Part shown: in pieces, positions 1-64,000 of the stretch
How the letters are laid out: each line of letters starts with the position of its first letter
How positions within the stretch are numbered: the first letter of the stretch is position 1
Origin: Escherichia phage vB_EcoM_REC
Length of the DNA stretch: 64,000 nt
Direction: 5' to 3' (one strand)
Sequence record: OM386667.1
Position numbers and translations under genes: made by a program
The notes under the pieces: generated by a model
Database searches by the model: none
What the model was told of the DNA's origin: nothing
Seen by the model: only the letters and a program-made list of their open reading frames with translations

Positions 1-255
1 TATATTGTTGAAGATTCTTTCCCTAATGTGGAAACTCTAACCCACTTTTATAAAGAATTGGAATCTTTCAATGGTGAAAGATCTACAGCCACTATTAAAG
101 ATGACATTCCCGATGCTGCTGCTTCTTGTTTCAATACTCTGTCAAAAGAGAATACTTTTAAGGCAGTAGCTATCCCTACAACAACAAATGCTCCTACAGG
201 ATACAGTAGAATGAACAGCGGATTTCACCAACCGTATAGTGTCCGTAAAAGATAA
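1..255 (+). CDS. 3' end of an upstream gene (partial, product unknown; position fits a terminase or other head gene)
   Basis: Reading frame 1 is open from the window edge to TAA at 253-255; no motif recognised. Confidence 0.3.
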   Translation, partial: YIVEDSFPNVETLTHFYKELESFNGERSTATIKDDIPDAAASCFNTLSKENTFKAVAIPTTTNAPTGYSRMNSGFHQPYSVRKR

Positions 256-258
256 TTG

Positions 259-287
259 TTGACAAAAGTCACTTTAAAGTGTATTAT
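259..287 (+). promoter_or_regulatory. sigma70-like promoter candidate (TTGACA, 17 nt spacer, TATTAT)
   Basis: -35 TTGACA at 259-264 and -10 TATTAT at 282-287, upstream of portal-like gene. Confidence 0.4.
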
Positions 288-356
288 AACTAGATAGGTG
301 AGGTTGTATATAATACAGCCTTGCCTTAACGATTTTATACCTGACTGGAGGAACAA

Positions 357-1922
357 GTGTCAACAGGAAAAAGAACGTACACTAAAAAGTCAGAATACTG
401 GGACAAAGGTGCTGCAAATAAAGCTGCTCTCTCTCCAACAAAAGAAGCAGAGAAAGAGAAAACGTTACTCCTGTCACCTGAAATAGGAACGATCGGATTA
501 AACTCAATCAAAGCATTTACGAATTTCATGCAGCCTTATGAGACTCGTTTCCCAGAATGTATTCGAACTTTTAAAGAGATGGGTGAAGACCCTGATGTAG
601 CTACTGCTCTTGATGCTACGTATATCTTTGTAGATAGAGCATTCTTTGATTTTAAGATAAAATACAATGTAAGCTCGGCAAAGTCAAGAAAAGCTGCTAA
701 GTTTATCGATTATATGTTACGTAATATGCAAGCCCCTCTACGTCAATATGTTAGATCACTTTTGACATATAAGCAATACGGGTTTGCATTCGCAGAAAAA
801 GTTTATGAGTTGGATGAAGATCCTAAGAGTCCTTACTTTGGGTATTGGCGATTAACTAAGCTGGCTTTTAGACCACAAGATACTCTTCACATGGCTCAAC
901 CTTTTACATATTCGGCAGACGGACGTTCTATCTTGTCTGTTAACCAGAATATCACCAATACAATGTTAGCCCCAGGTAATACAACTTTAGAAACTGGTAT
1001 TAAAGAAATTCCTTTCAGTAAAGTTTTATTTGTTGGTAGCAACATTACAGAGAATAACCCACTAGGAGTTAGTCCGCTTTTAGCTGTATATCGTAGCTGG
1101 CGTGAAAAATCTCTTATTCAGGAATTTGAGGTTATTGGGGTATCTAAAGATTTAGGCGGTATGCCAGTTCTTAAGGTTCCAAGTGACATTCTAAACAGGG
1201 CATCTTTAGATCCTGCTGGGGATGAAGCACAATCTCTTCGAGTTCTCCAAGCCAACATCGCTAACCTGCACTCTGGTGAGCAAGCCTACATGGTATTGCC
1301 TTCAGACGTTTATGAAGGTACAGTGATGCGTCAATACGATCTTGTATTCCAAGGTGTTGATGGCACGGGTAAACAGTTTGACACTCAAGCACTAATCAAA
1401 CAACGCAAACTAGATATTTATAACCGCTTTGGTGCGGGTGTGTTGATTATGGGTGATGGTGATGCAGGAAGTTTTGCGCTTTCTGACAACAAACAAACAC
1501 TATTGTCTCATTTTATTGAGCGAGATGTAGATATTGTTGTAGAAGCTATAAACTCTCAACTAATCCCTCAAACACTACGACTAAACAATATCTTCCTTTC
1601 TGATGAAGATATGCCTAAGTTTGTCAGTGGTGAAATGGGTGATCCTGATATTGAAGTAAATGCTAAAGCTATTCAACAGTTGGTAGCCTCTGGTGCAATA
1701 CCTTTAACCCCAGAAGTTATTAACGAGTTCCTTGAAAAAATTGGTTTTGAATATCGCATCCCTGACGATATTGTTGCCAATAAAGAGAAATTCTTTGAAT
1801 TCATGGATAACTATATGCCTGACAAAACTTCACGATCAGGAGATGGTTTAGCTACAGCAGGGACTGGAACATCTGATACTGTTTCTGCTTTAGATCCTTC
1901 AGCACAAAACCTGTCGAATTAA
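357..1922 (+). CDS. putative portal protein
   Basis: 521 aa ORF with GTG start after GGAGG RBS; first gene of the head module upstream of scaffold, decoration and capsid genes; size typical of portals; no direct motif match. Confidence 0.5.
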   Translation: MSTGKRTYTKKSEYWDKGAANKAALSPTKEAEKEKTLLLSPEIGTIGLNSIKAFTNFMQPYETRFPECIRTFKEMGEDPDVATALDATYIFVDRAFFDFKIKYNVSSAKSRKAAKFIDYMLRNMQAPLRQYVRSLLTYKQYGFAFAEKVYELDEDPKSPYFGYWRLTKLAFRPQDTLHMAQPFTYSADGRSILSVNQNITNTMLAPGNTTLETGIKEIPFSKVLFVGSNITENNPLGVSPLLAVYRSWREKSLIQEFEVIGVSKDLGGMPVLKVPSDILNRASLDPAGDEAQSLRVLQANIANLHSGEQAYMVLPSDVYEGTVMRQYDLVFQGVDGTGKQFDTQALIKQRKLDIYNRFGAGVLIMGDGDAGSFALSDNKQTLLSHFIERDVDIVVEAINSQLIPQTLRLNNIFLSDEDMPKFVSGEMGDPDIEVNAKAIQQLVASGAIPLTPEVINEFLEKIGFEYRIPDDIVANKEKFFEFMDNYMPDKTSRSGDGLATAGTGTSDTVSALDPSAQNLSN

Positions 1923-1950
1923 AAATATTTAATATTTTTTAATTTTTCTA

Positions 1951-1979
1951 TTGACAAAACAACAAATATCCTGTAGACT
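1951..1979 (+). promoter_or_regulatory. sigma70-like promoter candidate (TTGACA, 17 nt spacer, TAGACT) with A/T-rich upstream tract
   Basis: -35 TTGACA 1951-1956, -10 TAGACT 1974-1979, A/T-rich UP-like stretch 1921-1950. Confidence 0.4.
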
Positions 1980-2015
1980 AAGATTTATGGGATATCTGTT
2001 TTTAAGAGGTTTCAA

Positions 2016-2495
2016 ATGGAACTCAATAAAGATACACTGTGGGAACTCTTCAAAACCTTCGCTGGTTTTAAAGAGAATTCTGAATCCCAACAAGATTCTA
2101 TACCATCTCAAAAACCTGAAACTTTAGTCAAACAAAATAAATTTGATGAAGAAAAGATGCAGGTTATTGAGGTCTTGTATTGTCCACCTGAAGAAGACGA
2201 TCTCCACGGAGAGCGCATGTCTGATTTGGAAATCAGGAAGATGGTTGACAACTTCAATGAGAATATTACCAACATTAGTGGTAATCTTGGTCACATGAAG
2301 AACACCGATAAGTTTTCTCCAATTAAAGCTTGGGTAAATGAAGTTGATTGTTACATTGGTGACGAACTCGTTGTGGAAGGAACTCCCCTCGTTAAAATCC
2401 AATTCAACGACCCTGAATTATATCAAGCTCGTAAAGACGGCGTTCTTAAAGGTTTGAGTATAGGCGCAATGGGCGTTAAAGTCAAGAAGGACTAA
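2016..2495 (+). CDS. head morphogenesis protein, possibly prohead protease-like
   Basis: 159 aa ORF between portal-like and scaffold-like genes; C-terminal GLSIG motif weakly resembles the Ser motif of HK97-type prohead proteases. Confidence 0.3.
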   Translation: MELNKDTLWELFKTFAGFKENSESQQDSIPSQKPETLVKQNKFDEEKMQVIEVLYCPPEEDDLHGERMSDLEIRKMVDNFNENITNISGNLGHMKNTDKFSPIKAWVNEVDCYIGDELVVEGTPLVKIQFNDPELYQARKDGVLKGLSIGAMGVKVKKD

Positions 2496-2497
2496 TC

Positions 2498-3613
2498 GTG
2501 GCAAATACATATTTAACTAACGTAGACTTTTCAGGAAAAGCTACGGAAGAGTCACTAGGTGCTCATATTGCTTACACTTTTGATTTTCAAGGTGGAGCGG
2601 CATCTGGTTATAATACCCCCCTTTTATTTAAGTCAGACGGATCTCCAGACATAACTTTTGAAAAGTTAGAAGCTCTCACTAAAATGGGAGAAGATGTTAC
2701 AGAGTTACGTAAAAGCTATATTCAACAAGTGATGGATCGCATTTCTGAAAAAGTGCGTGAAAAATTTGAAGCTGGTTGGGATTGGGTTTACGTTATTGAT
2801 GCTGACTTCGATGCGAACGTTGCAATTTTCTGTTCAGATAACGGTATGTTCTCTGTTGGCTTTAAAGTTGACGGACTGAATGTTGAAGTTGAAGAGGTTG
2901 CTAAACCTGTTGTTCGTGTTACTGATTATCAAGTTGTTGATGGTGATGTAATGATCTCCATTGATTTCTTTGAGGACGTTTTAGACGATGCTTTGAGTAA
3001 TCTCGTTAAGAGTTCCTTGAAACAAAGTCAAGTTAAAGATTATTTAGTGAAAGCTCACGCTAAAGCTAATACAAACTCTGTGGATGCAGAGGCTAACCCC
3101 GCAGGTGATAAATCTGCAAACACAACTGGAATCAATAAAGGAGAAACCCCTTTGGAAAATATCAACAAAGAAGAATTCCTGAAATCTGCTGAATTCCAAG
3201 AACTGATGAAAGCACAGATCGCTGAAGCTGTAGAAAAAGCAGCCGCAGATGCACGTGCAGCCGCAGAACTTGAAGCACAGGAAAAAATCGCTAAGGCAGA
3301 ACAGGAAGCAGAAGAACTTCGTAAAGCTGAACAAGCTCGTATCGAAGAAGAATATACAACTGTTGTTAAATCCTATTCTTTCGTAGAAGAAGACAAAGTT
3401 GAAGCTCTCGTTAAATATCTGGTAGATAATAAAGATATCGCTGAAACTATCGTCAAAGCATTCGAAAAAGCACGTGCAGAAGTGGACGCAGTTAAGAAAG
3501 AATTTGGAGCAGAACGTGGTGTTGATGTGATCAATACTCAACCTGTAGCTAAATCTTCTTCTGAACTGATTAGTCAGAAAGCTGCTGAACTTAAAAAAGC
3601 CCAGAAACAATAA
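2498..3613 (+). CDS. putative capsid scaffolding protein
   Basis: 371 aa; C-terminal half is an Ala/Glu/Lys-rich predicted coiled coil (AEAVEKAAADARAAAELEAQEKIAKAEQEAEELRKAEQ); sits directly upstream of decoration and capsid genes. Confidence 0.55.
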   Translation: MANTYLTNVDFSGKATEESLGAHIAYTFDFQGGAASGYNTPLLFKSDGSPDITFEKLEALTKMGEDVTELRKSYIQQVMDRISEKVREKFEAGWDWVYVIDADFDANVAIFCSDNGMFSVGFKVDGLNVEVEEVAKPVVRVTDYQVVDGDVMISIDFFEDVLDDALSNLVKSSLKQSQVKDYLVKAHAKANTNSVDAEANPAGDKSANTTGINKGETPLENINKEEFLKSAEFQELMKAQIAEAVEKAAADARAAAELEAQEKIAKAEQEAEELRKAEQARIEEEYTTVVKSYSFVEEDKVEALVKYLVDNKDIAETIVKAFEKARAEVDAVKKEFGAERGVDVINTQPVAKSSSELISQKAAELKKAQKQ

Positions 3614-3632
3614 TCTTAGGAGATTAAATTAA

Positions 3633-4031
3633 ATGGCTAAAGGAATTACTTTATCTAACTCTCGCCAGGAATTCGGACACCTGGTTCTGGGTGGAGTGTT
3701 TAGCTCTGACCTTGGACACTGTGTACGTGAAGTTAACCTGGTTAAAACAGCAACCATGAAAATTGGTTCTATCCTGAAAGCTGACAACACTGAAGCTGCT
3801 AAAGCTGAAGCTGCCGATGCTGCTAAAGTTCTGATTTGGACTGATGCTCTGTTCGGTATTGATGATGTAGCAGTAGGTGACACTTTCACCGCAGTTGTTG
3901 GCGTACGTGATCTTACTCTGAACCGCTTTGCAGTATACTACAAAGATGGCTCCCTGGTAGATGACGCTGGCGTAGCAGCACTGGAAACACATGATCTGAA
4001 ACTGACCGAAAAAGTCGTTTTCACTTCTTAA
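3633..4031 (+). CDS. head decoration protein (lambda gpD-like)
   Basis: 132 aa immediately upstream of the major capsid gene, as in lambda D-E; Gly/Ala/Val-rich C-terminal half resembles gpD family. Confidence 0.5.
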   Translation: MAKGITLSNSRQEFGHLVLGGVFSSDLGHCVREVNLVKTATMKIGSILKADNTEAAKAEAADAAKVLIWTDALFGIDDVAVGDTFTAVVGVRDLTLNRFAVYYKDGSLVDDAGVAALETHDLKLTEKVVFTS

Positions 4032-4052
4032 TTTTAATAGGAGATTAATATA

Positions 4053-5054
4053 ATGCCAGCAGTAATTTTAGATCAGGTTGTAGATTTCAGCCCTATGATC
4101 GAACTTCAGGATTCCCCTGATACACTGATTGCCAGCCTGAATCTGTTCAGCGTTGACTATCATTCAACTACCGCTATTGAAATCGGTAAAGAAAAAGCTG
4201 AAGATGCGCTGATCTCCGCTCGTGAGCGTGGTGGTGAGCGTAACTTCCTGACCATGAAAAATCCAGAACTGAAAGCGTTCCGTATTCCGTTCTTCCCTCT
4301 GGATAAAAACATCAAAGCTCAAGATATTCAATCTTTCCGTAGCTTTGCGATGGCAGGAATCAATGACTCTCTGCGCACAGACGCTGAAGTTGTTAACCGC
4401 TATATGTCCCAGATTCTGCGTGACGTAGCAAAAACCAAAGAGAAAATCTTTGCAGAAGCAGTTATGGGTCGTGCCTATAACGGCGTAGGTGGTGCAGCTA
4501 ACTCTGCATACAACTGGTATACCGAGTGGAATGCTACCCAGAAATCTGTTGCTGTAGACTTTGCTTCTACCACTGTTTCTCCAGCAGCCACTATCGAGCA
4601 AGAAGCTCGTGCTTACATCATCGATACTAAACAAGATGGCTCTACCGCTACTCGTATCGTAGCTCTGTGTTCTCGTGAATTTTTCGCATCTCTGGTTAAC
4701 TCTCCATTTGTTCGCCAGGCATATCAGTATTTCCAAGGAACTCCTAACCTTCTGCGTGACCGCCTTAGCGGTAACATGGATGTTCAGGTGTTCGAATGGA
4801 ACGGTGTAACTTACATTGAAGATATCCACGGTAACATCCCTGCTGGTGAAGCATATGTTCTGCCTATGGGTATCGAAGGTATGTTCCAGGCGCACTACGC
4901 TCCTGCGGATACTCCAGAACTGGCTAACACCCAGGCTCGTGAACTGTATACCTTCATGATCAGCCAGCACCGCACCATTCAGCTTCAGTCTGAATTCTCG
5001 CTGCTCGCAGTTAACACCCGTCCAGAACTGGTAGTTAAACTGACTACGGCTTAA
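4053..5054 (+). CDS. major capsid protein (lambda gpE-like)
   Basis: 333 aa; C-terminal region LANTQARELYTF is close to the lambda gpE motif LGNTQARGLRTYG; strong RBS GGAGA; followed by a terminator. Confidence 0.8.
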   Translation: MPAVILDQVVDFSPMIELQDSPDTLIASLNLFSVDYHSTTAIEIGKEKAEDALISARERGGERNFLTMKNPELKAFRIPFFPLDKNIKAQDIQSFRSFAMAGINDSLRTDAEVVNRYMSQILRDVAKTKEKIFAEAVMGRAYNGVGGAANSAYNWYTEWNATQKSVAVDFASTTVSPAATIEQEARAYIIDTKQDGSTATRIVALCSREFFASLVNSPFVRQAYQYFQGTPNLLRDRLSGNMDVQVFEWNGVTYIEDIHGNIPAGEAYVLPMGIEGMFQAHYAPADTPELANTQARELYTFMISQHRTIQLQSEFSLLAVNTRPELVVKLTTA

Positions 5055-5074
5055 CAGAACTCTGTTAATATTAG

Positions 5075-5108
5075 AGGCTCGTCCGTGATGGGCGAGCCTT
5101 TTCTGTTT
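5075..5108 (+). terminator. rho-independent terminator after capsid gene
   Basis: Stem AGGCTCG/CGAGCCT followed by TTTTCTGTTT; a second perfect 8-bp palindrome TTAACAGA-ac-TCTGTTAA at 5051-5068 overlaps the stop codon. Confidence 0.6.
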
Positions 5109-5138
5109 ACAACAAGAGTTTACAATGAGGAGATTGAT

Positions 5139-5483
5139 ATGTCAAACCCAGAATTGAAACGTTACTTTAGTTATCACGAAATGATTCGTGATTTCGAATC
5201 GCTTTCACCACTGATTGATGCTGATAAAACATTAGTATCTGCGCCACCAATGTCTTTCTATCTGAAAGATGGTCGTATTGCATTAGGTGGAAACTTCATT
5301 CACTTCCTCACACGTTTGAGAGAAGAAACAGGTATTCTTGTGCATCCTTTTGCAAGTGAAGAACACATGGGTTACTATCTTGTAAGTTACGAAGATTATG
5401 CACCTGTAAAAATCAAAGAAGAAGTTTTAAAAGTAGAAGCGGTAGACACTCCAGCTAAAAAACGTTCCCTTCGTAAAAAATAA
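5139..5483 (+). CDS. hypothetical head/neck protein
   Basis: ORF 5085-5483 trimmed to the ATG at 5139, which has a GAGGAG RBS and avoids the upstream terminator. Confidence 0.4.
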   Translation: MSNPELKRYFSYHEMIRDFESLSPLIDADKTLVSAPPMSFYLKDGRIALGGNFIHFLTRLREETGILVHPFASEEHMGYYLVSYEDYAPVKIKEEVLKVEAVDTPAKKRSLRKK

Positions 5484-5492
5484 GGTGGGCTT

Positions 5493-6041
5493 ATGCTGAA
5501 TGCGGTAGAGTTGGCACCACTGATCCGAATTCTTGTTTATAACCCTTCTCAAGAAGTATTGCCAGATGCAATGCTGATTCAGATCATCCAGACTTGGATT
5601 GATATTATAGGGAATGAAGATAAGGATAAGTGTGCAGTATTGTGGAACAGCTTGATTTCTGTTTTAGAGTATTTATGGAACAACGATGTTCTTAATAACA
5701 ATACTCAAACAGGAGGGGCTATGTCTCGCAGAGAAAAGATGGGTGAAGTCGAAGTTGAAGTTAAATTTAACAACGGTCAAGTAACTTATAAGTCTCCGTG
5801 GGAAGATATTTATCATAACTATTTAAATGGTCTTATGGTTATTCCTGGGTGCACGGCAGGACGAGGAGCAACCAGTAAAGTTCTTATTGGTGGTGTTGAT
5901 GCTCGTGAGATTGATCGAGTAAACAGCGATCCTAACTCTGTAAATGGTCTTGGTAATGTTGCAAGTGTTGATCGTAATACACGCAACGTTAATTATTTGC
6001 GAAATTATGGACCTGTTTCTTTTTATCGTAGGGACAAATAA
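5493..6041 (+). CDS. hypothetical head-tail joining protein
   Basis: 182 aa ORF in a tightly packed structural operon between capsid and sheath genes. Confidence 0.4.
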   Translation: MLNAVELAPLIRILVYNPSQEVLPDAMLIQIIQTWIDIIGNEDKDKCAVLWNSLISVLEYLWNNDVLNNNTQTGGAMSRREKMGEVEVEVKFNNGQVTYKSPWEDIYHNYLNGLMVIPGCTAGRGATSKVLIGGVDAREIDRVNSDPNSVNGLGNVASVDRNTRNVNYLRNYGPVSFYRRDK

Positions 6042-6529
6042 TGGAAAGTGAGATCTTACCAGGTGATGATACGGATTGGGAAACCATTATCAAAAAGATG
6101 ATGGACCTTGAACAAGTTCAAATCGAAGCTGGTTTTTTAACAAACAAAAGGCATCCTGAATCAGATCTCACTATTCCTGCAATAGCAGCTATTCAACAAT
6201 ATGGTAATGAAACAAATAACATACCTGCTCGCCCTTTTATAACAGATGGCGCTGTTATCTCACAGAACAATATCGCTAAAAAGATGAAGCAGGTGTTTGC
6301 AAATTACTTAATGAATAATGTCGGGTTAGCTGTTTTTGAGCCTATAGCGAGAGCCTCTAGAGAAGGAATAGCTCAAGCGATTGCAATGCAACGTTATCGT
6401 CCTTTATCTCCTGTGACAATTAAGATACGACAAGATAAAGGCAACTATTCTAATCATATCTTAATAGATACGGCACACATGATAAATGCAATCGAAACAA
6501 AAATCACAAAAAGCAAGTCTAAAAAATAA
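6041..6529 (+). CDS. hypothetical head-tail connector/neck protein
   Basis: 162 aa ORF, start overlaps the preceding stop (translational coupling). Confidence 0.4.
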   Translation: MESEILPGDDTDWETIIKKMMDLEQVQIEAGFLTNKRHPESDLTIPAIAAIQQYGNETNNIPARPFITDGAVISQNNIAKKMKQVFANYLMNNVGLAVFEPIARASREGIAQAIAMQRYRPLSPVTIKIRQDKGNYSNHILIDTAHMINAIETKITKSKSKK

Positions 6530-6574
6530 CTTGCATAAACTTTGTTTTTGATGTATACTAAAAAGGAGATACAA

Positions 6575-6991
6575 GTGTTACTAGATCAATTTACTCTCCT
6601 TGATCTAACTGAATACCAAGGTCGTAGACGAGTCTACAAAGAGGCGGTTGGTTCAGTTATTGCTAACTTAGAAAGTAGTGTAGAATATGAACCATTTACT
6701 ATTGAAGCGGCAAGCTTACAACCGATATCTGGTAAAACACTGAATGCACTACCTGAAGGTTACAGATCTAAGGCTCAATATAGTTTCTGGACTAAAACAG
6801 AAATGAAGGGGTTACAACAAGGAACAGAACAGTTATCAGATCAGATATTGATAGATGGTAAATGGTATTCTGTTTATTCCCTTAAAAATTGGACCAGAAC
6901 ATCTTTCTTAGTCCATCATCACTGTGTTGCAATATTAGACGATCAAAACAACTCCTGGTCTTATGGAACAGAAGGAGGAAACTTTGGCTAA
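6575..6991 (+). CDS. hypothetical neck/tail completion protein
   Basis: ORF 6542-6991; the GTG at 6575 is preferred because of the AAGGAG RBS at 6563-6568. Confidence 0.35.
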   Translation: MLLDQFTLLDLTEYQGRRRVYKEAVGSVIANLESSVEYEPFTIEAASLQPISGKTLNALPEGYRSKAQYSFWTKTEMKGLQQGTEQLSDQILIDGKWYSVYSLKNWTRTSFLVHHHCVAILDDQNNSWSYGTEGGNFG

Positions 6992-7622
6992 TATTTACCA
7001 ACAAATAGAAGCATACGAAAATGCCATCTACTTAAATATAGGTGGCTTCCTTCAAGAATTAGTGGGGTTGCCAGTCTATGTTATGGATAAGCCATTCATT
7101 AAACCGGATACTCCTTACCTAGCACTACGTATTATCACTTCCAGCGATTCTGGAGGTTGGTCTTACCGAAGCTCTATTCAAAATGATATGTATTCCTACG
7201 AGATGGATAATACCTACGAGATTGAACTTGTAGCCTATCGTGGAAGACCTACCACTTTGATGAGCTATGTTCTGGCTGCTCTCCGTGGTGCAGAGGAATT
7301 AAAATACAAACATCTCTATTCTAAAGGTCTTGGTTTTTTAGGAGCCTCTAATATAGCTCAAGCCAATACGATTGTAGACGGAGATAAGACTGAATTAAGA
7401 GCGCGTATGGTTATGACGTTCAACACTCGTATGAGTATTGAAGATATTGCTACTACACCAATAGAAGCAATCAACATGCACATCCGTTCATTCAGAGATA
7501 GTTACAATGATCCTATCCCTTTAGATTTAATTCTAAACAGGGTTTATGCAATTACTTTGGTTCCAGGCGAATACTCGTCAGTTAATCAAAATGGATCATT
7601 ATTTAACAACCCTACCGAATAA
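6963..7622 (+). CDS. hypothetical tail terminator/completion protein
   Basis: 219 aa ORF immediately upstream of the sheath gene. Confidence 0.4.
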   Translation: MEQKEETLANIYQQIEAYENAIYLNIGGFLQELVGLPVYVMDKPFIKPDTPYLALRIITSSDSGGWSYRSSIQNDMYSYEMDNTYEIELVAYRGRPTTLMSYVLAALRGAEELKYKHLYSKGLGFLGASNIAQANTIVDGDKTELRARMVMTFNTRMSIEDIATTPIEAINMHIRSFRDSYNDPIPLDLILNRVYAITLVPGEYSSVNQNGSLFNNPTE

Positions 7623-7656
7623 ACTCATTGGAATTAAGTTTCTAACAGGAGCATAA

Positions 7657-9030
7657 ATGGCAACTTTTCGTGAAAAGGTAGCAACCGTAACTTTACTGTA
7701 TGGTGCTACATCAATTCGTGAAACCCAGTTCGATATTCCTCTGATCCTTACAGGTCAGAACGTAACTGGCGAAGCGATTCAATATTACTCTTCTTCCGAT
7801 GCACTTTTGGAAGCAGGTTATGGATTAAATGATCCAGCGTATATTATGGCAGTCAAACTGTTTAACGGTTTGTTCCCACCAGATCAAGTCATGGTTGGTA
7901 AGCGTGAAGTTACAAACTTTACTCTAACTCCAATCGTAGAAGATAGTGCAACTTACACAATTACCATCAAAAATGGTACCAAGAAAAAAGAATTTAAATT
8001 CATTGCTGATGACACTGCAACTGCACAAGAGATTGTAGTTGGTCTGACTGAAATGATCAATGCAGATCTTGTTTATGGCCCACTGTTTACAGTAGCTAAC
8101 AACGGCGCTGCAATGACTTTCACTCCAGTAGAAGGTAAGTTTGGTTCTATTGACAGCACAGGTTTCACTCAAGAAACTGTCTATGCTAATGCTATTACGG
8201 AAGATATTGCTGCTCTGCATGATATTGATAGTAGCTGGTTCTGGACCCTTTCAGATTCCCATGAAACAGAAGATATTCTAGCTTTGGCTGCATGGGTAGA
8301 AGAGAATGATAAAGTTTACTTCTTCTCTAGTTCTGAACCTGGAATTAAAACGAAAGCAGAAGATAACGTTCTGGAACGACTGAATGACCTCGGTTATAAT
8401 AACACTTGCTTTGCATTGTGGATGACCGATGCAGATTCTGTATTCCCAGAAGCAGCAGTTGTTGGTGCTATCTGTTCTCGTCAACCTGGTTTAACTACCC
8501 TTCACGGTAAAACACTGGTAGGCGTAGAGATCGAGAAACTGGATCAGACTTCGGAAAACAATATTGTTCAACAGAACGGTAACATCTATCGTAAAGAGCA
8601 TGGAACTCTGTTCTATCGTGATGGATTGATGGTTAGCGGTTTCTTTGTTGACTATGTTGTTCATGCTTTGTGGTTTAAAGCTCGCACAGAAGAATCACTG
8701 TTTACACTGTTTAAACAACAGTCTATGCTGGGTGGTGGTGTTCGTGCTACTTCAAACGGTCTGGCTTTGATTCGACAAGCTGTTCTGGCTAACCCGATCC
8801 AAGTAGGTATCCTCAACGGTTCCATCGCTAATGAAGTTGTTACTTCTGAAGAGACTGGTTTGCGTGTCGATCTGAAACCTATTGTTTATATTCCTTCTCG
8901 TGCCGATATGACCGATGCGCAAATCAATGCTCGTCTGGTTGATGGGATGAAGATTGAATATGTTTACGCTGGCTTCTTCCATTACGTTAAAGTTCAGGTC
9001 AACGTCCTGACTAACCGTACTGCAAACTAA
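7657..9030 (+). CDS. tail sheath protein
   Basis: 457 aa; position directly upstream of tube, chaperone and tape-measure genes; strong RBS; followed by a terminator. Confidence 0.65.
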   Translation: MATFREKVATVTLLYGATSIRETQFDIPLILTGQNVTGEAIQYYSSSDALLEAGYGLNDPAYIMAVKLFNGLFPPDQVMVGKREVTNFTLTPIVEDSATYTITIKNGTKKKEFKFIADDTATAQEIVVGLTEMINADLVYGPLFTVANNGAAMTFTPVEGKFGSIDSTGFTQETVYANAITEDIAALHDIDSSWFWTLSDSHETEDILALAAWVEENDKVYFFSSSEPGIKTKAEDNVLERLNDLGYNNTCFALWMTDADSVFPEAAVVGAICSRQPGLTTLHGKTLVGVEIEKLDQTSENNIVQQNGNIYRKEHGTLFYRDGLMVSGFFVDYVVHALWFKARTEESLFTLFKQQSMLGGGVRATSNGLALIRQAVLANPIQVGILNGSIANEVVTSEETGLRVDLKPIVYIPSRADMTDAQINARLVDGMKIEYVYAGFFHYVKVQVNVLTNRTAN

Positions 9031-9035
9031 TACGG

Positions 9036-9056
9036 CGGGGGTTAAGCCCCCGTTAT
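9036..9056 (+). terminator. rho-independent terminator after sheath gene
   Basis: Stem CGGGGG/CCCCCG with loop TTAAG, then T-rich tract. Confidence 0.5.
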
Positions 9057-9076
9057 CAAAATAAAGAGGATCTATA

Positions 9077-9556
9077 ATGGATAAAATGCTTACTGGCGTA
9101 ATGGCCTACGACCCATCTCAAGTTATCCTTTCATTAGGTGGTTGGGAACCGTGGGGTTTTGCGGCTGATACTAAAATCGTTATTGCTAAATCTAACGATA
9201 TTATCAACCCTTATTCAGGGACTGATGGGGACGTTTCATTAGCTTTGAGTCGTAACCGTTTGGGAACACTCACAATGTCTTTGCAACGCACATCTCCAGC
9301 TAACGAAGTACTTGCAACATATGCACAAACAATGTATTCTACTCGTCAAGTAGCATTCAGTGTTTACTTGGAAGACCCACGTGGCTATTACATTAGCACG
9401 ATTGGATGGATTCAAAGTCAGCCTGAAGATACTATTGGCGAAATGATTACAGAGAACCAATGGGTTATTGGTCTTAAAGATGCAAGCCTTCTGCGTAATG
9501 AAGTTGGTGTAGGTTTGAGCACCCTTAACTCAATCTCTGCTCTGACAATTCAATAA
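9077..9556 (+). CDS. tail tube protein
   Basis: 159 aa ORF between sheath and chaperone genes; AAGAGGA RBS. Confidence 0.6.
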   Translation: MDKMLTGVMAYDPSQVILSLGGWEPWGFAADTKIVIAKSNDIINPYSGTDGDVSLALSRNRLGTLTMSLQRTSPANEVLATYAQTMYSTRQVAFSVYLEDPRGYYISTIGWIQSQPEDTIGEMITENQWVIGLKDASLLRNEVGVGLSTLNSISALTIQ

Positions 9557-9562
9557 TAAATA

Positions 9563-9583
9563 AAGGGCAGAAATGCCCTTTTT
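9563..9583 (+). terminator. rho-independent terminator after tube gene
   Basis: Stem AAGGGCA/TGCCCTT, loop GAAA, then TTTTT. Confidence 0.7.
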
Positions 9584-9601
9584 ATCATTAGAGAGGAAAA
9601 T

Positions 9602-10084
9602 ATGTCACAAGAACAAGATAACACAATTCAAAAATATGCTCGACCAGAAGAAGTAGTTGAGATTCCGTTAGATGGAAACAGATCTGTTACTTTCCGTATT
9701 ATGAAGTGGAGTCCATCTAAAGTGTTTGACAGGATTCCAGAATTGGGTAGTGTTCTGGTTGTTCCTATGACTATGTATAGCACAGCAACAATGTCCGCAG
9801 ACGAAGACCTTGAGTCACGTATTGCTATGGCACTGATCCAACTTTTTGCAGGTTTGGAAGAAAAGAATTTAACTGTCTTTTTGCGTAAAATTTTAGATGA
9901 GGTTTATACTCAAGACGGTTATAACGTTGCAGAAAATTTTGATGAATTATTTATGGCTCACCCAGAACTAGTGTTAGATCTTACTGCTAAAGTTCTGGAG
10001 GTAAACTACGGCCCTTTTTTCAAACGAGGTTTCGGAAAACTGTTCACACAGCTTCAGGCGATGACGAGTTTAGCAGCAAATTAA
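9602..10084 (+). CDS. tail assembly chaperone (gpG-like, unshifted product)
   Basis: 160 aa ORF between tube and tape measure; contains slippery heptamer T_TTT_TTC near its 3' end. Confidence 0.6.
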   Translation: MSQEQDNTIQKYARPEEVVEIPLDGNRSVTFRIMKWSPSKVFDRIPELGSVLVVPMTMYSTATMSADEDLESRIAMALIQLFAGLEEKNLTVFLRKILDEVYTQDGYNVAENFDELFMAHPELVLDLTAKVLEVNYGPFFKRGFGKLFTQLQAMTSLAAN

Positions 10085-10350
10085 CACCTGCGATTGAACA
10101 TGCTATCGACACAGCAACGAAAACCCTTACTTTGAAGTGGTATGAGGTTATTCTTTGCAAAGTCGTTAAAGATACCTCGGAAACACTGAAAACATTGGAT
10201 AACTACGGTGTAGATTATCTTTTAAAACTATATGAGTATTTAACATACGAAGAGTATGTTGAAGCCATGTATGTTAAAGACACTTCAATAAAGAGAAAAC
10301 ATCAAAACCAGACAAATAAAATGTCAGATTTGTTTAAGAAACTTGTTTAA
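9602..10350 (+). CDS. tail assembly chaperone, frameshift-extended form (gpGT-like)
   Basis: Joins frame of 9602-10020 to the -1 frame 10021-10350; conserved arrangement upstream of tape-measure genes. Confidence 0.5.
10015..10021 (+). other. programmed -1 ribosomal frameshift slippery site (U UUU UUC)
   Basis: Zero-frame codons CCT TTT TTC; the -1 frame is open from 9991 to 10350. Confidence 0.6.
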
Positions 10351-10370
10351 TCCAACACGAGGAACATACT

Positions 10371-12359
10371 TTGTTAGAAATTAACGCCTCCAAAATTAGT
10401 AACGTGGTTACGTTTAAGGTGGACAAGAACAGTCTCAAGGAAGCAAAAGATGCCGTGTTGAGTGTTCAGAAGTTTGCAAATAAAATGCAACCCACTATGA
10501 ACATGACCAAGTTTAGACAACAAATGAAAGAGATTGAGCGTGAACTTAAGAAAGCTCAAACTCAAAGTCAAAAACCTATGCGAGCACCTACTCCCGCTGG
10601 AGCGGGTGCTCCTGTAGGCGGATCTGGCAGACCTAGAACTCCTAAAACCCCGCAAGGAAGAGAAGAAGAAAAAGCTCGTAAAGCTGCTGAACGCGAAGCT
10701 AAAGCAGCAGCACGTAGGGAAGACTTAGGTAATCTTCGTTTGCAGAACTTTAACTATCGAGCAAGAGCATTTAGTAAAGCCAGTCCTGGCGCTATGCAAG
10801 AAGCTAGAGACGTTATGGGTAAAGCTGTAGAGCAATACAAAAAGGGTGAAATAACTCTTCAACGTATGAACCAAGCTCTTGCTCACCAGTTAGATGCTTT
10901 ACGCAGATCGCATCGTGAAAAGAATGCTGAAATAGAAGACGAGGTTCGTGGTCGCCGTCGTATTCGTAGAGAGCTAGAAGCAGAAGCTAAAACCCGTATA
11001 CGTATGCGAAATCGTGAACTTAGAGATATAGAACGCAACCGTAAGCGTGAATTAGCTCAACAAAGACGTGATCGTGATCGTCGATATGGACAATTAAAAG
11101 AAGGTGCGGCAGGTCTTAATCCACGCATGATTGCATCCTCTTTGATCGGTGCTGGGTTATTTGCAGGGGGTTCTGTAGTTGGTAACACTTTGATGAATAC
11201 TAACGAAAGGATTAAACTTGTAAGCCGTGGTGCTGAAAACGTTCAGACAAACGCCAACGCTATTTTGGCAATGACAGCTTGGGGTGAACAGAACGGTGTA
11301 GACTCTGCAAATATTATTAAGTCAATAGATAATATTAAAGACGTTCGTGAACGTCTTGGTAATACAGTTTTAGCCTCAAAATGGAATGAGAAAGAAGGGA
11401 AGTGGAAAGGCGGTGATAATGGCATAAATGACATTATGAACTTGTTTGGATGGAATCCAGAACAGCTTAAACCTTTACAGAACGATCCTTTGGCTTTTAT
11501 TCAGGCTACTGTTAATGAAGGTGAGCGTCGAGGTATGAACTCTGCTCAAATCGGGCGACTTCTTGAAAACCTTGGTGATGACCTTATGCACTACCAACGT
11601 ATGTTTAGTAAAAACGGCGAAGGGTATAATGAAGTATTGAAAATGCTTCAAAGAACAGGTGCAACATTAACTCAAGAACAAATAGATGCTTCTAAAGAGT
11701 TTACTCGTTTTGCTGCAACAGTTCAGCTTGTAGGTCAAGGTATGCAGAACCATTTCTTAGAGGGTTTTGTGAAAGCCTTACCTAAAGATGATTCTTGGTT
11801 GGATAACGTTAAAGTGCTAGATCAGTTTGCCAAAGATTTAGGTGAAGAACTTGGTAAGACAACAGTTCAATTAGGAGGTTTTGCTAAAGAATTGGGAGAT
11901 GGTTTCGGATCTTTTACCAATTGGCTTAAAGAGACATTCCCAGACACCTTCGGAGACAACACAGATCCTAATAAATCTATGGCACAAAAGGCATATGAGG
12001 CAACGCAAAGTGGAGACAGCAATCCTGTAGCAGATTGGTTGTACAATTTAACAGGTATTGATACACAAGATGTTGGTCGTATGTGGAGAGGAGAACAAAC
12101 AAGGACACGTGCTTTTGGATTTGGTAATCCTCTTGAAGATTTACGTGAATCAGCCTATACACCTAACGTAAGTTTGGCTCGTAATCAACCTATTGTTGAG
12201 AATACGGTAGCAATACCAAGTGATCTTATCAAAGTTACGATCAGCCCTTCTTCAGAGTTTGGAAATATTCTTGATGCAAGAATTCAAAATAGCGGAAATA
12301 GCATTTTCCAACGTTTATCTCTTTCAACTCTAAGTGGACAATCTAACACTGGTGGTTAA
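10371..12359 (+). CDS. tail tape measure protein
   Basis: 662 aa, follows the chaperone pair; highly charged N-terminal coiled-coil region (Arg/Glu-rich); TTG start. Confidence 0.65.
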   Translation: MLEINASKISNVVTFKVDKNSLKEAKDAVLSVQKFANKMQPTMNMTKFRQQMKEIERELKKAQTQSQKPMRAPTPAGAGAPVGGSGRPRTPKTPQGREEEKARKAAEREAKAAARREDLGNLRLQNFNYRARAFSKASPGAMQEARDVMGKAVEQYKKGEITLQRMNQALAHQLDALRRSHREKNAEIEDEVRGRRRIRRELEAEAKTRIRMRNRELRDIERNRKRELAQQRRDRDRRYGQLKEGAAGLNPRMIASSLIGAGLFAGGSVVGNTLMNTNERIKLVSRGAENVQTNANAILAMTAWGEQNGVDSANIIKSIDNIKDVRERLGNTVLASKWNEKEGKWKGGDNGINDIMNLFGWNPEQLKPLQNDPLAFIQATVNEGERRGMNSAQIGRLLENLGDDLMHYQRMFSKNGEGYNEVLKMLQRTGATLTQEQIDASKEFTRFAATVQLVGQGMQNHFLEGFVKALPKDDSWLDNVKVLDQFAKDLGEELGKTTVQLGGFAKELGDGFGSFTNWLKETFPDTFGDNTDPNKSMAQKAYEATQSGDSNPVADWLYNLTGIDTQDVGRMWRGEQTRTRAFGFGNPLEDLRESAYTPNVSLARNQPIVENTVAIPSDLIKVTISPSSEFGNILDARIQNSGNSIFQRLSLSTLSGQSNTGG

Positions 12360-12366
12360 TAAAATA

Positions 12367-12388
12367 CCTCGCTTCGGCGGGGTTTTTT
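12367..12388 (+). terminator. rho-independent terminator after tape measure gene
   Basis: Stem CCTCGC/GCGGGG (one G-U pair), loop TTCG, then TTTTTT. Confidence 0.7.
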
Positions 12389-12396
12389 CGTTTCCC

Positions 12397-12426
12397 TTGA
12401 CACAAAGTTTCTATATGTGTTACAAT
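12397..12426 (+). promoter_or_regulatory. sigma70-like promoter candidate (TTGACA, 18 nt spacer, TACAAT)
   Basis: -35 TTGACA 12397-12402, -10 TACAAT 12421-12426, upstream of baseplate operon. Confidence 0.4.
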
Positions 12427-12485
12427 AATCAATATGGGAAGATCTTGCATCTTCCTTTTGGCATTATCATTACTACGAGGTTATC

Positions 12486-13187
12486 ATGGCAGCAATGACT
12501 CCACAACAGTCGGTGAGAGCCGTCTATAAGGCAGAACAGGAAATCAACTCTACCGAGAATAAAAATACCTCGGCATCTACTGTAAAGGGTGATAATGGTT
12601 TCTGCATTTTAGCAAGTGTTTATAATAGTTCAAGTGATCAATACATTCAAAACTTTAAAGCAATTACTTTCGATTCGGTCCCTGAAGTAGGTGTAACTCG
12701 TGAGGCAGATGTTACAAGTTTTCCAGTAGAATCAGGATCGGATGTAAGTGACCACGTTCAAATAAAAAACAACAGATTTAAACTTTCAGGTATAATTACC
12801 GAAACACCAATTCGGCTTATGCGAGATCAATTATACAGTGCAGGTGTAAATGGAGCAAGGATTTCTCAAGCAATAGAATATCTAGATCAAATATTTGAGT
12901 CAAGACAACCAATAGTTCTTTTGACAGAACACAGGACTTTTGAAAATGTTATTCTGAAAGGCTACTCTTATGATTATAAATCTGAATTTGCTATGCAATT
13001 TGATTTAGAGTTCGAACAAATTCGTCTAGTCTCTAAGGCCACTACTAATGCTATTGCTGTAAAAACAGCACCAAATAAGTCAACTGGTGGTGATGTGAAA
13101 GGTCAAGTCGCTTCTAATGGTCCTAAGTCAGATATTACAGTAAGAACTGCTGAAGCTACTAATACCCCAACAAACAACGGAGGTTAA
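12486..13187 (+). CDS. hypothetical tail/baseplate protein
   Basis: 233 aa, first gene after tape measure. Confidence 0.4.
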   Translation: MAAMTPQQSVRAVYKAEQEINSTENKNTSASTVKGDNGFCILASVYNSSSDQYIQNFKAITFDSVPEVGVTREADVTSFPVESGSDVSDHVQIKNNRFKLSGIITETPIRLMRDQLYSAGVNGARISQAIEYLDQIFESRQPIVLLTEHRTFENVILKGYSYDYKSEFAMQFDLEFEQIRLVSKATTNAIAVKTAPNKSTGGDVKGQVASNGPKSDITVRTAEATNTPTNNGG

Positions 13188-13189
13188 TA

Positions 13190-13603
13190 GTGACAACTTA
13201 TTCTAAAACAACAAGGTCTACAAGTAATACTGGCTACAGTGCAGTTTATCTGGAGGACCATTCTACTTATTTTGCATGGTATCTGAAAACTGAAGAGTAC
13301 CCTGATCAAACATATACAGTTACATTGGATGGAGTTGATTATGACATTCGTTTAAGGTGGAACACTAGGGACGAGTCTTGGCAATGTCAGATAGGATTAT
13401 CTGGAGATGATCCAAGTATAAGTTTCAAAGTTACAAATGGTTTAGATCTTCTTAAACCTTATAAATATCTTGAAAGTGTGCCAGATGGTCAATTGTATAT
13501 AGTAGATACAGTTAAGATTAATGGTCGTCCTGGGTATACAACTACAGGTCGAGATAAACGTTTTGTATTGGTTTATATTGATAACAAACCTAATCAGGCG
13601 TAA
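13190..13603 (+). CDS. hypothetical tail/baseplate protein
   Basis: 137 aa, GTG start, compact operon. Confidence 0.4.
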   Translation: MTTYSKTTRSTSNTGYSAVYLEDHSTYFAWYLKTEEYPDQTYTVTLDGVDYDIRLRWNTRDESWQCQIGLSGDDPSISFKVTNGLDLLKPYKYLESVPDGQLYIVDTVKINGRPGYTTTGRDKRFVLVYIDNKPNQA

Positions 13604-13612
13604 GGAGATAAT

Positions 13613-14623
13613 ATGGCAGAAAGAGAGTATACAAAAGCTCCTGCCCCTAATTTAAACAGGGCATACAAATTATTAATTGGTTCTGCCACAAACACAATAC
13701 AGAAGAGAACTAAGAACTCGGCATTTAAATCTACAGTAGATTTGGATACTAAGTTAGGCACAACAGAAAAATCCTCTTCTAATTTGTATTTGTTGCAAGA
13801 CCATCAAATAACCTTCAGCATTAAGAAAGATAATAATAAAGATCCTAACCAAGCAGAGATTGTAGTTTATAATCTATCGGATGATACTGTTAACTATATA
13901 AACCGTGGTATCCGAAATAACTTGGCGGTTGCTCTAGCGGTAGGATACGAAGGTGAAGAGTTGGTTATGATTTTCAAAGGAACTATCCAATGGGTTAGTG
14001 ATACTTTTGACTCGGTAGACAGGAAAACCACTTTACACTGTTTGGATGGCGGTATTAACATTGCAGAAGCAAGAACAAGCCGCAGTTATCCAAAAGGAAC
14101 TAAAATCAAACGTGTTGTGACAGATTTGGTAAAAGATTTAGGAACTACAGAAGGTAATATACACGTAGACAATGATCAAACCTTATCCTCAGCAACAGCT
14201 ATGTGTGGAAACACTTCACATTACCTAGAACATATTTGTAAAAGTATTGATCACAATGTGTCAATACAAGATGGATCTGTTTATGTCACTCCTCGTTCAC
14301 AAATGTCTAGTGCACGTAGCGCCTACATTAGCCCTGAAACTGGTCTGATAGGAAGTCCAGAACCATTCCACAACGATATAAAACCTACTAAAAAAGTTAC
14401 CAAGTCCTCTAAGAAGGCAAAGAAACCTACAGATGGTGTTAAATTCAAATGCCAAATGAATGGTGCAATACTACCAGAAAAAACAATCTGGTTAAAAAGC
14501 CGAGATTATGATGGTCCATTTAAAGTTGTTTCTGTTTCTCACAATGGTGATAAAGAGGGTAAAGAGTGGGTTACTGAAGTGGAGTGTGTATCCGTGTCTG
14601 AAATAATGACTAAGGAGAAATAA
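13613..14623 (+). CDS. putative baseplate hub/tail protein
   Basis: 336 aa, position upstream of gpV-like spike; GGAGA RBS. Confidence 0.4.
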   Translation: MAEREYTKAPAPNLNRAYKLLIGSATNTIQKRTKNSAFKSTVDLDTKLGTTEKSSSNLYLLQDHQITFSIKKDNNKDPNQAEIVVYNLSDDTVNYINRGIRNNLAVALAVGYEGEELVMIFKGTIQWVSDTFDSVDRKTTLHCLDGGINIAEARTSRSYPKGTKIKRVVTDLVKDLGTTEGNIHVDNDQTLSSATAMCGNTSHYLEHICKSIDHNVSIQDGSVYVTPRSQMSSARSAYISPETGLIGSPEPFHNDIKPTKKVTKSSKKAKKPTDGVKFKCQMNGAILPEKTIWLKSRDYDGPFKVVSVSHNGDKEGKEWVTEVECVSVSEIMTKEK

Positions 14624-15357
14624 TGGATGCATTGAATTTTGTCACAGCAATGCGTGGCTTAATGACAGAACAATTAGCAGAAGTCCATACAGCCCTGCCA
14701 GTCCGTGTGACTGGCGTTAATTATGGTGCTAAAACTGTCACTTTAGAATCTATTGTTAAAAACACACGATCTAGTGAAGATGAAATAGATTATCCTACTT
14801 TTGAAGATGTTCCTTTTATGGTTAATGGGGGTGGGACAGGAAGAATCTCATTCCCTATTAAAGCTGGCGATTTAGGAACTGTTATATTTTCTGAAAGAGA
14901 TCCTTCTAATGCACTGCAAACTAGTGGAGAAACCTCTTCATCATCCACTTTTATGCAGCCTTGTGGATTATACCCTATTTGTTTTATTCCCAAAATAGCT
15001 ACAGGAACAGATTCAACAGAAGCCGTAGATTCTGAAAAGGTAGTTATTTCTAATAACAAAAACACGTACGCTTCTTTCGACCCTACAGGTAATATTTCAA
15101 TATGGAATAGTCAAGGGATGAAAATAGATATTACTACCTCCGGTATTACTATTACAGATGGCACAGGGACTTTGGATCTAAAAGGTGGTAATTTAACTTT
15201 CAAAGGCGGCGTGGCAGATATCAATGGTCTTAAAATAGATCAGAACGGTTTGATGACAGATGGTAATGGCATCGGATTCCATACTCACACGCACACGGTT
15301 CGTAACATTCAGAGCGGTAACTCAAGTGCCGAGTCCTTAAAACCAACAGGAGCCTAA
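14623..15357 (+). CDS. baseplate spike/hub protein (gpV-like)
   Basis: 244 aa; N-terminal LPVRVTGVN...FPIKAGDLGTVIFSERDP resembles the OB-fold region of P2 gpV-type proteins. Confidence 0.5.
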   Translation: MDALNFVTAMRGLMTEQLAEVHTALPVRVTGVNYGAKTVTLESIVKNTRSSEDEIDYPTFEDVPFMVNGGGTGRISFPIKAGDLGTVIFSERDPSNALQTSGETSSSSTFMQPCGLYPICFIPKIATGTDSTEAVDSEKVVISNNKNTYASFDPTGNISIWNSQGMKIDITTSGITITDGTGTLDLKGGNLTFKGGVADINGLKIDQNGLMTDGNGIGFHTHTHTVRNIQSGNSSAESLKPTGA

Positions 15358-15358
15358 C

Positions 15359-15985
15359 ATGGGAATCCCTTTTGACTTAAAACTTGGGCCAAACAACGAC
15401 CTCATCATGGATGATGGGGATTTGGTCCTCACTACAACCAGAACAGAAATTGCAGCACAAACTCTTGGGATAACTCTGAACACGTATCGTGGAGAGTGGT
15501 TTTTAAATACTAACTTCGGTGTTCCTTACTTACAAGAGATTATTGGTGTTGCTAGAAAGAAAGATATTGTAGACAGAATATTTTTAGCAGAGATTGCCAA
15601 AAACGTTTACATAGATACAATAAACAGTTATAAATCTGCTTATGACATGGATCAACGTTATTACTCAATGACAGTTATGGTGACAGTTGGAGCAGATACA
15701 GTAACATCCATATTCAATACTCAACCTTCTGAAGAGTTTATTTACCCTGAAGCTGGTGAAGACAATGCAGCGATCATTTGTGAAGCTTACAGTATTGTTG
15801 AGAATTCGAATAGACTTTATCGCTTTATCAACTTTGTTGGTTTGCCACGTGATACCTACTCTACTTGGTGGAATGAATGGTCTACAGAGTCAGCAGGGGA
15901 AAGAATCATGGTTAACGAAAAAGGTGATGCATTAGCTACAAACAATAATTTCGGTATAACAGCTATGACAGGAGTAGAAGAATAA
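15359..15985 (+). CDS. baseplate wedge protein (gpW/gp25-like)
   Basis: N-terminus MGIPFDLKLGPNNDL...DGDL...TL fits the gpW/gp25 family pattern. Confidence 0.55.
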   Translation: MGIPFDLKLGPNNDLIMDDGDLVLTTTRTEIAAQTLGITLNTYRGEWFLNTNFGVPYLQEIIGVARKKDIVDRIFLAEIAKNVYIDTINSYKSAYDMDQRYYSMTVMVTVGADTVTSIFNTQPSEEFIYPEAGEDNAAIICEAYSIVENSNRLYRFINFVGLPRDTYSTWWNEWSTESAGERIMVNEKGDALATNNNFGITAMTGVEE

Positions 15986-16458
15986 TGGCAGATTTAACTA
16001 CGATCAAAGTTTCTGATCTTACACAAACAACCTCTGTGTCTGATACAGATTTCTTTGTAACAGATCAGGCTGGAATAACAAAGAAGACTTCTTTGAAAGT
16101 GCTGTTGAGTGGTGCAGGGGTAACTAGAAACCGTTTAAATGCACGGGGAACAGTAACTAGCACCTTGGCATTAGATATTAGTTCAGCAGAATATTTTTCG
16201 GCAACCTTATCTTCTGCAACGTGCACAATTAGTTTTACTAATATTCCAGTAGCAACGAATGCAGTTTTAAACTTTACTTTAGCTTTGCGTCAAGGAAGTG
16301 GCGCAAATAAAGTCGTATGGCCTTCTTCTGTAAAATGGAGTTTTGGTCGTTCCCCAGTTTTGAGTTATCGTCAAGGTGCAACAGACACTTTTGAGTTTAT
16401 CAGTTATGATAATGGAGCAACTTGGACAGGTAGCTTAGTTTTAGCAGGAGTTATTTAA
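15985..16458 (+). CDS. hypothetical baseplate protein
   Basis: 157 aa, start overlaps upstream stop. Confidence 0.4.
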   Translation: MADLTTIKVSDLTQTTSVSDTDFFVTDQAGITKKTSLKVLLSGAGVTRNRLNARGTVTSTLALDISSAEYFSATLSSATCTISFTNIPVATNAVLNFTLALRQGSGANKVVWPSSVKWSFGRSPVLSYRQGATDTFEFISYDNGATWTGSLVLAGVI

Positions 16459-19334
16459 TGTCAAGAGTTAAGCACAATATTGACAACACGTTTCAGTTGA
16501 TTGAAGGGTTGGTTCAGTTTTTGGAAAGAAATACTGGGCTTACCATAGATCCTACGGTTCAGCATTACATTATCAACCCACAAAACGTATTGGCGAACAA
16601 CAGACACTTTATTAACTGGACAGCGCAGGAAGGGCAACCAAACGGTGACGCTACTACCGAAGGTCAATCTGTGCTTATCACTGGTTTTGCTTATGCATAT
16701 TTGGCTACAGGGGATAAAAAATATCTTGAATCTGCCGAGAAGTATTGGCAAGCCTATATAGATCACTTCTTCGGGGGCCAACCTATTCCTGATCCTCCAG
16801 CTAAATATCGTCCCAACTGGATCATCAATGGTAAAGAACCACGTTTAGCACATTACCCTCTCACAGATGATGGGTATCCTACGCACGGCGGGTTCAAAGG
16901 TAGCATGATGACTTGGATTAACGGAAGGACTGTTATTCCTAAAGGTGCACCGCATTGGGGGGAATACTTAGATAAAGCTTGGTTTGCTTTCAATGGCAAT
17001 CTTGGTTGGAACTCCGTTAACGCAACAGTTTATGCAACTAACCCAGATGGTTCAACTAACTGGAAAGAATATGGAGATCAGTGGGATGTTGAATGGATTA
17101 TAGATCGTCTAGGACGTAAAGTTGATTGGGATGGTAACATCTTATCTACAGGTCACAGCTTTGCAGAATATGGAACAGTGCAACTTAAAAATGCTTCTGT
17201 GAACGGTGACTATAAATTCAACTACGCTACATGCAACCCTGTAGAACACGGTGGATATCTGCTTAAGCGTAATGAGATGTGGCATAACCGTCCTGTAAAC
17301 GTTCCGGTAGAATTAGGTTATCAAGATAATGCTTCCGATGCGGAAACGTGGTGGTGTGATGCAAACTACTTGATGTATCAGATCACAGGAGAGAGAAAAT
17401 ACTGGCTTTGCTGGCAATCTTCTTTATTGCTGTGTCAAGACTACTCAAACATTGATATGTTTGATAAATTCTTCCGTAGATCTACGACAGCAATAATTCC
17501 TTTTACAGATGGTATCTCTTATGATTACTCATACCCATCTACAGCAATACCTAAATACTCTCGTGACGAATTAGGATACACAGTAATTCGACAAGATGTT
17601 GCAGCCCAAACAACTCTAGAACAACAGGCAGTTTGGTTCAGAGTGGATCAGAATTCAAAACTGCGTATTGAGTTTCAAGGTGTAGATGATGCAGGGGAAG
17701 GTATTCTTTTCCGTCCAGAGTTAGAATTAAGCAAGACTAAGAGTGAAACAGACACAGTGACATATCGTTGTGGCTTACCTCTTGGTGCAGCTAATATGAC
17801 TAAGATGGATATACCTTTATCTAGTTTTATGCGCACCGAACCTCCTGGAGGTGGTGTATATATTATTGCTGAACCTAGAATCATTGTTGACTGGGGAAGC
17901 AATACTGTGATACAATATAAATATGCAACTGGTATTGCTGGGACAAATAGTGATCAGATAGTTTCTGCTAATATGGATTCAGATGGTGGTTTTACTGTTG
18001 GGTTTTGGTTAACACCAACTAAAACAGCCAATTTAAAATCTATTACGTATCGTTCATACGCAGATGATTTTAACATCACTATTACGGATTCCGCAGGTTG
18101 GAGATGGTGGGCCATGTTAGAAAAAACAAATTCTACATGGGTTACTAAAGCTTTAAGTCCTGCTGATTTCAAATTAAGTACTTGGCAACCTAATCACGAT
18201 GACACAGAGACAAAACCTTCGTCAATAAACCTGACTGCTATTGATCAGATCAATATTGCATTGGATTCTGAACCTGCAAATGGCTTGACAGGGGCAATCG
18301 ATTTTTATTGCGTTAACGATATCCCATCTTTGTATTCTTCAGCCACTGGTGATGACTACACAATGTATTTCAGGGTTACAGTTTCATCTGAAAATCCTTA
18401 TACAGCAAAACTTGGAGATTGTACAATACTGGACTACAAACTTGACAGTTTGAATTATACTCCAGGAATCATTCCATTTTCTAATATTAGCGATCCTAAC
18501 ACAGCATTATATGACGGTTGGCGCGGTATTCCTTACCCAGGTTATCAATACCCATCCTTATATTGTTTTAAAGGGAGAGATATTGATTGGGTTCGTATGA
18601 ACAACAGTATAGACTTTTTATATGATTCACAAATGTGGTTTTATAATAAGTTTGCCCCTGTGATGCCTGGGCCAATGGCACAAGCTTATGTTTGGGATCG
18701 TTGGGATGCTCATAAATACGGAAACAAGAATGAGTTCACAATGTATCATTGGAACGATAAAGCTTGGGATGGGTATGAAGCACGAGCATTCTTCTGTGCG
18801 TGTCATACAGTATACGAACTTAAACAACGAGGAGCAGAAGTTCCTGAAAAACTTTTAACAGTTTGTAAAAACTGGATCAACTATCTGAAGTGGTTCCAAG
18901 ACAACAACGAAGGAAGAACACCAACAATATTTTATCCCAATGGAGAAGTGGCAGCGCCTGTAGATGACTTTACAAGTCACATGTCTGCGCTCTTTATGGC
19001 AGGATGTGCTATAATGGGGATGGCTGGATATGATTCAGAAATTCCTAACATTAAAATAGTAGCAGACCGCTGTTTTGAACTTATTCAGGAAAATTATATT
19101 GTTCTTGGTCCTAATCATGTTATGAATGGCTGTTGGAGTTCCGCTCCTAGACCAGATAGTGATAACGGAGTCTTCTTTGGCTTCCACGCTGGAGAGTTGT
19201 TACGTGGTTTTGGGTTGTATGCTTTATACAAAAAACTTAATCCCCAAAATGCATTACCTGTTTTGGATTCGAGCAATATTCCTGCACTTACTGTTTTGAC
19301 AATGGCAAACATTAGTGTGGACGTTACCGAGTAA
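16458..19334 (+). CDS. large virion protein with possible alpha/alpha-toroid glycoside hydrolase-like N-terminal domain
   Basis: 958 aa; segment GFAYAYLATGDKKYLESAEKYWQAYIDHF is reminiscent of (alpha/alpha)6 glycosidases; Trp/Tyr-rich. Confidence 0.45.
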   Translation: MSRVKHNIDNTFQLIEGLVQFLERNTGLTIDPTVQHYIINPQNVLANNRHFINWTAQEGQPNGDATTEGQSVLITGFAYAYLATGDKKYLESAEKYWQAYIDHFFGGQPIPDPPAKYRPNWIINGKEPRLAHYPLTDDGYPTHGGFKGSMMTWINGRTVIPKGAPHWGEYLDKAWFAFNGNLGWNSVNATVYATNPDGSTNWKEYGDQWDVEWIIDRLGRKVDWDGNILSTGHSFAEYGTVQLKNASVNGDYKFNYATCNPVEHGGYLLKRNEMWHNRPVNVPVELGYQDNASDAETWWCDANYLMYQITGERKYWLCWQSSLLLCQDYSNIDMFDKFFRRSTTAIIPFTDGISYDYSYPSTAIPKYSRDELGYTVIRQDVAAQTTLEQQAVWFRVDQNSKLRIEFQGVDDAGEGILFRPELELSKTKSETDTVTYRCGLPLGAANMTKMDIPLSSFMRTEPPGGGVYIIAEPRIIVDWGSNTVIQYKYATGIAGTNSDQIVSANMDSDGGFTVGFWLTPTKTANLKSITYRSYADDFNITITDSAGWRWWAMLEKTNSTWVTKALSPADFKLSTWQPNHDDTETKPSSINLTAIDQINIALDSEPANGLTGAIDFYCVNDIPSLYSSATGDDYTMYFRVTVSSENPYTAKLGDCTILDYKLDSLNYTPGIIPFSNISDPNTALYDGWRGIPYPGYQYPSLYCFKGRDIDWVRMNNSIDFLYDSQMWFYNKFAPVMPGPMAQAYVWDRWDAHKYGNKNEFTMYHWNDKAWDGYEARAFFCACHTVYELKQRGAEVPEKLLTVCKNWINYLKWFQDNNEGRTPTIFYPNGEVAAPVDDFTSHMSALFMAGCAIMGMAGYDSEIPNIKIVADRCFELIQENYIVLGPNHVMNGCWSSAPRPDSDNGVFFGFHAGELLRGFGLYALYKKLNPQNALPVLDSSNIPALTVLTMANISVDVTE

Positions 19335-19342
19335 GGGGTAAA

Positions 19343-21496
19343 ATGAAACAAGCTATATTTACTGTCACGCGAGACAAGAGAGTAAATGCGAGTTCATTTA
19401 ACTACACGACTGTTGATGGAACAGCAGTCGCTGGTAGAGATTATATTGCAAAATCGGGAACACTTGTGTTCCCTGATGATGCTGATTCTGCTACCATTGT
19501 GGTTGAAGTATTTGAACGACCAAAGAACTCAATAGATCTTAACTTCTCCCTCCAAGTTTCAGGGATTAGTCAAAATAACATGATGGTTGAAACGACCATC
19601 AACTGTATTATAACTACGATTCAAGAAAATACTACTCCAATAACTTGGACTACAAAAGACGTTAAAATGTTCTCTCCTATGTATTGGACAATAGATTCTC
19701 AAGCAACGGAAAGTTGTTCTATTGTATCTCATGGAGACTCTTTTACTGCAAGATTTGTAAACAGAACAACAGCAGGTTTGGCAGGGGTTATCTGGAGCAC
19801 AGTTGACAAATATGACCATAAAGGTGTTGGGTATTTACCCCACACAGATTTAAGTTCAGAGAAACTTTGGTTTAAAATGGAAGTTAGTCAAAACATGCCA
19901 GGTTTTAAAGAAGAACCTTTGGTGCCAACTTTGACTGTAACTCTCTTGGATAAAAGTGTCCACTATGTTAGTTTAGGATTTTATGCTTCAGATATTTCAG
20001 AAGATGGTAAAACAGCTACAATCAAACTAGATTTTGGTAATATCTTCTCTGGTCCTAATAATGATATTCCTTTGGACATGAGTGCTGTAGATAATATTTT
20101 CTTCTCTTTGATTACAGCAAGGTATGAAGAAATAGAAGAGATTGTACCTATTGATAGTCAAGAGGCTTGGTTTACTTTCACTCTTCTTGAACCTACTTCT
20201 GGTTATAGTATGATGAAAGTCAGTAACCTTGTCCAGCCTGAACATGATATTCGCATGTGCACATCTTATGACGATATGTATAACCTGACTCCAGAGAGAG
20301 TTATTTATAATACATATGCGCTAGGTTATCGTGGAATGATTAACCATTACAACGGAATGTCTCACTATTATGAGTTCTCATGGAACGGAACATCTTGGGC
20401 TTTAAATAGATCTGTCTTCCTGAATCCAGCTACAGAAGCTTGGCTAAATAGTTTCCATTCTATAGCGAACGAGAAGGGTTACACAATAATGAACTCTTTA
20501 AGTTTTGAGTTGATGAGCACAGTTTGTCCTGTAGAATGGGTCCAGCATGATTGGAACGATGCTCTTGCAGCAACAGGGTATGAGCCTCCTAGTTACGTGT
20601 TGTCTCCAACTATTGACGAAGGTATGAAATATTTGCAAAATGTTATTAATAAAATAGCATCTATTTCGCAAGCTAATAATATTCCAGTTGTCATTCAAAT
20701 TGGTGAGCCTTGGTGGTGGTATAATACAGCGAGTAAAATGCCTTGTATATACGATTACACTACTAAACTAGCATTCAACACAGAAACAGGTTTATTTGCA
20801 CAAGATGTAGGAACAATAGATAATTATAAAACAGGAACACCGTTTGACGAATACTATGCATTTTTGTCTCGTAAACTAGGATTAAGAGTTGCAAAGTTTG
20901 CAACAGATACTAGATTAGCCTATCCTGGAGCTAAAGTTACATTATTACCATTTGTGCCATCCATTTTAGGTAACGGTATGATGGAGTTTGTTAACTTCCC
21001 TAAAGATTATTATATCCCAGAAAACTTCGACTTTTATTGTTCAGAGTGTTATGACTGGTTGTTGGAAGGTAAGATGGAAAAATCTTTTGACGCTATCACA
21101 ATACCTAATGAACAATTAGGTTTTAGTTATGATAAGATACATTATCTTGCAGGTTTTGTTCCAGATGCTACTCTTGCACCTTTGTATAGCTTTGATCCTG
21201 AATCAAACTACCGCACGTATCTTTGGAAAATGATTATAGGTAACATAGTGTTGAACGCCAATAAGTTCAATGGACTTACACAATATATATGGGCCTATCC
21301 TCAAATAATGCACGATTCTATCACGGTAGTTAATTCTCAATCCCAAGTTTTCTATATGGGTAACGTGCCTTTGAACGTTTATTTACAGGATATCACTCTT
21401 AAACAGGTAAATGTTGAGATTGCCACCATAAGTGGAATTACATTAGCCACTAAATCTGGAGAAGATTTAGTAACAACACAAAAATTTTATATATAG
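19343..21496 (+). CDS. large virion protein with Calx-beta-like N-terminal domain
   Basis: 717 aa; N-terminus TVDGTAVAGRDYIAKSGTLVF...ATIVVEV resembles a Calx-beta motif. Confidence 0.45.
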   Translation: MKQAIFTVTRDKRVNASSFNYTTVDGTAVAGRDYIAKSGTLVFPDDADSATIVVEVFERPKNSIDLNFSLQVSGISQNNMMVETTINCIITTIQENTTPITWTTKDVKMFSPMYWTIDSQATESCSIVSHGDSFTARFVNRTTAGLAGVIWSTVDKYDHKGVGYLPHTDLSSEKLWFKMEVSQNMPGFKEEPLVPTLTVTLLDKSVHYVSLGFYASDISEDGKTATIKLDFGNIFSGPNNDIPLDMSAVDNIFFSLITARYEEIEEIVPIDSQEAWFTFTLLEPTSGYSMMKVSNLVQPEHDIRMCTSYDDMYNLTPERVIYNTYALGYRGMINHYNGMSHYYEFSWNGTSWALNRSVFLNPATEAWLNSFHSIANEKGYTIMNSLSFELMSTVCPVEWVQHDWNDALAATGYEPPSYVLSPTIDEGMKYLQNVINKIASISQANNIPVVIQIGEPWWWYNTASKMPCIYDYTTKLAFNTETGLFAQDVGTIDNYKTGTPFDEYYAFLSRKLGLRVAKFATDTRLAYPGAKVTLLPFVPSILGNGMMEFVNFPKDYYIPENFDFYCSECYDWLLEGKMEKSFDAITIPNEQLGFSYDKIHYLAGFVPDATLAPLYSFDPESNYRTYLWKMIIGNIVLNANKFNGLTQYIWAYPQIMHDSITVVNSQSQVFYMGNVPLNVYLQDITLKQVNVEIATISGITLATKSGEDLVTTQKFYI

Positions 21497-21504
21497 GAGT
21501 AAAA

Positions 21505-24270
21505 ATGTCAACTACAATTACTAATTTACCCGAAACATCAAAAGTTAATGGTTCTGATTACCTGGTTTTAGACCAACCTGATAAGACTGTTAAAAGCACA
21601 GTTTCCAACTTTCTTACTGACACTGGGGTGGTTTTAGCCACCCAGTTAAAAGATATTTCTGGAGCTACCAAGTACCCAGAACTTCAAATGTCACGCTGGA
21701 GAGATGAAGGTGATCCTAGAGGATGGGGAGCAGTAGGTGACGGAGCAACAGACGATACCAATGCCATAACACAGCTTCTTGCTGCTATGCCTGATGGATG
21801 GATTATTGATGGGCGTAATCTCACTTTCAAGGTTACAACACTACCAGATATAAGCAAGTTTAAAAACGCTGCTTTTGTTTACGAGCGTATTGTTGGACAA
21901 CCCCTTACTTATGTATCTGAAGGTTTCTTCGATGGAAATCTGACAAAGATTACGGATACACCATTTTACAATGCTTGGACGCAAGATAAGACGTTTGTTT
22001 ATGACAATGTTATATATGCACCATTTATGGCTGGCGAACGTCATGGTGTACAAAACCTCCATGTAGCGTGGGTTAAATCAGGAGATGATGGACAAACTTG
22101 GTCTATGCCAGAATGGTTAACTCCAATTCATCCTGATTATAATGCCTCTTCAGCAAACAAAGTTAACTATCATTGTATGAGTATGGGCGTATGTGGTAAT
22201 CGCCTATATGCAGTCATCGAAACCCGTTATTTATCTAACATGCGATTGAAGAAAGCAGAACTTTGGTCACGTCCAATGCCTTATTATAGAAGGCCAACTG
22301 GAGGTATAACAATTAGTTCTGGGTCTACTACGGCGACGATTGTTTTAGAAAAGCATGGTCTTAAAGTTGGAGATGCTGTTAACTTTTCCAATTCAGGTGC
22401 AACTGGTGTATCTGGAAATATGACTGTTGCATCTGTAATTAACAAGGATACATTTACTGTTACATTAGCGAGTGCTGCCACATCTAATATAGATAATACA
22501 GGAACTACTTGGCATTTTGGAACACGTTTCTGGGATAGCCCTTGGGAAATTACAGAATTACCAGATGTTGCCTATTCTACTAATGCAGACTTATGTGTTA
22601 CAGAAACCCATAGTTTTACAGTTATAGATGATGATAATTACACTTTTGCTGTGGGTTATCACAATGGTGATGTTTCCCCAAGAAGATTAGGTATTTTGTA
22701 TTTCAATAATGCTTACTCTGACCCAAGTTCTTTTACTCGTAGAACAATTAGTCAAGAATATGCTGACAATGCAGCAGAACCCTGCATTAAATATTATGAT
22801 GGAATTTTATATTTAACTACTAGGGGTACTTCAACTTCTGCTGCTGGTTCTACATTAGCAATGAGTGCTGACCTTGGAGAAAACTGGAATTACTTAAGAT
22901 TTCCTAACAACGTTCATCATACAAACCTACCATTTGCAAAAGTTGGTAACTACCTTTATATCTTTGGTACAGAACGTTCATTTGGAGAATGGGAAGGAGA
23001 AGAACTAGATAATAGATATAAAGGTACGTATCCTCGAACGTTTATGTGCAAGATTAATGTATCTGCATGGCCTGCATCTTTATCCGATGTTCAATGGTTT
23101 AATATCACCGATCAGATGTATCAAGGGCATATTGTTAATTCTGCATGTGGTGTTGGTTCGGTATGTGTTAAAGATGGTTGGTTATATTATATCTTTGGAG
23201 GCGAAGATTTCTTATCTCCTTGGTCTATTGGGGATAATAGTAAAAAATTATGGTACAAGCACGATGGTCATCCAGCCGATTTATATAGCTATAGACTAAA
23301 GATTACCGAACATGATTTTGTATCACGTGATTTCAAATATGGAGCTACGCCAAACCGTACATTGCCTGTATCTATGGGTACAGATGGGGTAAGGCATGTC
23401 TCAGCCCCTGTAACTTTTGATAATGATGTGCAAGTACACTCTTTAACAGTTACTGGTCTTGAGCATGATGGGACACAACAATCTGCCGTTAGAATAAAAT
23501 TAGATGGTGATTATGGGGTTGTTGCAAAAAATGTCCCAATAAAAAATCCTTCTGAACAGCGACTAATCTTATGTGGAGGAGAAACTCCTTACGTTACTGA
23601 TGGATCGCTATTACAACTATATGGTTCAAACCATACGTATCCAAACAGAGCAGTTTTATATGCCCCAGGAGGAGCATATACCCAAAATAATTTCATGCCA
23701 TATTTAGATGGACAAGTTGCATTAGGTGGTGCATCTAACAGATGGTCAGAAGTGTACGCATCTACAGGAACCATTAATACTTCAGATGGAACATTAAAAA
23801 CTAAACCTACAGAGATTGAAGATATTTTACTGAAAGCGTGGGAAGATATTCATGTAATCTCTTATCAATGGCTGAGTGCTATCGCGGAGAAAGGAGATTC
23901 TGCGCGTATTCATTTTGGTGTTATAGCTCAAGATGTAAGAGATATTCTGATTAATTATGGTTTAATGGATGAAAATAGCACTGATTGTAAGTATGCTTTT
24001 CTGTGTTATGATGAATACCCTGCTATGTACGATAGTGTTGTTACGGGACAAAAAGAAATCCCTTTATTTGATGATGAAGGGAATGTTGTAATTGATGAAG
24101 AAGGTAATCCAGTAACAATCGTAGAAGATGTTGTAGAAACTATCGAAATAATTCCAGCAGGATCGCGATGGGGTATCCGCGCTGACCAAATGTTTTTTAT
24201 TGAGATGGCTTATCAACGTAAAAAGTTAAAAGCTCTTGAAGAAAGACTTGCAACCCTGGAAAGTAAATAA
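21505..24270 (+). CDS. tailspike, sialidase-like, with C-terminal intramolecular chaperone (endosialidase-type)
   Basis: 921 aa; Asp-box motifs SGDDGQTW and SADLGENW; GWGAVGDGATDDTNAI; C-terminal SDGTLKTK...GVIAQDV matches the self-cleaving chaperone domain of endosialidase-type spikes. Confidence 0.7.
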   Translation: MSTTITNLPETSKVNGSDYLVLDQPDKTVKSTVSNFLTDTGVVLATQLKDISGATKYPELQMSRWRDEGDPRGWGAVGDGATDDTNAITQLLAAMPDGWIIDGRNLTFKVTTLPDISKFKNAAFVYERIVGQPLTYVSEGFFDGNLTKITDTPFYNAWTQDKTFVYDNVIYAPFMAGERHGVQNLHVAWVKSGDDGQTWSMPEWLTPIHPDYNASSANKVNYHCMSMGVCGNRLYAVIETRYLSNMRLKKAELWSRPMPYYRRPTGGITISSGSTTATIVLEKHGLKVGDAVNFSNSGATGVSGNMTVASVINKDTFTVTLASAATSNIDNTGTTWHFGTRFWDSPWEITELPDVAYSTNADLCVTETHSFTVIDDDNYTFAVGYHNGDVSPRRLGILYFNNAYSDPSSFTRRTISQEYADNAAEPCIKYYDGILYLTTRGTSTSAAGSTLAMSADLGENWNYLRFPNNVHHTNLPFAKVGNYLYIFGTERSFGEWEGEELDNRYKGTYPRTFMCKINVSAWPASLSDVQWFNITDQMYQGHIVNSACGVGSVCVKDGWLYYIFGGEDFLSPWSIGDNSKKLWYKHDGHPADLYSYRLKITEHDFVSRDFKYGATPNRTLPVSMGTDGVRHVSAPVTFDNDVQVHSLTVTGLEHDGTQQSAVRIKLDGDYGVVAKNVPIKNPSEQRLILCGGETPYVTDGSLLQLYGSNHTYPNRAVLYAPGGAYTQNNFMPYLDGQVALGGASNRWSEVYASTGTINTSDGTLKTKPTEIEDILLKAWEDIHVISYQWLSAIAEKGDSARIHFGVIAQDVRDILINYGLMDENSTDCKYAFLCYDEYPAMYDSVVTGQKEIPLFDDEGNVVIDEEGNPVTIVEDVVETIEIIPAGSRWGIRADQMFFIEMAYQRKKLKALEERLATLESK

Positions 24271-24295
24271 TACCGCTTAGGCGGTATTTCAATCT
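24269..24295 (+). terminator. rho-independent terminator after tailspike gene
   Basis: Stem TACCGC/GCGGTA, loop TTAG, then TTT. Confidence 0.6.
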
Positions 24296-24318
24296 TTATA
24301 TCTCACTTAGAGGTACTC

Positions 24319-24582
24319 ATGGTTAAAGAGAAAAACGGTTTTAAAAAATTTATTCGCGGAATGTTCTGCACTTACCCCGGCAACGGGGTAAGCTCTACGA
24401 AAGTCTGGAACGCTGTAGGCATGTCGGTTATGACAGGCATGTTTATCTTTTTAGGAATAGAAAAAGAAATTCCTGAATGGATGGGTTGGGCTTTTGTTTT
24501 CATGATAACCCCTTCTCGCCTCATGAAAAATCTTATTGATTTACGTTGGGGCAGATCACAATCTACCAAAGAGGATGACTAA
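24319..24582 (+). CDS. small hydrophobic protein
   Basis: 87 aa with two hydrophobic stretches. Confidence 0.4.
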   Translation: MVKEKNGFKKFIRGMFCTYPGNGVSSTKVWNAVGMSVMTGMFIFLGIEKEIPEWMGWAFVFMITPSRLMKNLIDLRWGRSQSTKEDD

Positions 24583-26069
24583 TGGACGAATATGGTTTGA
24601 CAGATGCGGGATTTGTAATCCCGACTTTTGACGATGTTTTAAACAACTACATGACAGCAGTAAAAAACACATTTGGTGCAGATGCAGCCACTTCGGAAGA
24701 TACTGTGATCGGACAACTGTTTAGAATAATTGCATACACAGATTACACATTGTGGGAAGGTATGCAAGGGGTTTATAATACTCAAACACTGGATGGTGCA
24801 GAAGGTATTTATCTTGACGAAATCTTTTCTAAACGTGGTTTCTATCGAGCAGGGGCAGCAGCAAGTACAGGTTATGCATATGTTAAAAGTAATAACAAAG
24901 CAGCTTGGACTTACGAGTTAGGCACAGATATTTACTTCAACTCTGATAGCGATATGAACTACTATGTTAGCACACCAACTATGTTGAATGCTAAGATTGC
25001 AGCTTATCAAATTTCTCGTGCTAATGCCACTGCTACAGGTGTTCCAAATATTACTTTTTATGCACAAAGTGCGATAGATGGAGGACTAAACAGTAAAACA
25101 CTTGCACCTGGTTCTTCTACATTTATAGCCGATCTTGAAACTTTTATCAAGGCAAACTTAACAGAGGCTGATCGTAGTCTTGTATTTTCTGATTCTGGTA
25201 ACTTGTCAATTGGTTTTACTTCTTTAACCAGTGATACTCCAGTGGGACTAGTAACTCCTATCAAATTTTATGCTAGTGTTCCAGTTGGAACCAAATGGAG
25301 TGAAATTCCGGTAGTTGCAGCAGAGAAAGGATACAATCCGGTGGGTGTGGAGTCTATTACAGGGATATCTTCTACCTTTACAGGTTATCTTGATAGTGGT
25401 AACTTCTATTCGTTTTCTCCTGGTCGAGATGTTGAGACAGATGCAGAATTCCGCTCTCGTTTCAATGACAACGTTGACGAAGCTAACGCAGGGACACGAG
25501 CAGCTATTGTGAAAGCTCTGTTACTTACAGATGGTGTTACTAAGGTGAAGATTTATGATAACCCTACGTTACATGATCAAGAACATGCTCCAGCTATGAC
25601 TTTCCAGACTATAGTCTATGGAGGGAGTGCTGAAGAAGTTGCTGAAGTTATTTACAAAACTAAACCAATCAACAGTTTGACACATGGAACAACTAACATA
25701 ACTGTTACAACGGAAGACGGAGGACAAGAAATTATTCGTTTTTCTCCTGGTGCTTCTGCTACGTATTCCGTAAAACTTGTTTATCAAACTGTCAACGGAA
25801 CAACTTTAAGTGGAACAGAAAAACAAAACATTGTAGAAGCTTTACAAAACCTGCAAGCTTACTTTGAATTAGGTTCTTCAGTAACGAACGATCAAATCAA
25901 AGGTGTTATTTATGCAGCACTTGCTTTTGGACGCTTGACTTCTCTTCGTGTTTATGTTAAACTTAATACTGAGGATGACAGTAAATATACAGAGAATAAT
26001 ATAGTTCCTGCTTATAATGTTGTCCCTTCTTTTGACCTTGATAACATTTCTTACGAGTATGGAGTGTAA
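24582..26069 (+). CDS. baseplate protein (gpJ/gp6-like)
   Basis: 495 aa; N-terminus GLTDAGFVIPTFDDV and size fit baseplate J-like proteins. Confidence 0.5.
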   Translation: MDEYGLTDAGFVIPTFDDVLNNYMTAVKNTFGADAATSEDTVIGQLFRIIAYTDYTLWEGMQGVYNTQTLDGAEGIYLDEIFSKRGFYRAGAAASTGYAYVKSNNKAAWTYELGTDIYFNSDSDMNYYVSTPTMLNAKIAAYQISRANATATGVPNITFYAQSAIDGGLNSKTLAPGSSTFIADLETFIKANLTEADRSLVFSDSGNLSIGFTSLTSDTPVGLVTPIKFYASVPVGTKWSEIPVVAAEKGYNPVGVESITGISSTFTGYLDSGNFYSFSPGRDVETDAEFRSRFNDNVDEANAGTRAAIVKALLLTDGVTKVKIYDNPTLHDQEHAPAMTFQTIVYGGSAEEVAEVIYKTKPINSLTHGTTNITVTTEDGGQEIIRFSPGASATYSVKLVYQTVNGTTLSGTEKQNIVEALQNLQAYFELGSSVTNDQIKGVIYAALAFGRLTSLRVYVKLNTEDDSKYTENNIVPAYNVVPSFDLDNISYEYGV

Positions 26070-26071
26070 AA

Positions 26072-26701
26072 ATGGCAGTGAGTGTTGACCATGTAACAAC
26101 TTGGGCCAGTATCAATGAAGATGTTAAAAACCTTCTGATTGAAGATTTTAAATCTTCTCCTAACATTGTCAAGCTCCTCTACATCGTATCCAGTGAAAAG
26201 CAAAAGATAGATCAGGCAATGATCTATCTTGCTAAACACCGCTTGATCTCCACAGCCACAGGCAAATACCTAGATATCTTAGGAGAAGAAATGGGGATCG
26301 AACGTAATGGCTCTGATGATGAAGAGTATAGAACAATATTAAAAATCAGGGCTTACCGCGTAGCCTCATCGGGGACTCGTGGTGACATAATTGATATCTT
26401 CGCCCGTTTCACAGGAACAGAGCGTGAAACGCTTAATACTTACGTAGGTTTGAATAAAACCTTTGATGTGTTTTTCTACAACCTGTGTCTTCAATCTGAT
26501 CAAGCTTTAGAGCAGTTGCTAAGTGTTTTCCCTATTATTAGTAGCTACCGTCTTGGAGCAAAAGCAGGATCAGCTTTTGGTTTTAGTTCTTATTATGCTG
26601 CCAAACCGCCTCATGGTATTGGTGGTTTAGGTTCCCTGTACATGGAATCTACTGGGGATGAAACAGGACGCATGTGTACGCTTCTCAAGCAAATAGATTA
26701 A
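26072..26701 (+). CDS. baseplate/tail protein (gpI-like)
   Basis: 209 aa immediately after J-like gene. Confidence 0.4.
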   Translation: MAVSVDHVTTWASINEDVKNLLIEDFKSSPNIVKLLYIVSSEKQKIDQAMIYLAKHRLISTATGKYLDILGEEMGIERNGSDDEEYRTILKIRAYRVASSGTRGDIIDIFARFTGTERETLNTYVGLNKTFDVFFYNLCLQSDQALEQLLSVFPIISSYRLGAKAGSAFGFSSYYAAKPPHGIGGLGSLYMESTGDETGRMCTLLKQID

Positions 26702-26710
26702 GGAGTTTAA

Positions 26711-27772
26711 ATGGCGAAGCCAATATATTATCCTGACTGGGCTACACAAACTGTAACGCTCCCAGGAACTTTAAACACAAACAAAATTAGACCTAAAGAA
26801 ACCATCCGCACAATTGGTATGGATTATGGTCAAATCATGACTTGCGAAGAAATGAACTGGATTCTTAATAATATCGGTTTATGGATTCGCTATTTGGTGG
26901 ATGACTTTCTTCCAACTTTACCTGATACTTACTTGCCTTTAATTGGAACTAAGATTACAATGGCAGGTGATGCTACTGGTGAGGCTACTTGGAATGGTAA
27001 TAAAGAAGTTACTTTATCTATCCAAGTTCAAGATAATAGTCATAATCACTTGTCGGCAAACATTACAGATGCCACTAGTTCAACAGTAACACCAAACGTG
27101 TTGGTAAAACGTGATGCAGGTGGTGCTATTTACGGTGGTGATATTTATGTTAATGGCACTTCCACAACAGATCCTGCAACACTGTTCTTCAAAAACTTTG
27201 CAGGACAAACGAATGGTGAGATTTCTGCCGAGTATCAAAGCGGAGGTCAGCTTTACATCTATCGTAGAAATCCTAGCACAGGTAGTGTATCGGCAGGTGT
27301 TCGTTTATATGATGCAGGTTATGTTCTAATAGATAATCCAAGATCAAACAGTGGACAAGACACTTCTAACGGAAATGCTTTAGTTCGTTTAGATTATCTG
27401 AACTCTCGTTTGACTTCCCTTCAGAATACATTGCAGACGAATATTAACACTGTTCAAAACAACTTGAATAATGTTAACAACAACCTCTCTTCTCGTATAA
27501 ACAATGTAGAAAGTAATCATCAAAGTCAGATTACAAATAACTACAACTATGCTAACGGAACCTTTGTAAGAGATATTCGTTATACTAGCCAAGGTGTGTA
27601 TTATCCACCAGGGAACGAGGTTTCTTGGACTTATATCTGTTCTTCTGGTTATGTTCTTTCTGGTATTATCGTACAGGAAACAGGACGTAGCTCTGCGGAT
27701 AACATCGGTGGGGTTTACTTCAAACGCCTCCAGCGCAACGTTAACGGAAACTGGTACGATATTGGAGGCTAA
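26711..27772 (+). CDS. tail fiber protein
   Basis: 353 aa; Asn/Gln-rich heptad-like stretch; followed by fiber assembly gene. Confidence 0.5.
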   Translation: MAKPIYYPDWATQTVTLPGTLNTNKIRPKETIRTIGMDYGQIMTCEEMNWILNNIGLWIRYLVDDFLPTLPDTYLPLIGTKITMAGDATGEATWNGNKEVTLSIQVQDNSHNHLSANITDATSSTVTPNVLVKRDAGGAIYGGDIYVNGTSTTDPATLFFKNFAGQTNGEISAEYQSGGQLYIYRRNPSTGSVSAGVRLYDAGYVLIDNPRSNSGQDTSNGNALVRLDYLNSRLTSLQNTLQTNINTVQNNLNNVNNNLSSRINNVESNHQSQITNNYNYANGTFVRDIRYTSQGVYYPPGNEVSWTYICSSGYVLSGIIVQETGRSSADNIGGVYFKRLQRNVNGNWYDIGG

Positions 27773-28318
27773 ATGATATTTACAAACTTTAAAAAATATA
27801 TTCCTGAAGACCCTGAACTAAAAGAATTGGTAGAAGCAGAGAACATTCTTTTTCTTCGTTGCGATCAAGGTTACGATTGGTATGATTTACGTAGCACAGA
27901 ATTCAATAACGATAAAATGAAAGTCGTTTTTGATGATCAAAATCGTATTGTGTTTTGGAATACTGATCCTACACTACTTTGCCCTGAAGATCTTTCTATA
28001 GCACAAGTAGACTTTAACATAGATACTTTTGAGGATATTAGGAACAAGGTTCTGGATTTAGAAACCTTAACTCTTAAGAATAAAGAGTATTCCCGTGAAG
28101 AGTTGATGACACAAGCTAGTGCAAAAATTCGCTCTTTACAAGAAACAGCGGTAGCACTTATAACACCTTTACAGTATGCTAAAGATTTAGAAATGGCTAC
28201 TGAAGACGAATTAGCTTATCTTAAAAATCTTCAAGTTTATGTAGTTAAACTAAATCGTGTTCCGCTTCAAAAAGACTATCCTTACGCTATAGATTGGCCT
28301 ACATTACCGACAGAATAA
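27773..28318 (+). CDS. tail fiber assembly protein (Tfa-like chaperone)
   Basis: 181 aa; C-terminal ...LAYLKNLQVYVVKLNRVPLQKDYPYAIDWPTLP resembles tail-fiber-assembly family endings. Confidence 0.55.
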   Translation: MIFTNFKKYIPEDPELKELVEAENILFLRCDQGYDWYDLRSTEFNNDKMKVVFDDQNRIVFWNTDPTLLCPEDLSIAQVDFNIDTFEDIRNKVLDLETLTLKNKEYSREELMTQASAKIRSLQETAVALITPLQYAKDLEMATEDELAYLKNLQVYVVKLNRVPLQKDYPYAIDWPTLPTE

Positions 28319-28327
28319 GGGATCACT

Positions 28328-28663
28328 ATGGAATTTCAAGAAGCATGGGGACTTGCAAAGGATGCAATAATCCCTTTAATCGGAGTCATCTGGTTCTTTT
28401 TCAAACAAAAAATGGATAAATTCGGCTCTGATCTTGAGGAAATGGAGGAGAAAAGTCGAGAGCTAGAGAAGAAGTTGGTCTTTGTTGAATCAACTTATGC
28501 AACTAAAGCCGAACTTACCCAGATGCTAAATCAAATTAACTCTACATTAATGGCAAATAATAACACTCTTGAGCAAAAAATTGAAAAGATTATGGACCTC
28601 AAGAATGCGACTATCCAAATGATGCTAGATGACATAGTTAAACGTACACAGAATAAGGGGTAA
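28328..28663 (+). CDS. membrane-anchored coiled-coil protein
   Basis: 111 aa; N-terminal hydrophobic helix (IIPLIGVIWFFF) then predicted coiled coil. Confidence 0.4.
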   Translation: MEFQEAWGLAKDAIIPLIGVIWFFFKQKMDKFGSDLEEMEEKSRELEKKLVFVESTYATKAELTQMLNQINSTLMANNNTLEQKIEKIMDLKNATIQMMLDDIVKRTQNKG

Positions 28664-28666
28664 TTA

Positions 28667-31600
28667 ATGGCAACATTCCCAACATATCCAGCAACGTCTC
28701 TCGAACAGGGCGTAGACCTGGTTATTTTCTCATCTAACCAACTCCATGATGTTATTAATGGAAGTGCTACAGAGAGTATTGAAACAGAATCAGGGTTGAT
28801 ACCAACCCTGAGAAAATCCCTTGTTGACAACTTTTTCTTTAAAAGCCCATTGGATTGGGCGCAAGGCACAAACGAAACAGTTTTTAACCAACTACGTTAT
28901 TTTCAGAATGGGGTATTGAGCGGTTATTATTATGCTCCTAATGCTACATTGGTAAACCCAATTCCTATGCAAGGGACTCCAGTAGGAGATAACAACTGGG
29001 TATTGTGGGGACTGAAGACAGAACAACTAGCAACAGAAGTCACCCCTTGGGTATATTCTGGTGCAACTGGTTATGAAACAGTAATCAGTCCTCCCTACAT
29101 CTTTGATAGTGCTATTGTTACAATCAATGGTGTTATTCAGGTTCTGGGAGAAGCTTTCCGCATAGAAGATAGTAAAATCATTTTATCTGAACCTTTGGGA
29201 CATGATCCTGCAACAGGACTGCCAAACAAGCTTTTTGCCTATATTGGTAAAATCGTAGCTTCCGCAGATACAGATCCTAACTTAGAAAACCGTCTTGTCA
29301 GTTTAGAAACAAAAACTGAAGAACTGACAGAAAACATGGATAAAGTACCTTTACAAACTATTGCTCGTAAATACGGTTTGTTGGATGACGAAGTAGCTTA
29401 CGCAACAGCGGGTCAATCATTAACAGGGATTAAAGCTCTGTATGATCCGGTAGCACAATCTTCCTACACATTGCCTCCTAACATCACAGGGACTTTAACA
29501 TCTTTGTCTGTTTCTGGAGTAATGACTTATTCTGGCGGATCTGTAGATCTTTCTGCATTAGCTGTTGAACGTGGACAGTTTGTTCATTTGCCTACAAGCT
29601 TTGGTAATAATGTAACTCTGACAGCTAAAAATCAGACGATTGGGCGTGGCGCTGGTCGCTATCGTTGGGCGGGAAGTTTACCAAAAAGTATTTTAGCTTC
29701 TGATACATTGGAAACAAGTGGTGGATTAGGTCCAAATGCATGGGTTCTAACTAATACAGAAGGACTGTTAACCCCTCGTGGTGGAACATACAACGATTTA
29801 TTCGATGTTGTCCGCTTATCAGAATTTGCTAACAATACAACTACCTATACCACACCAGAAGCAGCTTTCCAGGCGGCACTGTTAGCAGCAAAAGCTTCGA
29901 AAAGTAAGATTCTCGACGCTTACGGTTGTGATATGACTTTCACGACAAGCTCTTTTGATATTCAAGATATCACTTTGCGTGGGGGTGTGTTCCGTGGTCA
30001 ACGCGATTATCGTGTGCAAAATGCTACAGTAGAAGGCACAACTTTCCGTAACTCTCGTGTTATGTATTGGGGTGGTGCTGTGCGCATGTTCGATTGTTTG
30101 TGGGACGGTGCTCCTCGCGCAGGTCAAGTTGGTAGCTTGGTATTCCAAGGAAACCCAATATCAGGTACTTTTGAAATTGATAATTGTACTTTTAAAAACG
30201 GGTTATATGGCATCCTTCAACAAGGAACAGGGGAACCAGTAACACGCGGTGTCTTCCGTAACCTTACCTTCATGGACATGCAAGGTGATGCAATAGAACT
30301 GAACGTCATCAATAAACATTATGATGATGGTTGTGTGATTGAGAATATTTACCTGTCTAATATTGATGGGACTAACGCTCCTATTCCTCTGTCCAACTGG
30401 GGTATCGGTATTGGTGTGGCTGGTAAAGGACCATATGGTTACGGAATTCCTGATGATCAATATTGCAAGAATATTACAATTCGTAACGTTTTTGCAAAAC
30501 GTTGTCGTCAGATTGTCCACGTAGAAGTTGGTCGTAATATTTCTATCGAAAACATTCATGGCGATCCAGATCAAACTGTATCTGTTGGGACAGGTTTGGC
30601 AACTGGCGCAGTTGTAATGTATGGAAGTAAAGATTTTACGATTGATGGTGTTTACGGAGAGCCTAAAACAGACGGTAGCACACTTGCAAGTAATATCCGT
30701 ATGATTTATTTGGAGTGGGGAACTAACGCAGTTCTGGATGAAGAGGGCAATCCGGTAGTTCCGGCACAGGGCAGACCTTCAAACCCATGCTTTAACTATT
30801 CTGTTCGTAACATTCACACCAAAACTGGGCGTGTTTTTGCAGGAGTTTCCGCTGGGCCAGGTTATGAAAACAGAGTCAGCTTTGAGAATATCCATTGTGC
30901 TGCGTTGCAGTTGTTCGGTGTAGCTTCTTGGCTTTCAATGTCTAACATCACCTGTAATATCTTTGATTGTGTTGGTCAACCTGAATCTGGTCCAGGGACA
31001 TTTTATGATGGATTCTTCCGTAGAGAAAAATCTGTTCTTGAGATGGTTAACGTAAACTGTTACCCAGATGGCAAGACTATGGTTACTGGTCGCCCACAGT
31101 GGAGCCGTTGCCGTTACTCTGATATTCATCGTGTCAACTGTAATGTTGAAGCTAATATGTATACCAATATCGCAGGTGGTATTGGAGCTATTGTAGGGAC
31201 AACTGGCAAAGTTTATTACTTAGAGCCTAACCCTAGCCGAAACATTGATGGGATGCATTTCCCAACAGGGAAGGAGTTTGACAAAGGGGATATGATAGTC
31301 AAAGCGGATAATACGTTCTTCCTTGTAACAACAAGTGGGGCATACATTCCAGATATCCCAGCTTTCGGTATTCGAGCTACACAAGCAGGAGATACCTTCC
31401 TGACACAGAACTTGACTCCTAATGGGACAGCAACAAACGCTTCTTGGTTGTATCACTATCCTCTGTCAGCAGGAACACGTATCCGTATTCCTGGTGCTGG
31501 TGTAGGTGGAGCAGATTTGGACACAGTTATTACTCGTGCACCTTATCAAGATAATGATACGTGGACTAACCCAGTTAAAATAGACATTGCAGATCCAATT

Positions 31601-31720
31601 GTAACGCCTACGAGTGCTGGAGTTAGAATCAAAACCATACCTAACGATTCTAGTAATGTTTCTGTAGGTAATACTGCGGTTATTCGCCCAACACCAGTGG
31701 TAGATGTGCCAACAACCTAA
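28667..31720 (+). CDS. tailspike with right-handed beta-helix, putative polysaccharide depolymerase
   Basis: 1017 aa; repeating motifs NxTxxN, NITIRNV, ISIENIHGD typical of pectate-lyase-fold beta-helices. Confidence 0.6.
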   Translation: MATFPTYPATSLEQGVDLVIFSSNQLHDVINGSATESIETESGLIPTLRKSLVDNFFFKSPLDWAQGTNETVFNQLRYFQNGVLSGYYYAPNATLVNPIPMQGTPVGDNNWVLWGLKTEQLATEVTPWVYSGATGYETVISPPYIFDSAIVTINGVIQVLGEAFRIEDSKIILSEPLGHDPATGLPNKLFAYIGKIVASADTDPNLENRLVSLETKTEELTENMDKVPLQTIARKYGLLDDEVAYATAGQSLTGIKALYDPVAQSSYTLPPNITGTLTSLSVSGVMTYSGGSVDLSALAVERGQFVHLPTSFGNNVTLTAKNQTIGRGAGRYRWAGSLPKSILASDTLETSGGLGPNAWVLTNTEGLLTPRGGTYNDLFDVVRLSEFANNTTTYTTPEAAFQAALLAAKASKSKILDAYGCDMTFTTSSFDIQDITLRGGVFRGQRDYRVQNATVEGTTFRNSRVMYWGGAVRMFDCLWDGAPRAGQVGSLVFQGNPISGTFEIDNCTFKNGLYGILQQGTGEPVTRGVFRNLTFMDMQGDAIELNVINKHYDDGCVIENIYLSNIDGTNAPIPLSNWGIGIGVAGKGPYGYGIPDDQYCKNITIRNVFAKRCRQIVHVEVGRNISIENIHGDPDQTVSVGTGLATGAVVMYGSKDFTIDGVYGEPKTDGSTLASNIRMIYLEWGTNAVLDEEGNPVVPAQGRPSNPCFNYSVRNIHTKTGRVFAGVSAGPGYENRVSFENIHCAALQLFGVASWLSMSNITCNIFDCVGQPESGPGTFYDGFFRREKSVLEMVNVNCYPDGKTMVTGRPQWSRCRYSDIHRVNCNVEANMYTNIAGGIGAIVGTTGKVYYLEPNPSRNIDGMHFPTGKEFDKGDMIVKADNTFFLVTTSGAYIPDIPAFGIRATQAGDTFLTQNLTPNGTATNASWLYHYPLSAGTRIRIPGAGVGGADLDTVITRAPYQDNDTWTNPVKIDIADPIVTPTSAGVRIKTIPNDSSNVSVGNTAVIRPTPVVDVPTT

Positions 31721-31728
31721 TGGAAATA

Positions 31729-31754
31729 GAGAGGGGGATTCCCCCTCTTCTTCC
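31729..31754 (+). terminator. rho-independent terminator after depolymerase-like spike gene
   Basis: Stem GAGAGGGGG/CCCCCTCTT, 3-nt loop. Confidence 0.5.
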
Positions 31755-31784
31755 AATAGAATGGTCTAATAATAGGAGAGATAA

Positions 31785-33809
31785 ATGAATTTAACAAGAC
31801 CTAATAGTGCGATAGCCGATCTAGTAGAAGCTACTTATCGAAAACGTCGCAGTTTTGAGGCAGGTTTTACATTACGTAATTCCCGTGAAGTTTTGCTGTT
31901 AGCGGCAGAAGGGAATTATTACCAATGGAAAGGAACTTTTCCTAAAGTAGTTCCAGCAAACTCTACGCCAGCCACCACAGGTGGTATTTCTTCCCTTGCA
32001 TGGCAAAGTGTTGGGACCGCTGATGATATAGCAATTATCAATGCCAAGTTTACGGCAATGCAGCAACAGATTGATGATCTGTCGGAAACAATACCTGAAG
32101 CTGGTAAATCGGCTTATCAGATCGCACTTGATAATGGTTTTGTTGGAACAGAAGCACAATGGCTTGCTTCTTTGAAAGGGGATACTGGTGCTCAACTTAA
32201 TATTAAAGGATCATTAGCAAGCACTAGTGAACTACCATCTACAGGTAACGTAGCAGGTGATGGTTATATTGTAGGAGATGTAATCTACGCTTGGGATGGG
32301 GCTGTTTGGAAACTTATCTCTTCTCTTGGGCCAGAAGGGAAATCAGCTTACGAGGTATGGTTAGCAGATGGTAATACAGGATCTGTTTATGACTTTCTTG
32401 CCTCTATAAAAGGTGATAAAGGAGACGTTGGTCCTACAGGTCCACAGGGTGCACCTGGTGTCAACGCTAATGGTTTTGATTACCGTGGAGATTTGCCTTC
32501 TACAAGTAACTTACCACAACCTAACTCTGAAAACGTAAGCCAAGCTTATTCTATTAATGGTAATCTTTATGTCTCTAATGGGACAGCTTGGGTCAACATG
32601 GGTAATATTGTTGGTCCTCAAGGTCCACAAGGTGAGGCAGGTAAAGACGGTCTAGATGGAACAGATGGAGACGAAGGGAAATCTGCATATCAAAGTTGGC
32701 TGGATGCTGGTAATGAAGGGACAGAAGTAGATTTTATTGCCTCACTTAAAGGTCCAAAAGGAGACAAGGGTGATCAAGGAGAGCGAGGTCCACAAGGTGA
32801 ACTAGGTCCACAAGGATCAGTGGGTGCAACAGGATCAGGTTTAGAGATTATCGGGGTTCTGAACAGCGAAGCTGAACTTCCTCCTACTGGAGAAGTAGGT
32901 GATGCATATAAAATTAATAATGATTTGTATGTTTGGGTTCAAGATGCTACAGAATGGATGAATGTAGGCAGTCTTGGAGGAACATCAATTACAGCTAAAG
33001 GTCATGTTCCGAACAGTGAAGCTCTCCCTGTTTATAATAACTACGGTGATGCCTATTTAACTGAAGACACTAGTAATCTTTACATCTATACCTACGATCA
33101 AGACACCAATTCCGCATCTTTTGTTGACATGGGAAGTATTAAAGGCGACAAAGGTGAAAAAGGGGATAAAGGAGATAAGGGTGATCCTGGAACAAACGGA
33201 ACCAACGGTACTGATGGGACCAACGGTAAGGACGGCGCACAGTGGTTTGTAGCAACAACTAATCCAGTCACAGGAGACGGTGTTATCAATGATTACGCCT
33301 TCAATACTACCACTGGAGCAGTATTTAAGAAAACAGATTCTTCTACGTGGACACTTATAGGAACTCTTCCTAGTATACCAGAAGCCCCTCAAGACGGCTT
33401 GACGTATGGTCGTTCTGATGGAAACTGGATCGAAATATCAGGATCAGATCCTACGGAAGCTATAACACCAACTAGAGTTACAGCAGGTTTCATGGAACTT
33501 GAAACAACTACTGCCAACTCTGGAGCATCTTGGACTCCTTCTGGAACTTCCAATATGTATGTTGTTACAGTAACTGACGCTCTGACAGTTGGAGCATGGC
33601 CTGGTGTCACTGGCTCTACAAAACCTAAAGCGTTTTCAGCAATGATTTATTTGATTCAAGATACAACGGGACACACGGTTACACTAGATGCGTCTTATGG
33701 AGCACTAAATGATACAGAAATAGCAACTACTGCTAACGCAGTAACAATTTTGCAATTAACGTATCCTGGTGTGGGTGATATCGTGGACATGGTTGTTGTA
33801 ACACGATAA
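31785..33809 (+). CDS. tail fiber with collagen-like Gly-X-Y repeats
   Basis: 674 aa; GPTGPQGAPG, GPQGPQGEAGKDGLDGTDGDEG, KGDKGEKGDKGDKGDPGTNGTNGTDGTNGKDG; three copies of GKSAYxxWLxxG...FxASLKG module. Confidence 0.65.
   Translation: MNLTRPNSAIADLVEATYRKRRSFEAGFTLRNSREVLLLAAEGNYYQWKGTFPKVVPANSTPATTGGISSLAWQSVGTADDIAIINAKFTAMQQQIDDLSETIPEAGKSAYQIALDNGFVGTEAQWLASLKGDTGAQLNIKGSLASTSELPSTGNVAGDGYIVGDVIYAWDGAVWKLISSLGPEGKSAYEVWLADGNTGSVYDFLASIKGDKGDVGPTGPQGAPGVNANGFDYRGDLPSTSNLPQPNSENVSQAYSINGNLYVSNGTAWVNMGNIVGPQGPQGEAGKDGLDGTDGDEGKSAYQSWLDAGNEGTEVDFIASLKGPKGDKGDQGERGPQGELGPQGSVGATGSGLEIIGVLNSEAELPPTGEVGDAYKINNDLYVWVQDATEWMNVGSLGGTSITAKGHVPNSEALPVYNNYGDAYLTEDTSNLYIYTYDQDTNSASFVDMGSIKGDKGEKGDKGDKGDPGTNGTNGTDGTNGKDGAQWFVATTNPVTGDGVINDYAFNTTTGAVFKKTDSSTWTLIGTLPSIPEAPQDGLTYGRSDGNWIEISGSDPTEAITPTRVTAGFMELETTTANSGASWTPSGTSNMYVVTVTDALTVGAWPGVTGSTKPKAFSAMIYLIQDTTGHTVTLDASYGALNDTEIATTANAVTILQLTYPGVGDIVDMVVVTR
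32100..33240 (+). repeat. collagen-like triplet repeats interleaved with three KSAY...ASLKG modules (approximate bounds)
   Basis: Read directly from translation of 31785-33809. Confidence 0.6.
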
Positions 33810-33812
33810 CAG

Positions 33813-33837
33813 AAGCCCCGAAAGGGGCTTTCTTTTT
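33813..33837 (+). terminator. rho-independent terminator after collagen-like fiber gene
   Basis: Stem AAGCCCC/GGGGCTT, loop GAAA, then TTCTTTTT. Confidence 0.8.
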
Positions 33838-33850
33838 ATGGAGGGTTTAA

Positions 33851-36523
33851 ATGTTTCCAATTCCAATATTTACTATTATGACCAGCACTGGTGTCGTTCC
33901 TCTGCCAGCAGGTATTGTTAAAAAAGTAATCACTCTAGATTACCCAGATAATGCTGGCAATTCTAATAGCAGTTTAGCAATTTTGCTTAATGATGGTAGA
34001 TTGTTTACTCAAGGCGCAAACCTTTTTGGTGAGATTGCAGATGGAACTCGTAGTGCACGATTCAATAATTTCCACTTAGCTTCTACTGTAGTAGCGGATG
34101 TGTTTACCGCAGATCGTTGTTTTGTTATTAAAACTAACAGTGGGGGATGGCAATATTCAGGATTGACAGCAGGGTTGGTAGGATCTATAGCAGCAGGTGG
34201 TACGGATGCATGTGTAACTACTTGGACCAGCTTTCCATCTGTAATAACAGGGACTATCTCTTTAGCCAATCTTAAAGAGGTTAAGGGAGGATATAACAAC
34301 ACTCTCTGGTTGATGAATAGTGGTGTTCTTTATGGATCAGGTCAAAACACAGTAGGCAGTTTAGGTGCAAGTACTACTAACGAAGTTTCTACTCCTCGTC
34401 AGATAACAAGTGCAGCAGTTGCTTTTGATGCAGGTTACAACCAATGCTCTTATGTCAACAATGTGGGAACCTTGCGTGTTTGTGGGGCTAGTAAAGGTTT
34501 AGCAGGTAATAATAACACAACAACAGCTTTTGTCAATGCCAAGATATCCGCTACTGAAACAGTGTATGTCAAAGATTACATCAATACAGTTTCCCAGACA
34601 ATAGTTGTAGGAGATACCTCCGGTGGCACGGGTACAGTAAACTACTTATATGTTAGATCTAATACAGAAACAACCTACACTAAACTGGACACCTTTGCAG
34701 CAGGTTTCTCAACATGGAAATTTCCACCAAGCCGCCACTCTTTTTTCGTTGGGATCAATAATTCCTTGTGGGCTATTGGTAAGAACTACACTGCAAACTT
34801 AGGTTTGGGGTATGATTCTGCGAGCGGAGATCCACTCCAAGTGGGAAAACCAGTTAAACCTGAAGGAGTGGGTTCCTGGGATATAAACAAGCTCACAAGC
34901 GTTCATACACTGAATATGGATGTTACTAACCAATTAGGTTATCAAGGAACCTTTTTCGTTTATAATGGAGATATGTATTATTCAGGTATTTGGAAAGATG
35001 GGAAAGCCTCGTATCTGTTCAATAGTGGTCTAAACTATAATAAATTCACACCAATAGCAAGCTCCGTGATTACAGGGGATGTTCTGGCAACTGGCTTAAC
35101 TACAGATTCTTTAGGAATTTGTATTGTAGGTGGAACTAAACAGTTGACACATTCTGTTAGCCCAGAAGGAGGTAAACTTTTCAATATTAAATACACTTCT
35201 TCTGCCCCTGCAAACATGACAATATCATCTACTGGTTTAATGACTTTCCATGCAGAAGGTGGTTTTGATGCAGGTATGACAGCCTTAAACGCTGAAGGAA
35301 CAATTTTATCAGATACCTCTGGAGGATATGCTTCAACATTGAGTGTTTACACCCCTAGCTTATCTGCGATGGATGTAGGAACAACACAAACAATGGTAGC
35401 AGAAATAACACCAACAGGAGCAGCAAGCTTACCTGATATGGTTGTTGAGTATACAACTACAGATCCTAATGTTGCTACAGTAGATCCTACAACTGGTGTA
35501 ATAACTGGTGTTGGTGATGGTGGTTGTAGGATTGGTTGCACAGCTACGTATCAAGGTGTTGTTACCGCTTCTGATAGTTCTTATTTAACGGTGAATGCTG
35601 TTGCGGGAAAGGAGTTAGCTCCATCTCCGAGTAGTAGTTTAACGGTTCTAAACGGATATTTCAACCACTCGGCAGATGGGGCAATTACGTTCCCAACTTT
35701 ATCGGGTACTGTTACACCAGCTAACTTTGTAGTTAAGGTGGATGACGTTGTAGTTCCTTCAAGTAAAGTAATATTTAGAAACAAAGCTTTCTCTACAGTG
35801 GATAGTTATCCAGCAGGAGAATATAGACTGGCTATTGAATTTGCAAGTGCTTCAGTAGTTAATAGTGTGGAAGTGTCTATGGAAGCAAACCCAAGTCTTT
35901 TAGAACTTTGGGGCGGTAATAGAATCAGTTATTCTACAAGCCCAGCCTCACAATTCTTAAAAGGTTGTGCTAACTTAAGACGAATAACTTCTGATTGTTT
36001 TAGTAACACATCTTACACCGGAACATCTATAAGCGGTATCTTCTCTGGCTGCACAAGTTTGACAGCTATCCCTGAAGGATTATTCAGTGATGCTTTATTT
36101 CCTTCAATGACAACAATGTCAAGCACGTTTGAAGGTTGTACATCTTTAACATCTATTCCTTCAGATTTATTTAAGAATCTGTCAAAAGTTACAAGATATT
36201 CTTACACCTTTAAAGATTGCACCTCTCTTGCAGAAGTTCCAGCAGGAATGTTTGATAATATTCCAACGAAAGTGACCTCTTTAACAGCTACATTCCAAGG
36301 TTGTTTAGGACTTACAGATTTTAATAAGATCTTTAATGACAACCCAGGGTTAACTGTTTGTGGTAAACGTGGAGCATTATCTTCTTTCTTTAGTGGATGC
36401 ACAAATCTTACAGGAACAGGAACAACATTAACAAATACATTAGGCGGAGTAGCTAATAGTTACCTATTCAGGTATTGCACAAAACTTTCTGATTATAACA
36501 ACATTCCTTCCGGTTATAAATAA
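33851..36523 (+). CDS. tail fiber/adhesin with Ig-like (Big_2-type) domain and C-terminal Cys-containing leucine-rich-like repeats
   Basis: 890 aa; Ig-like segment TPTGAASLPDMVVEYTTTDPNVATVDPTTGVITGVGDGG; repeats F.GCTSLT.IP..LF recur four to five times near the C-terminus. Confidence 0.55.
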   Translation: MFPIPIFTIMTSTGVVPLPAGIVKKVITLDYPDNAGNSNSSLAILLNDGRLFTQGANLFGEIADGTRSARFNNFHLASTVVADVFTADRCFVIKTNSGGWQYSGLTAGLVGSIAAGGTDACVTTWTSFPSVITGTISLANLKEVKGGYNNTLWLMNSGVLYGSGQNTVGSLGASTTNEVSTPRQITSAAVAFDAGYNQCSYVNNVGTLRVCGASKGLAGNNNTTTAFVNAKISATETVYVKDYINTVSQTIVVGDTSGGTGTVNYLYVRSNTETTYTKLDTFAAGFSTWKFPPSRHSFFVGINNSLWAIGKNYTANLGLGYDSASGDPLQVGKPVKPEGVGSWDINKLTSVHTLNMDVTNQLGYQGTFFVYNGDMYYSGIWKDGKASYLFNSGLNYNKFTPIASSVITGDVLATGLTTDSLGICIVGGTKQLTHSVSPEGGKLFNIKYTSSAPANMTISSTGLMTFHAEGGFDAGMTALNAEGTILSDTSGGYASTLSVYTPSLSAMDVGTTQTMVAEITPTGAASLPDMVVEYTTTDPNVATVDPTTGVITGVGDGGCRIGCTATYQGVVTASDSSYLTVNAVAGKELAPSPSSSLTVLNGYFNHSADGAITFPTLSGTVTPANFVVKVDDVVVPSSKVIFRNKAFSTVDSYPAGEYRLAIEFASASVVNSVEVSMEANPSLLELWGGNRISYSTSPASQFLKGCANLRRITSDCFSNTSYTGTSISGIFSGCTSLTAIPEGLFSDALFPSMTTMSSTFEGCTSLTSIPSDLFKNLSKVTRYSYTFKDCTSLAEVPAGMFDNIPTKVTSLTATFQGCLGLTDFNKIFNDNPGLTVCGKRGALSSFFSGCTNLTGTGTTLTNTLGGVANSYLFRYCTKLSDYNNIPSGYK

Positions 36524-36525
36524 GA

Positions 36526-36553
36526 AAAGGAGCCATTTGGCTCCTTTCTTTTA
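36526..36553. terminator. bidirectional rho-independent terminator between convergent late and early modules
   Basis: 9-bp stem AAAGGAGCC/GGCTCCTTT, loop ATTT, flanked by A-run and T-run. Confidence 0.8.
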
Positions 36554-36579
36554 TAAAAACTCTTTATAAATCAATAAGA

Positions 36580-37467
36580 TCAGAACGGAATATCATCATC
36601 GAAGTCCATCGGAGGTTCTTCTTGATTACTTGGAGTTGGTTCTGGTTGTGGTTCAGGCTTTTTAACTTCTTTCTTCTCTTCTTTCTTAGGTTGTTCTGCG
36701 GAACCACGAATGGCAGCAGCAACTTTATCAGACAGAGCCAGAACTTTACGAGCAGAATCAATCAGATCTTCTACAGATACAGTCTTAATGGTATGGTCTT
36801 TACAAGCATTAAGGATAGCGTGACCAACAGATGCCCCAAGATCATAATCATTAATATCAACGCCACGAGATTCAGCAATTTCAGATTTCAGCGTGACAGT
36901 TGCAGATTGAACAACCCCAGCGATATCGAAAGCATCGCCTTTAACACCATTACGAATCAGTTCCAGTGCACCATTTACTGCGTGACCAGTTTCCAGACCT
37001 ACAGTATCACGTTTTTTATAGGACTGTTTAGGAGCAGCATCGTTGGAACCTTTATTGCCAGAAGATTTGTTAGACTTCTGAACACCATCGGTAGACAATA
37101 CTGTAATACGAGATTTTTTAGTATTGTAGTAAGTTTTACCGCCTTTATTATCAACGCGATCAATATCAATACTTACTTCTACACCTTTTTCAATAGTGAT
37201 CCAGTTATCACCTTCTTTGACTTGCAGGTTTTCATAACCTTCTTTCAGTTCAATGTCACCAAGAGAAATCCAAACACCTTTCTCCTCTGGTTTAGCACCT
37301 TTCTCTTTCAGAACAAGAGAAGCTCGGTGAGTTGAAACAATCGTTTTTCCTTCCCAATGAAAAGTTTTAGGTTCAGCGAATTTATCCAGTTTAACGTAGT
37401 CTACGATACCAGTTGCATAAGTTACGGTTTTGCCTTTACGATCAGTTTCAGTATTAATTACGGACAT
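36580..37467 (-). CDS. ssb: single-stranded DNA-binding protein
   Basis: 295 aa; Gly/Ser/Pro-rich linker; C-terminal acidic tail ...PPMDFDDDIPF, identical in its last residues to the canonical bacterial SSB tip. Confidence 0.8.
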   Translation of the reverse strand: MSVINTETDRKGKTVTYATGIVDYVKLDKFAEPKTFHWEGKTIVSTHRASLVLKEKGAKPEEKGVWISLGDIELKEGYENLQVKEGDNWITIEKGVEVSIDIDRVDNKGGKTYYNTKKSRITVLSTDGVQKSNKSSGNKGSNDAAPKQSYKKRDTVGLETGHAVNGALELIRNGVKGDAFDIAGVVQSATVTLKSEIAESRGVDINDYDLGASVGHAILNACKDHTIKTVSVEDLIDSARKVLALSDKVAAAIRGSAEQPKKEEKKEVKKPEPQPEPTPSNQEEPPMDFDDDIPF

Positions 37468-37483
37468 TATTATCTCCTCTATA

Positions 37484-37876
37484 TTACATTAATTTTGCAC
37501 AGAAAGAGCGGAGTCTTTCCATATCATCTTGCTCTAACAGGTATTTACCTTTACCTATTCCAACTCCAATTTCACCGTTAGGGAAATGAACTATTTGCAC
37601 TGGAAAACCTCCGAGTTTAATTGTGGCAGCTTTGCCTTCTTCGTCTATAACGTTTCGGATTGTATCTTGCAGTGAAATGAATTCTTTGTTTGTAACAGTG
37701 GCTTCAATTATTTCAGAGGTTTCAACACGAGCCGTTAGCTTCTTGTCTCCACCTTGAATAATCAAAATTTGAAAATAAAAAGAGTTGTCAAGACCTACAA
37801 CATTTTTCTCAACTAGTGTCAAACTGGTATAATTTCCATAAACAGTTTCAACAGCTATTTTAGAACGTTCAGTCAT
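37484..37876 (-). CDS. hypothetical protein
   Basis: 130 aa, RBS present, replication module. Confidence 0.45.
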   Translation of the reverse strand: MTERSKIAVETVYGNYTSLTLVEKNVVGLDNSFYFQILIIQGGDKKLTARVETSEIIEATVTNKEFISLQDTIRNVIDEEGKAATIKLGGFPVQIVHFPNGEIGVGIGKGKYLLEQDDMERLRSFCAKLM

Positions 37877-37921
37877 TGAATGCTATCCTATCATAAAATG
37901 TTTAATATTGTCAAGCTTTAA

Positions 37922-38515
37922 TTACCAAGGAATATCTTCTTCTTCCAATTTGGTATCTACTTGAGGTGGACGTGGAACCTTAACCTCTTTAACAAAACGA
38001 AGATATGGAAAACGTGTAGCGATTTTAATAACATGTTTGGCATCTTCTCTAACATCTTTGTGCAAGAAGCAGATCCCTGTTTCCAAAGTTGTTTCAAAAT
38101 CTTTAGAGTAATAACAATCCTTTCCATCAAATGCAGCCTGGCAGATGGACAGATCAAACTCATTCAGAAAGGTTGTCATTACATTTGGGTCCATAATCAT
38201 AAGGTTGCAAAGCTGACCGTCACGTTCAAATTCAAAAACGTGTTTAAGACCAGTAACACCCTCGTAGTTATCAGAAGCCTCTTTGTTTCCTAGCTTACGA
38301 ACATTAGTTCCCATTAAAGCAGATGCAATTAGTTCTTGTATTTGCTCTTCTGATCGATGTGCAGGAAGTGACGTATAGAAATCCAGATCACGTCCAGCAA
38401 TATCAAGAATACGCCAATCACGAACAGCACCGCCAGCCAAGACAGAATTAGGATCAGCGATCTTTAAGACAGTAAGAATTTCTTTGGCAATGTTGATTTG
38501 TTTTGATTTAGTCAT
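37922..38515 (-). CDS. nucleotidyltransferase-fold protein (GGAVRD motif) with SSB-like acidic C-terminus
   Basis: 197 aa; LAGGAVRDW...DLD resembles the Pol-beta/CCA-adding nucleotidyltransferase head motif; ends ...LEEEDIPW. Confidence 0.4.
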   Translation of the reverse strand: MTKSKQINIAKEILTVLKIADPNSVLAGGAVRDWRILDIAGRDLDFYTSLPAHRSEEQIQELIASALMGTNVRKLGNKEASDNYEGVTGLKHVFEFERDGQLCNLMIMDPNVMTTFLNEFDLSICQAAFDGKDCYYSKDFETTLETGICFLHKDVREDAKHVIKIATRFPYLRFVKEVKVPRPPQVDTKLEEEDIPW

Positions 38516-38726
38516 TGATACGCTCCACAGTTACTTTAACAATATCGTCCATATTAATCTCATCTCCCAAGACTTCAATAACACCTTCCTCATAAAGTCG
38601 AGCACATTCTTCCCATACTTCTGCTTCCGTCATTCCACCTTCAATCTTATTTGCAAGACCTTTAATAACATCTTCATTTTGTTCATCAATAAGAATTGAA
38701 ACATTAAAGCTCACTAGTTTACGCAT
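38508..38726 (-). CDS. hypothetical protein
   Basis: 72 aa acidic protein with AAGGAG RBS. Confidence 0.4.
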   Translation of the reverse strand: MRKLVSFNVSILIDEQNEDVIKGLANKIEGGMTEAEVWEECARLYEEGVIEVLGDEINMDDIVKVTVERIND

Positions 38727-38736
38727 TGTTTTCTCC

Positions 38737-38904
38737 TTATACCTCTAAACGGAAAGTTTCTTTAGATACAAAATCGTATCCACCTTTTTCAAGCCAGTCA
38801 TTGTAAACCTCATCAGCTTGAGACTCTATCATAAAATACCGAGTGGTAATTTCGTCTCCGACAATACGCACAATTTTATAGCAAATCATGATACCATTTC
38901 CCAT
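38737..38904 (-). CDS. small hypothetical protein (about 55 aa, below ORF-track cutoff)
   Basis: ATG at 38904 preceded by GGAGGAAG RBS; TAA at 38737-38739; translation MGNGIMICYKIVRIVGDEITTRYF... Confidence 0.3.
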   Translation of the reverse strand: MGNGIMICYKIVRIVGDEITTRYFMIESQADEVYNDWLEKGGYDFVSKETFRLEV

Positions 38905-39095
38905 TAATCTTCCTCCAGATCAATTTCATTATAGCAATGTATGCAGTAGCCATCGTTGTGCATATGTTGTTCATAAGACATATCTTTACCACAAGACCAA
39001 CAACGAATATCGCCATCGTCCCATTCACGTTCTTCTTCGCCTTCAAATGCATCTGGTAGGTAAGGCATACCAAGACAATCTAAATCGTAATGCAT
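38904..39095 (-). CDS. small Cys-rich (zinc-ribbon-like) protein
   Basis: ORF 38904-39179 trimmed to the ATG at 39095, which has an AGGAGG RBS; motifs CWSCG...CIHC. Confidence 0.35.
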   Translation of the reverse strand: MHYDLDCLGMPYLPDAFEGEEEREWDDGDIRCWSCGKDMSYEQHMHNDGYCIHCYNEIDLEED

Positions 39096-39108
39096 ATCTC
39101 CTCCTATA

Positions 39109-39126
39109 AAGGGGCAGAAGCCCCTT
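39109..39126 (-). terminator. stem-loop downstream of DNA polymerase gene
   Basis: Stem AAGGGGC/GCCCCTT with 4-nt loop; weak U-tract. Confidence 0.35.
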
Positions 39127-39144
39127 ATAAAACAATATGTTAGA

Positions 39145-42100
39145 TCAATGACAGGATGCCCAGGAATTACCCACGTCATATCCGGCAGTAAGCTGAACGT
39201 TAAGATTGTAAAATTCTCCAGCCTTAGTAACAGCTAAAGCAGCAAGTTCACCTGCCCGACTATAAGCTGTAAACCATCCACCTTTGGGAGATTCATGAAT
39301 GTTAGCCCAAATTTGCCCTGTCTCTTTTTCCTTATTATGCTTCCATTCTTCAACTTTAGCAAGGCATTCTTTATCAATTTTCTTTTGTTCTTCAGGATCG
39401 TCTACTTTCTTCCAACCTAATGATTCAGGTGAAAACCATTTGAATTCTACAAGGTTACGAGAAACTTCAAGCTGGGCTTCATCGTGGTATGCAATCATTT
39501 GTTGCACGAAGTCTTTATTCTTCCAGTCATCTTTAAAGAAGTCAACACTTAGTCCTTCTTCTTCGATCATATCGTCATAAATAACCATTGCACGTTTAGC
39601 ACAGATAACCCCACCACTTTGGAACAGAGAGTTAAGAATCGCGTGAGCAGAACGAGTAGGAACCTTACGACCGTCAATACCCAAAACATACTGTTTACCA
39701 GTCTTAACCCAGAAATCGTTTAAACGTTCTTTAAGACGCGCCAGTGGGAATGCAGCTTCCCAGAAAGCATCGAACACCAGTTGCCCTGTAAACTTATCGC
39801 TACCAATTGTTTTAGCAACCTTGTCGGCTTGTGCACCATAGGTAATACCATACTTAACAGATTTAGCAGGACTACGTTCAAATTTACGTCCAATAGTTTC
39901 AGTGATACGTTTTGCCATCATGGTATGAACATCGTTAGGCTTCTCTAACAAGAGAGCGTTACAGTATTCATGAGGCTCCGGTTCGTAGCGCCAACAGTTT
40001 CCTGTGATGGTAATGCAGTCTTTCTGACGCATGACCCACGTACCAAGTTCTGTTTGTGGACACCAAACATCCTCTACACCCCACTCTTCAATAGTCAAAC
40101 TTTGAACAGGAATGTGAGAGCGGTTAGCCAATGTTACCACTTTTACTTTCTGCTCTTTTGTATTGAAAGCTACAGAGATATTGCCTCCATGCACCAGGTA
40201 CGAGGCAGTTAAAGCTGCTTCAAAAAGTTCACCTGGGTTCTGCGCCCAACGCCAAACAGGTTTTTGTTTATGTTCATGCCAGTAACCATCTGCAATCAAG
40301 AAACCTTCCAAGAAAGCTACACGCTCGGCATGAGACATATTAACTACACGCTCTACCCACGGAACATCCCATTTACCTTGTTGAACAGAAGTTAAACTAT
40401 TTACCTGATCTTGTTCCATGTTAAATGGAGCATTACAAATAATATTATCTCCTGTGCAAAGCTCGGCAGTTGTTCTGACTTTAGGCACATAAGTATTCCC
40501 TTTACTACGGGTATTAACATACCAACGGTGATCTGCTGTTGCACGGTAAGTGTGTGATTTCCCTTTAATCTCAAACGTCTTACTATTTTTATAGAAGACC
40601 TTACCTTTTACTTTAGTCCATTCTTTCAGACCTGTTTCAGCATTGTACCCTAAAATCTCATCCCCTTCCTTCAGGTCGTGATATCCTACCCAACCTTTAC
40701 GAGTCAAAGCTTGAGCATCCATCGGCACACAGTAATGTGATTCAATTTTTGCTTCCAAAGAGTCGAAGTCGTAGCCGATCTGGAAGTATTTAGGAACCTC
40801 TACACCAAACAAGTTACGCATCTCCCATCCAAACAAAGATGTGACACGAGGAATATTAGCTACAGATCTATGTTTCATACGAGAGGTTGCAGCATCACAT
40901 GTAGCGGCTGGTGTAGGAATACGCCCATCCGCCCTTACTGCGGCTAAGAAACCTTTATCGTATTCTTGATCTTCTTCATCTTCTTCCCAATCAGCACCGC
41001 CACCTAAAATAGAGTTCCTACGATGCTTATACGTTAAGTATTCTACAATCTGTGTAGCATAAGGAAATTTCTCACCCAAAGCTTGCAGGTTAGGACAAAT
41101 TTCTTTTTCCTGACCTTTGGTAAAACATGGGTTAGTCAATACTTTAAGACCGCGACCTTTACCTTTTGCTATACGCTCTTGAATCTTCCTTTCCAAAGTT
41201 TCCGGTGTGCACTCCAGATGATCACAACGATCCTGACAAAAATTAGAAGATAGAGTTTGCTCAACGTAAGCTCTAATACCTTTCTGAAGTTCTTCCTCGC
41301 TCTTTTTAATTTTGGTGCCAGATTTAAGCGTCAAGTCTTTATCTTTATATTCAGACGGTACCCAACCTAATCCTACGAGCCAGTTTTTAATATGGGTTGT
41401 ATCGTTCAATGTTGCAGGGATGTTAGGATCACATAGAGGCTCATCTGCTGCAACTGGCAGTTTCCACTCTTTCCCCCACATAACTAACCACCAATCGCCA
41501 TCCCTCTCTTCCAAATGACCATCATGTTTCTTAGCAAAATTGATCATATGGTTAGTTGGCTCTAAGTTCTTTTTAATTTGCAACTTAGGTGGAATAAAAG
41601 CCTTAAGATAACCTTTTGTTGCTGGTTTAGGTGGCAAAATAGGCTCAACGAGTAAACGAAGACGCTCCATTTCTGCATCCAAAAAAGCAAGGTTCTCTTC
41701 TGCTTGCTTCATGTTAAAAGCAAACCCACGGTGTTCCTGGCGTGTAATAATGTCTGCTACACGTTGTTCAAGTTCAAATGGACCTTCCCATTTATCATAA
41801 TCGCCCCATTCTTCCATAAGGTAATTATATACGCTCGTATTGGCTTTGTTGTCATAGATACAGTAATAAAGCATATCCGCAGCAAAAGTCTTAAATCGAT
41901 CTTCTTCTGGAATCTCTTTACGGAAATCTATTTTTACATCACCACCTGCTTTTCGAGAAAGTGCTGCCAAGCTATGTCCTGATTTGCCCTCAATCTTTCG
42001 ATCTGGGTTTAACACTTTACTCAAAATCAAGGAGTCAATAAGTTTTACCTTATTTTTGCCCCACGTATTATATTTAACACTGTAATCTAATCCATAAAAC

Positions 42101-42477
42101 AGTTTTGTAGCCAACCAGTCGTAGTTGATACCGTTGTGAGCCACAGCCATTTCAACCAGATATTCAGGCTTGTCTTTAAAATAACCTTCATGATTAATAA
42201 AATCTGGGAAATCTTTTAGTTGAAAATGTGTGTAATCTTGCGCCACATACTCTTTAAGAACATATGTGTATTTACCATCTGACTCTTCATAAGGACGCCC
42301 ATCAAAGATGTATTTAGGGCCATCGTGGAAAGCTACTATTTCTCCTGTTTCATGGTTCTCTAAGACAATACAGTGCATTTGAAATGTGTCTTTGAGACGA
42401 TAAGGACTAGCTAAATAATCAATAGTGTCATTATTCAACAATCCGTTTGCTTCAATATCCCATGTAAACTTACTCAC
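39145..42477 (-). CDS. family-A DNA polymerase with 3'-5' exonuclease domain, interrupted by an intein-like element
   Basis: 1110 aa; exonuclease motif DIEANGL; motif A-like YDFDSLEAKIESHY; motif B-like KSVKYGITYGAQ; motif C-like HDEAQLEV; about 245 aa insertion after motif A. Confidence 0.85.
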   Translation of the reverse strand: MSKFTWDIEANGLLNNDTIDYLASPYRLKDTFQMHCIVLENHETGEIVAFHDGPKYIFDGRPYEESDGKYTYVLKEYVAQDYTHFQLKDFPDFINHEGYFKDKPEYLVEMAVAHNGINYDWLATKLFYGLDYSVKYNTWGKNKVKLIDSLILSKVLNPDRKIEGKSGHSLAALSRKAGGDVKIDFRKEIPEEDRFKTFAADMLYYCIYDNKANTSVYNYLMEEWGDYDKWEGPFELEQRVADIITRQEHRGFAFNMKQAEENLAFLDAEMERLRLLVEPILPPKPATKGYLKAFIPPKLQIKKNLEPTNHMINFAKKHDGHLEERDGDWWLVMWGKEWKLPVAADEPLCDPNIPATLNDTTHIKNWLVGLGWVPSEYKDKDLTLKSGTKIKKSEEELQKGIRAYVEQTLSSNFCQDRCDHLECTPETLERKIQERIAKGKGRGLKVLTNPCFTKGQEKEICPNLQALGEKFPYATQIVEYLTYKHRRNSILGGGADWEEDEEDQEYDKGFLAAVRADGRIPTPAATCDAATSRMKHRSVANIPRVTSLFGWEMRNLFGVEVPKYFQIGYDFDSLEAKIESHYCVPMDAQALTRKGWVGYHDLKEGDEILGYNAETGLKEWTKVKGKVFYKNSKTFEIKGKSHTYRATADHRWYVNTRSKGNTYVPKVRTTAELCTGDNIICNAPFNMEQDQVNSLTSVQQGKWDVPWVERVVNMSHAERVAFLEGFLIADGYWHEHKQKPVWRWAQNPGELFEAALTASYLVHGGNISVAFNTKEQKVKVVTLANRSHIPVQSLTIEEWGVEDVWCPQTELGTWVMRQKDCITITGNCWRYEPEPHEYCNALLLEKPNDVHTMMAKRITETIGRKFERSPAKSVKYGITYGAQADKVAKTIGSDKFTGQLVFDAFWEAAFPLARLKERLNDFWVKTGKQYVLGIDGRKVPTRSAHAILNSLFQSGGVICAKRAMVIYDDMIEEEGLSVDFFKDDWKNKDFVQQMIAYHDEAQLEVSRNLVEFKWFSPESLGWKKVDDPEEQKKIDKECLAKVEEWKHNKEKETGQIWANIHESPKGGWFTAYSRAGELAALAVTKAGEFYNLNVQLTAGYDVGNSWASCH
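39997..40731 (-). other. intein-like (Hint domain) insertion within DNA polymerase
   Basis: Starts with Cys after ESHY; TxxDH block (TADHRW); LAGLIDADG-like LEGFLIADGYW; ends ...ITITGN followed by Cys (CWRY). Confidence 0.55.
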
Positions 42478-43271
42478 TATTCCTCCTTTCTAATGTTCTC
42501 CAGAACCCACTGAAGTTCTTTTAAACTTAAACTTCTTACTCCCGCAGTTTTACTAGCTTCAGCTTTAAGTAACGGGTAAGCCTCAATGATACGCGTTTTA
42601 AGATCAGAAGTCAAGGCTTTTAAAAAATAGGTAGATGCTTCAGATAAAGAATCTTCTTCTGATAACACTCTACCTGCACTTGCTCCCGCTCTCCTAACAG
42701 CTATATCGTAGTCTTTACTGTTACCTAATACGAATAGTCGATTCTCTCCTAAAACAACGGGAGAACGCTTCTCGTTGCGTTTAATCCATACCTGGAATAC
42801 ACAAGGAACATCCCAAGGTTCTCCATGAAGAATAAAAGATCCTTTTGGACATTCTTCTTCGTAAAGAAGATGCATATGGGGATTTAGTTTGTGTGCAAAA
42901 AAGATTTTTTGAAATGTGCGAGGCAAGATAAAACAAATACCACCTTCGTTATCCAGCATTTCAGCACAATGGTTAAAGAATTTAATGGCAAGACTAGCAT
43001 TTTTTCCAAATGGAGGATTACCGACAAAAGCAGTTACACTACCAACAGACTCAACAGATTGAGCTAAAAAATCTGCCTCAATACAATCTTCAAACTTAGG
43101 GTCAATATCAAAAGAAGTTATGTTTTTAAAACAAGAAGAGAAAGCTCCTTCTCCCGCAGATGGTTCTACGTAGTTAGCTTCCTCTCCAAAAATTTCTTTG
43201 ATCTTATCACATAAGAACCCCGCATAAGCGGGGTTAGTGTAATATTGATCAAGTGTGTTCAACTTGCTCAA
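42477..43271 (-). CDS. putative N6-adenine DNA methyltransferase
   Basis: 264 aa; motifs DQYYTNP, EPSAGEGAF (AdoMet-binding) and GNPPFG (catalytic NPPF). Confidence 0.55.
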   Translation of the reverse strand: MSKLNTLDQYYTNPAYAGFLCDKIKEIFGEEANYVEPSAGEGAFSSCFKNITSFDIDPKFEDCIEADFLAQSVESVGSVTAFVGNPPFGKNASLAIKFFNHCAEMLDNEGGICFILPRTFQKIFFAHKLNPHMHLLYEEECPKGSFILHGEPWDVPCVFQVWIKRNEKRSPVVLGENRLFVLGNSKDYDIAVRRAGASAGRVLSEEDSLSEASTYFLKALTSDLKTRIIEAYPLLKAEASKTAGVRSLSLKELQWVLENIRKEE

Positions 43272-43280
43272 TAGTCCTCC

Positions 43281-43712
43281 TTAGTTGTTAGCGAACTCAA
43301 TAGTGAGGTCAACTTTACCATCATCAGAAATAACCATGTTTTTAGTATTTTTAAAGATGATATCTACTTTACCTTCACTTACACGACAGAATGCAACACC
43401 ATCTGCAACTTTATCGATATAATATTTGTAAGAAAGAATACCCACTTTACTACGACCAGCACCTTTTGTGAAAGAAGGGCTTACATCGAAACGGAAACCT
43501 TTAGAAGAAACAACACGGTAAGAACGTCCAGTTGGGATATGTTCAATAACAGAAACATTGTTCTCAACAACTTTTACAGCAAACTCTTCAGGATGATCCT
43601 CAACAATCATATGTGGGATGGCAAATGCCAACGCTTGTTTGTGTTTAATAACACCAGCACCCAGAGCACCAGCAGCTTTAACTTTTGCATTCAGATCGAT
43701 TGTCATACGCAT
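43281..43712 (-). CDS. hypothetical protein
   Basis: 143 aa, RBS GAGGAG, own promoter candidate upstream. Confidence 0.45.
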   Translation of the reverse strand: MRMTIDLNAKVKAAGALGAGVIKHKQALAFAIPHMIVEDHPEEFAVKVVENNVSVIEHIPTGRSYRVVSSKGFRFDVSPSFTKGAGRSKVGILSYKYYIDKVADGVAFCRVSEGKVDIIFKNTKNMVISDDGKVDLTIEFANN

Positions 43713-43746
43713 TTTTTACTTCTCCTCTTGTTTGGTTGATGAGACA

Positions 43747-43775
43747 AGTATAAGCCTCTGCCGTAAAGTTGTCAA
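43747..43775 (-). promoter_or_regulatory. sigma70-like promoter candidate on minus strand (TTGACA, 17 nt spacer, TATACT)
   Basis: Reverse complement of 43747-43775 reads TTGACA...TATACT. Confidence 0.45.
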
Positions 43776-43791
43776 CAGGTATTTTTAATAA

Positions 43792-43807
43792 AAGGGCCGA
43801 AGCCCTT
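43792..43807 (-). terminator. rho-independent terminator after primase-helicase gene
   Basis: Stem AAGGGC/GCCCTT with loop; minus-strand reading followed by TTATTAAAAA. Confidence 0.5.
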
Positions 43808-45584
43808 AATAGTTGCTATCCGTAGGCAAATTAGCAGGATTGTTGAAATACTGCTCTTTGTCATGCAGAGTTGCAGTTCTAATGTCATAGTAAAACTGCC
43901 CTGCCGGACCAGTTTCCGAGAACTCACGGTTTTTTAGGATAAAGCAATGAGTCGTATTGCGTTCTACAGGGTCTTCAGCGGCTTTATCTCGTTCCAAAGC
44001 CAAGGTAATACCAGCACCTTTAGCCAAGAAACTACTACCCATTGCATCGTCCTCTGTTAAGTGTTCATTGCCACCATTAGCCGATTTCTTAACGTGTGAG
44101 ATGACGATAATAGTTATAGCATACTCTTTCATAATGCGCTTCAACCATGTTGCTAACTCTTCTTGGGCTTGAACATCCATACCAGAAAGCAAATCAGAAT
44201 AAGGGTCGATAACAAGAATTGTTACTCCAAAATAGATGATCATCTCCAAAACTTTTTCTTTGATAGACTCCACATCTGCTCCACGATCATCACATACATA
44301 AAAACGTGGTGATCCATCTTCTCTTTCGTAAAAATCTAGGATTTTTTCTTTATTCTCTTCCAAGATTTGAAATTTCTCTTCCGGTGTTTTCCTGTGTAGA
44401 GGAATATGCAGGAACGAGGACAACAGGTTACGAGAATATTTCTTATAAGTTGCTTCCAAGGACAGGATACCTAGGGTATGTTCTGGGTGCGCAACAATAA
44501 TATGTTTGGTGATCTCGTTCACCATCAAAGTTTTACCGATACTGGTCTTTGCCAGGATGACTGTAATCTCTTCCTCTACTAAACCACCACCCAGCATGTT
44601 TGCAGCTACACGCATAAAAGGAGGCAAGGTAATCATCTTGGATTCCAAGCATTCTAATGCAGCTTCATACAAGACATTAGAAGCATAAACACCTGCTGGG
44701 GTGTATAGACGAGCACTCCAAAAAGCTTTTACGAAATCTTTTGCACGACCTTCTTCCAGATACTGATTGGCATCCTTAAGATCCATCTGCATACGGTAGA
44801 CTTTGTTACGAGGCAGCACCTTAACAATATTTTCAAATGCCTCATTACCTGCTTTATCATTATCCATGCAAACAATAATCTTCTTAAATTTTTCAAAGAA
44901 AGGATATTGTGCCTGAACTTGTTTATACATACTGGTTTCACCAGTTGTGCCACTAACTACTGCTGGAAGTTCATACTTGTTGTCCAAGTTTTCAGATAGC
45001 ATTTGATAAGCTGCCAGAGCATCGTGTTCACCACCTGTAATTACCACAGTATGAGAACGGTCTGCAAAACGAATTTGTCCAAAAAGATCTACATCTTTAC
45101 CTACTTGACCAATAGGTTTACTGAAATCTTTAGGATGAATACGACGCTTAAAACCAACCAATTCTTTACCGATAGTAGTCGGATATAAACAACTTTCTAC
45201 TACCATCTGATCCCCTTCCTGACGGTATTCATAACGAACACCATAGAAAGATGAAACTTTTTCTTTAATGCCTCGATAACCACGTGGGTTGGTTGATGTT
45301 TCTTGAACAATTTTACGATGAATCTGTTTATTAAATTCCGAACCCACAATCTCCTCCTCTTCTTCTAAAACTTCACCATTTTCTCGTAACCATTCTACGC
45401 TAGGAATAGTGTATTCACACGCAAAGCACTTAGCACCTTTATGCTCTCCATTAGAATCTAATCCATAAACCATCAGGTTATTACGAGAGCGATCCTTGCC
45501 ATTTTTCATGCAGCGCGGACAACCTGTATGCCCTTCCTTGCTAAGATCAACATCAAATCCATATTTAGTTATAATGTGCGACAC
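43806..45584 (-). CDS. DNA primase-helicase (T7 gp4-like bifunctional)
   Basis: 592 aa; N-terminal zinc ribbon CPRC...CFAC; TOPRIM-like VVITGGEHDALAAY; helicase Walker A AKTSIGKT and Walker B VIDPYSDLL. Confidence 0.8.
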   Translation of the reverse strand: MSHIITKYGFDVDLSKEGHTGCPRCMKNGKDRSRNNLMVYGLDSNGEHKGAKCFACEYTIPSVEWLRENGEVLEEEEEIVGSEFNKQIHRKIVQETSTNPRGYRGIKEKVSSFYGVRYEYRQEGDQMVVESCLYPTTIGKELVGFKRRIHPKDFSKPIGQVGKDVDLFGQIRFADRSHTVVITGGEHDALAAYQMLSENLDNKYELPAVVSGTTGETSMYKQVQAQYPFFEKFKKIIVCMDNDKAGNEAFENIVKVLPRNKVYRMQMDLKDANQYLEEGRAKDFVKAFWSARLYTPAGVYASNVLYEAALECLESKMITLPPFMRVAANMLGGGLVEEEITVILAKTSIGKTLMVNEITKHIIVAHPEHTLGILSLEATYKKYSRNLLSSFLHIPLHRKTPEEKFQILEENKEKILDFYEREDGSPRFYVCDDRGADVESIKEKVLEMIIYFGVTILVIDPYSDLLSGMDVQAQEELATWLKRIMKEYAITIIVISHVKKSANGGNEHLTEDDAMGSSFLAKGAGITLALERDKAAEDPVERNTTHCFILKNREFSETGPAGQFYYDIRTATLHDKEQYFNNPANLPTDSNY

Positions 45585-45596
45585 TTTGTTCTCCTG

Positions 45597-45875
45597 TTAA
45601 AATGGTTCGTTAGTCTCCATCATATATTCTGCTTCTAGTTCTTCCATATGCTTTCTAAATTGGAAAGCAATTTCTGCTACAGTTACATTTAAATCTTTTT
45701 CAAAAACTTCTGTAGAGCCTTCATAAAAACGAATACCGTCAATTAAAAGCCCTCCGTGGTAATCCCAATCACTTTCACGAGAAAGCGGGTTAGGCTCTTC
45801 ATAATAGTAATCCACCTCCACAACTAAGGCTTTCCCGTTACGAGTGATGTATTCAAAATCAAAAGTGTTAATCAT
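45597..45875 (-). CDS. hypothetical protein
   Basis: 92 aa, start overlaps upstream stop. Confidence 0.4.
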   Translation of the reverse strand: MINTFDFEYITRNGKALVVEVDYYYEEPNPLSRESDWDYHGGLLIDGIRFYEGSTEVFEKDLNVTVAEIAFQFRKHMEELEAEYMMETNEPF

Positions 45876-46819
45876 TATAGCTCCTCAAATAAAAGTCTAC
45901 GACGCTCATTCAACACATCAATGTGATAATGAGTCCTGACATACTTAGCTAATGCTAATCCTTTCTCCATGCAAACATCGGGAGCACTTAATAAGTATTC
46001 CGTAATATCTTTCCACTCGGAAGGTGTTTCAGCAAAGAATAACAAATCTTTAAACTCTTGTGTATGATAATTCTCACGAGGAGAACAGATCAAAGGTAAA
46101 CCCTTAGCACCTGCCTCAAGAATTTTAAGATTGCTTTTTGCATTATTAAACACGTTATCAATCAATGGCGCAAGACTGATTTGATGACCATCGTAAGATT
46201 CCATGTAGTTGGCATATGGTCTTACACCTTCATAAACACAAGTTGGTGCTACATTTTCTCTGATTACAGACCATTCACGACTACTTAAAACTTCAGAATC
46301 CCTACGAAAACCACATATTGTAAGATCTTTACCAAAATCGGGCAAGATAGCCAAATCTTGTTTATGTGTTTCACTTCCAGCCCAGACTAATGGAGTTTTG
46401 GAGTAGCGATCACGGGTCAACACAAATTGACCTTCATCATAAGGAAGTCCATTAGGGATTATGTGCACATTATCATTGTATTGTGAAAGTTCAACTTGCA
46501 AGGCAGGTGTCGTAGTTGTAACAAGATCACTGTGCTCTAAAAACCATTTTAAATGTTCACGAATACCTGATTCAAAAATACCTTCTAACATGTGTCCTTT
46601 TGGAATAACTAAAGAGTCATCCAAATCCATAACCATTTTAAAGCCTAGGTTTTTAAGGGCTAAAAAGCCCTCTTTACCTTTTGTTGGCACTCCGTTAAAA
46701 ACGAAAACGTTGTATTTAGGTTGTGAAGAGAACTGCCTTGAGTAAGGCAGCACTACCCTATGGAAATCGCAGACACTATAATTGATTCCGTTACGATTGT
46801 CAAGAATTATTTGTCCCAT
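45875..46819 (-). CDS. putative glycosyltransferase (GT-B-like), paralog 1
   Basis: 314 aa; C-terminal KILEAGAKGLPLICS motif; clear paralog of the adjacent gene. Confidence 0.4.
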   Translation of the reverse strand: MGQIILDNRNGINYSVCDFHRVVLPYSRQFSSQPKYNVFVFNGVPTKGKEGFLALKNLGFKMVMDLDDSLVIPKGHMLEGIFESGIREHLKWFLEHSDLVTTTTPALQVELSQYNDNVHIIPNGLPYDEGQFVLTRDRYSKTPLVWAGSETHKQDLAILPDFGKDLTICGFRRDSEVLSSREWSVIRENVAPTCVYEGVRPYANYMESYDGHQISLAPLIDNVFNNAKSNLKILEAGAKGLPLICSPRENYHTQEFKDLLFFAETPSEWKDITEYLLSAPDVCMEKGLALAKYVRTHYHIDVLNERRRLLFEEL

Positions 46820-46826
46820 ACTTCAC

Positions 46827-47813
46827 CTACAAACTTTCAATAACCTGGCGTCGCAACTCGTTTGCATCTGCCAGATTATAATGTGTTCGAACATGTTCAG
46901 CCAAGAACAAGCCACGATCTTCCCGATAGTTTGGATTGCGAAGAAGCTTAACAATTTCGTAATGCCATTCTGCTTTATTCTCTGCGTAAGCAACAGCGCG
47001 AGCATCTACAGGGTTAAAATAAGGTAATACCTTAGAACAAACAATCGGAATACCTTTTGCTCCAGCTTCCAGGATTTTGAGATTACTTTTACAATTATTA
47101 AAATCATTGTCTACCAAAGGAGCTATAGCAATAGCATGACTTTCGTAAACACTCATGTAATTATCTAAATCTTTTACAGCAGCTTTATATTTGGCATTTG
47201 GTAAATTTCTGCGAATCTTAATCCACTCTTGTCCCGTGATGCTTTGTGATGCTTCATATCCCGCAATAGTAAGAAGTTCATCATCGAAAGTATTAGAGAC
47301 TAGTCGTAAATCTGGTTCGTGACTAGCACCGCCAGCCCATACAACAGGGGTACCGGATGAACGATCATTTGACAAAGTGAATTGTCCGCTATCAAAAGGA
47401 AGTGCATTTCGGATCACAACGACATTTCTATTTAAGTGACGGATCTTATATGCCAAATATTCTGTAGTCACAATAACCACATCAGCAAGCTTAACCATAG
47501 CTACAATAGCATGAGTGTTTGACTCGTATAGACTTGCTAAATAATGCTCTGGATTAAGTTGGTAAAAATCATCTAAATCTACAACAACCTTAACACCTTG
47601 ACGTTTCAAAGATAAAACGTATTCTGCACCTTTAGAGTGGATACGGTTAAACACAACAATATCTTTCTTAGGTTGAAAATTATTGTTGTTAAATGGCATA
47701 ACAATACGATGATAGTCACAACCGCTATGAGGTTTTGCATCAATTTTTAGTTTAGACCATTTTTTATTTGACATGTGCCAGTGCCTCCTCATAGGAAATT
47801 CGGATTTTCCCAT
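46827..47813 (-). CDS. putative glycosyltransferase (GT-B-like), paralog 2
   Basis: 328 aa; KILEAGAKGIPIVCS; VVWAGGASHEPDL; aligns along its length with 45875-46819. Confidence 0.4.
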   Translation of the reverse strand: MGKSEFPMRRHWHMSNKKWSKLKIDAKPHSGCDYHRIVMPFNNNNFQPKKDIVVFNRIHSKGAEYVLSLKRQGVKVVVDLDDFYQLNPEHYLASLYESNTHAIVAMVKLADVVIVTTEYLAYKIRHLNRNVVVIRNALPFDSGQFTLSNDRSSGTPVVWAGGASHEPDLRLVSNTFDDELLTIAGYEASQSITGQEWIKIRRNLPNAKYKAAVKDLDNYMSVYESHAIAIAPLVDNDFNNCKSNLKILEAGAKGIPIVCSKVLPYFNPVDARAVAYAENKAEWHYEIVKLLRNPNYREDRGLFLAEHVRTHYNLADANELRRQVIESL

Positions 47814-48447
47814 TTTTAATATCCTCTAAAGATGCTTTATATTCTTCCCAGTTAATCCCGATAGCAGCTTCTTTCTCTTCTTTTGTCAGATTAGCAAAAG
47901 GCATAGGGTTGTTTCCAAAAACATCGTCTGGGTGGATATAAGCCATGATACGAAGTGGACAAGGTGTTGCCTGAATACCATGATTCAAACCAGCAGCTTG
48001 CAAACGGTGTCCCCATTCAGCATCTTCAAAACCATAGCCGTGAGTGTAAGGACGGAAATAACCCATCTTCTCAACAACGGCACGAGAATACATTGCAAAT
48101 TGACACATTGCAAGTTCCCAGAGAATAACTTCTCCTTTGCTTCCAACAACTTTATCTTTGAAATACTCCGGCATACCAAAGAAATCCCATCCTCCAGAGA
48201 CAGCTTGATCTACAAAGTATGTTTCCCATCCCTCCATGACTGGGTAGCAATCGTCGTCAAAAATAAACCAATAATCATAACCTTCTTCATAAAACTGGTG
48301 CATAAGTTCATTCCTGGCATAAGCTACACCTTTACGATCTGGATCGTTGAATACTCGAAAATCTGCACGTGGATCTGTTACAAGGTAGTCTTTAAGTGGA
48401 CGGACACCTACAGTGATAACACCCACTCCAATTTTAATATTTTCCAT
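47764..48447 (-). CDS. putative glycosyltransferase (GT-A-like, DxD motif)
   Basis: 227 aa; YWFIFDDDCYP (DxD) and FGMPEYF; Rossmann-like N-terminus. Confidence 0.45.
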   Translation of the reverse strand: MENIKIGVGVITVGVRPLKDYLVTDPRADFRVFNDPDRKGVAYARNELMHQFYEEGYDYWFIFDDDCYPVMEGWETYFVDQAVSGGWDFFGMPEYFKDKVVGSKGEVILWELAMCQFAMYSRAVVEKMGYFRPYTHGYGFEDAEWGHRLQAAGLNHGIQATPCPLRIMAYIHPDDVFGNNPMPFANLTKEEKEAAIGINWEEYKASLEDIKNGKIRISYEEALAHVK

Positions 48448-48455
48448 TTTCTCTC

Positions 48456-49019
48456 CTAAATAGTTTTACTGTGATCATGACAGTGTAATAAATGATGTAT
48501 AGACCGTTGAGGATTTGTTTGACCTAATCTGTAAATGTGAAACAGATACATTCCCCGCATCAATCCTAACCTCTTTCCTTTTTCATGTAAAGTGCGAGAG
48601 AAAATTAAGTCGAATTGGATAGATTTTTCTTCGAAAGGAATTTCATTCCACAATGATTTTCTAAAAAGCAAGAAGAAACCTGCCAGAGGTGTTCCGAAAG
48701 GAACTTCTTCAACACTCACTTTATGATATTCTCTTGCAATCTTAGCATATTCTATATGGTTTAGAATATCTGGATCATCGTTAATTTGGTTAGAGAAAAG
48801 CTGATAACCACTGCCTAACCTGTTACAAGTTGCACCTATTACATCAAAAGGCGGGTTTGACATAACAAGCTCTTCAAGCATAGATGGTTGATCAGGTAGG
48901 AGGAACATTGTATCGGTATCTCTTAAACACACCCAACTATCATCTGGAAGAACGGCAATGGCTTTATTGATAGCCTTGCCGATATTTCCTGTCAGATAGG
49001 GAGTAATATAATAAATCAT
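48456..49019 (-). CDS. putative glycosyltransferase-like protein (GT-A-like)
   Basis: 187 aa; WVCLRDTDTMFL (DxD-like). Confidence 0.35.
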   Translation of the reverse strand: MIYYITPYLTGNIGKAINKAIAVLPDDSWVCLRDTDTMFLLPDQPSMLEELVMSNPPFDVIGATCNRLGSGYQLFSNQINDDPDILNHIEYAKIAREYHKVSVEEVPFGTPLAGFFLLFRKSLWNEIPFEEKSIQFDLIFSRTLHEKGKRLGLMRGMYLFHIYRLGQTNPQRSIHHLLHCHDHSKTI

Positions 49020-49035
49020 TCTCCCCTCCGTTATA

Positions 49036-49227
49036 TTAACTGTCAGCTACAATCCCACGTTTAATCATTTCTTGTTGAATCTGGATCACACGATCTCGTG
49101 CTTCCATATATTCTTTAAAAGATTCTTGGAGATGGTCACGAGCTACATCCCGTAGTTTAATCAGCTTGTCGTTTGTCACTTCTTGAAGAGAGATTTCGCC
49201 AGTTTCATTGGTCCCAAGCGTTTTCAT
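49036..49227 (-). CDS. hypothetical small protein
   Basis: 63 aa ORF. Confidence 0.3.
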   Translation of the reverse strand: MKTLGTNETGEISLQEVTNDKLIKLRDVARDHLQESFKEYMEARDRVIQIQQEMIKRGIVADS

Positions 49228-49483
49228 TTACAACCTCCTTAATAGCTACTGCACAGTTCTTACAAATACATTGACCTTTGTTCTTAGAAATTTCAATGTA
49301 AGGTTCATTTTCGTTTTCTCCGCGTCGTGAGTCGTATATTACTGTATTGAAGCAGACAACGCAAATGTTTTTAATAACGACATATTTTTGCACTTTCTGT
49401 TTAGTGCGAAAATTGACTTCAATGACTTCTCCCATCAATGAATCTCCCCTAAAATGTTGTTTTGAGACATTACTGCGGAGCAT
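49205..49483 (-). CDS. hypothetical Cys-rich small protein
   Basis: CVVCF...CICKNC zinc-ribbon-like; true start may be internal. Confidence 0.3.
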   Translation of the reverse strand: MLRSNVSKQHFRGDSLMGEVIEVNFRTKQKVQKYVVIKNICVVCFNTVIYDSRRGENENEPYIEISKNKGQCICKNCAVAIKEVVNENAWDQ

Positions 49484-49719
49484 TCTACAGCATCATGAGT
49501 CCTTGCAAAACGCTCCCACAACACAGCATCTACTTTAAGAACCATACAAGGATAAATACTGTCGTTGATCATATCAATGCTATATTTATCTACATCCTTT
49601 TCATCTTCCATAAACAAAGTAGCGTATGCTTCCAAATGCTTACGGGTGTAGTATACGTCCTCTTCGGTAAGACCGACAACCAGGTAACTTGCTACAACAA
49701 CAGTATTATCTTCTTGCAT
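49435..49719 (-). CDS. hypothetical protein
   Basis: ORF 49435-49782 trimmed to the ATG at 49719 (RBS AAAGGGGAG), which abuts the upstream stop. Confidence 0.3.
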   Translation of the reverse strand: MQEDNTVVVASYLVVGLTEEDVYYTRKHLEAYATLFMEDEKDVDKYSIDMINDSIYPCMVLKVDAVLWERFARTHDAVECSAVMSQNNILGEIH

Positions 49720-49720
49720 T

Positions 49721-50242
49721 TTAACTCCCCTTTGGTAGATAGAAACCATGCACTTTATCTCGATAAACAAGACGCATATCACGTTCCCAGTGTGTCCTTA
49801 TATTCCGTTTCTTGAAGTATAGAGCACCTTTAGTAACATCTAAAACAGACCGCAATTCAGGAAAATGTTTCTCTAAATAAAGTAAACGCTCCGCTATTGC
49901 TTTTGCTTCCTGCCACTTATCTTTCTCTGTTACGTTAAAAGTTTTCGCATATGAGAATTGTCCTTTCTGGAACAAGACTCCTCTGACTGTGTTAGGGAAG
50001 TAGGTATCATTTCTTCTGTTGATTACCACATTCCCAACGGCATTCATTCCTTTTTTACCCAGACCGCGACCTTCTGCGTAAATTGCACAAGCTAATAGAA
50101 TTTTATCATTATATTGCTTTGTACATTTGTGAACTACTTTAGCGGTTTTTACGTTTGCAGCTTCGGCTTTCGCCACAACAGGTGTAAATGTAAAAGCAGT
50201 TAAGGATAGTAACGCAACTGTTACAAAGTTTTTTATCAGCAA
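49721..50242 (-). CDS. secreted cell-wall hydrolase (SleB-like domain)
   Basis: 173 aa; N-terminal signal peptide (VALLSLTAFTFTPVVAKA); CAIYAEGRG...GMNAVGNVVINRR resembles the SleB-type hydrolase domain; TTG start with AAGGAGG RBS. Confidence 0.6.
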   Translation of the reverse strand: MLIKNFVTVALLSLTAFTFTPVVAKAEAANVKTAKVVHKCTKQYNDKILLACAIYAEGRGLGKKGMNAVGNVVINRRNDTYFPNTVRGVLFQKGQFSYAKTFNVTEKDKWQEAKAIAERLLYLEKHFPELRSVLDVTKGALYFKKRNIRTHWERDMRLVYRDKVHGFYLPKGS

Positions 50243-50274
50243 ATTTTGCCTCCTTTTTAAGTTAACGAATTTCT

Positions 50275-50303
50275 AGTATAACACGATAGAGGCTTTATTG
50301 CAA
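50275..50303 (-). promoter_or_regulatory. sigma70-like promoter candidate on minus strand (TTGCAA, 17 nt spacer, TATACT)
   Basis: Reverse complement reads TTGCAA...TATACT upstream of the hydrolase gene; overlaps a GC hairpin (50304-50323) downstream of TerD. Confidence 0.4.
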
Positions 50304-50341
50304 GAGGGGGATTTCTCCCCCTCAAAATCATTTGTTAATTA

Positions 50342-50944
50342 TTATGGACATTCATACCATTCTTTTTTACCACCGAAGGCCATCACCACATCACAAATAT
50401 CCAGACCAGCTTTACCTACACCATATGCTTTCAGCTTCCATTCCCCATCTTCACGAACCAAGGAAGCCACGTGGCAGATTGTGTTGCCAGCTACTTCAGG
50501 AGCCAGGAAGTCAAAATCCAGAATTTCCACATTGCGCTCGGAGTCGAAGATTTTAAGCATACCTTCAGAAGCATGACCAAAACGTTTCAGACCTGTATCA
50601 TCATCAATGGTCAGAACAAAGGCAATCTCTTGTGCATCAGGAGAGATTTTAGCCAAAGTAATATCAATCTGCTCCATGCTGCCAGTTCCATCACGAACAT
50701 CGTCACCAGCGAAGGTAGAACGTTCAGGATCAAACTTGTTAGCATAGCAAACCAGATGACGTGCAGACAGCATTTCAGGATTACCAGCGGCATTGTGACG
50801 ACAAACCAGTGCACTTACATCCAGATCCAGTTTAGAATCAGATTTCCAAGAGAATTCCAGGCGCAGTTCTTTCAGAGCCGGAGCAACTTTCTTCAGGGAA
50901 ATTTTTTCGCTAGAGCCTTTTTTCAGGGAAATTTTATCAGTCAT
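50342..50944 (-). CDS. terD: TerD-family stress protein
   Basis: 200 aa; N-terminal ISLKKG...ISLKK; DLDVSALV; calcium-binding-like GDDVRDGTGSMEQ; C-terminal EWKLKAYG; overall pattern matches TerD domain. Confidence 0.8.
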   Translation of the reverse strand: MTDKISLKKGSSEKISLKKVAPALKELRLEFSWKSDSKLDLDVSALVCRHNAAGNPEMLSARHLVCYANKFDPERSTFAGDDVRDGTGSMEQIDITLAKISPDAQEIAFVLTIDDDTGLKRFGHASEGMLKIFDSERNVEILDFDFLAPEVAGNTICHVASLVREDGEWKLKAYGVGKAGLDICDVVMAFGGKKEWYECP

Positions 50945-50959
50945 CTTTTGTCTCCTCTA

Positions 50960-51229
50960 TTATTTAAGTGTAATACCAGTTACAGTCAATTCTACTTCCA
51001 AAAGCTTAGATGTGTTTTGGATTGATACTAATTGTGCATGATGGTTTAGTTCTACAGCAGAATAATCATTTTCCCCATCATCTACTTTTAAATAAACAAT
51101 GATTTCACTAAGGTCTAAACCATTTTCGTCAAATGCATTTTCATAGACGAAAGTATCTCCTACATCCAAATCTTTAATGGTAAGGCATCGTTTATTTACT
51201 TTTTGCTCATCAATTTCGAAGTTTAACAC
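50960..51229 (-). CDS. small hypothetical protein, paralog A (DLDVGxTF...ITLK family)
   Basis: GTG start with AGGAGGAAG RBS; paralogous to 52251-52529. Confidence 0.45.
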   Translation of the reverse strand: MLNFEIDEQKVNKRCLTIKDLDVGDTFVYENAFDENGLDLSEIIVYLKVDDGENDYSAVELNHHAQLVSIQNTSKLLEVELTVTGITLK

Positions 51230-51458
51230 TTCTTCCTCCTAATGTTATCTCCGGTTTGTATATACGAAGAATTATAGCATTTTCATTTTCTTTGTCAACC
51301 CATTCTTCATAATCGGGCCATACATGAATCTCCACTCTACTTACAATATCTTCCATTCGCACAGTCCCAATGAAATACTCTTTGAGACTGCGCATAATGA
51401 AAGCTTCTCTCTCGCGCCAATAATTTTCTATGACTTGAGAGGCAAGCTCGTCGATCAT
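51210..51458 (-). CDS. hypothetical protein
   Basis: 82 aa ORF. Confidence 0.35.
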   Translation of the reverse strand: MIDELASQVIENYWREREAFIMRSLKEYFIGTVRMEDIVSRVEIHVWPDYEEWVDKENENAIILRIYKPEITLGGRSVKLRN

Positions 51459-52249
51459 TTTTTAGCACCTACTTTAACAACCCACTCTCCGAACTCTTCA
51501 GATAAGAGTTTGTCATAAAGCTCTGAATCTGTCAAGTCTAAATCTTTAATGCCAATAAAACCAACATTATCATAAGCATTTGCCAGTTCTTTCAGGAACC
51601 CAAACTTCTCATTACCAACGCCAACCATGAACCAATAAATAGGTTTATTCTTATTCTCTTCAATAAGACGACGAACAGCACTAGGATCACCATTCTCACC
51701 ATCCGTCTGGAAGAATACAACACCAGGGGTAACGTCAGCACCTGGTTCAGATACAGCTACAACTTTTTCACGCTCTACAGACACTGTTTCAGTTTTACCA
51801 AGCAGACGATTAAAGAAGCCTTTCTTTGGAGCCTCCTCTTGTACCACTTGTTTAGTGGTAATATATTTGGTAACAGTGCCAAAATACTCACCGTAGATAT
51901 CTGCCATTACAGGGGCGTAATTTGTTCCACCTCCGATACGAACATTACGCATACATTTACCAACATAGTCATCGTAAACGTCTGCTGTTGCTGGAGTAAG
52001 CTCTTGGGAACTCGTATTGAAGGCCCACATATCAATTTGTTGATTATCGTCGAACAGCATACCAAAAGGAAGCAGTTTACCTACAAAATCACTCACTACC
52101 CCACTAGAATATAGACCATGCATACTACCAGAAATATCTAGAGCACATGCTACACGAAGAACAATCTTACCTTCATTCAGGTTCTTATTCTTTTTCAGAG
52201 AGAAAGCAAGGTTTTCTTGACGTTTTTTCAGGCTGATTTTCTCGGACAT
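51455..52249 (-). CDS. vWA-domain protein (TerF/TerY-like) with TerD-like N-terminal ISLKK motif
   Basis: 264 aa; MIDAS-like motif ALDISGSM; N-terminus MSEKISLKK mirrors TerD N-terminus MTDKISLKK. Confidence 0.65.
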   Translation of the reverse strand: MSEKISLKKRQENLAFSLKKNKNLNEGKIVLRVACALDISGSMHGLYSSGVVSDFVGKLLPFGMLFDDNQQIDMWAFNTSSQELTPATADVYDDYVGKCMRNVRIGGGTNYAPVMADIYGEYFGTVTKYITTKQVVQEEAPKKGFFNRLLGKTETVSVEREKVVAVSEPGADVTPGVVFFQTDGENGDPSAVRRLIEENKNKPIYWFMVGVGNEKFGFLKELANAYDNVGFIGIKDLDLTDSELYDKLLSEEFGEWVVKVGAKK

Positions 52250-52250
52250 A

Positions 52251-52529
52251 TTATTTCTCCTTCTTAAGTGTAATATTGGTAACTTCTAAATCTACTTCCA
52301 CCATATTTGTATCTGGTGGGATGCAATGAGTATAGCCTCGTTGTGCTAGTGATCCATTAATACAAATCGCACTGTTTGTGGAATTTTTAATGAACACCAA
52401 GTTACGGTAGGTATCCAACCCTGCGTCTTCATAGGCATCATAATACATGAATGTTGCCCCTACGTCAAGATCTTCGAAAGCAATAGGTAAATCTTGACTT
52501 TTTTCTTCTTGAATATTGAATCTAAACAC
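52251..52529 (-). CDS. small hypothetical protein, paralog B (DLDVGxTF...ITLK family)
   Basis: ORF 52251-52595 trimmed to the GTG at 52529 (GAGGAGG RBS); from there it aligns with paralog A. Confidence 0.45.
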   Translation of the reverse strand: MFRFNIQEEKSQDLPIAFEDLDVGATFMYYDAYEDAGLDTYRNLVFIKNSTNSAICINGSLAQRGYTHCIPPDTNMVEVDLEVTNITLKKEK

Positions 52530-53085
52530 GCATACCTCCTCTACCAATTTTGAAGCCCAAATCGTAAGCTTCCTTAGTGATCTTTTGTAACTCACTTATA
52601 GGAAGTGTTACAAGAGGATCATCTTCTTCAATTTCCATCTTGTCATCTTCTGTTTCAATGAGAGTATTATGCACTTTGTGATAAGGGTTGTCAACACGTT
52701 TAAACTTATTCTTTTCTGTGCTGAAAAAACAATCTGGATCTTCTTCACCATCACCCCAACCTTGGTTAGGATCTCCGTCAGATTGTTCTGTAGGGATTTC
52801 ACCTGTAAAGTACTCTTCCAGCACCATAGCGATACCGTCCCTTGGATTTGAGGAATGCATCAAATCACAAACCTTACTCCAATCCATAGCCCATTCAAAT
52901 CGTTCACGAACACCATTTTCATCCTCCTTTCCAGAGAAAACACAACCATAACTATCATAGTTCCCATACATCTCTTCAATAACAACACCGTCCTTCAAAA
53001 GAAAGAGGTAGCAAGGTGATCCGTCGAAAGAAGTAGAAAGGGCAGCTTTGCCCGATTCTTTGCACAAAAAGCTAAAACAACCCAT
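52522..53085 (-). CDS. hypothetical acidic protein
   Basis: 187 aa ORF. Confidence 0.4.
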   Translation of the reverse strand: MGCFSFLCKESGKAALSTSFDGSPCYLFLLKDGVVIEEMYGNYDSYGCVFSGKEDENGVRERFEWAMDWSKVCDLMHSSNPRDGIAMVLEEYFTGEIPTEQSDGDPNQGWGDGEEDPDCFFSTEKNKFKRVDNPYHKVHNTLIETEDDKMEIEEDDPLVTLPISELQKITKEAYDLGFKIGRGGMRV

Positions 53086-53483
53086 TACAAACCCTCCTTC
53101 AGATTATCAAGAGCTACAGTGGTTTCACAAAATTCTCCATAAGCTTTATGATGTTCCAGAAAAGCTTCGGGTCCACCCCAGTCATTATCTTGTGTATTCC
53201 AGCCATCAATAAAAGCATCTTCAATGATTGTGATCAGTTCCTGTCGAGTCAGCGTAATGGTATCAGGTTTCTGCGTAGTTTCCACACGGAACCCTGGTTC
53301 TTCATAAAAACCTTTAGTTACAATGGACTCTAACTCTTCTGCATCACAGAGGAAGTAGCCACAAAGATAACACCAACCGTCACCATCTTTCATTACTTCA
53401 TAAACTTCACCACTTGCTAACTTAGTGAAAAGAGTAGGGTCTGTTACTGTAAGTTTTAAAAGAATACCTGTTGGATTATACAT
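53085..53483 (-). CDS. hypothetical protein
   Basis: 132 aa ORF, GAGGAGGAAG RBS. Confidence 0.4.
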   Translation of the reverse strand: MYNPTGILLKLTVTDPTLFTKLASGEVYEVMKDGDGWCYLCGYFLCDAEELESIVTKGFYEEPGFRVETTQKPDTITLTRQELITIIEDAFIDGWNTQDNDWGGPEAFLEHHKAYGEFCETTVALDNLKEGL

Positions 53484-53649
53484 CTTCTTCCTCCTCTAAA
53501 ATATGGAACCCGTAATTACAATAATCCTGAAAGGTTTCGTGTGCAAGATCTTCTATATCCTCTTGAGACATATCATCTTCAATTTCGATATCCACAACCT
53601 CATTGCATCCACACCAAGCAGTTTCAATATTCACTCGTAATATTTTCAT
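53476..53649 (-). CDS. small acidic hypothetical protein (57 aa, below ORF-track cutoff)
   Basis: ATG at 53649 overlaps the upstream TAA (TAATG coupling); translation MKILRVNIETAWCGCNEVVDIEIEDD...LEEEEDV. Confidence 0.3.
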   Translation of the reverse strand: MKILRVNIETAWCGCNEVVDIEIEDDMSQEDIEDLAHETFQDYCNYGFHILEEEEDV

Positions 53650-53849
53650 TACTCCTCCTCCTCCTCATTGAAGTCAATATCTGCAAGGAGTTCGAATTTA
53701 CGGAAGTTACGACAACCTTCATAAATATAACAATCACGACAAACTGCTAGAACACTTGGGGGATATATGCCTCCCATCGGTGCGAATCGTTTTTCGTCAT
53801 CATAACGGACACCAATGTCTTCATCAATTATATAGATACGGATTCTCAT
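53649..53849 (-). CDS. small hypothetical protein
   Basis: 66 aa; CRDC...C; ends NEEEEE. Confidence 0.3.
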   Translation of the reverse strand: MRIRIYIIDEDIGVRYDDEKRFAPMGGIYPPSVLAVCRDCYIYEGCRNFRKFELLADIDFNEEEEE

Positions 53850-54958
53850 TTACCAAGCCCTCGTTTCACAGCAGCTACCATCCCGTCTTCCAGAGATTGA
53901 ACTTCATTAATATAATCAACACGAGCAGCACGGGCTTCCGTATTGATGCGGTTAGTTTCTTCCAACATCTTAACCAAGTTTTCCTGATCGTGACGCAGAG
54001 TTTCAATATCCAACACTTGACGGTTAGCCAGTGCTGCTGCTTCGATCTGATTCTGTGTGGCAAGATCGCTACCCAGTTTAATTGCCAGGTTAAATTCATC
54101 AAGAACGTTATTCTGCGTCTCTGCTGCTTTCATTTGACGTAAGCTCTCGATATACATTGAGAAGTTAGCAGAGTAAGCAGGAATAACATTATTTACTATG
54201 TTACGCGCAGATCGCATTAAGCTTGCAGAAACTTTTTGCATACCTTGTACACGCGGTCCCATTTGGACACACAGTAGGCGCAATGCTTTTAAATCTGCAA
54301 TACGAATCTCCAGAAGATCCAAAGTATCTCGGATCACTTGTCGCTGTTCTACTGCATCTTCTGGAAGAGCAGCCAAAGCTTGTTCTTCTTTTTCATAGGT
54401 TGCTGTTAGAAGCTGCATATCTCGGTTCAAACTTGCAGCATATTGTCCAATAGCTTGATGTAGCTTTTCAAGATATACCAAGGAATCTTCTTCTTTGCGA
54501 ATATCCATTTGAAGGTTCTTTACCAACTCTTCAATACGGTTATTAACATTATCAAACTCCCCGAACAGGTCTTCTTTCATACCCATAACTTTTTTAATGA
54601 GTTTAGTAATACCCTTACTTTGTTTAATAGAGTTTGGATCAAGTTGTTTTGCCTGTTTAATCAAAGCTGTGAGTCGTTCACTCATCTGATCGCCTTGATT
54701 ACTACGTTGATGTTTTAACACCTCGGCATTCAAGGAACGCAAGGTTGTTCCTGCCTCTGCCCCAATCTCTTCAATCTCTTGTCGGGTCATAGAAGGCAAA
54801 ACTGGAACTTCTTGCGGTGCCGCTGGTGCATAAACAGGACTGGCATCTAACACGCTTGGAGCGAATACAGATTTACTTGCATCTGTTGTTGCAGCAAATA
54901 CGCTCATTTCAGGCTTCTTCTGACCACCAGTAGCTGCTTTTAAAAATGGACTTGTCAT
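53846..54958 (-). CDS. telA: TelA-like toxic-anion-resistance family protein
   Basis: 370 aa, largely helical; length and composition fit the TelA/KlaA family; sits in a TerD/TerC neighbourhood. Confidence 0.6.
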   Translation of the reverse strand: MTSPFLKAATGGQKKPEMSVFAATTDASKSVFAPSVLDASPVYAPAAPQEVPVLPSMTRQEIEEIGAEAGTTLRSLNAEVLKHQRSNQGDQMSERLTALIKQAKQLDPNSIKQSKGITKLIKKVMGMKEDLFGEFDNVNNRIEELVKNLQMDIRKEEDSLVYLEKLHQAIGQYAASLNRDMQLLTATYEKEEQALAALPEDAVEQRQVIRDTLDLLEIRIADLKALRLLCVQMGPRVQGMQKVSASLMRSARNIVNNVIPAYSANFSMYIESLRQMKAAETQNNVLDEFNLAIKLGSDLATQNQIEAAALANRQVLDIETLRHDQENLVKMLEETNRINTEARAARVDYINEVQSLEDGMVAAVKRGLGK

Positions 54959-55545
54959 TCTTCATTCTCCTCTTCTGCATCTCTTATATATGGTGAAACA
55001 CCGTACTCTTTAGCTACTTTAACCCAATCGTCCCATTTATACAACCATAATTTTCCTTCGGTCCCTTCTTTATCTGATTTCAACCACATATTAGGTTGCT
55101 TACCTGGGTACATGCGATTAGGTTTACGATTATAACCTCTAACACATCTTGTCGCAAACCTATCTACCAGAACAAGAACATATTTATATTCGTGGTTCAA
55201 CGGCTCTTTGGAAGTGGCTTTAGGATTAGCCCCTAATTCTGCTGCCAGTTTTTGCCAATGAGCACCGTGCCTACTAAACTTACCCATACAACCATCAATA
55301 GCATGAGCAATTTCGTGCTTCATTGTATCCACGATCATATCTCTTGTGGAGTTCTTATGCAAGTGCCAATTTACAACAACAATTTTATCTCGGTAGTTGC
55401 ACCAACCGAAAGAGTTATTCACTTTGTTTCTAACACAAGCTTTATATCCTGCTTCACGTAACATGTTGTAGTAAACAGGAAAATCTTCTTTTATTTCCTG
55501 CATCACTTCCCACCACAAGAGTTGCAAGTCTCTCTCGGTATGCAT
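54955..55545 (-). CDS. SprT-like zinc metalloprotease domain protein
   Basis: 196 aa; HEIAHAIDG (HExxH) then SRHGAHWQKLAAELG, typical of SprT-like domain. Confidence 0.6.
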   Translation of the reverse strand: MHTERDLQLLWWEVMQEIKEDFPVYYNMLREAGYKACVRNKVNNSFGWCNYRDKIVVVNWHLHKNSTRDMIVDTMKHEIAHAIDGCMGKFSRHGAHWQKLAAELGANPKATSKEPLNHEYKYVLVLVDRFATRCVRGYNRKPNRMYPGKQPNMWLKSDKEGTEGKLWLYKWDDWVKVAKEYGVSPYIRDAEEENEE

Positions 55546-55548
55546 AAC

Positions 55549-56142
55549 TTACACCTTAAAAGCGAAATGCGTGGTCGTGGCTTCAAAATCAGGGCCAGAT
55601 AAACTTGCACTGAAATCTGAAATATTTGTAATTAAAAAGCTTTTATGCATACCTAACACAGCCACGCTTTCAATATCTTCTACTAACATTTCAATCATGT
55701 TAGAAACATGGCTGAACGTATAGTTTTGTTTTTTGATGGTGTAGAAAGAAAGACTCCCACCTGCTGTATAAGATACCTCTTCAAAATCTTTAATCGTATA
55801 TTGTGTGCCATCAGTAAAGAAAATGGTAGCTTTATTAGTAGCACGTTTCTTGTTTTTTGGTCCTTTTTTACGTTTACTGCGAGTAGGCAAACCGTTTGGG
55901 AACACCATAGCTACAAATTCTTCAGGAGAAACCTCCTTACCGAAATCATAACCGTAAGAAACAGCGTCTATAAACTCGTCGTCTTCATTTTTAAAATAAT
56001 GAAAATAGGGCCAATTTGAGAGATTATCGAGCATCTTATGCTCATCCACAGCAGAGAACGTATCCCTCAAAGCACGTGTGATTTGCAAAGCATTAGGCAA
56101 ACTTTTAACACCTGTAATGGAAGTACGAATAGAAATTGTCAT
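55549..56142 (-). CDS. hypothetical protein
   Basis: 197 aa ORF. Confidence 0.4.
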   Translation of the reverse strand: MTISIRTSITGVKSLPNALQITRALRDTFSAVDEHKMLDNLSNWPYFHYFKNEDDEFIDAVSYGYDFGKEVSPEEFVAMVFPNGLPTRSKRKKGPKNKKRATNKATIFFTDGTQYTIKDFEEVSYTAGGSLSFYTIKKQNYTFSHVSNMIEMLVEDIESVAVLGMHKSFLITNISDFSASLSGPDFEATTTHFAFKV

Positions 56143-56156
56143 TGTTTTTCTCCTTA

Positions 56157-56594
56157 TTAACGTCGCTTGCTACGAGATGAACTCTTTTTACTTAAAGGGC
56201 TATTGTAAGATTTACGAGTTGTATAGCTACTATTTGTTTTAAAAGTTTGTCTCGGCTTTTCATAAGTTTTTATCTCTTGTTTAGGCTTACCATAAAAATT
56301 AGTTTTCGGTTTAGGTGTATTATAATGCTTATTAATAATCGTTCTGTTATCGTTATAATCCCCACTGCTACGATTACTACCGCCACTCATCATATGCCCT
56401 AACAACATACCTGTAGCAAACTCACCAACACCGCTACTACTAGAACCGCCACCATTGTTGATAATAGTTGTATCTCCGTCAGATCCTTGTTGAGCGTATT
56501 GTTGAGGAGGTTGTTGGTATTGTGCAGGATTTGTTTCATCCTCGCAAGCTGTTAAAAAGATACAACCAATTAAAATCAGGGCTAGTTTTTTCAT
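56157..56594 (-). CDS. putative lipoprotein
   Basis: ORF 56157-56669 trimmed to the ATG at 56594 (RBS GAGGAAA); MKKLALILIGCIFLTAC with lipobox LTAC; Gln/Pro/Gly/Ser-rich. Confidence 0.55.
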   Translation of the reverse strand: MKKLALILIGCIFLTACEDETNPAQYQQPPQQYAQQGSDGDTTIINNGGGSSSSGVGEFATGMLLGHMMSGGSNRSSGDYNDNRTIINKHYNTPKPKTNFYGKPKQEIKTYEKPRQTFKTNSSYTTRKSYNSPLSKKSSSRSKRR

Positions 56595-56777
56595 ATTTGC
56601 TTTCCTCGTTTTGGCTATTAATACATCTGTGTTTGAAATCTCCAGAGAAGCAATAAAGTTGCTCTCCATCTCGGTATAAACTCACTTTACTGCCGTTGAT
56701 TACGCTTGTCAATACAAAAATTACAACAAACAACCCTATTGCAAAACAGATATTTTCAAACACAACCAACAAGTATT

Positions 56778-57128
56778 TCATTTTAAAAACACCTCATCAT
56801 CAGTCTCATTATCCCAGAAGAACAAATCCCAACCATTTGGATCATTCCATTTGGCTGCTGGAGAAGTCCATATTTGCTCAATATCAATATTCAAAACTTC
56901 ACCGTTTCGTTTTGAAACAGCTTTAGTTAATTCCCAACGAGATACAGGCTCTACTTCTCCTGAACCACTTCCACAACAAGCTACAACATTAGGAGGCAAA
57001 TTAATTGGATCTTTGGTCACAATCATAACGCTTACCCCAGGGTAAACTTTTGAAAGATAATCTGAAATGTAATCCACATCACCAGATAAATCCCAAACAA
57101 GTTCTTGAATTTCATCAAAATTACTCAT
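56778..57128 (-). CDS. hypothetical protein
   Basis: 116 aa ORF with Trp-rich C-terminus. Confidence 0.4.
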   Translation of the reverse strand: MSNFDEIQELVWDLSGDVDYISDYLSKVYPGVSVMIVTKDPINLPPNVVACCGSGSGEVEPVSRWELTKAVSKRNGEVLNIDIEQIWTSPAAKWNDPNGWDLFFWDNETDDEVFLK

Positions 57129-57146
57129 AAGTCTCTCCTATAAAAT

Positions 57147-57164
57147 AGCCTCCCGAAGGAGGCT
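57147..57164 (-). terminator. stem-loop/terminator downstream of TerC gene
   Basis: Stem AGCCTCC/GGAGGCT, loop CGAA. Confidence 0.45.
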
Positions 57165-57170
57165 CATTTA

Positions 57171-58145
57171 TTAAACAGTAGCTTCTTCTTTTTCAGGGAA
57201 GATAAAGCTTGCAATAACACCAAGAGCTAATGTGCCCAGGACAATATACATACTAATAGTTGGATCAATGTGCGCTGGCAGGAAGCTCATTTTTTCATGT
57301 AACGTTTCTGCAAACGGGTGATACATTAGTTTAACACCTACAAACACCAGAACCACAATAACTGCTTTCTCCAAGTGAACCAGATACTTCAGTGCAACAC
57401 TAAGAACAAAGAACAGAGCACGTAGACCTAAGATTGCACATAACATCGAAGAGAATACAAGCAGAGGTTCTTGTGTTACTGCGATCACTGCCGGAACAGA
57501 ATCTACTGCAAAGATTACATCAACCATTTCCATCACGAATACGCAAACCAAAGCTGGAGTTGCTACACGAACACCATTTTCGATTGTGAAGAACTTCTCC
57601 CCATCCATTTTATTAGATACAGGGAACAGTTTACGAACAATACGGGTAGCCCAGTGTTTAGAGTAATCAACTTCTGCGTCATTATTTCCAGCAAATACCA
57701 TTTTAGCTGCACAGAAAAGGATGACCGCACCGAAGAAGATATTAACATACCAGCCCAAACTTAACAAGTAAGTGCCTACTGCTACAAACACACCTCGGAA
57801 GACAATCGCACCTGCAATACCCCAAAGTAGAATCTTGTGCTGCAAGTGTGTGCTTTTAATACCAAAACTTGCGAATACTGCTACAAATACTACCAAGTTA
57901 TCTACCGACAAAGATTTTTCCAACACATATCCACTTAAAAACAAGTTAGCAAAATCGGCACCATGTTGGAAGTATACAAAACCATAATAAGCTAATGATA
58001 CACCAATCCAAAAGATCGACCAACCAACTGCGGATTTGAATGAAATTTCTTTATTTTCTTTGTGACCAAAGAAATCAATACCAATAGACAATGCTAAAAT
58101 ACCAACTAAAACAACTACATCAATAATTGGGAAACCAAGTTGCAT
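57171..58145 (-). CDS. terC: TerC-family integral membrane protein
   Basis: 324 aa, multiple hydrophobic helices; LEKSLSVDNLVVFVAVF matches the TerC signature. Confidence 0.8.
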   Translation of the reverse strand: MQLGFPIIDVVVLVGILALSIGIDFFGHKENKEISFKSAVGWSIFWIGVSLAYYGFVYFQHGADFANLFLSGYVLEKSLSVDNLVVFVAVFASFGIKSTHLQHKILLWGIAGAIVFRGVFVAVGTYLLSLGWYVNIFFGAVILFCAAKMVFAGNNDAEVDYSKHWATRIVRKLFPVSNKMDGEKFFTIENGVRVATPALVCVFVMEMVDVIFAVDSVPAVIAVTQEPLLVFSSMLCAILGLRALFFVLSVALKYLVHLEKAVIVVLVFVGVKLMYHPFAETLHEKMSFLPAHIDPTISMYIVLGTLALGVIASFIFPEKEEATV

Positions 58146-58224
58146 TCTTTTCTCCTCTCTTTGCGGGGAACTATTCCCCGCTTCATGTGATATATCTTAC
58201 TCTTTTTAAGAACTATGTCAACAC

Positions 58225-58446
58225 TTATTTTGTTGAATGAGAGGAAAAGATTCCTCGTAATACAGCCAGAATAAACGAAACACAAACCACGGTCCAGAAG
58301 GTTACTGGGACAGTGATATCTGCATGACCCATAACTTCAGCAACATAGTTGTAAGCCAGCAACAGTAACCAAGCTGGAATCAAACTAAGCATAAAAGCAA
58401 TAACAAAAAAGCTTACCACTGCAACAATACCTGCAAAAACACCCAT
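58225..58446 (-). CDS. small membrane protein
   Basis: 73 aa, two hydrophobic helices. Confidence 0.4.
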   Translation of the reverse strand: MGVFAGIVAVVSFFVIAFMLSLIPAWLLLLAYNYVAEVMGHADITVPVTFWTVVCVSFILAVLRGIFSSHSTK

Positions 58447-58458
58447 ACTAATCTCCTC

Positions 58459-58932
58459 TTAAAGTTTATAAATAGTCACATCGTGACCTGTTTTTACTAA
58501 AGTTTCTTCAATCATCACTTGGATGATAGCCCAATTACCTCCAGCATATCCAGCGCCAATCATAGGTAAGCCGATCTTACATTTTTGGTCACGGAGAAGC
58601 AAATCGTTAGCCATAGCTATTAGTGCATCGTAAAGTGCATCATAGTCCAACTGACGACCTTTAGCATTGTATCCGTAACGGTATTGCCCGTATAGATTAT
58701 ATACCAAAGGGTCTGATTGTTCGTCTGGCACCCCTAAACTAAAACAACCTAGTTTACTTTGATCACCAGCCGTTGTGTCTAAGTCTGCTGCATATGCGTA
58801 AGGAAATGCTTGTTTGATTTGTGGGGCAATACCTGCCCCCATATTACACATACAGTTGCAACAATGAGCAATAACAGTTACTTCACCTGCTTTAGCGGCA
58901 TCAATAAGATTACCTGTTTTCATTTTAAGCAT
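58459..58932 (-). CDS. macro-domain protein (ADP-ribose binding/processing)
   Basis: ORF 58459-59037 trimmed to the ATG at 58932 (GGAG RBS after PRTase stop); VTVIAHCCNCMCNMGAGIA and GLPMIGAGYAGGNW fit macro-domain motifs. Confidence 0.6.
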   Translation of the reverse strand: MLKMKTGNLIDAAKAGEVTVIAHCCNCMCNMGAGIAPQIKQAFPYAYAADLDTTAGDQSKLGCFSLGVPDEQSDPLVYNLYGQYRYGYNAKGRQLDYDALYDALIAMANDLLLRDQKCKIGLPMIGAGYAGGNWAIIQVMIEETLVKTGHDVTIYKL

Positions 58933-58945
58933 TTTTAGCTCCTTA

Positions 58946-59773
58946 TTACAGAATGTGTTGTTTTGTGTAACGATCCAAGAATTCAAAGTTTTCAGCATAC
59001 TTTGAAATTCGGTTGTAACCTTCTCCCAAGCATCCAAAGAAAAGTTGCTCTACATAGTAATGTGGCAATTGGCTAAGAATGATTTTGAAGTCTTCATGAT
59101 TTTGGCCCATAAGATACTTAATAGGACGAACAAGACACTGTGCATCACGTTCTTCACTAATCATTTTAACAAACGCTTCTGGTGTATTAATGTAGTTAAA
59201 ATTCAGTTTAGCTTCGGTATCTGCTTGATTACCTTCGTATTTTGCAAAATACAAGAAGTAAACATCATTTTTAACTTGATTTTCATCAAGGATCTCAATC
59301 AGTTTGTCTTCATGCGTTCCAGTGATATTTACATCATCAATGAATACAAGCTTCTTATCACCCCAGAATTCTTTGTTGCAGTAGAATGTATCACCATCAA
59401 TAAGTTTCTTACGACTAGCTTTATCCAAGAAACCATAATCGTTGATATAGCTAACTTTACGATGAATAATGTCCAGTTCTGCTGAACGACCTTGATCATA
59501 TTGTGATTGCAACATATTAAAATAATTAATAAAATGATCTGTCATCATTGTTGCAGCATTATGCACATGGTTATAAGGAGAAGGAATGATAACAAATTGT
59601 TCCCCAATATGTTTCATTGCCACTTGAGCAAAAAACTGAAGTGCCAATTCTTTACCCATACGACGCGCAGCTTGGTTACTACCAAATTTCAATTTTGAAT
59701 AATCTTGGATATCAAAAGTAGCAGTTTCCAGGTCATCAAATTTATTTGCAAAAATTTGAGTTTGATTACGCAT
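58946..59773 (-). CDS. phosphoribosyltransferase-like protein
   Basis: 275 aa; KKLVFIDDVNITGTHEDK resembles the PRPP-binding motif of type I PRTases. Confidence 0.6.
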   Translation of the reverse strand: MRNQTQIFANKFDDLETATFDIQDYSKLKFGSNQAARRMGKELALQFFAQVAMKHIGEQFVIIPSPYNHVHNAATMMTDHFINYFNMLQSQYDQGRSAELDIIHRKVSYINDYGFLDKASRKKLIDGDTFYCNKEFWGDKKLVFIDDVNITGTHEDKLIEILDENQVKNDVYFLYFAKYEGNQADTEAKLNFNYINTPEAFVKMISEERDAQCLVRPIKYLMGQNHEDFKIILSQLPHYYVEQLFFGCLGEGYNRISKYAENFEFLDRYTKQHIL

Positions 59774-60422
59774 TTACAATTTCTCCTCTTTTAAGTTTCT
59801 CTAGTAAGTCGTTAGGGTTCTTAATATGACAGAAGTTAAATCCTAAGTCAACACATTTTCCATCATATTCTTCACTATCGCCTACGTGCAACACTTCGTG
59901 CCCTAACAGAGGGATCGGAGAATACGTGAGCGTGCGAGCAAAGAATCGCGGATCTGGTTTACAAAGTAAAGCTTCATCCGAGAAATGGGTGAACTCAAAA
60001 CAATTCCAACTATCAAACTTACAAGCACGACGCAGGATATCCCCTGATATGAAGTTGGTATTGCTCTTAATACTCAAATCATAACGCCCCGAAAGATACA
60101 GCAAGTACATCGGCAGATCCACGGCTACGTGTGGTGGAAACTTAAGGAACCACTGTTCACACTCGAAACGAAGCTTTGCAGACTTCCAAGGCGTTATCCC
60201 AAGTTCAGAACCAAGTCTTTCCCAGGCGTATGCTGCACACTCGGCTTTGCCTTGAAGTGCTGCATTATCCAGTTCCTTTTTGATCTTCTTATAAGCTGCT
60301 CTTGCTTCCACTTCCGTAATATCTCCATATTTTGCGATAGTCCAGGCTCGCATGTCTGCGTAATTGGAGTTTGCTGTGATCAGTGTGTTCCATACATCAA
60401 AAGAGATATGTTTAATAGTCAT
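59766..60422 (-). CDS. HAD-superfamily hydrolase/phosphatase
   Basis: 218 aa; motif I FDVWNTL, KPDP, and LHVGDSEEYD (motif III-like). Confidence 0.6.
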   Translation of the reverse strand: MTIKHISFDVWNTLITANSNYADMRAWTIAKYGDITEVEARAAYKKIKKELDNAALQGKAECAAYAWERLGSELGITPWKSAKLRFECEQWFLKFPPHVAVDLPMYLLYLSGRYDLSIKSNTNFISGDILRRACKFDSWNCFEFTHFSDEALLCKPDPRFFARTLTYSPIPLLGHEVLHVGDSEEYDGKCVDLGFNFCHIKNPNDLLEKLKRGEIVNA

Positions 60423-60423
60423 A

Positions 60424-61029
60424 TTAAGCCCACCATGCGTCTAAGTTAAGATTACTGTCTACCACAACTTGTTCTATGTGGTAGCCTTTTATCTGTATCC
60501 CACTGTTCAAGAGCATATCATACGCTTCATTGAAACGCAACTTATCTTCTGCGGAATATAAGCGAGCATTATAAAATCGGTAATCAATTTCTTCAGCATT
60601 AGAAGAAATACGGAAGAAGTTTGTTTCTACTTCGGGATCACTTGCTGAAGTCTTAATGTGAACTTCTCCATAATTTTCTTTACTTAGATCCATGAAAAGA
60701 ACACAGGCAACATGTTTAAACATTCGTTCCAGTTTGTAACGAACAACATTGAAACCTGCATTCTCAAGTTTTTCTACACACTGCAACATTAAAGTAGTGT
60801 CGAGATCGCTTTGATACTTTGTTAACATACGATCACGTTGAGACTTTGTATCCCGATGTAAATCAATTGTTGTGCATTTGGCACCAATAATCTTAGCTGC
60901 TTTCATCAACTCTTCAGAACTAACGTTAGATAAAGTAAGATGAAAATGGGCTTTCCACACTTTTTTAGCAGGGACACCAAAAGATTTATCCCCACTATTC
61001 GGCATGTTGACTACTACACTATGTTGCAT
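60424..61029 (-). CDS. hypothetical protein (possible enzyme of the same module)
   Basis: 201 aa; HFHLTLS, no confident family assignment. Confidence 0.4.
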   Translation of the reverse strand: MQHSVVVNMPNSGDKSFGVPAKKVWKAHFHLTLSNVSSEELMKAAKIIGAKCTTIDLHRDTKSQRDRMLTKYQSDLDTTLMLQCVEKLENAGFNVVRYKLERMFKHVACVLFMDLSKENYGEVHIKTSASDPEVETNFFRISSNAEEIDYRFYNARLYSAEDKLRFNEAYDMLLNSGIQIKGYHIEQVVVDSNLNLDAWWA

Positions 61030-61044
61030 TACTTATCTCCTCAC

Positions 61045-61236
61045 TTAAAATGGAAGTCTTTGAAGTTCATCTCCTCCGATATCAAGTAATTTAGCAACAT
61101 CTCGATCAGAAAGCAACTCTTTTCTTTGTAAAATATCCACAAGGGTTGCAAGAATGTCCTTAACGTCCCGATCACTGTTCTTCAAAAGTTCTCCTGCCGT
61201 CCCTACTCTATCTCCTACAGCAAAATATGTAACCAT
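61045..61236 (-). CDS. small hypothetical protein
   Basis: ORF 61045-61269 trimmed to the ATG at 61236 (AGGAGG RBS). Confidence 0.3.
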   Translation of the reverse strand: MVTYFAVGDRVGTAGELLKNSDRDVKDILATLVDILQRKELLSDRDVAKLLDIGGDELQRLPF

Positions 61237-61249
61237 GAAACCTCCTAAG

Positions 61250-61720
61250 TTAATCTGATTGCCAACCACTTGCCGTTTTGGTCCATAATCTTTGATTATC
61301 TGACCCTCTGAAAGGTTTTGTAGTTGGATTGTTTATTTCATACTTTCCGTCTACAATAATGTCAACAAGATTTTTAATATACAAAGGCACTTCCTCAAAA
61401 GTATATCCTGTATACACCATTATATCTTTGCTTGACCCATAAACGTCTCTAACCTTTTCTATAAGGTTTTTAACATTGTAAATATTCTGCGGATCTAATG
61501 GCTCTCCTCCTAAAATTGTTAAACCTTTTACAAACGGTCTTGACAAATCTTTTAAAACTTGCTCTACATTTTCGTGAGTAAACGGTTTCCCATAAGAATA
61601 AGACCAGGCTTTTTGGTTAAAACAGCCACGACAACCGTGGCTACAACCACTAACCCAGAGGGAGCACCTAACTCCCTCACCATTAATAAGATCTACAGGT
61701 TCATATCCTGCAAAATTCAA
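61250..61720 (-). CDS. nrdG: anaerobic ribonucleotide reductase activating protein (radical SAM)
   Basis: 156 aa; cluster CSHGCRGC; immediately downstream of nrdD with overlapping stop/start. Confidence 0.8.
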   Translation of the reverse strand: MNFAGYEPVDLINGEGVRCSLWVSGCSHGCRGCFNQKAWSYSYGKPFTHENVEQVLKDLSRPFVKGLTILGGEPLDPQNIYNVKNLIEKVRDVYGSSKDIMVYTGYTFEEVPLYIKNLVDIIVDGKYEINNPTTKPFRGSDNQRLWTKTASGWQSD

Positions 61721-63582
61721 AGATGTTTCTCCCTTTGCAAAACTTCCTGCATTTTACCTTTGTTGTAAGGCCGTGAATTAGGGGCAGAAAGATACCCTGA
61801 TACACGTCTAACTACAGAAATAGTTTCTTCTTCATGGTTGCCACAATCAGGACACTCAAACCCTTTAGCCGTTGCCTTAAATTCTCCATGAAAACCACAC
61901 TTAAAGCATTGATCCACGGGCTGATTAATACCAAAATAGTGAATATGTTCATAAGCGTAGTCTACTAAAGTCTCCAAAGCTTCTAAGTTATTCTTTAAGT
62001 TTGGTGTTTCGACATAACTTATGTTACCACCATTACTAATCTGTGCAAAACCTGCTTCATAATCCCATTTTTCAAAAGGATTTGTTACCAACCATACAGG
62101 TTGATGAAAAGAGTTAGTAAGATAGTCTCTTTCTACCAAACTTGGGTATTTTTCATTTAAAGCTGTTGCAAACTTATAGCACAAAGATTCTGCTGGAGTT
62201 CCATAGAGACTAAACGCCAGCTTAGATCGTTCTTTAAACACAGCACACACATCTTTCATATGTTGCAGAATGCTTTTACCAAGTTCCTTTTTATCTTTTT
62301 CTTCTGGATAAAGGATTTCCAAAGCTTCGGCAAGACCTACATAACCAATACTAATAGAAGCATAACCACCTTCAAACAAAACACCAATTTCATCATTGGC
62401 ATTTAAACGCGCTAAAGCCCCTTCCATGAAAAGAATAGGGTTTTCAGATGCTTTGGTATGTCTGATACGGTTTACACGTAGCATGTGAGCATCGTAGGCT
62501 ATCTCCATATGTTTATTAAGAAGATCGGTGAAAGATTCTCCTTTACTTCTCGCTTCCGCAGCGATCAGAGGTAAGTTGATAGAAACTACTCCAAGGTTGA
62601 ATCGTCCATCGTATTTTTCTCCTTGTTCGGTGGCATAGTACGACAAAAAGGAACGACAACCCATACTCGTAACAGTACCATCTGCTGATCCCGTAACTTC
62701 TTTGTTCAAAGGAACAGAAATAAAATCTGGATAAATACGATCAGCACAACATGCCAAAGCTTGTTGCTTAAGGTCATAGTTAGGATCACTAGGTTTCATG
62801 TTAACACCTTCTTGTAAAAAGAAAATAACTTTAGGGAATACAGGCGTTACATGATCTTTGCCTAGACCGTTACTATGCACTTTAAGATAGTTAGCTGTAA
62901 TCATTCTGCCAAAAACAGAGGTATCCAGACCCATACTGATTGTAATAAAAGGAGATTGTCCATTAACACTCATTAAAGTATTAACCTGATACAAGAGAGT
63001 TTGCATAGCATCGTATACATCTTGTTCGGTCATTTCTAGGGCTTCTTTCCTTGCATAACAACCGTAGCGACGTTTGGTTATCTCCATGTTTTTAAGGAAA
63101 CTAGCTTCAACATAAGGACTAAGACCTTTATCAATGTGCGCACACGTGAAACTAGCTTCAACATAAGGACTAAGACCTTTATCAATGTGCGCACACGTCT
63201 GACCTCCATACTGACTGGAGGCAACAGCTTGGATAATTTGAGTTAGCACTGTGGTAGCTACCCCAATAGATTTTGGTTTTTCTATCTGTGCGGCTCCGAT
63301 CTTAAAACCATTCTCTAACATATCTTGATAATTAACAAGACAACAGTTTGTAAGAGGAGAGAGTAGATAATCCAAGTCGTGAATATGTCCAAAACCTTCT
63401 GTATGCCACTCTGACAAGTTTTTTGGCAGTATCTGTGTCATTGCCATATGTTTGCTTAAAATCCCCGCCAAGAGATCCCTATGCGTGTTAACGAGGTGGG
63501 AAGGTTTGTTTGCATTCTCTCTAGTGTATGTTTCTGAAGTGCGATCTAAAAAAGAAAAAACATCTTGGTACAAATCTTTCAT
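61717..63582 (-). CDS. nrdD: anaerobic ribonucleoside-triphosphate reductase (class III)
   Basis: 621 aa; C-terminal zinc ribbon CFKCGFHGEF...CPDCGNHEE and glycyl-radical-like RVSGYL; contains an in-frame 17-aa tandem duplication. Confidence 0.85.
   Translation of the reverse strand: MKDLYQDVFSFLDRTSETYTRENANKPSHLVNTHRDLLAGILSKHMAMTQILPKNLSEWHTEGFGHIHDLDYLLSPLTNCCLVNYQDMLENGFKIGAAQIEKPKSIGVATTVLTQIIQAVASSQYGGQTCAHIDKGLSPYVEASFTCAHIDKGLSPYVEASFLKNMEITKRRYGCYARKEALEMTEQDVYDAMQTLLYQVNTLMSVNGQSPFITISMGLDTSVFGRMITANYLKVHSNGLGKDHVTPVFPKVIFFLQEGVNMKPSDPNYDLKQQALACCADRIYPDFISVPLNKEVTGSADGTVTSMGCRSFLSYYATEQGEKYDGRFNLGVVSINLPLIAAEARSKGESFTDLLNKHMEIAYDAHMLRVNRIRHTKASENPILFMEGALARLNANDEIGVLFEGGYASISIGYVGLAEALEILYPEEKDKKELGKSILQHMKDVCAVFKERSKLAFSLYGTPAESLCYKFATALNEKYPSLVERDYLTNSFHQPVWLVTNPFEKWDYEAGFAQISNGGNISYVETPNLKNNLEALETLVDYAYEHIHYFGINQPVDQCFKCGFHGEFKATAKGFECPDCGNHEEETISVVRRVSGYLSAPNSRPYNKGKMQEVLQREKHL
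63097..63198. repeat. perfect 51-bp direct tandem duplication inside nrdD
   Basis: 63097-63147 and 63148-63198 are identical; encodes the duplicated peptide HIDKGLSPYVEASF. Confidence 0.9.
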
Positions 63583-63653
63583 TATTAATCCTTATTTTGT
63601 GAGTAGAACTATTATTCTACCTCTTCCAACCGAAAAAAGCTTTGAGGAAAATC

Positions 63654-63680
63654 AAAAAAAGGCGCAAAGTGCGCCTTTAA
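63654..63680 (-). terminator. rho-independent terminator
   Basis: Stem GGCGCA/TGCGCC flanked by A7 and T3; minus-strand reading gives hairpin then TTTTTTTGATTTT. Confidence 0.7.
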
Positions 63681-63683
63681 GTT

Positions 63684-63956
63684 TTATCGTTTGGAGAGGA
63701 ATTGTCTTCCCATGATCTTACCGTTCTTTACAGCGGTCCCATCGTGTCCATTATAATCCCAAGTTCCATCAATATTACGCAAGAAGCTATCACGAACAGT
63801 GTAGGCTTTACCGTTCTCTACTTTACTTTCTTCCACAATGATTGCCATAACAAGCTTATTTTCAATTTCGGTAGTAACCGATTCTTTGATACCCTCTGTA
63901 ACTTCACGGTCATATTGGATATAAACTCGCTCCTCGGTTACTTGCACGTCTACCAC
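63684..63956 (-). CDS. hypothetical protein
   Basis: 90 aa ORF near the window edge. Confidence 0.35.
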   Translation of the reverse strand: MVDVQVTEERVYIQYDREVTEGIKESVTTEIENKLVMAIIVEESKVENGKAYTVRDSFLRNIDGTWDYNGHDGTAVKNGKIMGRQFLSKR

Positions 63957-64000
63957 ATTTTTAAATGTGTAGGTCTGTTGTGTAGTGTAGAGGACACGAA

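Follow-up and report, generated by a model that had tools for sequence, protein, structure and literature searches.

A duplicated small-protein gene beside the TerD and vWA genes of a Ter module in Escherichia phage vB_EcoM_REC

Genes at the locus

The window, by which we mean the whole 64,000-nucleotide stretch of Escherichia phage vB_EcoM_REC that was analysed (OM386667.1), belongs to a phAPEC8-like Phapecoctavirus genome, 100% identical to Escherichia phage ESCO37. Every gene of the locus lies on the minus strand, and the features are given here in order of coordinate.

50342..50944, minus strand: TerD-domain protein, 200 aa (PF02342, 3.2e-28; PDB 2KXT, 1.5e-15)
50888..50944, minus strand: N-terminal double motif of TerD, MTDKISLKKGSSEKISLKK, strands beta1-beta2 of the TerD fold, aligning to residues 3-15 of 2KXT/3IBZ
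50960..51229, minus strand: small protein A, 89 aa, GTG start, pI 4.3; paralogue of B, directly upstream of TerD, in the A-type clade of the tree
51210..51458, minus strand: 82-aa ORF (PHROG 22387) between vWA and small A, overlapping both
51271..51298, minus strand: predicted perfect sigma-70 consensus promoter, TTGACA-16-TATAAT, with TG preceding the -10; located about 42 nt before the start of small A
51455..52249, minus strand: vWA-TerF-like protein, 264 aa (PF10138, 4.1e-37), MIDAS motif DISGS, 62 homologues
52190..52249, minus strand: vWA leader, MSEKISLKKRQENLAFSLKK: double h-x-L-x-K motif, basic (charge +4.5) and family-wide, preceding the vWA domain
52251..52529, minus strand: small protein B, 92 aa, GTG start, pI 4.4, directly upstream of vWA
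52522..53085, minus strand: acidic 187-aa ORF (PHROG 14928), its stop overlapping the small B start by 8 nt
53846..54958, minus strand: TelA-family protein of the same Ter module (PF05816, 3.2e-33)
57171..58145, minus strand: membrane protein of the TerC family, also in this Ter module (PF03741, 9.5e-39)
58946..59773, minus strand: PRTase_3 (ComF-like phosphoribosyltransferase), a Ter-associated enzyme (PF15610, 9.6e-42)
59766-60422: weak HAD-like match after PRTase_3 (PF00702, 4e-4, below the Pfam cut-off)

A Macro match at the locus also falls below the Pfam cut-off. The TerD protein follows PF02342 over residues 5-179 of its 200 and resembles PDB entry 3IBZ (2.9e-14) as well as 2KXT. Where these two structures carry an acidic Ca2+-binding loop (GDN.TGEGDGDDE), the aligned phage segment reads GDD-VRDGTGSMEQ, with several acidic residues replaced. 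The vWA protein scores 128.7 bits against PF10138, for which the cut-off is 29.4, and its MIDAS motif occupies residues 38-42.

Genes are packed tightly, overlapping by 8, 4 and 20 nt or separated by just 1 nt (small B to vWA) and 15 nt (small A to TerD). The 82-aa ORF between vWA and A was missed in the preliminary description; its presence means that the two "cassettes" proposed there, each a small gene followed by an effector gene, are not strictly tandem. It occurs only alongside the A copy and is absent from phi92 and Klebsiella phage 05F01. The 187-aa ORF is a conserved neighbour, adjoining small B on its upstream side in phi92 and PsgM04F too. Comparison of the two ORFs revealed no relationship, so there is no larger duplicated block. 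The promoter predicted upstream of A is the sole 12/12 consensus match in the window, where 0.07 would be expected, and the site is conserved in phiWec179 and PsgM04F.

The two small proteins

Aligned end to end, A and B share 34% identity (E=2e-14), and both match the profile of PHROG 11278 over its full length (7e-45 and 4.2e-51, respectively). Their description as true paralogues thus withstands pairwise alignment, and the paralogy is ancient. Scanning the 64-kb window with the family HMM returns exactly these two copies. The proposed GTG starts with strong ribosome-binding sites also hold. AGGAGG lies 6 nt upstream of both; the corresponding start codon is ATG in the orthologues from phiWec179, PsgM04F and Klebsiella phage 05F01, and the GenBank gene calls use the same starts. 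Inspection of the reading frames at both genes found no longer ATG-initiated ORF. In A an in-frame stop occurs three codons upstream of the GTG, and the sole possible extension of B begins at another GTG inside the 187-aa gene, with no internal ATG.

The small protein is predicted to be an acidic SH3-like beta-barrel. This AF2 model was built on an alignment of 17 sequences; an alignment of seven had given a pLDDT of 47, and that model was discarded. A Foldseek search of the PDB with the model found nothing at E<1, and its best viral structure match is paralogue A of phAPEC8. The likeness to SH3-like barrels such as the ribosomal L2 C-domain, FeoA, the SH3-like domain of DtxR/IdeR, KOW/EF-P, Tudor and HspQ is at fold level only, with low structural scores and no sequence relationship to such binding modules, so that membership of these families is not implied.

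A profile search of 1.8 billion representatives recovered about 16 genuine short family members. Nothing bacterial was among them: this search returned only ~90-aa proteins and spurious matches to long repeats. The latter, in He_PIG, DUF11 and ankyrin repeat proteins, were rejected as relatives because their repeat families are unrelated to each other and the scores are sums of short-motif matches. All members of the small family are acidic.

The shared N-terminal motif and the origin of the second copy

As first described, the proteins downstream of A and B, TerD and the vWA-TerF-like protein respectively, both start with M(T/S)(D/E)KISLKK: MTDKISLKK in TerD and MSEKISLKK in vWA, identical at seven of nine residues. 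This part of the claimed similarity stands, but it goes no further, since BLASTP finds nothing in common beyond an N-terminal stretch of 9-20 residues (E 0.01-0.1). A Pfam scan of the isolated N-terminal peptides gave no TerD match, and TerD's own peptide likewise went unscored. By a leader criterion that we derived here and that has no curated definition, two or more h-x-L-x-K units precede the MIDAS in 61 of the 62 vWA-TerF-like homologues, the window protein included. Bacterial proteins are among the homologues with the motif, as are TerD-vWA fusions, in which it lies between the two domains. Mirrored TerD and vWA N-termini also occur in phages wholly without the small family, and the leaders are alike in phages with and without the small protein. 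In the window and in phi92, phiWec179, L007 and L015, the serine of the motif is encoded by AGC/AGT in vWA and by TCC in TerD, from which we take the two 5' ends to be old, separate lineages. Sequence comparison thus identifies the ISLKK-type start as native in each case, being the first strand in TerD and the leader in vWA-TerF-like proteins, and not as a product of duplication.

The relevant genes occur in three arrangements. A single small gene followed by vWA and, immediately after it, TerD is found in phi92, of the sister genus, and in Klebsiella phage 05F01; the order vWA-small-TerD is found in five divergent metagenomic phages (L011-L016); and both slots are filled by the small family in Phapecoctavirus, phiWec179 and PsgM04F. 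These are arrangements of one triad, in which the small gene stays adjacent despite shifts of position. Taken together, the single small gene of the sister genus and the vWA-small-TerD order of other phages show that the small gene alone was duplicated or gained a second time, with or beside the 82-aa ORF, and that the effector genes were not duplicated.

Copy A, the 82-aa ORF and the promoter might have been imported together by recombination from a relative with the vWA-small-TerD order instead of arising by tandem duplication in situ, a possibility that we rate as somewhat doubtful. The A clade is not nested in the Phapecoctavirus B clade, B is nearer to phi92 gp174 (64%) than to A (34-38%), vWA-small-TerD is the commonest order outside Stephanstirmvirinae, and the inserted block brings its own predicted promoter. 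However, A does not group with the clade of copies found only between vWA and TerD either, the nodes are only modestly supported (58-76%), loci of the candidate donor type contain nothing that corresponds to the 82-aa ORF, and loss of A and the 82-aa ORF in Justusliebigvirus would give the same pattern.

Far less credible is the preliminary proposal that an ancestral pair of small partner and ISLKK-headed effector was duplicated in tandem, one effector keeping the TerD fold and the other gaining a vWA domain: apart from the near-identical N-termini, TerD and vWA have no likeness, the motif belongs natively to each family, bacterial proteins and fusions included, the serine codons differ in all five genomes, and single-copy arrangements exist in both positions. 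DNA similarity across the two small-gene/effector junctions (77% over 39 nt and 76% over 37 nt, about 1300 nt apart) had seemed to favour that proposal. It was rejected as a sign of a duplicated junction, because TerD of phi92 has the same 5' codons without a small gene in front of it.

Possible role of the small protein and comparison with known Ter systems

The tight linkage of the small genes to TerD and vWA noted at the outset is borne out, since every member of known context adjoins one or both. About 10 distinct contexts were found, and neither these nor the HMM scan of the window placed the gene anywhere else. We consider it an even chance that the locus comprises the TerD/vWA core of a phage Ter module plus a lineage-restricted, duplicated small barrel gene whose product serves as an adaptor or assembly factor. 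In this reading, the core is part of a Ter module for stress or superinfection carried by Phapecoctavirus (TerC, TelA, vWA-TerF-like, TerD, PRTase, HAD-like), and the gene for the ~90-aa acidic protein of PHROG 11278, a predicted SH3-like barrel, is an accessory attached to it in some lineages only. Copy B lies before vWA, to which its translation is coupled; copy A precedes TerD and has a putative promoter to itself. The barrel might then bind proteins of the vWA/TerD pair, and since duplication each copy may have become dedicated to its own partner in its own transcription unit. The small protein is thus probably an accessory binder, and the regulator or chaperone role first suggested for it is possible.

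There is a lesser but appreciable chance that the small genes are fast-evolving filler, or morons, with no functional tie to Ter, their adjacency stemming from shared ancestry and permissive slots. Of 213 phage records with a vWA-TerF-like gene, 87 lack the family, which the core function can therefore do without, and the profile search recovered no bacterial member. The dN/dS of B (0.36) indicates purifying selection but is relaxed relative to TerD and vWA (0.02-0.1). PHROG 4658, an unrelated and promiscuous small gene family widespread in T4-like phages, fills the same two slots in the related phages L007 and L008, which suggests that these slots may simply tolerate insertions. Comparison of the small family by HHalign with its positional analogues (L007-L009, Pyxpy01, Aci313, CcrPW) gave no relationship, the top probability being 2.9%, for a nearby 87-aa ORF of L007. 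All carriers are also syntenic (TelA...vWA...TerD, then, with up to three genes in between, a cell-wall hydrolase), and inheritance thus accounts for part of the adjacency. Against filler, the gene has moved from one side of vWA to the other and yet adjoins vWA and/or TerD in all of the contexts, and the genes are translationally coupled, the codons for the C-terminal KKEK of B (AAGAAGGAGAAA) including the ribosome-binding site of the vWA gene. Both paralogues are kept across lineages whose A copies share only 45% identity, and both are intact in at least 64 genomes. Should the small protein prove to be filler, the gain is limited to correcting the annotation in a common genus of coliphages.

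The adaptor reading might be extended to the shared motif. In phages that are only distantly related, the vWA leader of a genome varies in step with the N-terminus of its TerD (p<=5e-5); phages of Acinetobacter, Caulobacter, Rhizobium, Pseudomonas and enterobacteria are among them, and leader and first strand are matched to each other in every genome examined. Such co-evolution points to a direct or shared contact. The TerD beta-hairpin and the vWA leader may be matched interaction elements, acting by hairpin exchange or through a common receptor; this would explain both the co-variation and the protein identity kept despite different serine codons. The leaders are basic, and in Stephanstirmvirinae-like phages the acidic small protein could conceivably be the receptor or chaperone of the basic hairpin, one copy per client. 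We regard this whole scheme as improbable, but if true it would show for the first time, in concrete physical terms, how a Ter system is wired. Three handles are available: a small protein always found with vWA/TerD, a natural duplication with one copy per partner, and a co-evolving N-terminal motif.

Ter/TelA clusters have been linked for decades to tellurite, colicin and phage resistance, and how their proteins work together is still unclear. The Ter stress-response system (terZABCDEF/telA) was reportedly analysed by Anantharaman, Iyer and Aravind in 2012. Phage Ter modules with TerD, TerC, TerF-vWA and TelA have been described, and the proposal is that they exclude superinfecting phages or act in membrane stress (Iyer et al. 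2021, PMC7824862; PMC8386662). The portions of these two papers available to us make no mention of a ~90-aa SH3-like protein as a Ter component. The vWA and TerD genes are known stress-module genes, and the small barrel protein was previously uncharacterised. Searches of the literature brought up nothing specific on the vWA-TerF leader or on Ter genes of Phapecoctavirus, and PADLOC-DB models (e.g. TerY-P) gave no match at E<=0.001 for eight proteins of the locus.

The phage vWA protein belongs to the same vWA subfamily as that of TerF, in which TerD is fused to a C-terminal vWA (PF10138, "vWA found in TerF C terminus"). In TerF-type fusions (P0066-P0069) the h-x-L-x-K leader lies between the TerD and vWA domains, whereas in the phage vWA it stands at the N-terminus. 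Unlike these fusions, which have no small-barrel partner, the phage has TerD and vWA as separate genes with two extra ORFs between them. The components of the Ter system are otherwise those of the window, where TerC, TelA, TerD, TerF-type vWA, PRTase_3 and HAD-like genes lie on one strand within 50342-60422, and what sets the window apart is that the small gene is duplicated, with one copy before vWA and one before TerD.

Layout and expression signals of the Ter module

The locus is a phage-borne Ter module with a fairly complete gene set, and every one of its genes treated here lies on the minus strand. Over 50200-52800 it matches Escherichia phage vB_EcoM_ESCO37 at 100% identity, and 34 phAPEC8-like phages (Stephanstirmvirinae, Phapecoctavirus) at 99% or more. 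Here, two phages recorded under other hosts, ABPW7 (Acinetobacter) and B15 (Campylobacter), also match E. coli Phapecoctavirus at 99% identity or more, and PsgM04F, recorded as a Pseudomonas phage, closely resembles phiWec179 of E. coli; the hosts given in OP562383, MG065650 and OR584014 look doubtful.

Genes of the module, in order of transcription
59766-60422, minus strand: HAD-like ORF, preceding PRTase_3
58946-59773, minus strand: PRTase_3
58459-58932, minus strand: Macro-like ORF, following PRTase_3
57171-58145, minus strand: TerC
54955-55545, minus strand: SprT-like protein
53846-54958, minus strand: TelA; several small ORFs next
52522-53085, minus strand: 187-aa ORF
52251-52529, minus strand: small B
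51455-52249, minus strand: vWA-TerF-like protein (vWA)
51210-51458, minus strand: 82-aa ORF
50960-51229, minus strand: small A
50342-50944, minus strand: TerD
49721-50242, minus strand: SleB-type cell-wall hydrolase

The 187-aa ORF overlaps small B by 8 nt, vWA overlaps the 82-aa ORF by 4 nt and the latter overlaps small A by 20 nt, while gaps of 1 nt and 15 nt separate small B from vWA and small A from TerD. The stretch 52251-52262 (minus strand, AAGAAGGAGAAA) encodes the C-terminal KKEK of B-type proteins and doubles as the vWA ribosome-binding site; this tail is absent from A-type proteins and from 'between-only' ones, whose gene sits between vWA and TerD with no second copy upstream of vWA. 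Relative to the close relative WPEC6, dN/dS is 0.36 for small B, 0.10 for vWA and 0.02 for TerD, with too few changes in small A for an estimate.

The only 12/12 match to the sigma-70 consensus in the 64 kb, TTGACA-N16-TATAAT with TG before the -10 element, is found at 51271-51298 (minus strand), inside the 82-aa ORF and ∼42 nt ahead of the small A start; chance would give 0.07 perfect promoters per window. phiWec179 and PsgM04F have it in the corresponding position, though their A proteins are only ∼45% identical to that of the window. Small A and TerD are probably transcribed as a unit of their own. An 11/12 promoter-like sequence, TTGACA-17-CATAAT, is present in the 187-aa ORF (52666-52694, minus strand), 137 nt ahead of small B.

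Directly downstream of TerC lies a GC-rich, terminator-like hairpin, AGCCTCC-TTCG-GGAGGCT (57147-57164, both strands). Just downstream of the endolysin/Ter block, four predicted glycosyltransferase genes stand in a row (45875-49019, minus strand) and are so annotated in vB_Ec-G1 and phi92. The acidic Ca2+-binding loop of TerD (∼residues 79-93) reads GDN.TGEGDGDDE in structures 2KXT and 3IBZ versus GDDVRDGTGSMEQ in the phage; with several of the acidic residues gone, the phage protein may bind metal differently.

Duplication of the small gene

The preliminary description proposed that a partner-plus-effector pair had been duplicated in tandem, TerD and vWA being the effectors. The paralogy of the small proteins is borne out: A and B are 34% identical over their full length (E=2e-14), PHROG 11278 matches both end to end, and a family HMM scan finds these two copies only in the 64-kb window. 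Their GTG starts hold as well, with AGGAGG 6 nt upstream of each, and the longer ATG-initiated ORFs whose use would speak against them exist for neither gene. The homologous start codon is ATG in the orthologues of phiWec179, PsgM04F and Klebsiella phage 05F01.

The effectors tell against a duplicated pair, as vWA and TerD are alike only in an N-terminal motif that, on sequence comparison, is native to both families. The TerD motif, ISLKKGSSEKISLKK, aligns with VSLSKGG--NVSLSK, residues 3-15 of 2KXT and 3IBZ, and thus corresponds to the first strands of the fold. Two to three h-x-L-x-K units occur in the ∼35 residues ahead of the MIDAS DxSGS in 61 of 62 vWA-TerF-like homologues, bacterial ones included (e.g. 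from Neobacillus), and TerD-vWA fusion proteins carry such units between the two domains. Gene orders of relatives point the same way: in phi92 (Justusliebigvirus) and 05F01 one small gene is followed by vWA and directly by TerD, five divergent metagenomic phages (L011-L016) show vWA-small-TerD or its visible part, and phiWec179 and PsgM04F have both small copies and the 82-aa ORF, as in the window. Short DNA repeats do run across each boundary between small gene and effector (77% over 39 nt, 76% over 37 nt); as a trace of duplication they are rejected, being accounted for by the paralogues' conserved C-terminus, the ribosome-binding site and conserved motif codons. The 5' codons of phi92 TerD are those of the window TerD, though no small gene precedes it. 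We conclude that only the small gene is present in two copies; ancient paralogy and a plausible partnership with TerD and vWA remain of the earlier reading, while its central claim, the duplicated cassette, does not.

In an NJ tree of the small family, B-type proteins, including phi92-like ones, form one clade (91% support), A-type proteins a separate one (58%) and 'between-only' proteins a third (76%). Identity is 34-38% between A and B and 64% between B and phi92 gp174; window and phiWec179 proteins are 45% (A) and 52% (B) identical, so that both diverge at similar rates. These values place the A/B split before that of Phapecoctavirus and Justusliebigvirus. The single copy of phi92-like phages then reflects either loss of A and the 82-aa ORF there or import of A.

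Small proteins as putative partners of TerD and vWA

Pfam and PADLOC gave no match for the small proteins. Among phage records the family occurs in 126, of Stephanstirmvirinae type only, and the vWA-TerF-like gene in 213; ∼10 further, divergent members of ∼88 aa came from 1.8 billion representatives scanned, where matches to long repeat proteins were spurious. Conserved residues (F4, G24, F27, G37-L38-D39) include none that is obviously catalytic. All small proteins are acidic (pI 4.3-5.4), and the N-terminal segments of TerD (+3.5) and vWA (+4.5) are basic. The most economical reading is that they would act as binding proteins or adaptors.

That the small proteins are dedicated partners of TerD and vWA is plausible: all members with readable context adjoin one or both genes, the adjacency is kept although the side of vWA differs between lineages, and the genes are translationally coupled. 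However, many phages have the vWA/TerD pair without this family (e.g. L007-L009), and the unrelated PHROG 4658, widespread in T4-like phages, fills both slots across L007 and L008, which argues that these slots accept unrelated small genes. The PHROG 4658 proteins (L007 4653-4985, L008 5744-6094; 27% identity, E=5e-10) lie upstream of vWA in one phage and between vWA and TerD in the other, and are common in T4-like phages of Klebsiella, Enterobacter and Cronobacter.

Co-variation of the TerD and vWA N-termini

In each genome compared (window 52190-52249 and 50888-50944, minus strand; L003-L027), the vWA leader, the segment ahead of the MIDAS site, has a first h-x-L-x-K unit that is similar to the first strand of its cognate TerD; in Pseudomonas phages the order of the two units is swapped.

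First unit of the vWA leader and the cognate TerD segment
Window: vWA KISLKK; TerD KISLKK
L012 (metagenomic phage): vWA KVSLKK; TerD KVSLKK
L009: vWA KLNLQK; TerD KLNLEK
Acinetobacter phage 313: vWA LQFDLVK; TerD LQFDLCK
Caulobacter CcrPW: vWA SDVINLAK; TerD SDTINLSK
Rhizobium TM21B: vWA LDLTK; TerD LDLNK

For 11 lineage representatives, 39 identities are counted in cognate pairs and 21.8 ± 3.4 in shuffled ones, over six residues with the fixed Lys left out (permutation test, p ≤ 5e-5); p is 0.0003 for distant lineages only and 0.017 for the enterobacterial-type clade only. The co-variation does not hinge on the small protein. The motif Ser codon is AGC/AGT in vWA versus TCC in TerD (window, phi92, phiWec179, L007, L015); as codon classes differ and identity is at protein level, recent gene conversion is no explanation in the window lineage, but it may be in some others, such as L009 with 12 identical nucleotides shared. 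The obvious hypothesis would be a common partner, or direct hairpin pairing of TerD with vWA. This motif, co-evolving between TerD and the TerF-type vWA protein, is the best lead of the locus.

In a Neobacillus vireti contig (L017, 5404-9928), a prophage-like element with integrase, DndB and phage Rep-O carries TerD-vWA-TerC, followed by genes for a PRPP-synthetase-like protein and for NAMPT/NAPRTase; NAMPT is also encoded near the Ter genes of Pseudomonas phages Pyxpy01 and PPSC2, together with a macro-domain protein. These neighbours hint at a link of Ter with NAD or ADP-ribose metabolism. In the PPSC2 record (L023, MF893340) GenBank product names are apparently one gene off: the label 'TerC family protein', for instance, stands on a 270-nt ORF, and the gene at the TerC position is called 'general stress protein 16U'.

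Phage Ter modules with TerD, TerC, TerF-vWA and TelA have already been described in two papers, which propose a role in superinfection exclusion or in membrane/xenobiotic stress (PMC7824862; PMC8386662). Our locus is a variant of this known module in which an uncharacterised accessory protein, predicted to be an SH3-like barrel, is duplicated.

Follow-up and report, generated by a model that had tools for sequence, protein, structure and literature searches.

A Perfect 51-bp Tandem Repeat in nrdD of the Recombinant Phage vB_EcoM_REC Is Probably an Untrimmed Contig-End Overlap

Introduction

Does a perfect, in-frame duplication inside a conserved phage enzyme record a very recent mutation, or does it record the handling of an assembled contig? 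The question is raised by Escherichia phage vB_EcoM_REC (OM386667, 156,300 bp), a laboratory recombinant of ESCO5 and ESCO37 that was picked as a plaque after co-infection of strain Cp6salp3 and belongs to an eight-phage cocktail that is a candidate therapy for avian colibacillosis (PMC10269720). Its MiSeq reads (2 x 250) were assembled with SPAdes 3.5.1 (k not stated) as one contig, and Prokka supplied the annotation; the paper says nothing of nrdD or of a duplication, and its data-availability statement names GenBank accessions only (PMC10269720). The laboratory ran SPAdes through Galaxy.

The stretch of REC DNA analysed here, 64,000 nucleotides long and referred to below as the window, is that of a phAPEC8-like Phapecoctavirus. 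Within its gene for the class III anaerobic ribonucleotide reductase lie two identical segments of 51 bp, directly adjoining. We consider it likely that this repeat is an end overlap of the SPAdes contig, left untrimmed in OM386667 when the contig was rotated, rather than a mutation of the phage, which would itself be single-copy at the site. The argument draws on the parents and relatives of REC, on a truncated gene in the deposited annotation, on the numbering of locus tags and protein accessions, and on sister records from the same study.

The Repeat and the Gene That Contains It

Direct reading of the sequence places the two copies at 63097-63147 and 63148-63198, and TRF returns for 63097-63198 a period of 51, 2.0 copies, 100% matches, no indels, and a score of 204. 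This is the sole perfect tandem duplication with a period of 25-400 across the whole window, and it is therefore not a product of chance. The bases at its edges (g at 63096 against t at 63147; c at 63199 against g at 63148) do not prolong the repeat: the match run is exactly 51, so that there are exactly two copies and, on comparison of these edge bases, no microhomology at the borders. Translated in frame, the unit reads TCAHIDKGLSPYVEASF, which forms residues 129-145 and again 146-162 of an open reading frame (ORF) of 621 amino acids. The junction between the copies (X-X, with X standing for the unit) reads GCGCACACGT followed by GAAACTAGCT or, with the sequence continuing on both sides, ATGTGCGCACACGT followed by GAAACTAGCTTCAAC. 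The features concerned are as follows.

63097-63147, no strand assigned: copy 1 of the 51-bp unit, with which, in window orientation, the original SPAdes contig would have ended.
63148-63198, no strand assigned: copy 2, identical to copy 1, with which that contig would have begun.
61717-63582, minus strand: nrdD, class III anaerobic ribonucleotide reductase, 621 amino acids as read in the window.
61250-61720, minus strand: nrdG, radical-SAM activase (Fer4_12, 144.5 bits; Radical_SAM, 38 bits).

By its sequence, the gene that hosts the repeat is a class III ribonucleotide reductase, NrdD, as its domains, active-site residues, and NrdG neighbour all indicate. The 621-residue ORF matches the Pfam families NRDD (PF13597, 543.6 bits) and Gly_radical (PF01228, 96.3 bits), and it matches T4 NrdD in the PDB with E=1e-162. 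In the NrdD alignment the glycyl-radical RVxGY motif (R592, R593, G596, and Y597 in 621-residue numbering) is invariant, as are C80, C309, N329, and the four-cysteine zinc ribbon (C559, C562, C577, and C580); C80, C309, and N329 align to T4 C79, C290, and N311. The nrdG gene lies directly downstream, overlapping the nrdD stop codon, and its exact protein is widely on record. The nrdD-nrdG operon is thus intact apart from the repeat. A preliminary description of the locus had reported two identical adjoining 51-bp copies forming a perfect, in-frame, 17-residue repeat within nrdD, and the sequence read, the TRF result, the translation, and the Pfam and T4 matches bear this out in full.

The closest structural counterpart is T4 NrdD (PDB 1H78, 1H79, 1H7A, 1H7B, and 1HK8). 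A one-copy version of the REC protein aligns with it end to end and without gaps in the repeat region (E=1.5e-168), and the active-site cysteine, the glycyl-radical motif, and the zinc-ribbon cysteines are all conserved in the window protein. The window ORF departs from it in having 17 extra residues between the equivalents of T4 T127 and T128, which repeat T4 residues 128-144.

An insertion of another kind is present in the nrdD of Phapecoctavirus 536P1 (OZ035728.1), where approximately 780 bp (934-1713 of the extracted locus) break the catalytic-cysteine motif TSMG/CRSF. That insert scores 39.3 bits (E=6e-8) against the group I intron model RF00028, under the gathering score of 50, and contains an ORF of up to 213 amino acids that, as judged by eye only, has the look of an HNH-type homing endonuclease. 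The nrdD of the window has no insert of this type.

Relatives and Parents

The preliminary description had suggested a comparison with nrdD of related phages, and the outcome is uniform: all 61 related records that match the region, parent ESCO37 among them, have a single copy. A 216-bp query drawn across the repeat spans 165 bp (51 bp shorter) or 162 bp in the relatives, and NrdD is 604 amino acids long (1815 bp) in all of them, versus 621 in the window, a difference of 17 residues. The X-X junction was found nowhere in the phage collection, IMG/VR, the JGI metagenomes, or the GTDB genomes; that no match in the phage collection carries it is explained by the absence of the REC record itself from that collection. 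The exact 621-residue protein has no match among approximately 15 billion proteins, and REC NrdD was not found in the contig index.

Repeat excepted, 40729-64000 of the window is 100.000% identical to ESCO37 (OM386659) over 23,272 bp, with no substitutions, and the two copies fall on one and the same 51-base segment of ESCO37 (subject positions 64809-64859 are used twice). The remainder of the window, 1-40737, is identical to ESCO5 (KX664695.3) save for one base. For ESCO5 itself, the genome size was given as 149,312 bp in the 2017 announcement and is 149,268 bp in version 3 of the record, which is 44 bp shorter after revision.

The single base by which REC differs from ESCO5 in 40.7 kb is a C-to-T change at 32817. 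It converts Pro345 to Ser in a tail spike ORF (31785-33809, plus strand; Tail_spike_N domain and collagen repeat), and may be either a host-adaptive mutation acquired during the selection of REC for plaques of greater size and clarity or a base at which REC corrects the ESCO5 record.

The crossover between the ESCO5 and ESCO37 portions falls within 40729-40737, inside a family-A DNA polymerase gene (39145-42477, minus strand), and coincides exactly with the border of an alignment gap of 730 bp (approximately 245 amino acids; 39999-40737). The insert that accounts for this gap is shared by ESCO5 and REC and missing in ESCO37. It resembles an intein in beginning with C-VPMDAQ and ending with ITGN/C, and it gives weak matches to the Pfam families Intein_splicing (E=0.009) and LAGLIDADG_3 (E=0.14). 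On one side of the crossover there is no co-conversion, the first ESCO5-specific base being 10 nt away, and on the other side the sequence is that of ESCO5 for more than 40 kb. Random homologous exchange has been proposed for REC (PMC10269720); the position of the crossover suggests that recombination may instead have started from a break made by a homing endonuclease.

A Truncated nrdD in the Deposited Annotation

The nrdD product in the GenBank record of REC (UPW40324.1, "anaerobic ribonucleoside-triphosphate reductase") has 456 amino acids and begins MEITKRR, which corresponds to M166 of the window ORF. This methionine stands three residues past the second repeat copy and is the first ATG after the repeat. 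The deposited annotation thus divides the gene as follows.

61717-63087, minus strand: annotated part of nrdD (UPW40324.1, 456 amino acids, from M166), which we read as the fossil of a contig edge within 63088-63248.
63088-63582, minus strand: 5' part of nrdD, residues 1-165 with both copies, which would be unannotated in the deposit.

A ribosome-binding site (AAGGA) precedes M1, and none precedes M166. The next in-frame start upstream of M166 is the GTG of V112 (63249), and M166 is the first in-frame ATG, GTG, or TTG downstream of V112. The same pipeline called the intact nrdD of ESCO37 at full length.

Prokka runs Prodigal with closed ends (prodigal -c). Under closed-end calling, when a contig edge falls within a gene, the call begins at the earliest start codon available in the contig, and the remaining fragment, if it lacks a stop codon, goes uncalled. 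A 456-residue call from M166 would accordingly put the edge of the annotated contig somewhere in 63088-63248, with the repeat inside that interval, and the 5' fragment, which would run off that edge without a stop codon, would not be called.

Locus Tags and Accessions Point to the Same Join

The location of the contig edge was derived from the truncated coding sequence (CDS) together with the arithmetic of locus tags and accessions. Protein accessions in this batch of records run consecutively along each record, the anchors being ESCO25 (38014-38287), ESCO37 (ending 38972), ESCO49 (39488-39604), ESCO56 (39723-39837), and ESCO58 (starting 39838). The REC proteins are UPW40109-40394, 286 CDSs in all, of which the truncated NrdD, hereafter NrdD', ranks 216th in accession order and is followed by 70 others; nrdD of ESCO37 ranks 211th among 280, with 69 to follow. 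From this similarity of rank it follows that the REC record is in the ESCO37/phAPEC8 frame and that the repeat is internal to the deposit. A window that wrapped around the ends of an unrotated record is ruled out by the same rank of the truncated CDS. The REC coordinates given in the paper (0-11,573; 117,476-143,665; total 156,300) were irreconcilable with either frame and were left unused.

The endoN gene of REC is named REC_00244, and Table 2 of the paper lists 296 REC features (PMC10269720). The endoN product is UPW40272.1, 52 CDSs before NrdD' (UPW40324.1), a spacing that agrees with the parents' tables (16 steps from ESCO5_00098 to 00082, and 36 steps from ESCO37_00073 to 00037). Adding 52 to 244 gives 296, the REC feature count, and in all six sister records checked the Table 2 feature count equals the last locus tag. 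By this arithmetic the REC tags would ascend along the record and NrdD' would be REC_00296, the last feature; the chance that the sum is a coincidence is approximately 2 in 296. A CDS that is last by tag and 216th of 286 by position implies that the tags wrap in the interior of the record, where the old contig ends would have been joined at the repeat. We place that join between 63147 and 63148.

Untrimmed Overlaps in Sister Records

Comparable duplications occur elsewhere in the same data set. The tags of ESCO37 (OM386659.1) run backwards along the record and wrap from 00001 to 00290 at 136,975-137,121, which shows that the contig was flipped and rotated after annotation. Exactly at this wrap, at 136,995-137,105, there is a perfect 55-bp tandem duplication that is unique to the ESCO37 record; the site measures 346 bp in every relative versus 401 bp in ESCO37, so that each relative has one copy. 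It is very likely that 55 bases of the ESCO37 GenBank record are spurious.

In ESCO25 (OM386656.1), which was deposited unrotated, the first 127 bp are the same as the last 127 bp, and in ESCO49 (OM386663.1) this holds for 33 bp. Both end repeats are assembler overlaps left in place, and they make the stated genome sizes too large. No end overlap was found in ESCO3, ESCO8, ESCO56, or ESCO58 (four of the seven sister records sampled), so that leaving such overlaps was not a general practice, a point against the artefact reading; these four are uninformative for k. The canonical SPAdes values of k are 21, 33, 55, 77, 99, and 127 (PMC8172020); the overlaps of 33, 55, and 127 bp are all among them, and the laboratory evidently used differing final k for different phages. 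Assembler overlaps that escaped trimming are thus frequent among these records, and once a contig is rotated they become internal "tandem duplications."

A further oddity at a record end concerns ESCO8 (OM386653.1), where the last feature of the unrotated record is a "putative scaffold protein" gene of 531 bp (148,243-148,773) that stops 87 bp short of the record end. In ESCO37, which is of another genus than ESCO8, the scaffold gene measures 1116 bp, and the ESCO8 gene may be edge-truncated.

Proposed Origin of the REC Repeat

We propose the following sequence of events. The genome would have been assembled as a cycle and emitted as a linear contig with the same 51 bp of nrdD at both ends. 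Prokka, with closed ends, would have called just the 3' fragment of nrdD, from M166, as the last feature, REC_00296. The authors would then have rotated the contig into the phAPEC8/ESCO37 frame, joining the old ends and keeping the overlap, and this untrimmed join would have turned the L-X-R of the phage into L-X-X-R.

The REC repeat has the marks of an untrimmed de Bruijn end overlap of a circular or circularly permuted genome: it is perfect, it has two copies and no microhomology, it is found in one record only, and it sits at a probable contig join. Exactly 2.0 perfect copies without microhomology are what a pasted overlap is expected to give. From the same study, ESCO37 (55 bp, internal), ESCO25 (127 bp), and ESCO49 (33 bp) supply the parallels. 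Peculiar to REC is that the overlap fell inside a conserved gene, where it mimics an in-frame mutation and left a truncated CDS. REC also departs from the pattern in length, as 51 is not among the canonical SPAdes values of k, though it is odd and hence a legal k. The length remains a loose end, which a custom k list ending in 51, a 55-bp overlap that lost four bases at one end, a mixed lysate of the kind considered below, or some other cause would tie up.

The preliminary description had left the choice open between a recent event, an assembly artefact, and a mutation that alters function. The truncated CDS, the last-tag arithmetic, and the overlaps in sister records favour the artefact.

Could the Duplication Be Real?

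That the duplication is real in part or all of the REC population seems to us rather unlikely. On such a reading the co-infection with ESCO5 and ESCO37 would have given rise to it with no microhomology involved, perhaps as a side effect of recombination-dependent replication, and it would have been tolerated in aerated culture. Its coexistence with the one-copy allele would then be what broke the assembly graph at this site and set the overlap at 51 bp. The REC repeat does share with spontaneous tandem duplications, which arise by replication slippage or unequal recombination, a head-to-tail and in-frame arrangement and an apparently recent origin (the copies are identical). It differs from them in having no short direct repeat at its borders and in coinciding with a probable contig join and a truncated annotation. 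Slipped-strand or microhomology-mediated duplication would be expected to leave microhomology at the borders, carrying the repeat past 2.0 copies; here the borders have none, and the match run stops at 51.

The best surviving form of this reading, to which we give a small probability, is that the REC lysate mixes one-copy and two-copy genomes. With k greater than 51, the two alleles would form a bubble in the graph, the main contig would end in L+X and begin with X+R, and the untrimmed join of its ends would recreate the two-copy allele. By this graph reasoning, a mixture would account both for a break exactly at the site and for an overlap of 51 bp, a non-default k; the branch bases that it predicts (63096 g and 63147 t; 63199 c and 63148 g) are the exact edges of the repeat. 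Residual parental single-nucleotide variants do not account for the break: outside the unit, the closest sites at which ESCO5 and ESCO37 differ are 63013 and 63235, away from the repeat edges. NrdD is dispensable in aerated culture, as established for the T4 nrdD, and because the enzyme is needed for anaerobic dNTP synthesis alone, a damaged allele could drift under aerobic conditions. The mixture would nevertheless require a rare, microhomology-free 51-bp duplication at intermediate frequency in a plaque-purified lysate, and both alleles would have to outlast the pruning of low-coverage paths by the assembler. The two-copy allele has no direct evidence in any collection searched, and k evidently varied between the genomes of this laboratory (33, 55, and 127), so that a custom k of 51 is a simpler account of the length. 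A graph break caused by residual parental DNA was also considered and rejected: the repeat is not bounded by variants, and the one site inside it (63103, equivalent to 63154) carries the ESCO37 allele in both copies.

It is very improbable that the duplication is real and fixed in REC, as a very recent in-frame event during co-infection or plaque purification to which the odd CDS is unrelated. The ORF does remain open at 621 amino acids; the rest of the ESCO37-derived block equals its parent, so a real event would have to be very recent; and the window holds another real difference from a parent, P345S at 32817. Against this, an intact 621-residue ORF with a good ribosome-binding site at M1 would not be called from M166, where there is none, by a pipeline that called ESCO37 nrdD at full length, and the sum reaching 296 would have to be that 2-in-296 coincidence. 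The lack of border microhomology is a further difficulty.

The protein itself also speaks against a fixed duplication. The insertion separates the invariant YGGQ from the invariant HID..L..Y, and in an alignment of 33 homologs (52-97% identity) the 17 inserted columns hold not one residue; QYGGQ-(T/S)xxHIDxxLxxYV is contiguous in all 33, with Y125, G126, G127, Q128, D134, L137, and Y140 invariant. In an AlphaFold model of the one-copy protein (mean pLDDT 86.5), this region is predicted as a helix (106-123), the YGGQ turn, a strand (128-130), and two further helices (133-136 and 138-156), all with pLDDT of 85-98. With two copies, the model (mean pLDDT 83.9) puts the second of them in the native place, and residues 126-143, including the invariant YGGQ, are extruded and disordered with pLDDT below 50; means over blocks of ten residues fall to 42 (121-130) and 27 (131-140).

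The preliminary description had asked whether the duplicated segment lies in a loop. In the one-copy model it does not, the unit running from the strand at 128-130 through the short helix at 133-136 into the start of the long helix at 138-156. As the unit begins inside a strand, ends in mid-helix, and belongs to an invariant, ordered segment, a real duplication would probably damage NrdD rather than be neutral. Two related proposals were rejected: a tolerated 17-residue loop insertion, since the region is ordered in the model and no homolog has residues there, and a repeat of specificity loop 2, which maps to approximately residues 184-191 of the one-copy protein.

It is scarcely credible that the repeat reflects natural or adaptive variation in NrdD length, or that it is programmed, whether as a phase-variable tract or as the terminal repeat of a packaged genome: nothing more than the in-frame length speaks for this, and the repeat occurs in no relative and in none of three large public collections, falls in an invariant core segment, and has two copies only with no further ones in the window, while a terminal repeat within a conserved gene that is intact in the parent makes no sense.

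Implications

The public record of REC most likely contains 51 spurious bases and a truncated nrdD annotation of 456 amino acids versus the expected 604. New biology would follow here solely if a real polymorphic duplication were confirmed. The main value of the finding is one of data quality: leftovers of this sort look like in-frame mutations of recent date, add to genome sizes, and can lead comparative or evolutionary analyses astray. They can be screened for in the absence of reads by the combination seen at this locus, namely a perfect two-copy repeat without microhomology, a wrap in the locus tags, and a CDS whose start codon is the first ATG past the repeat.
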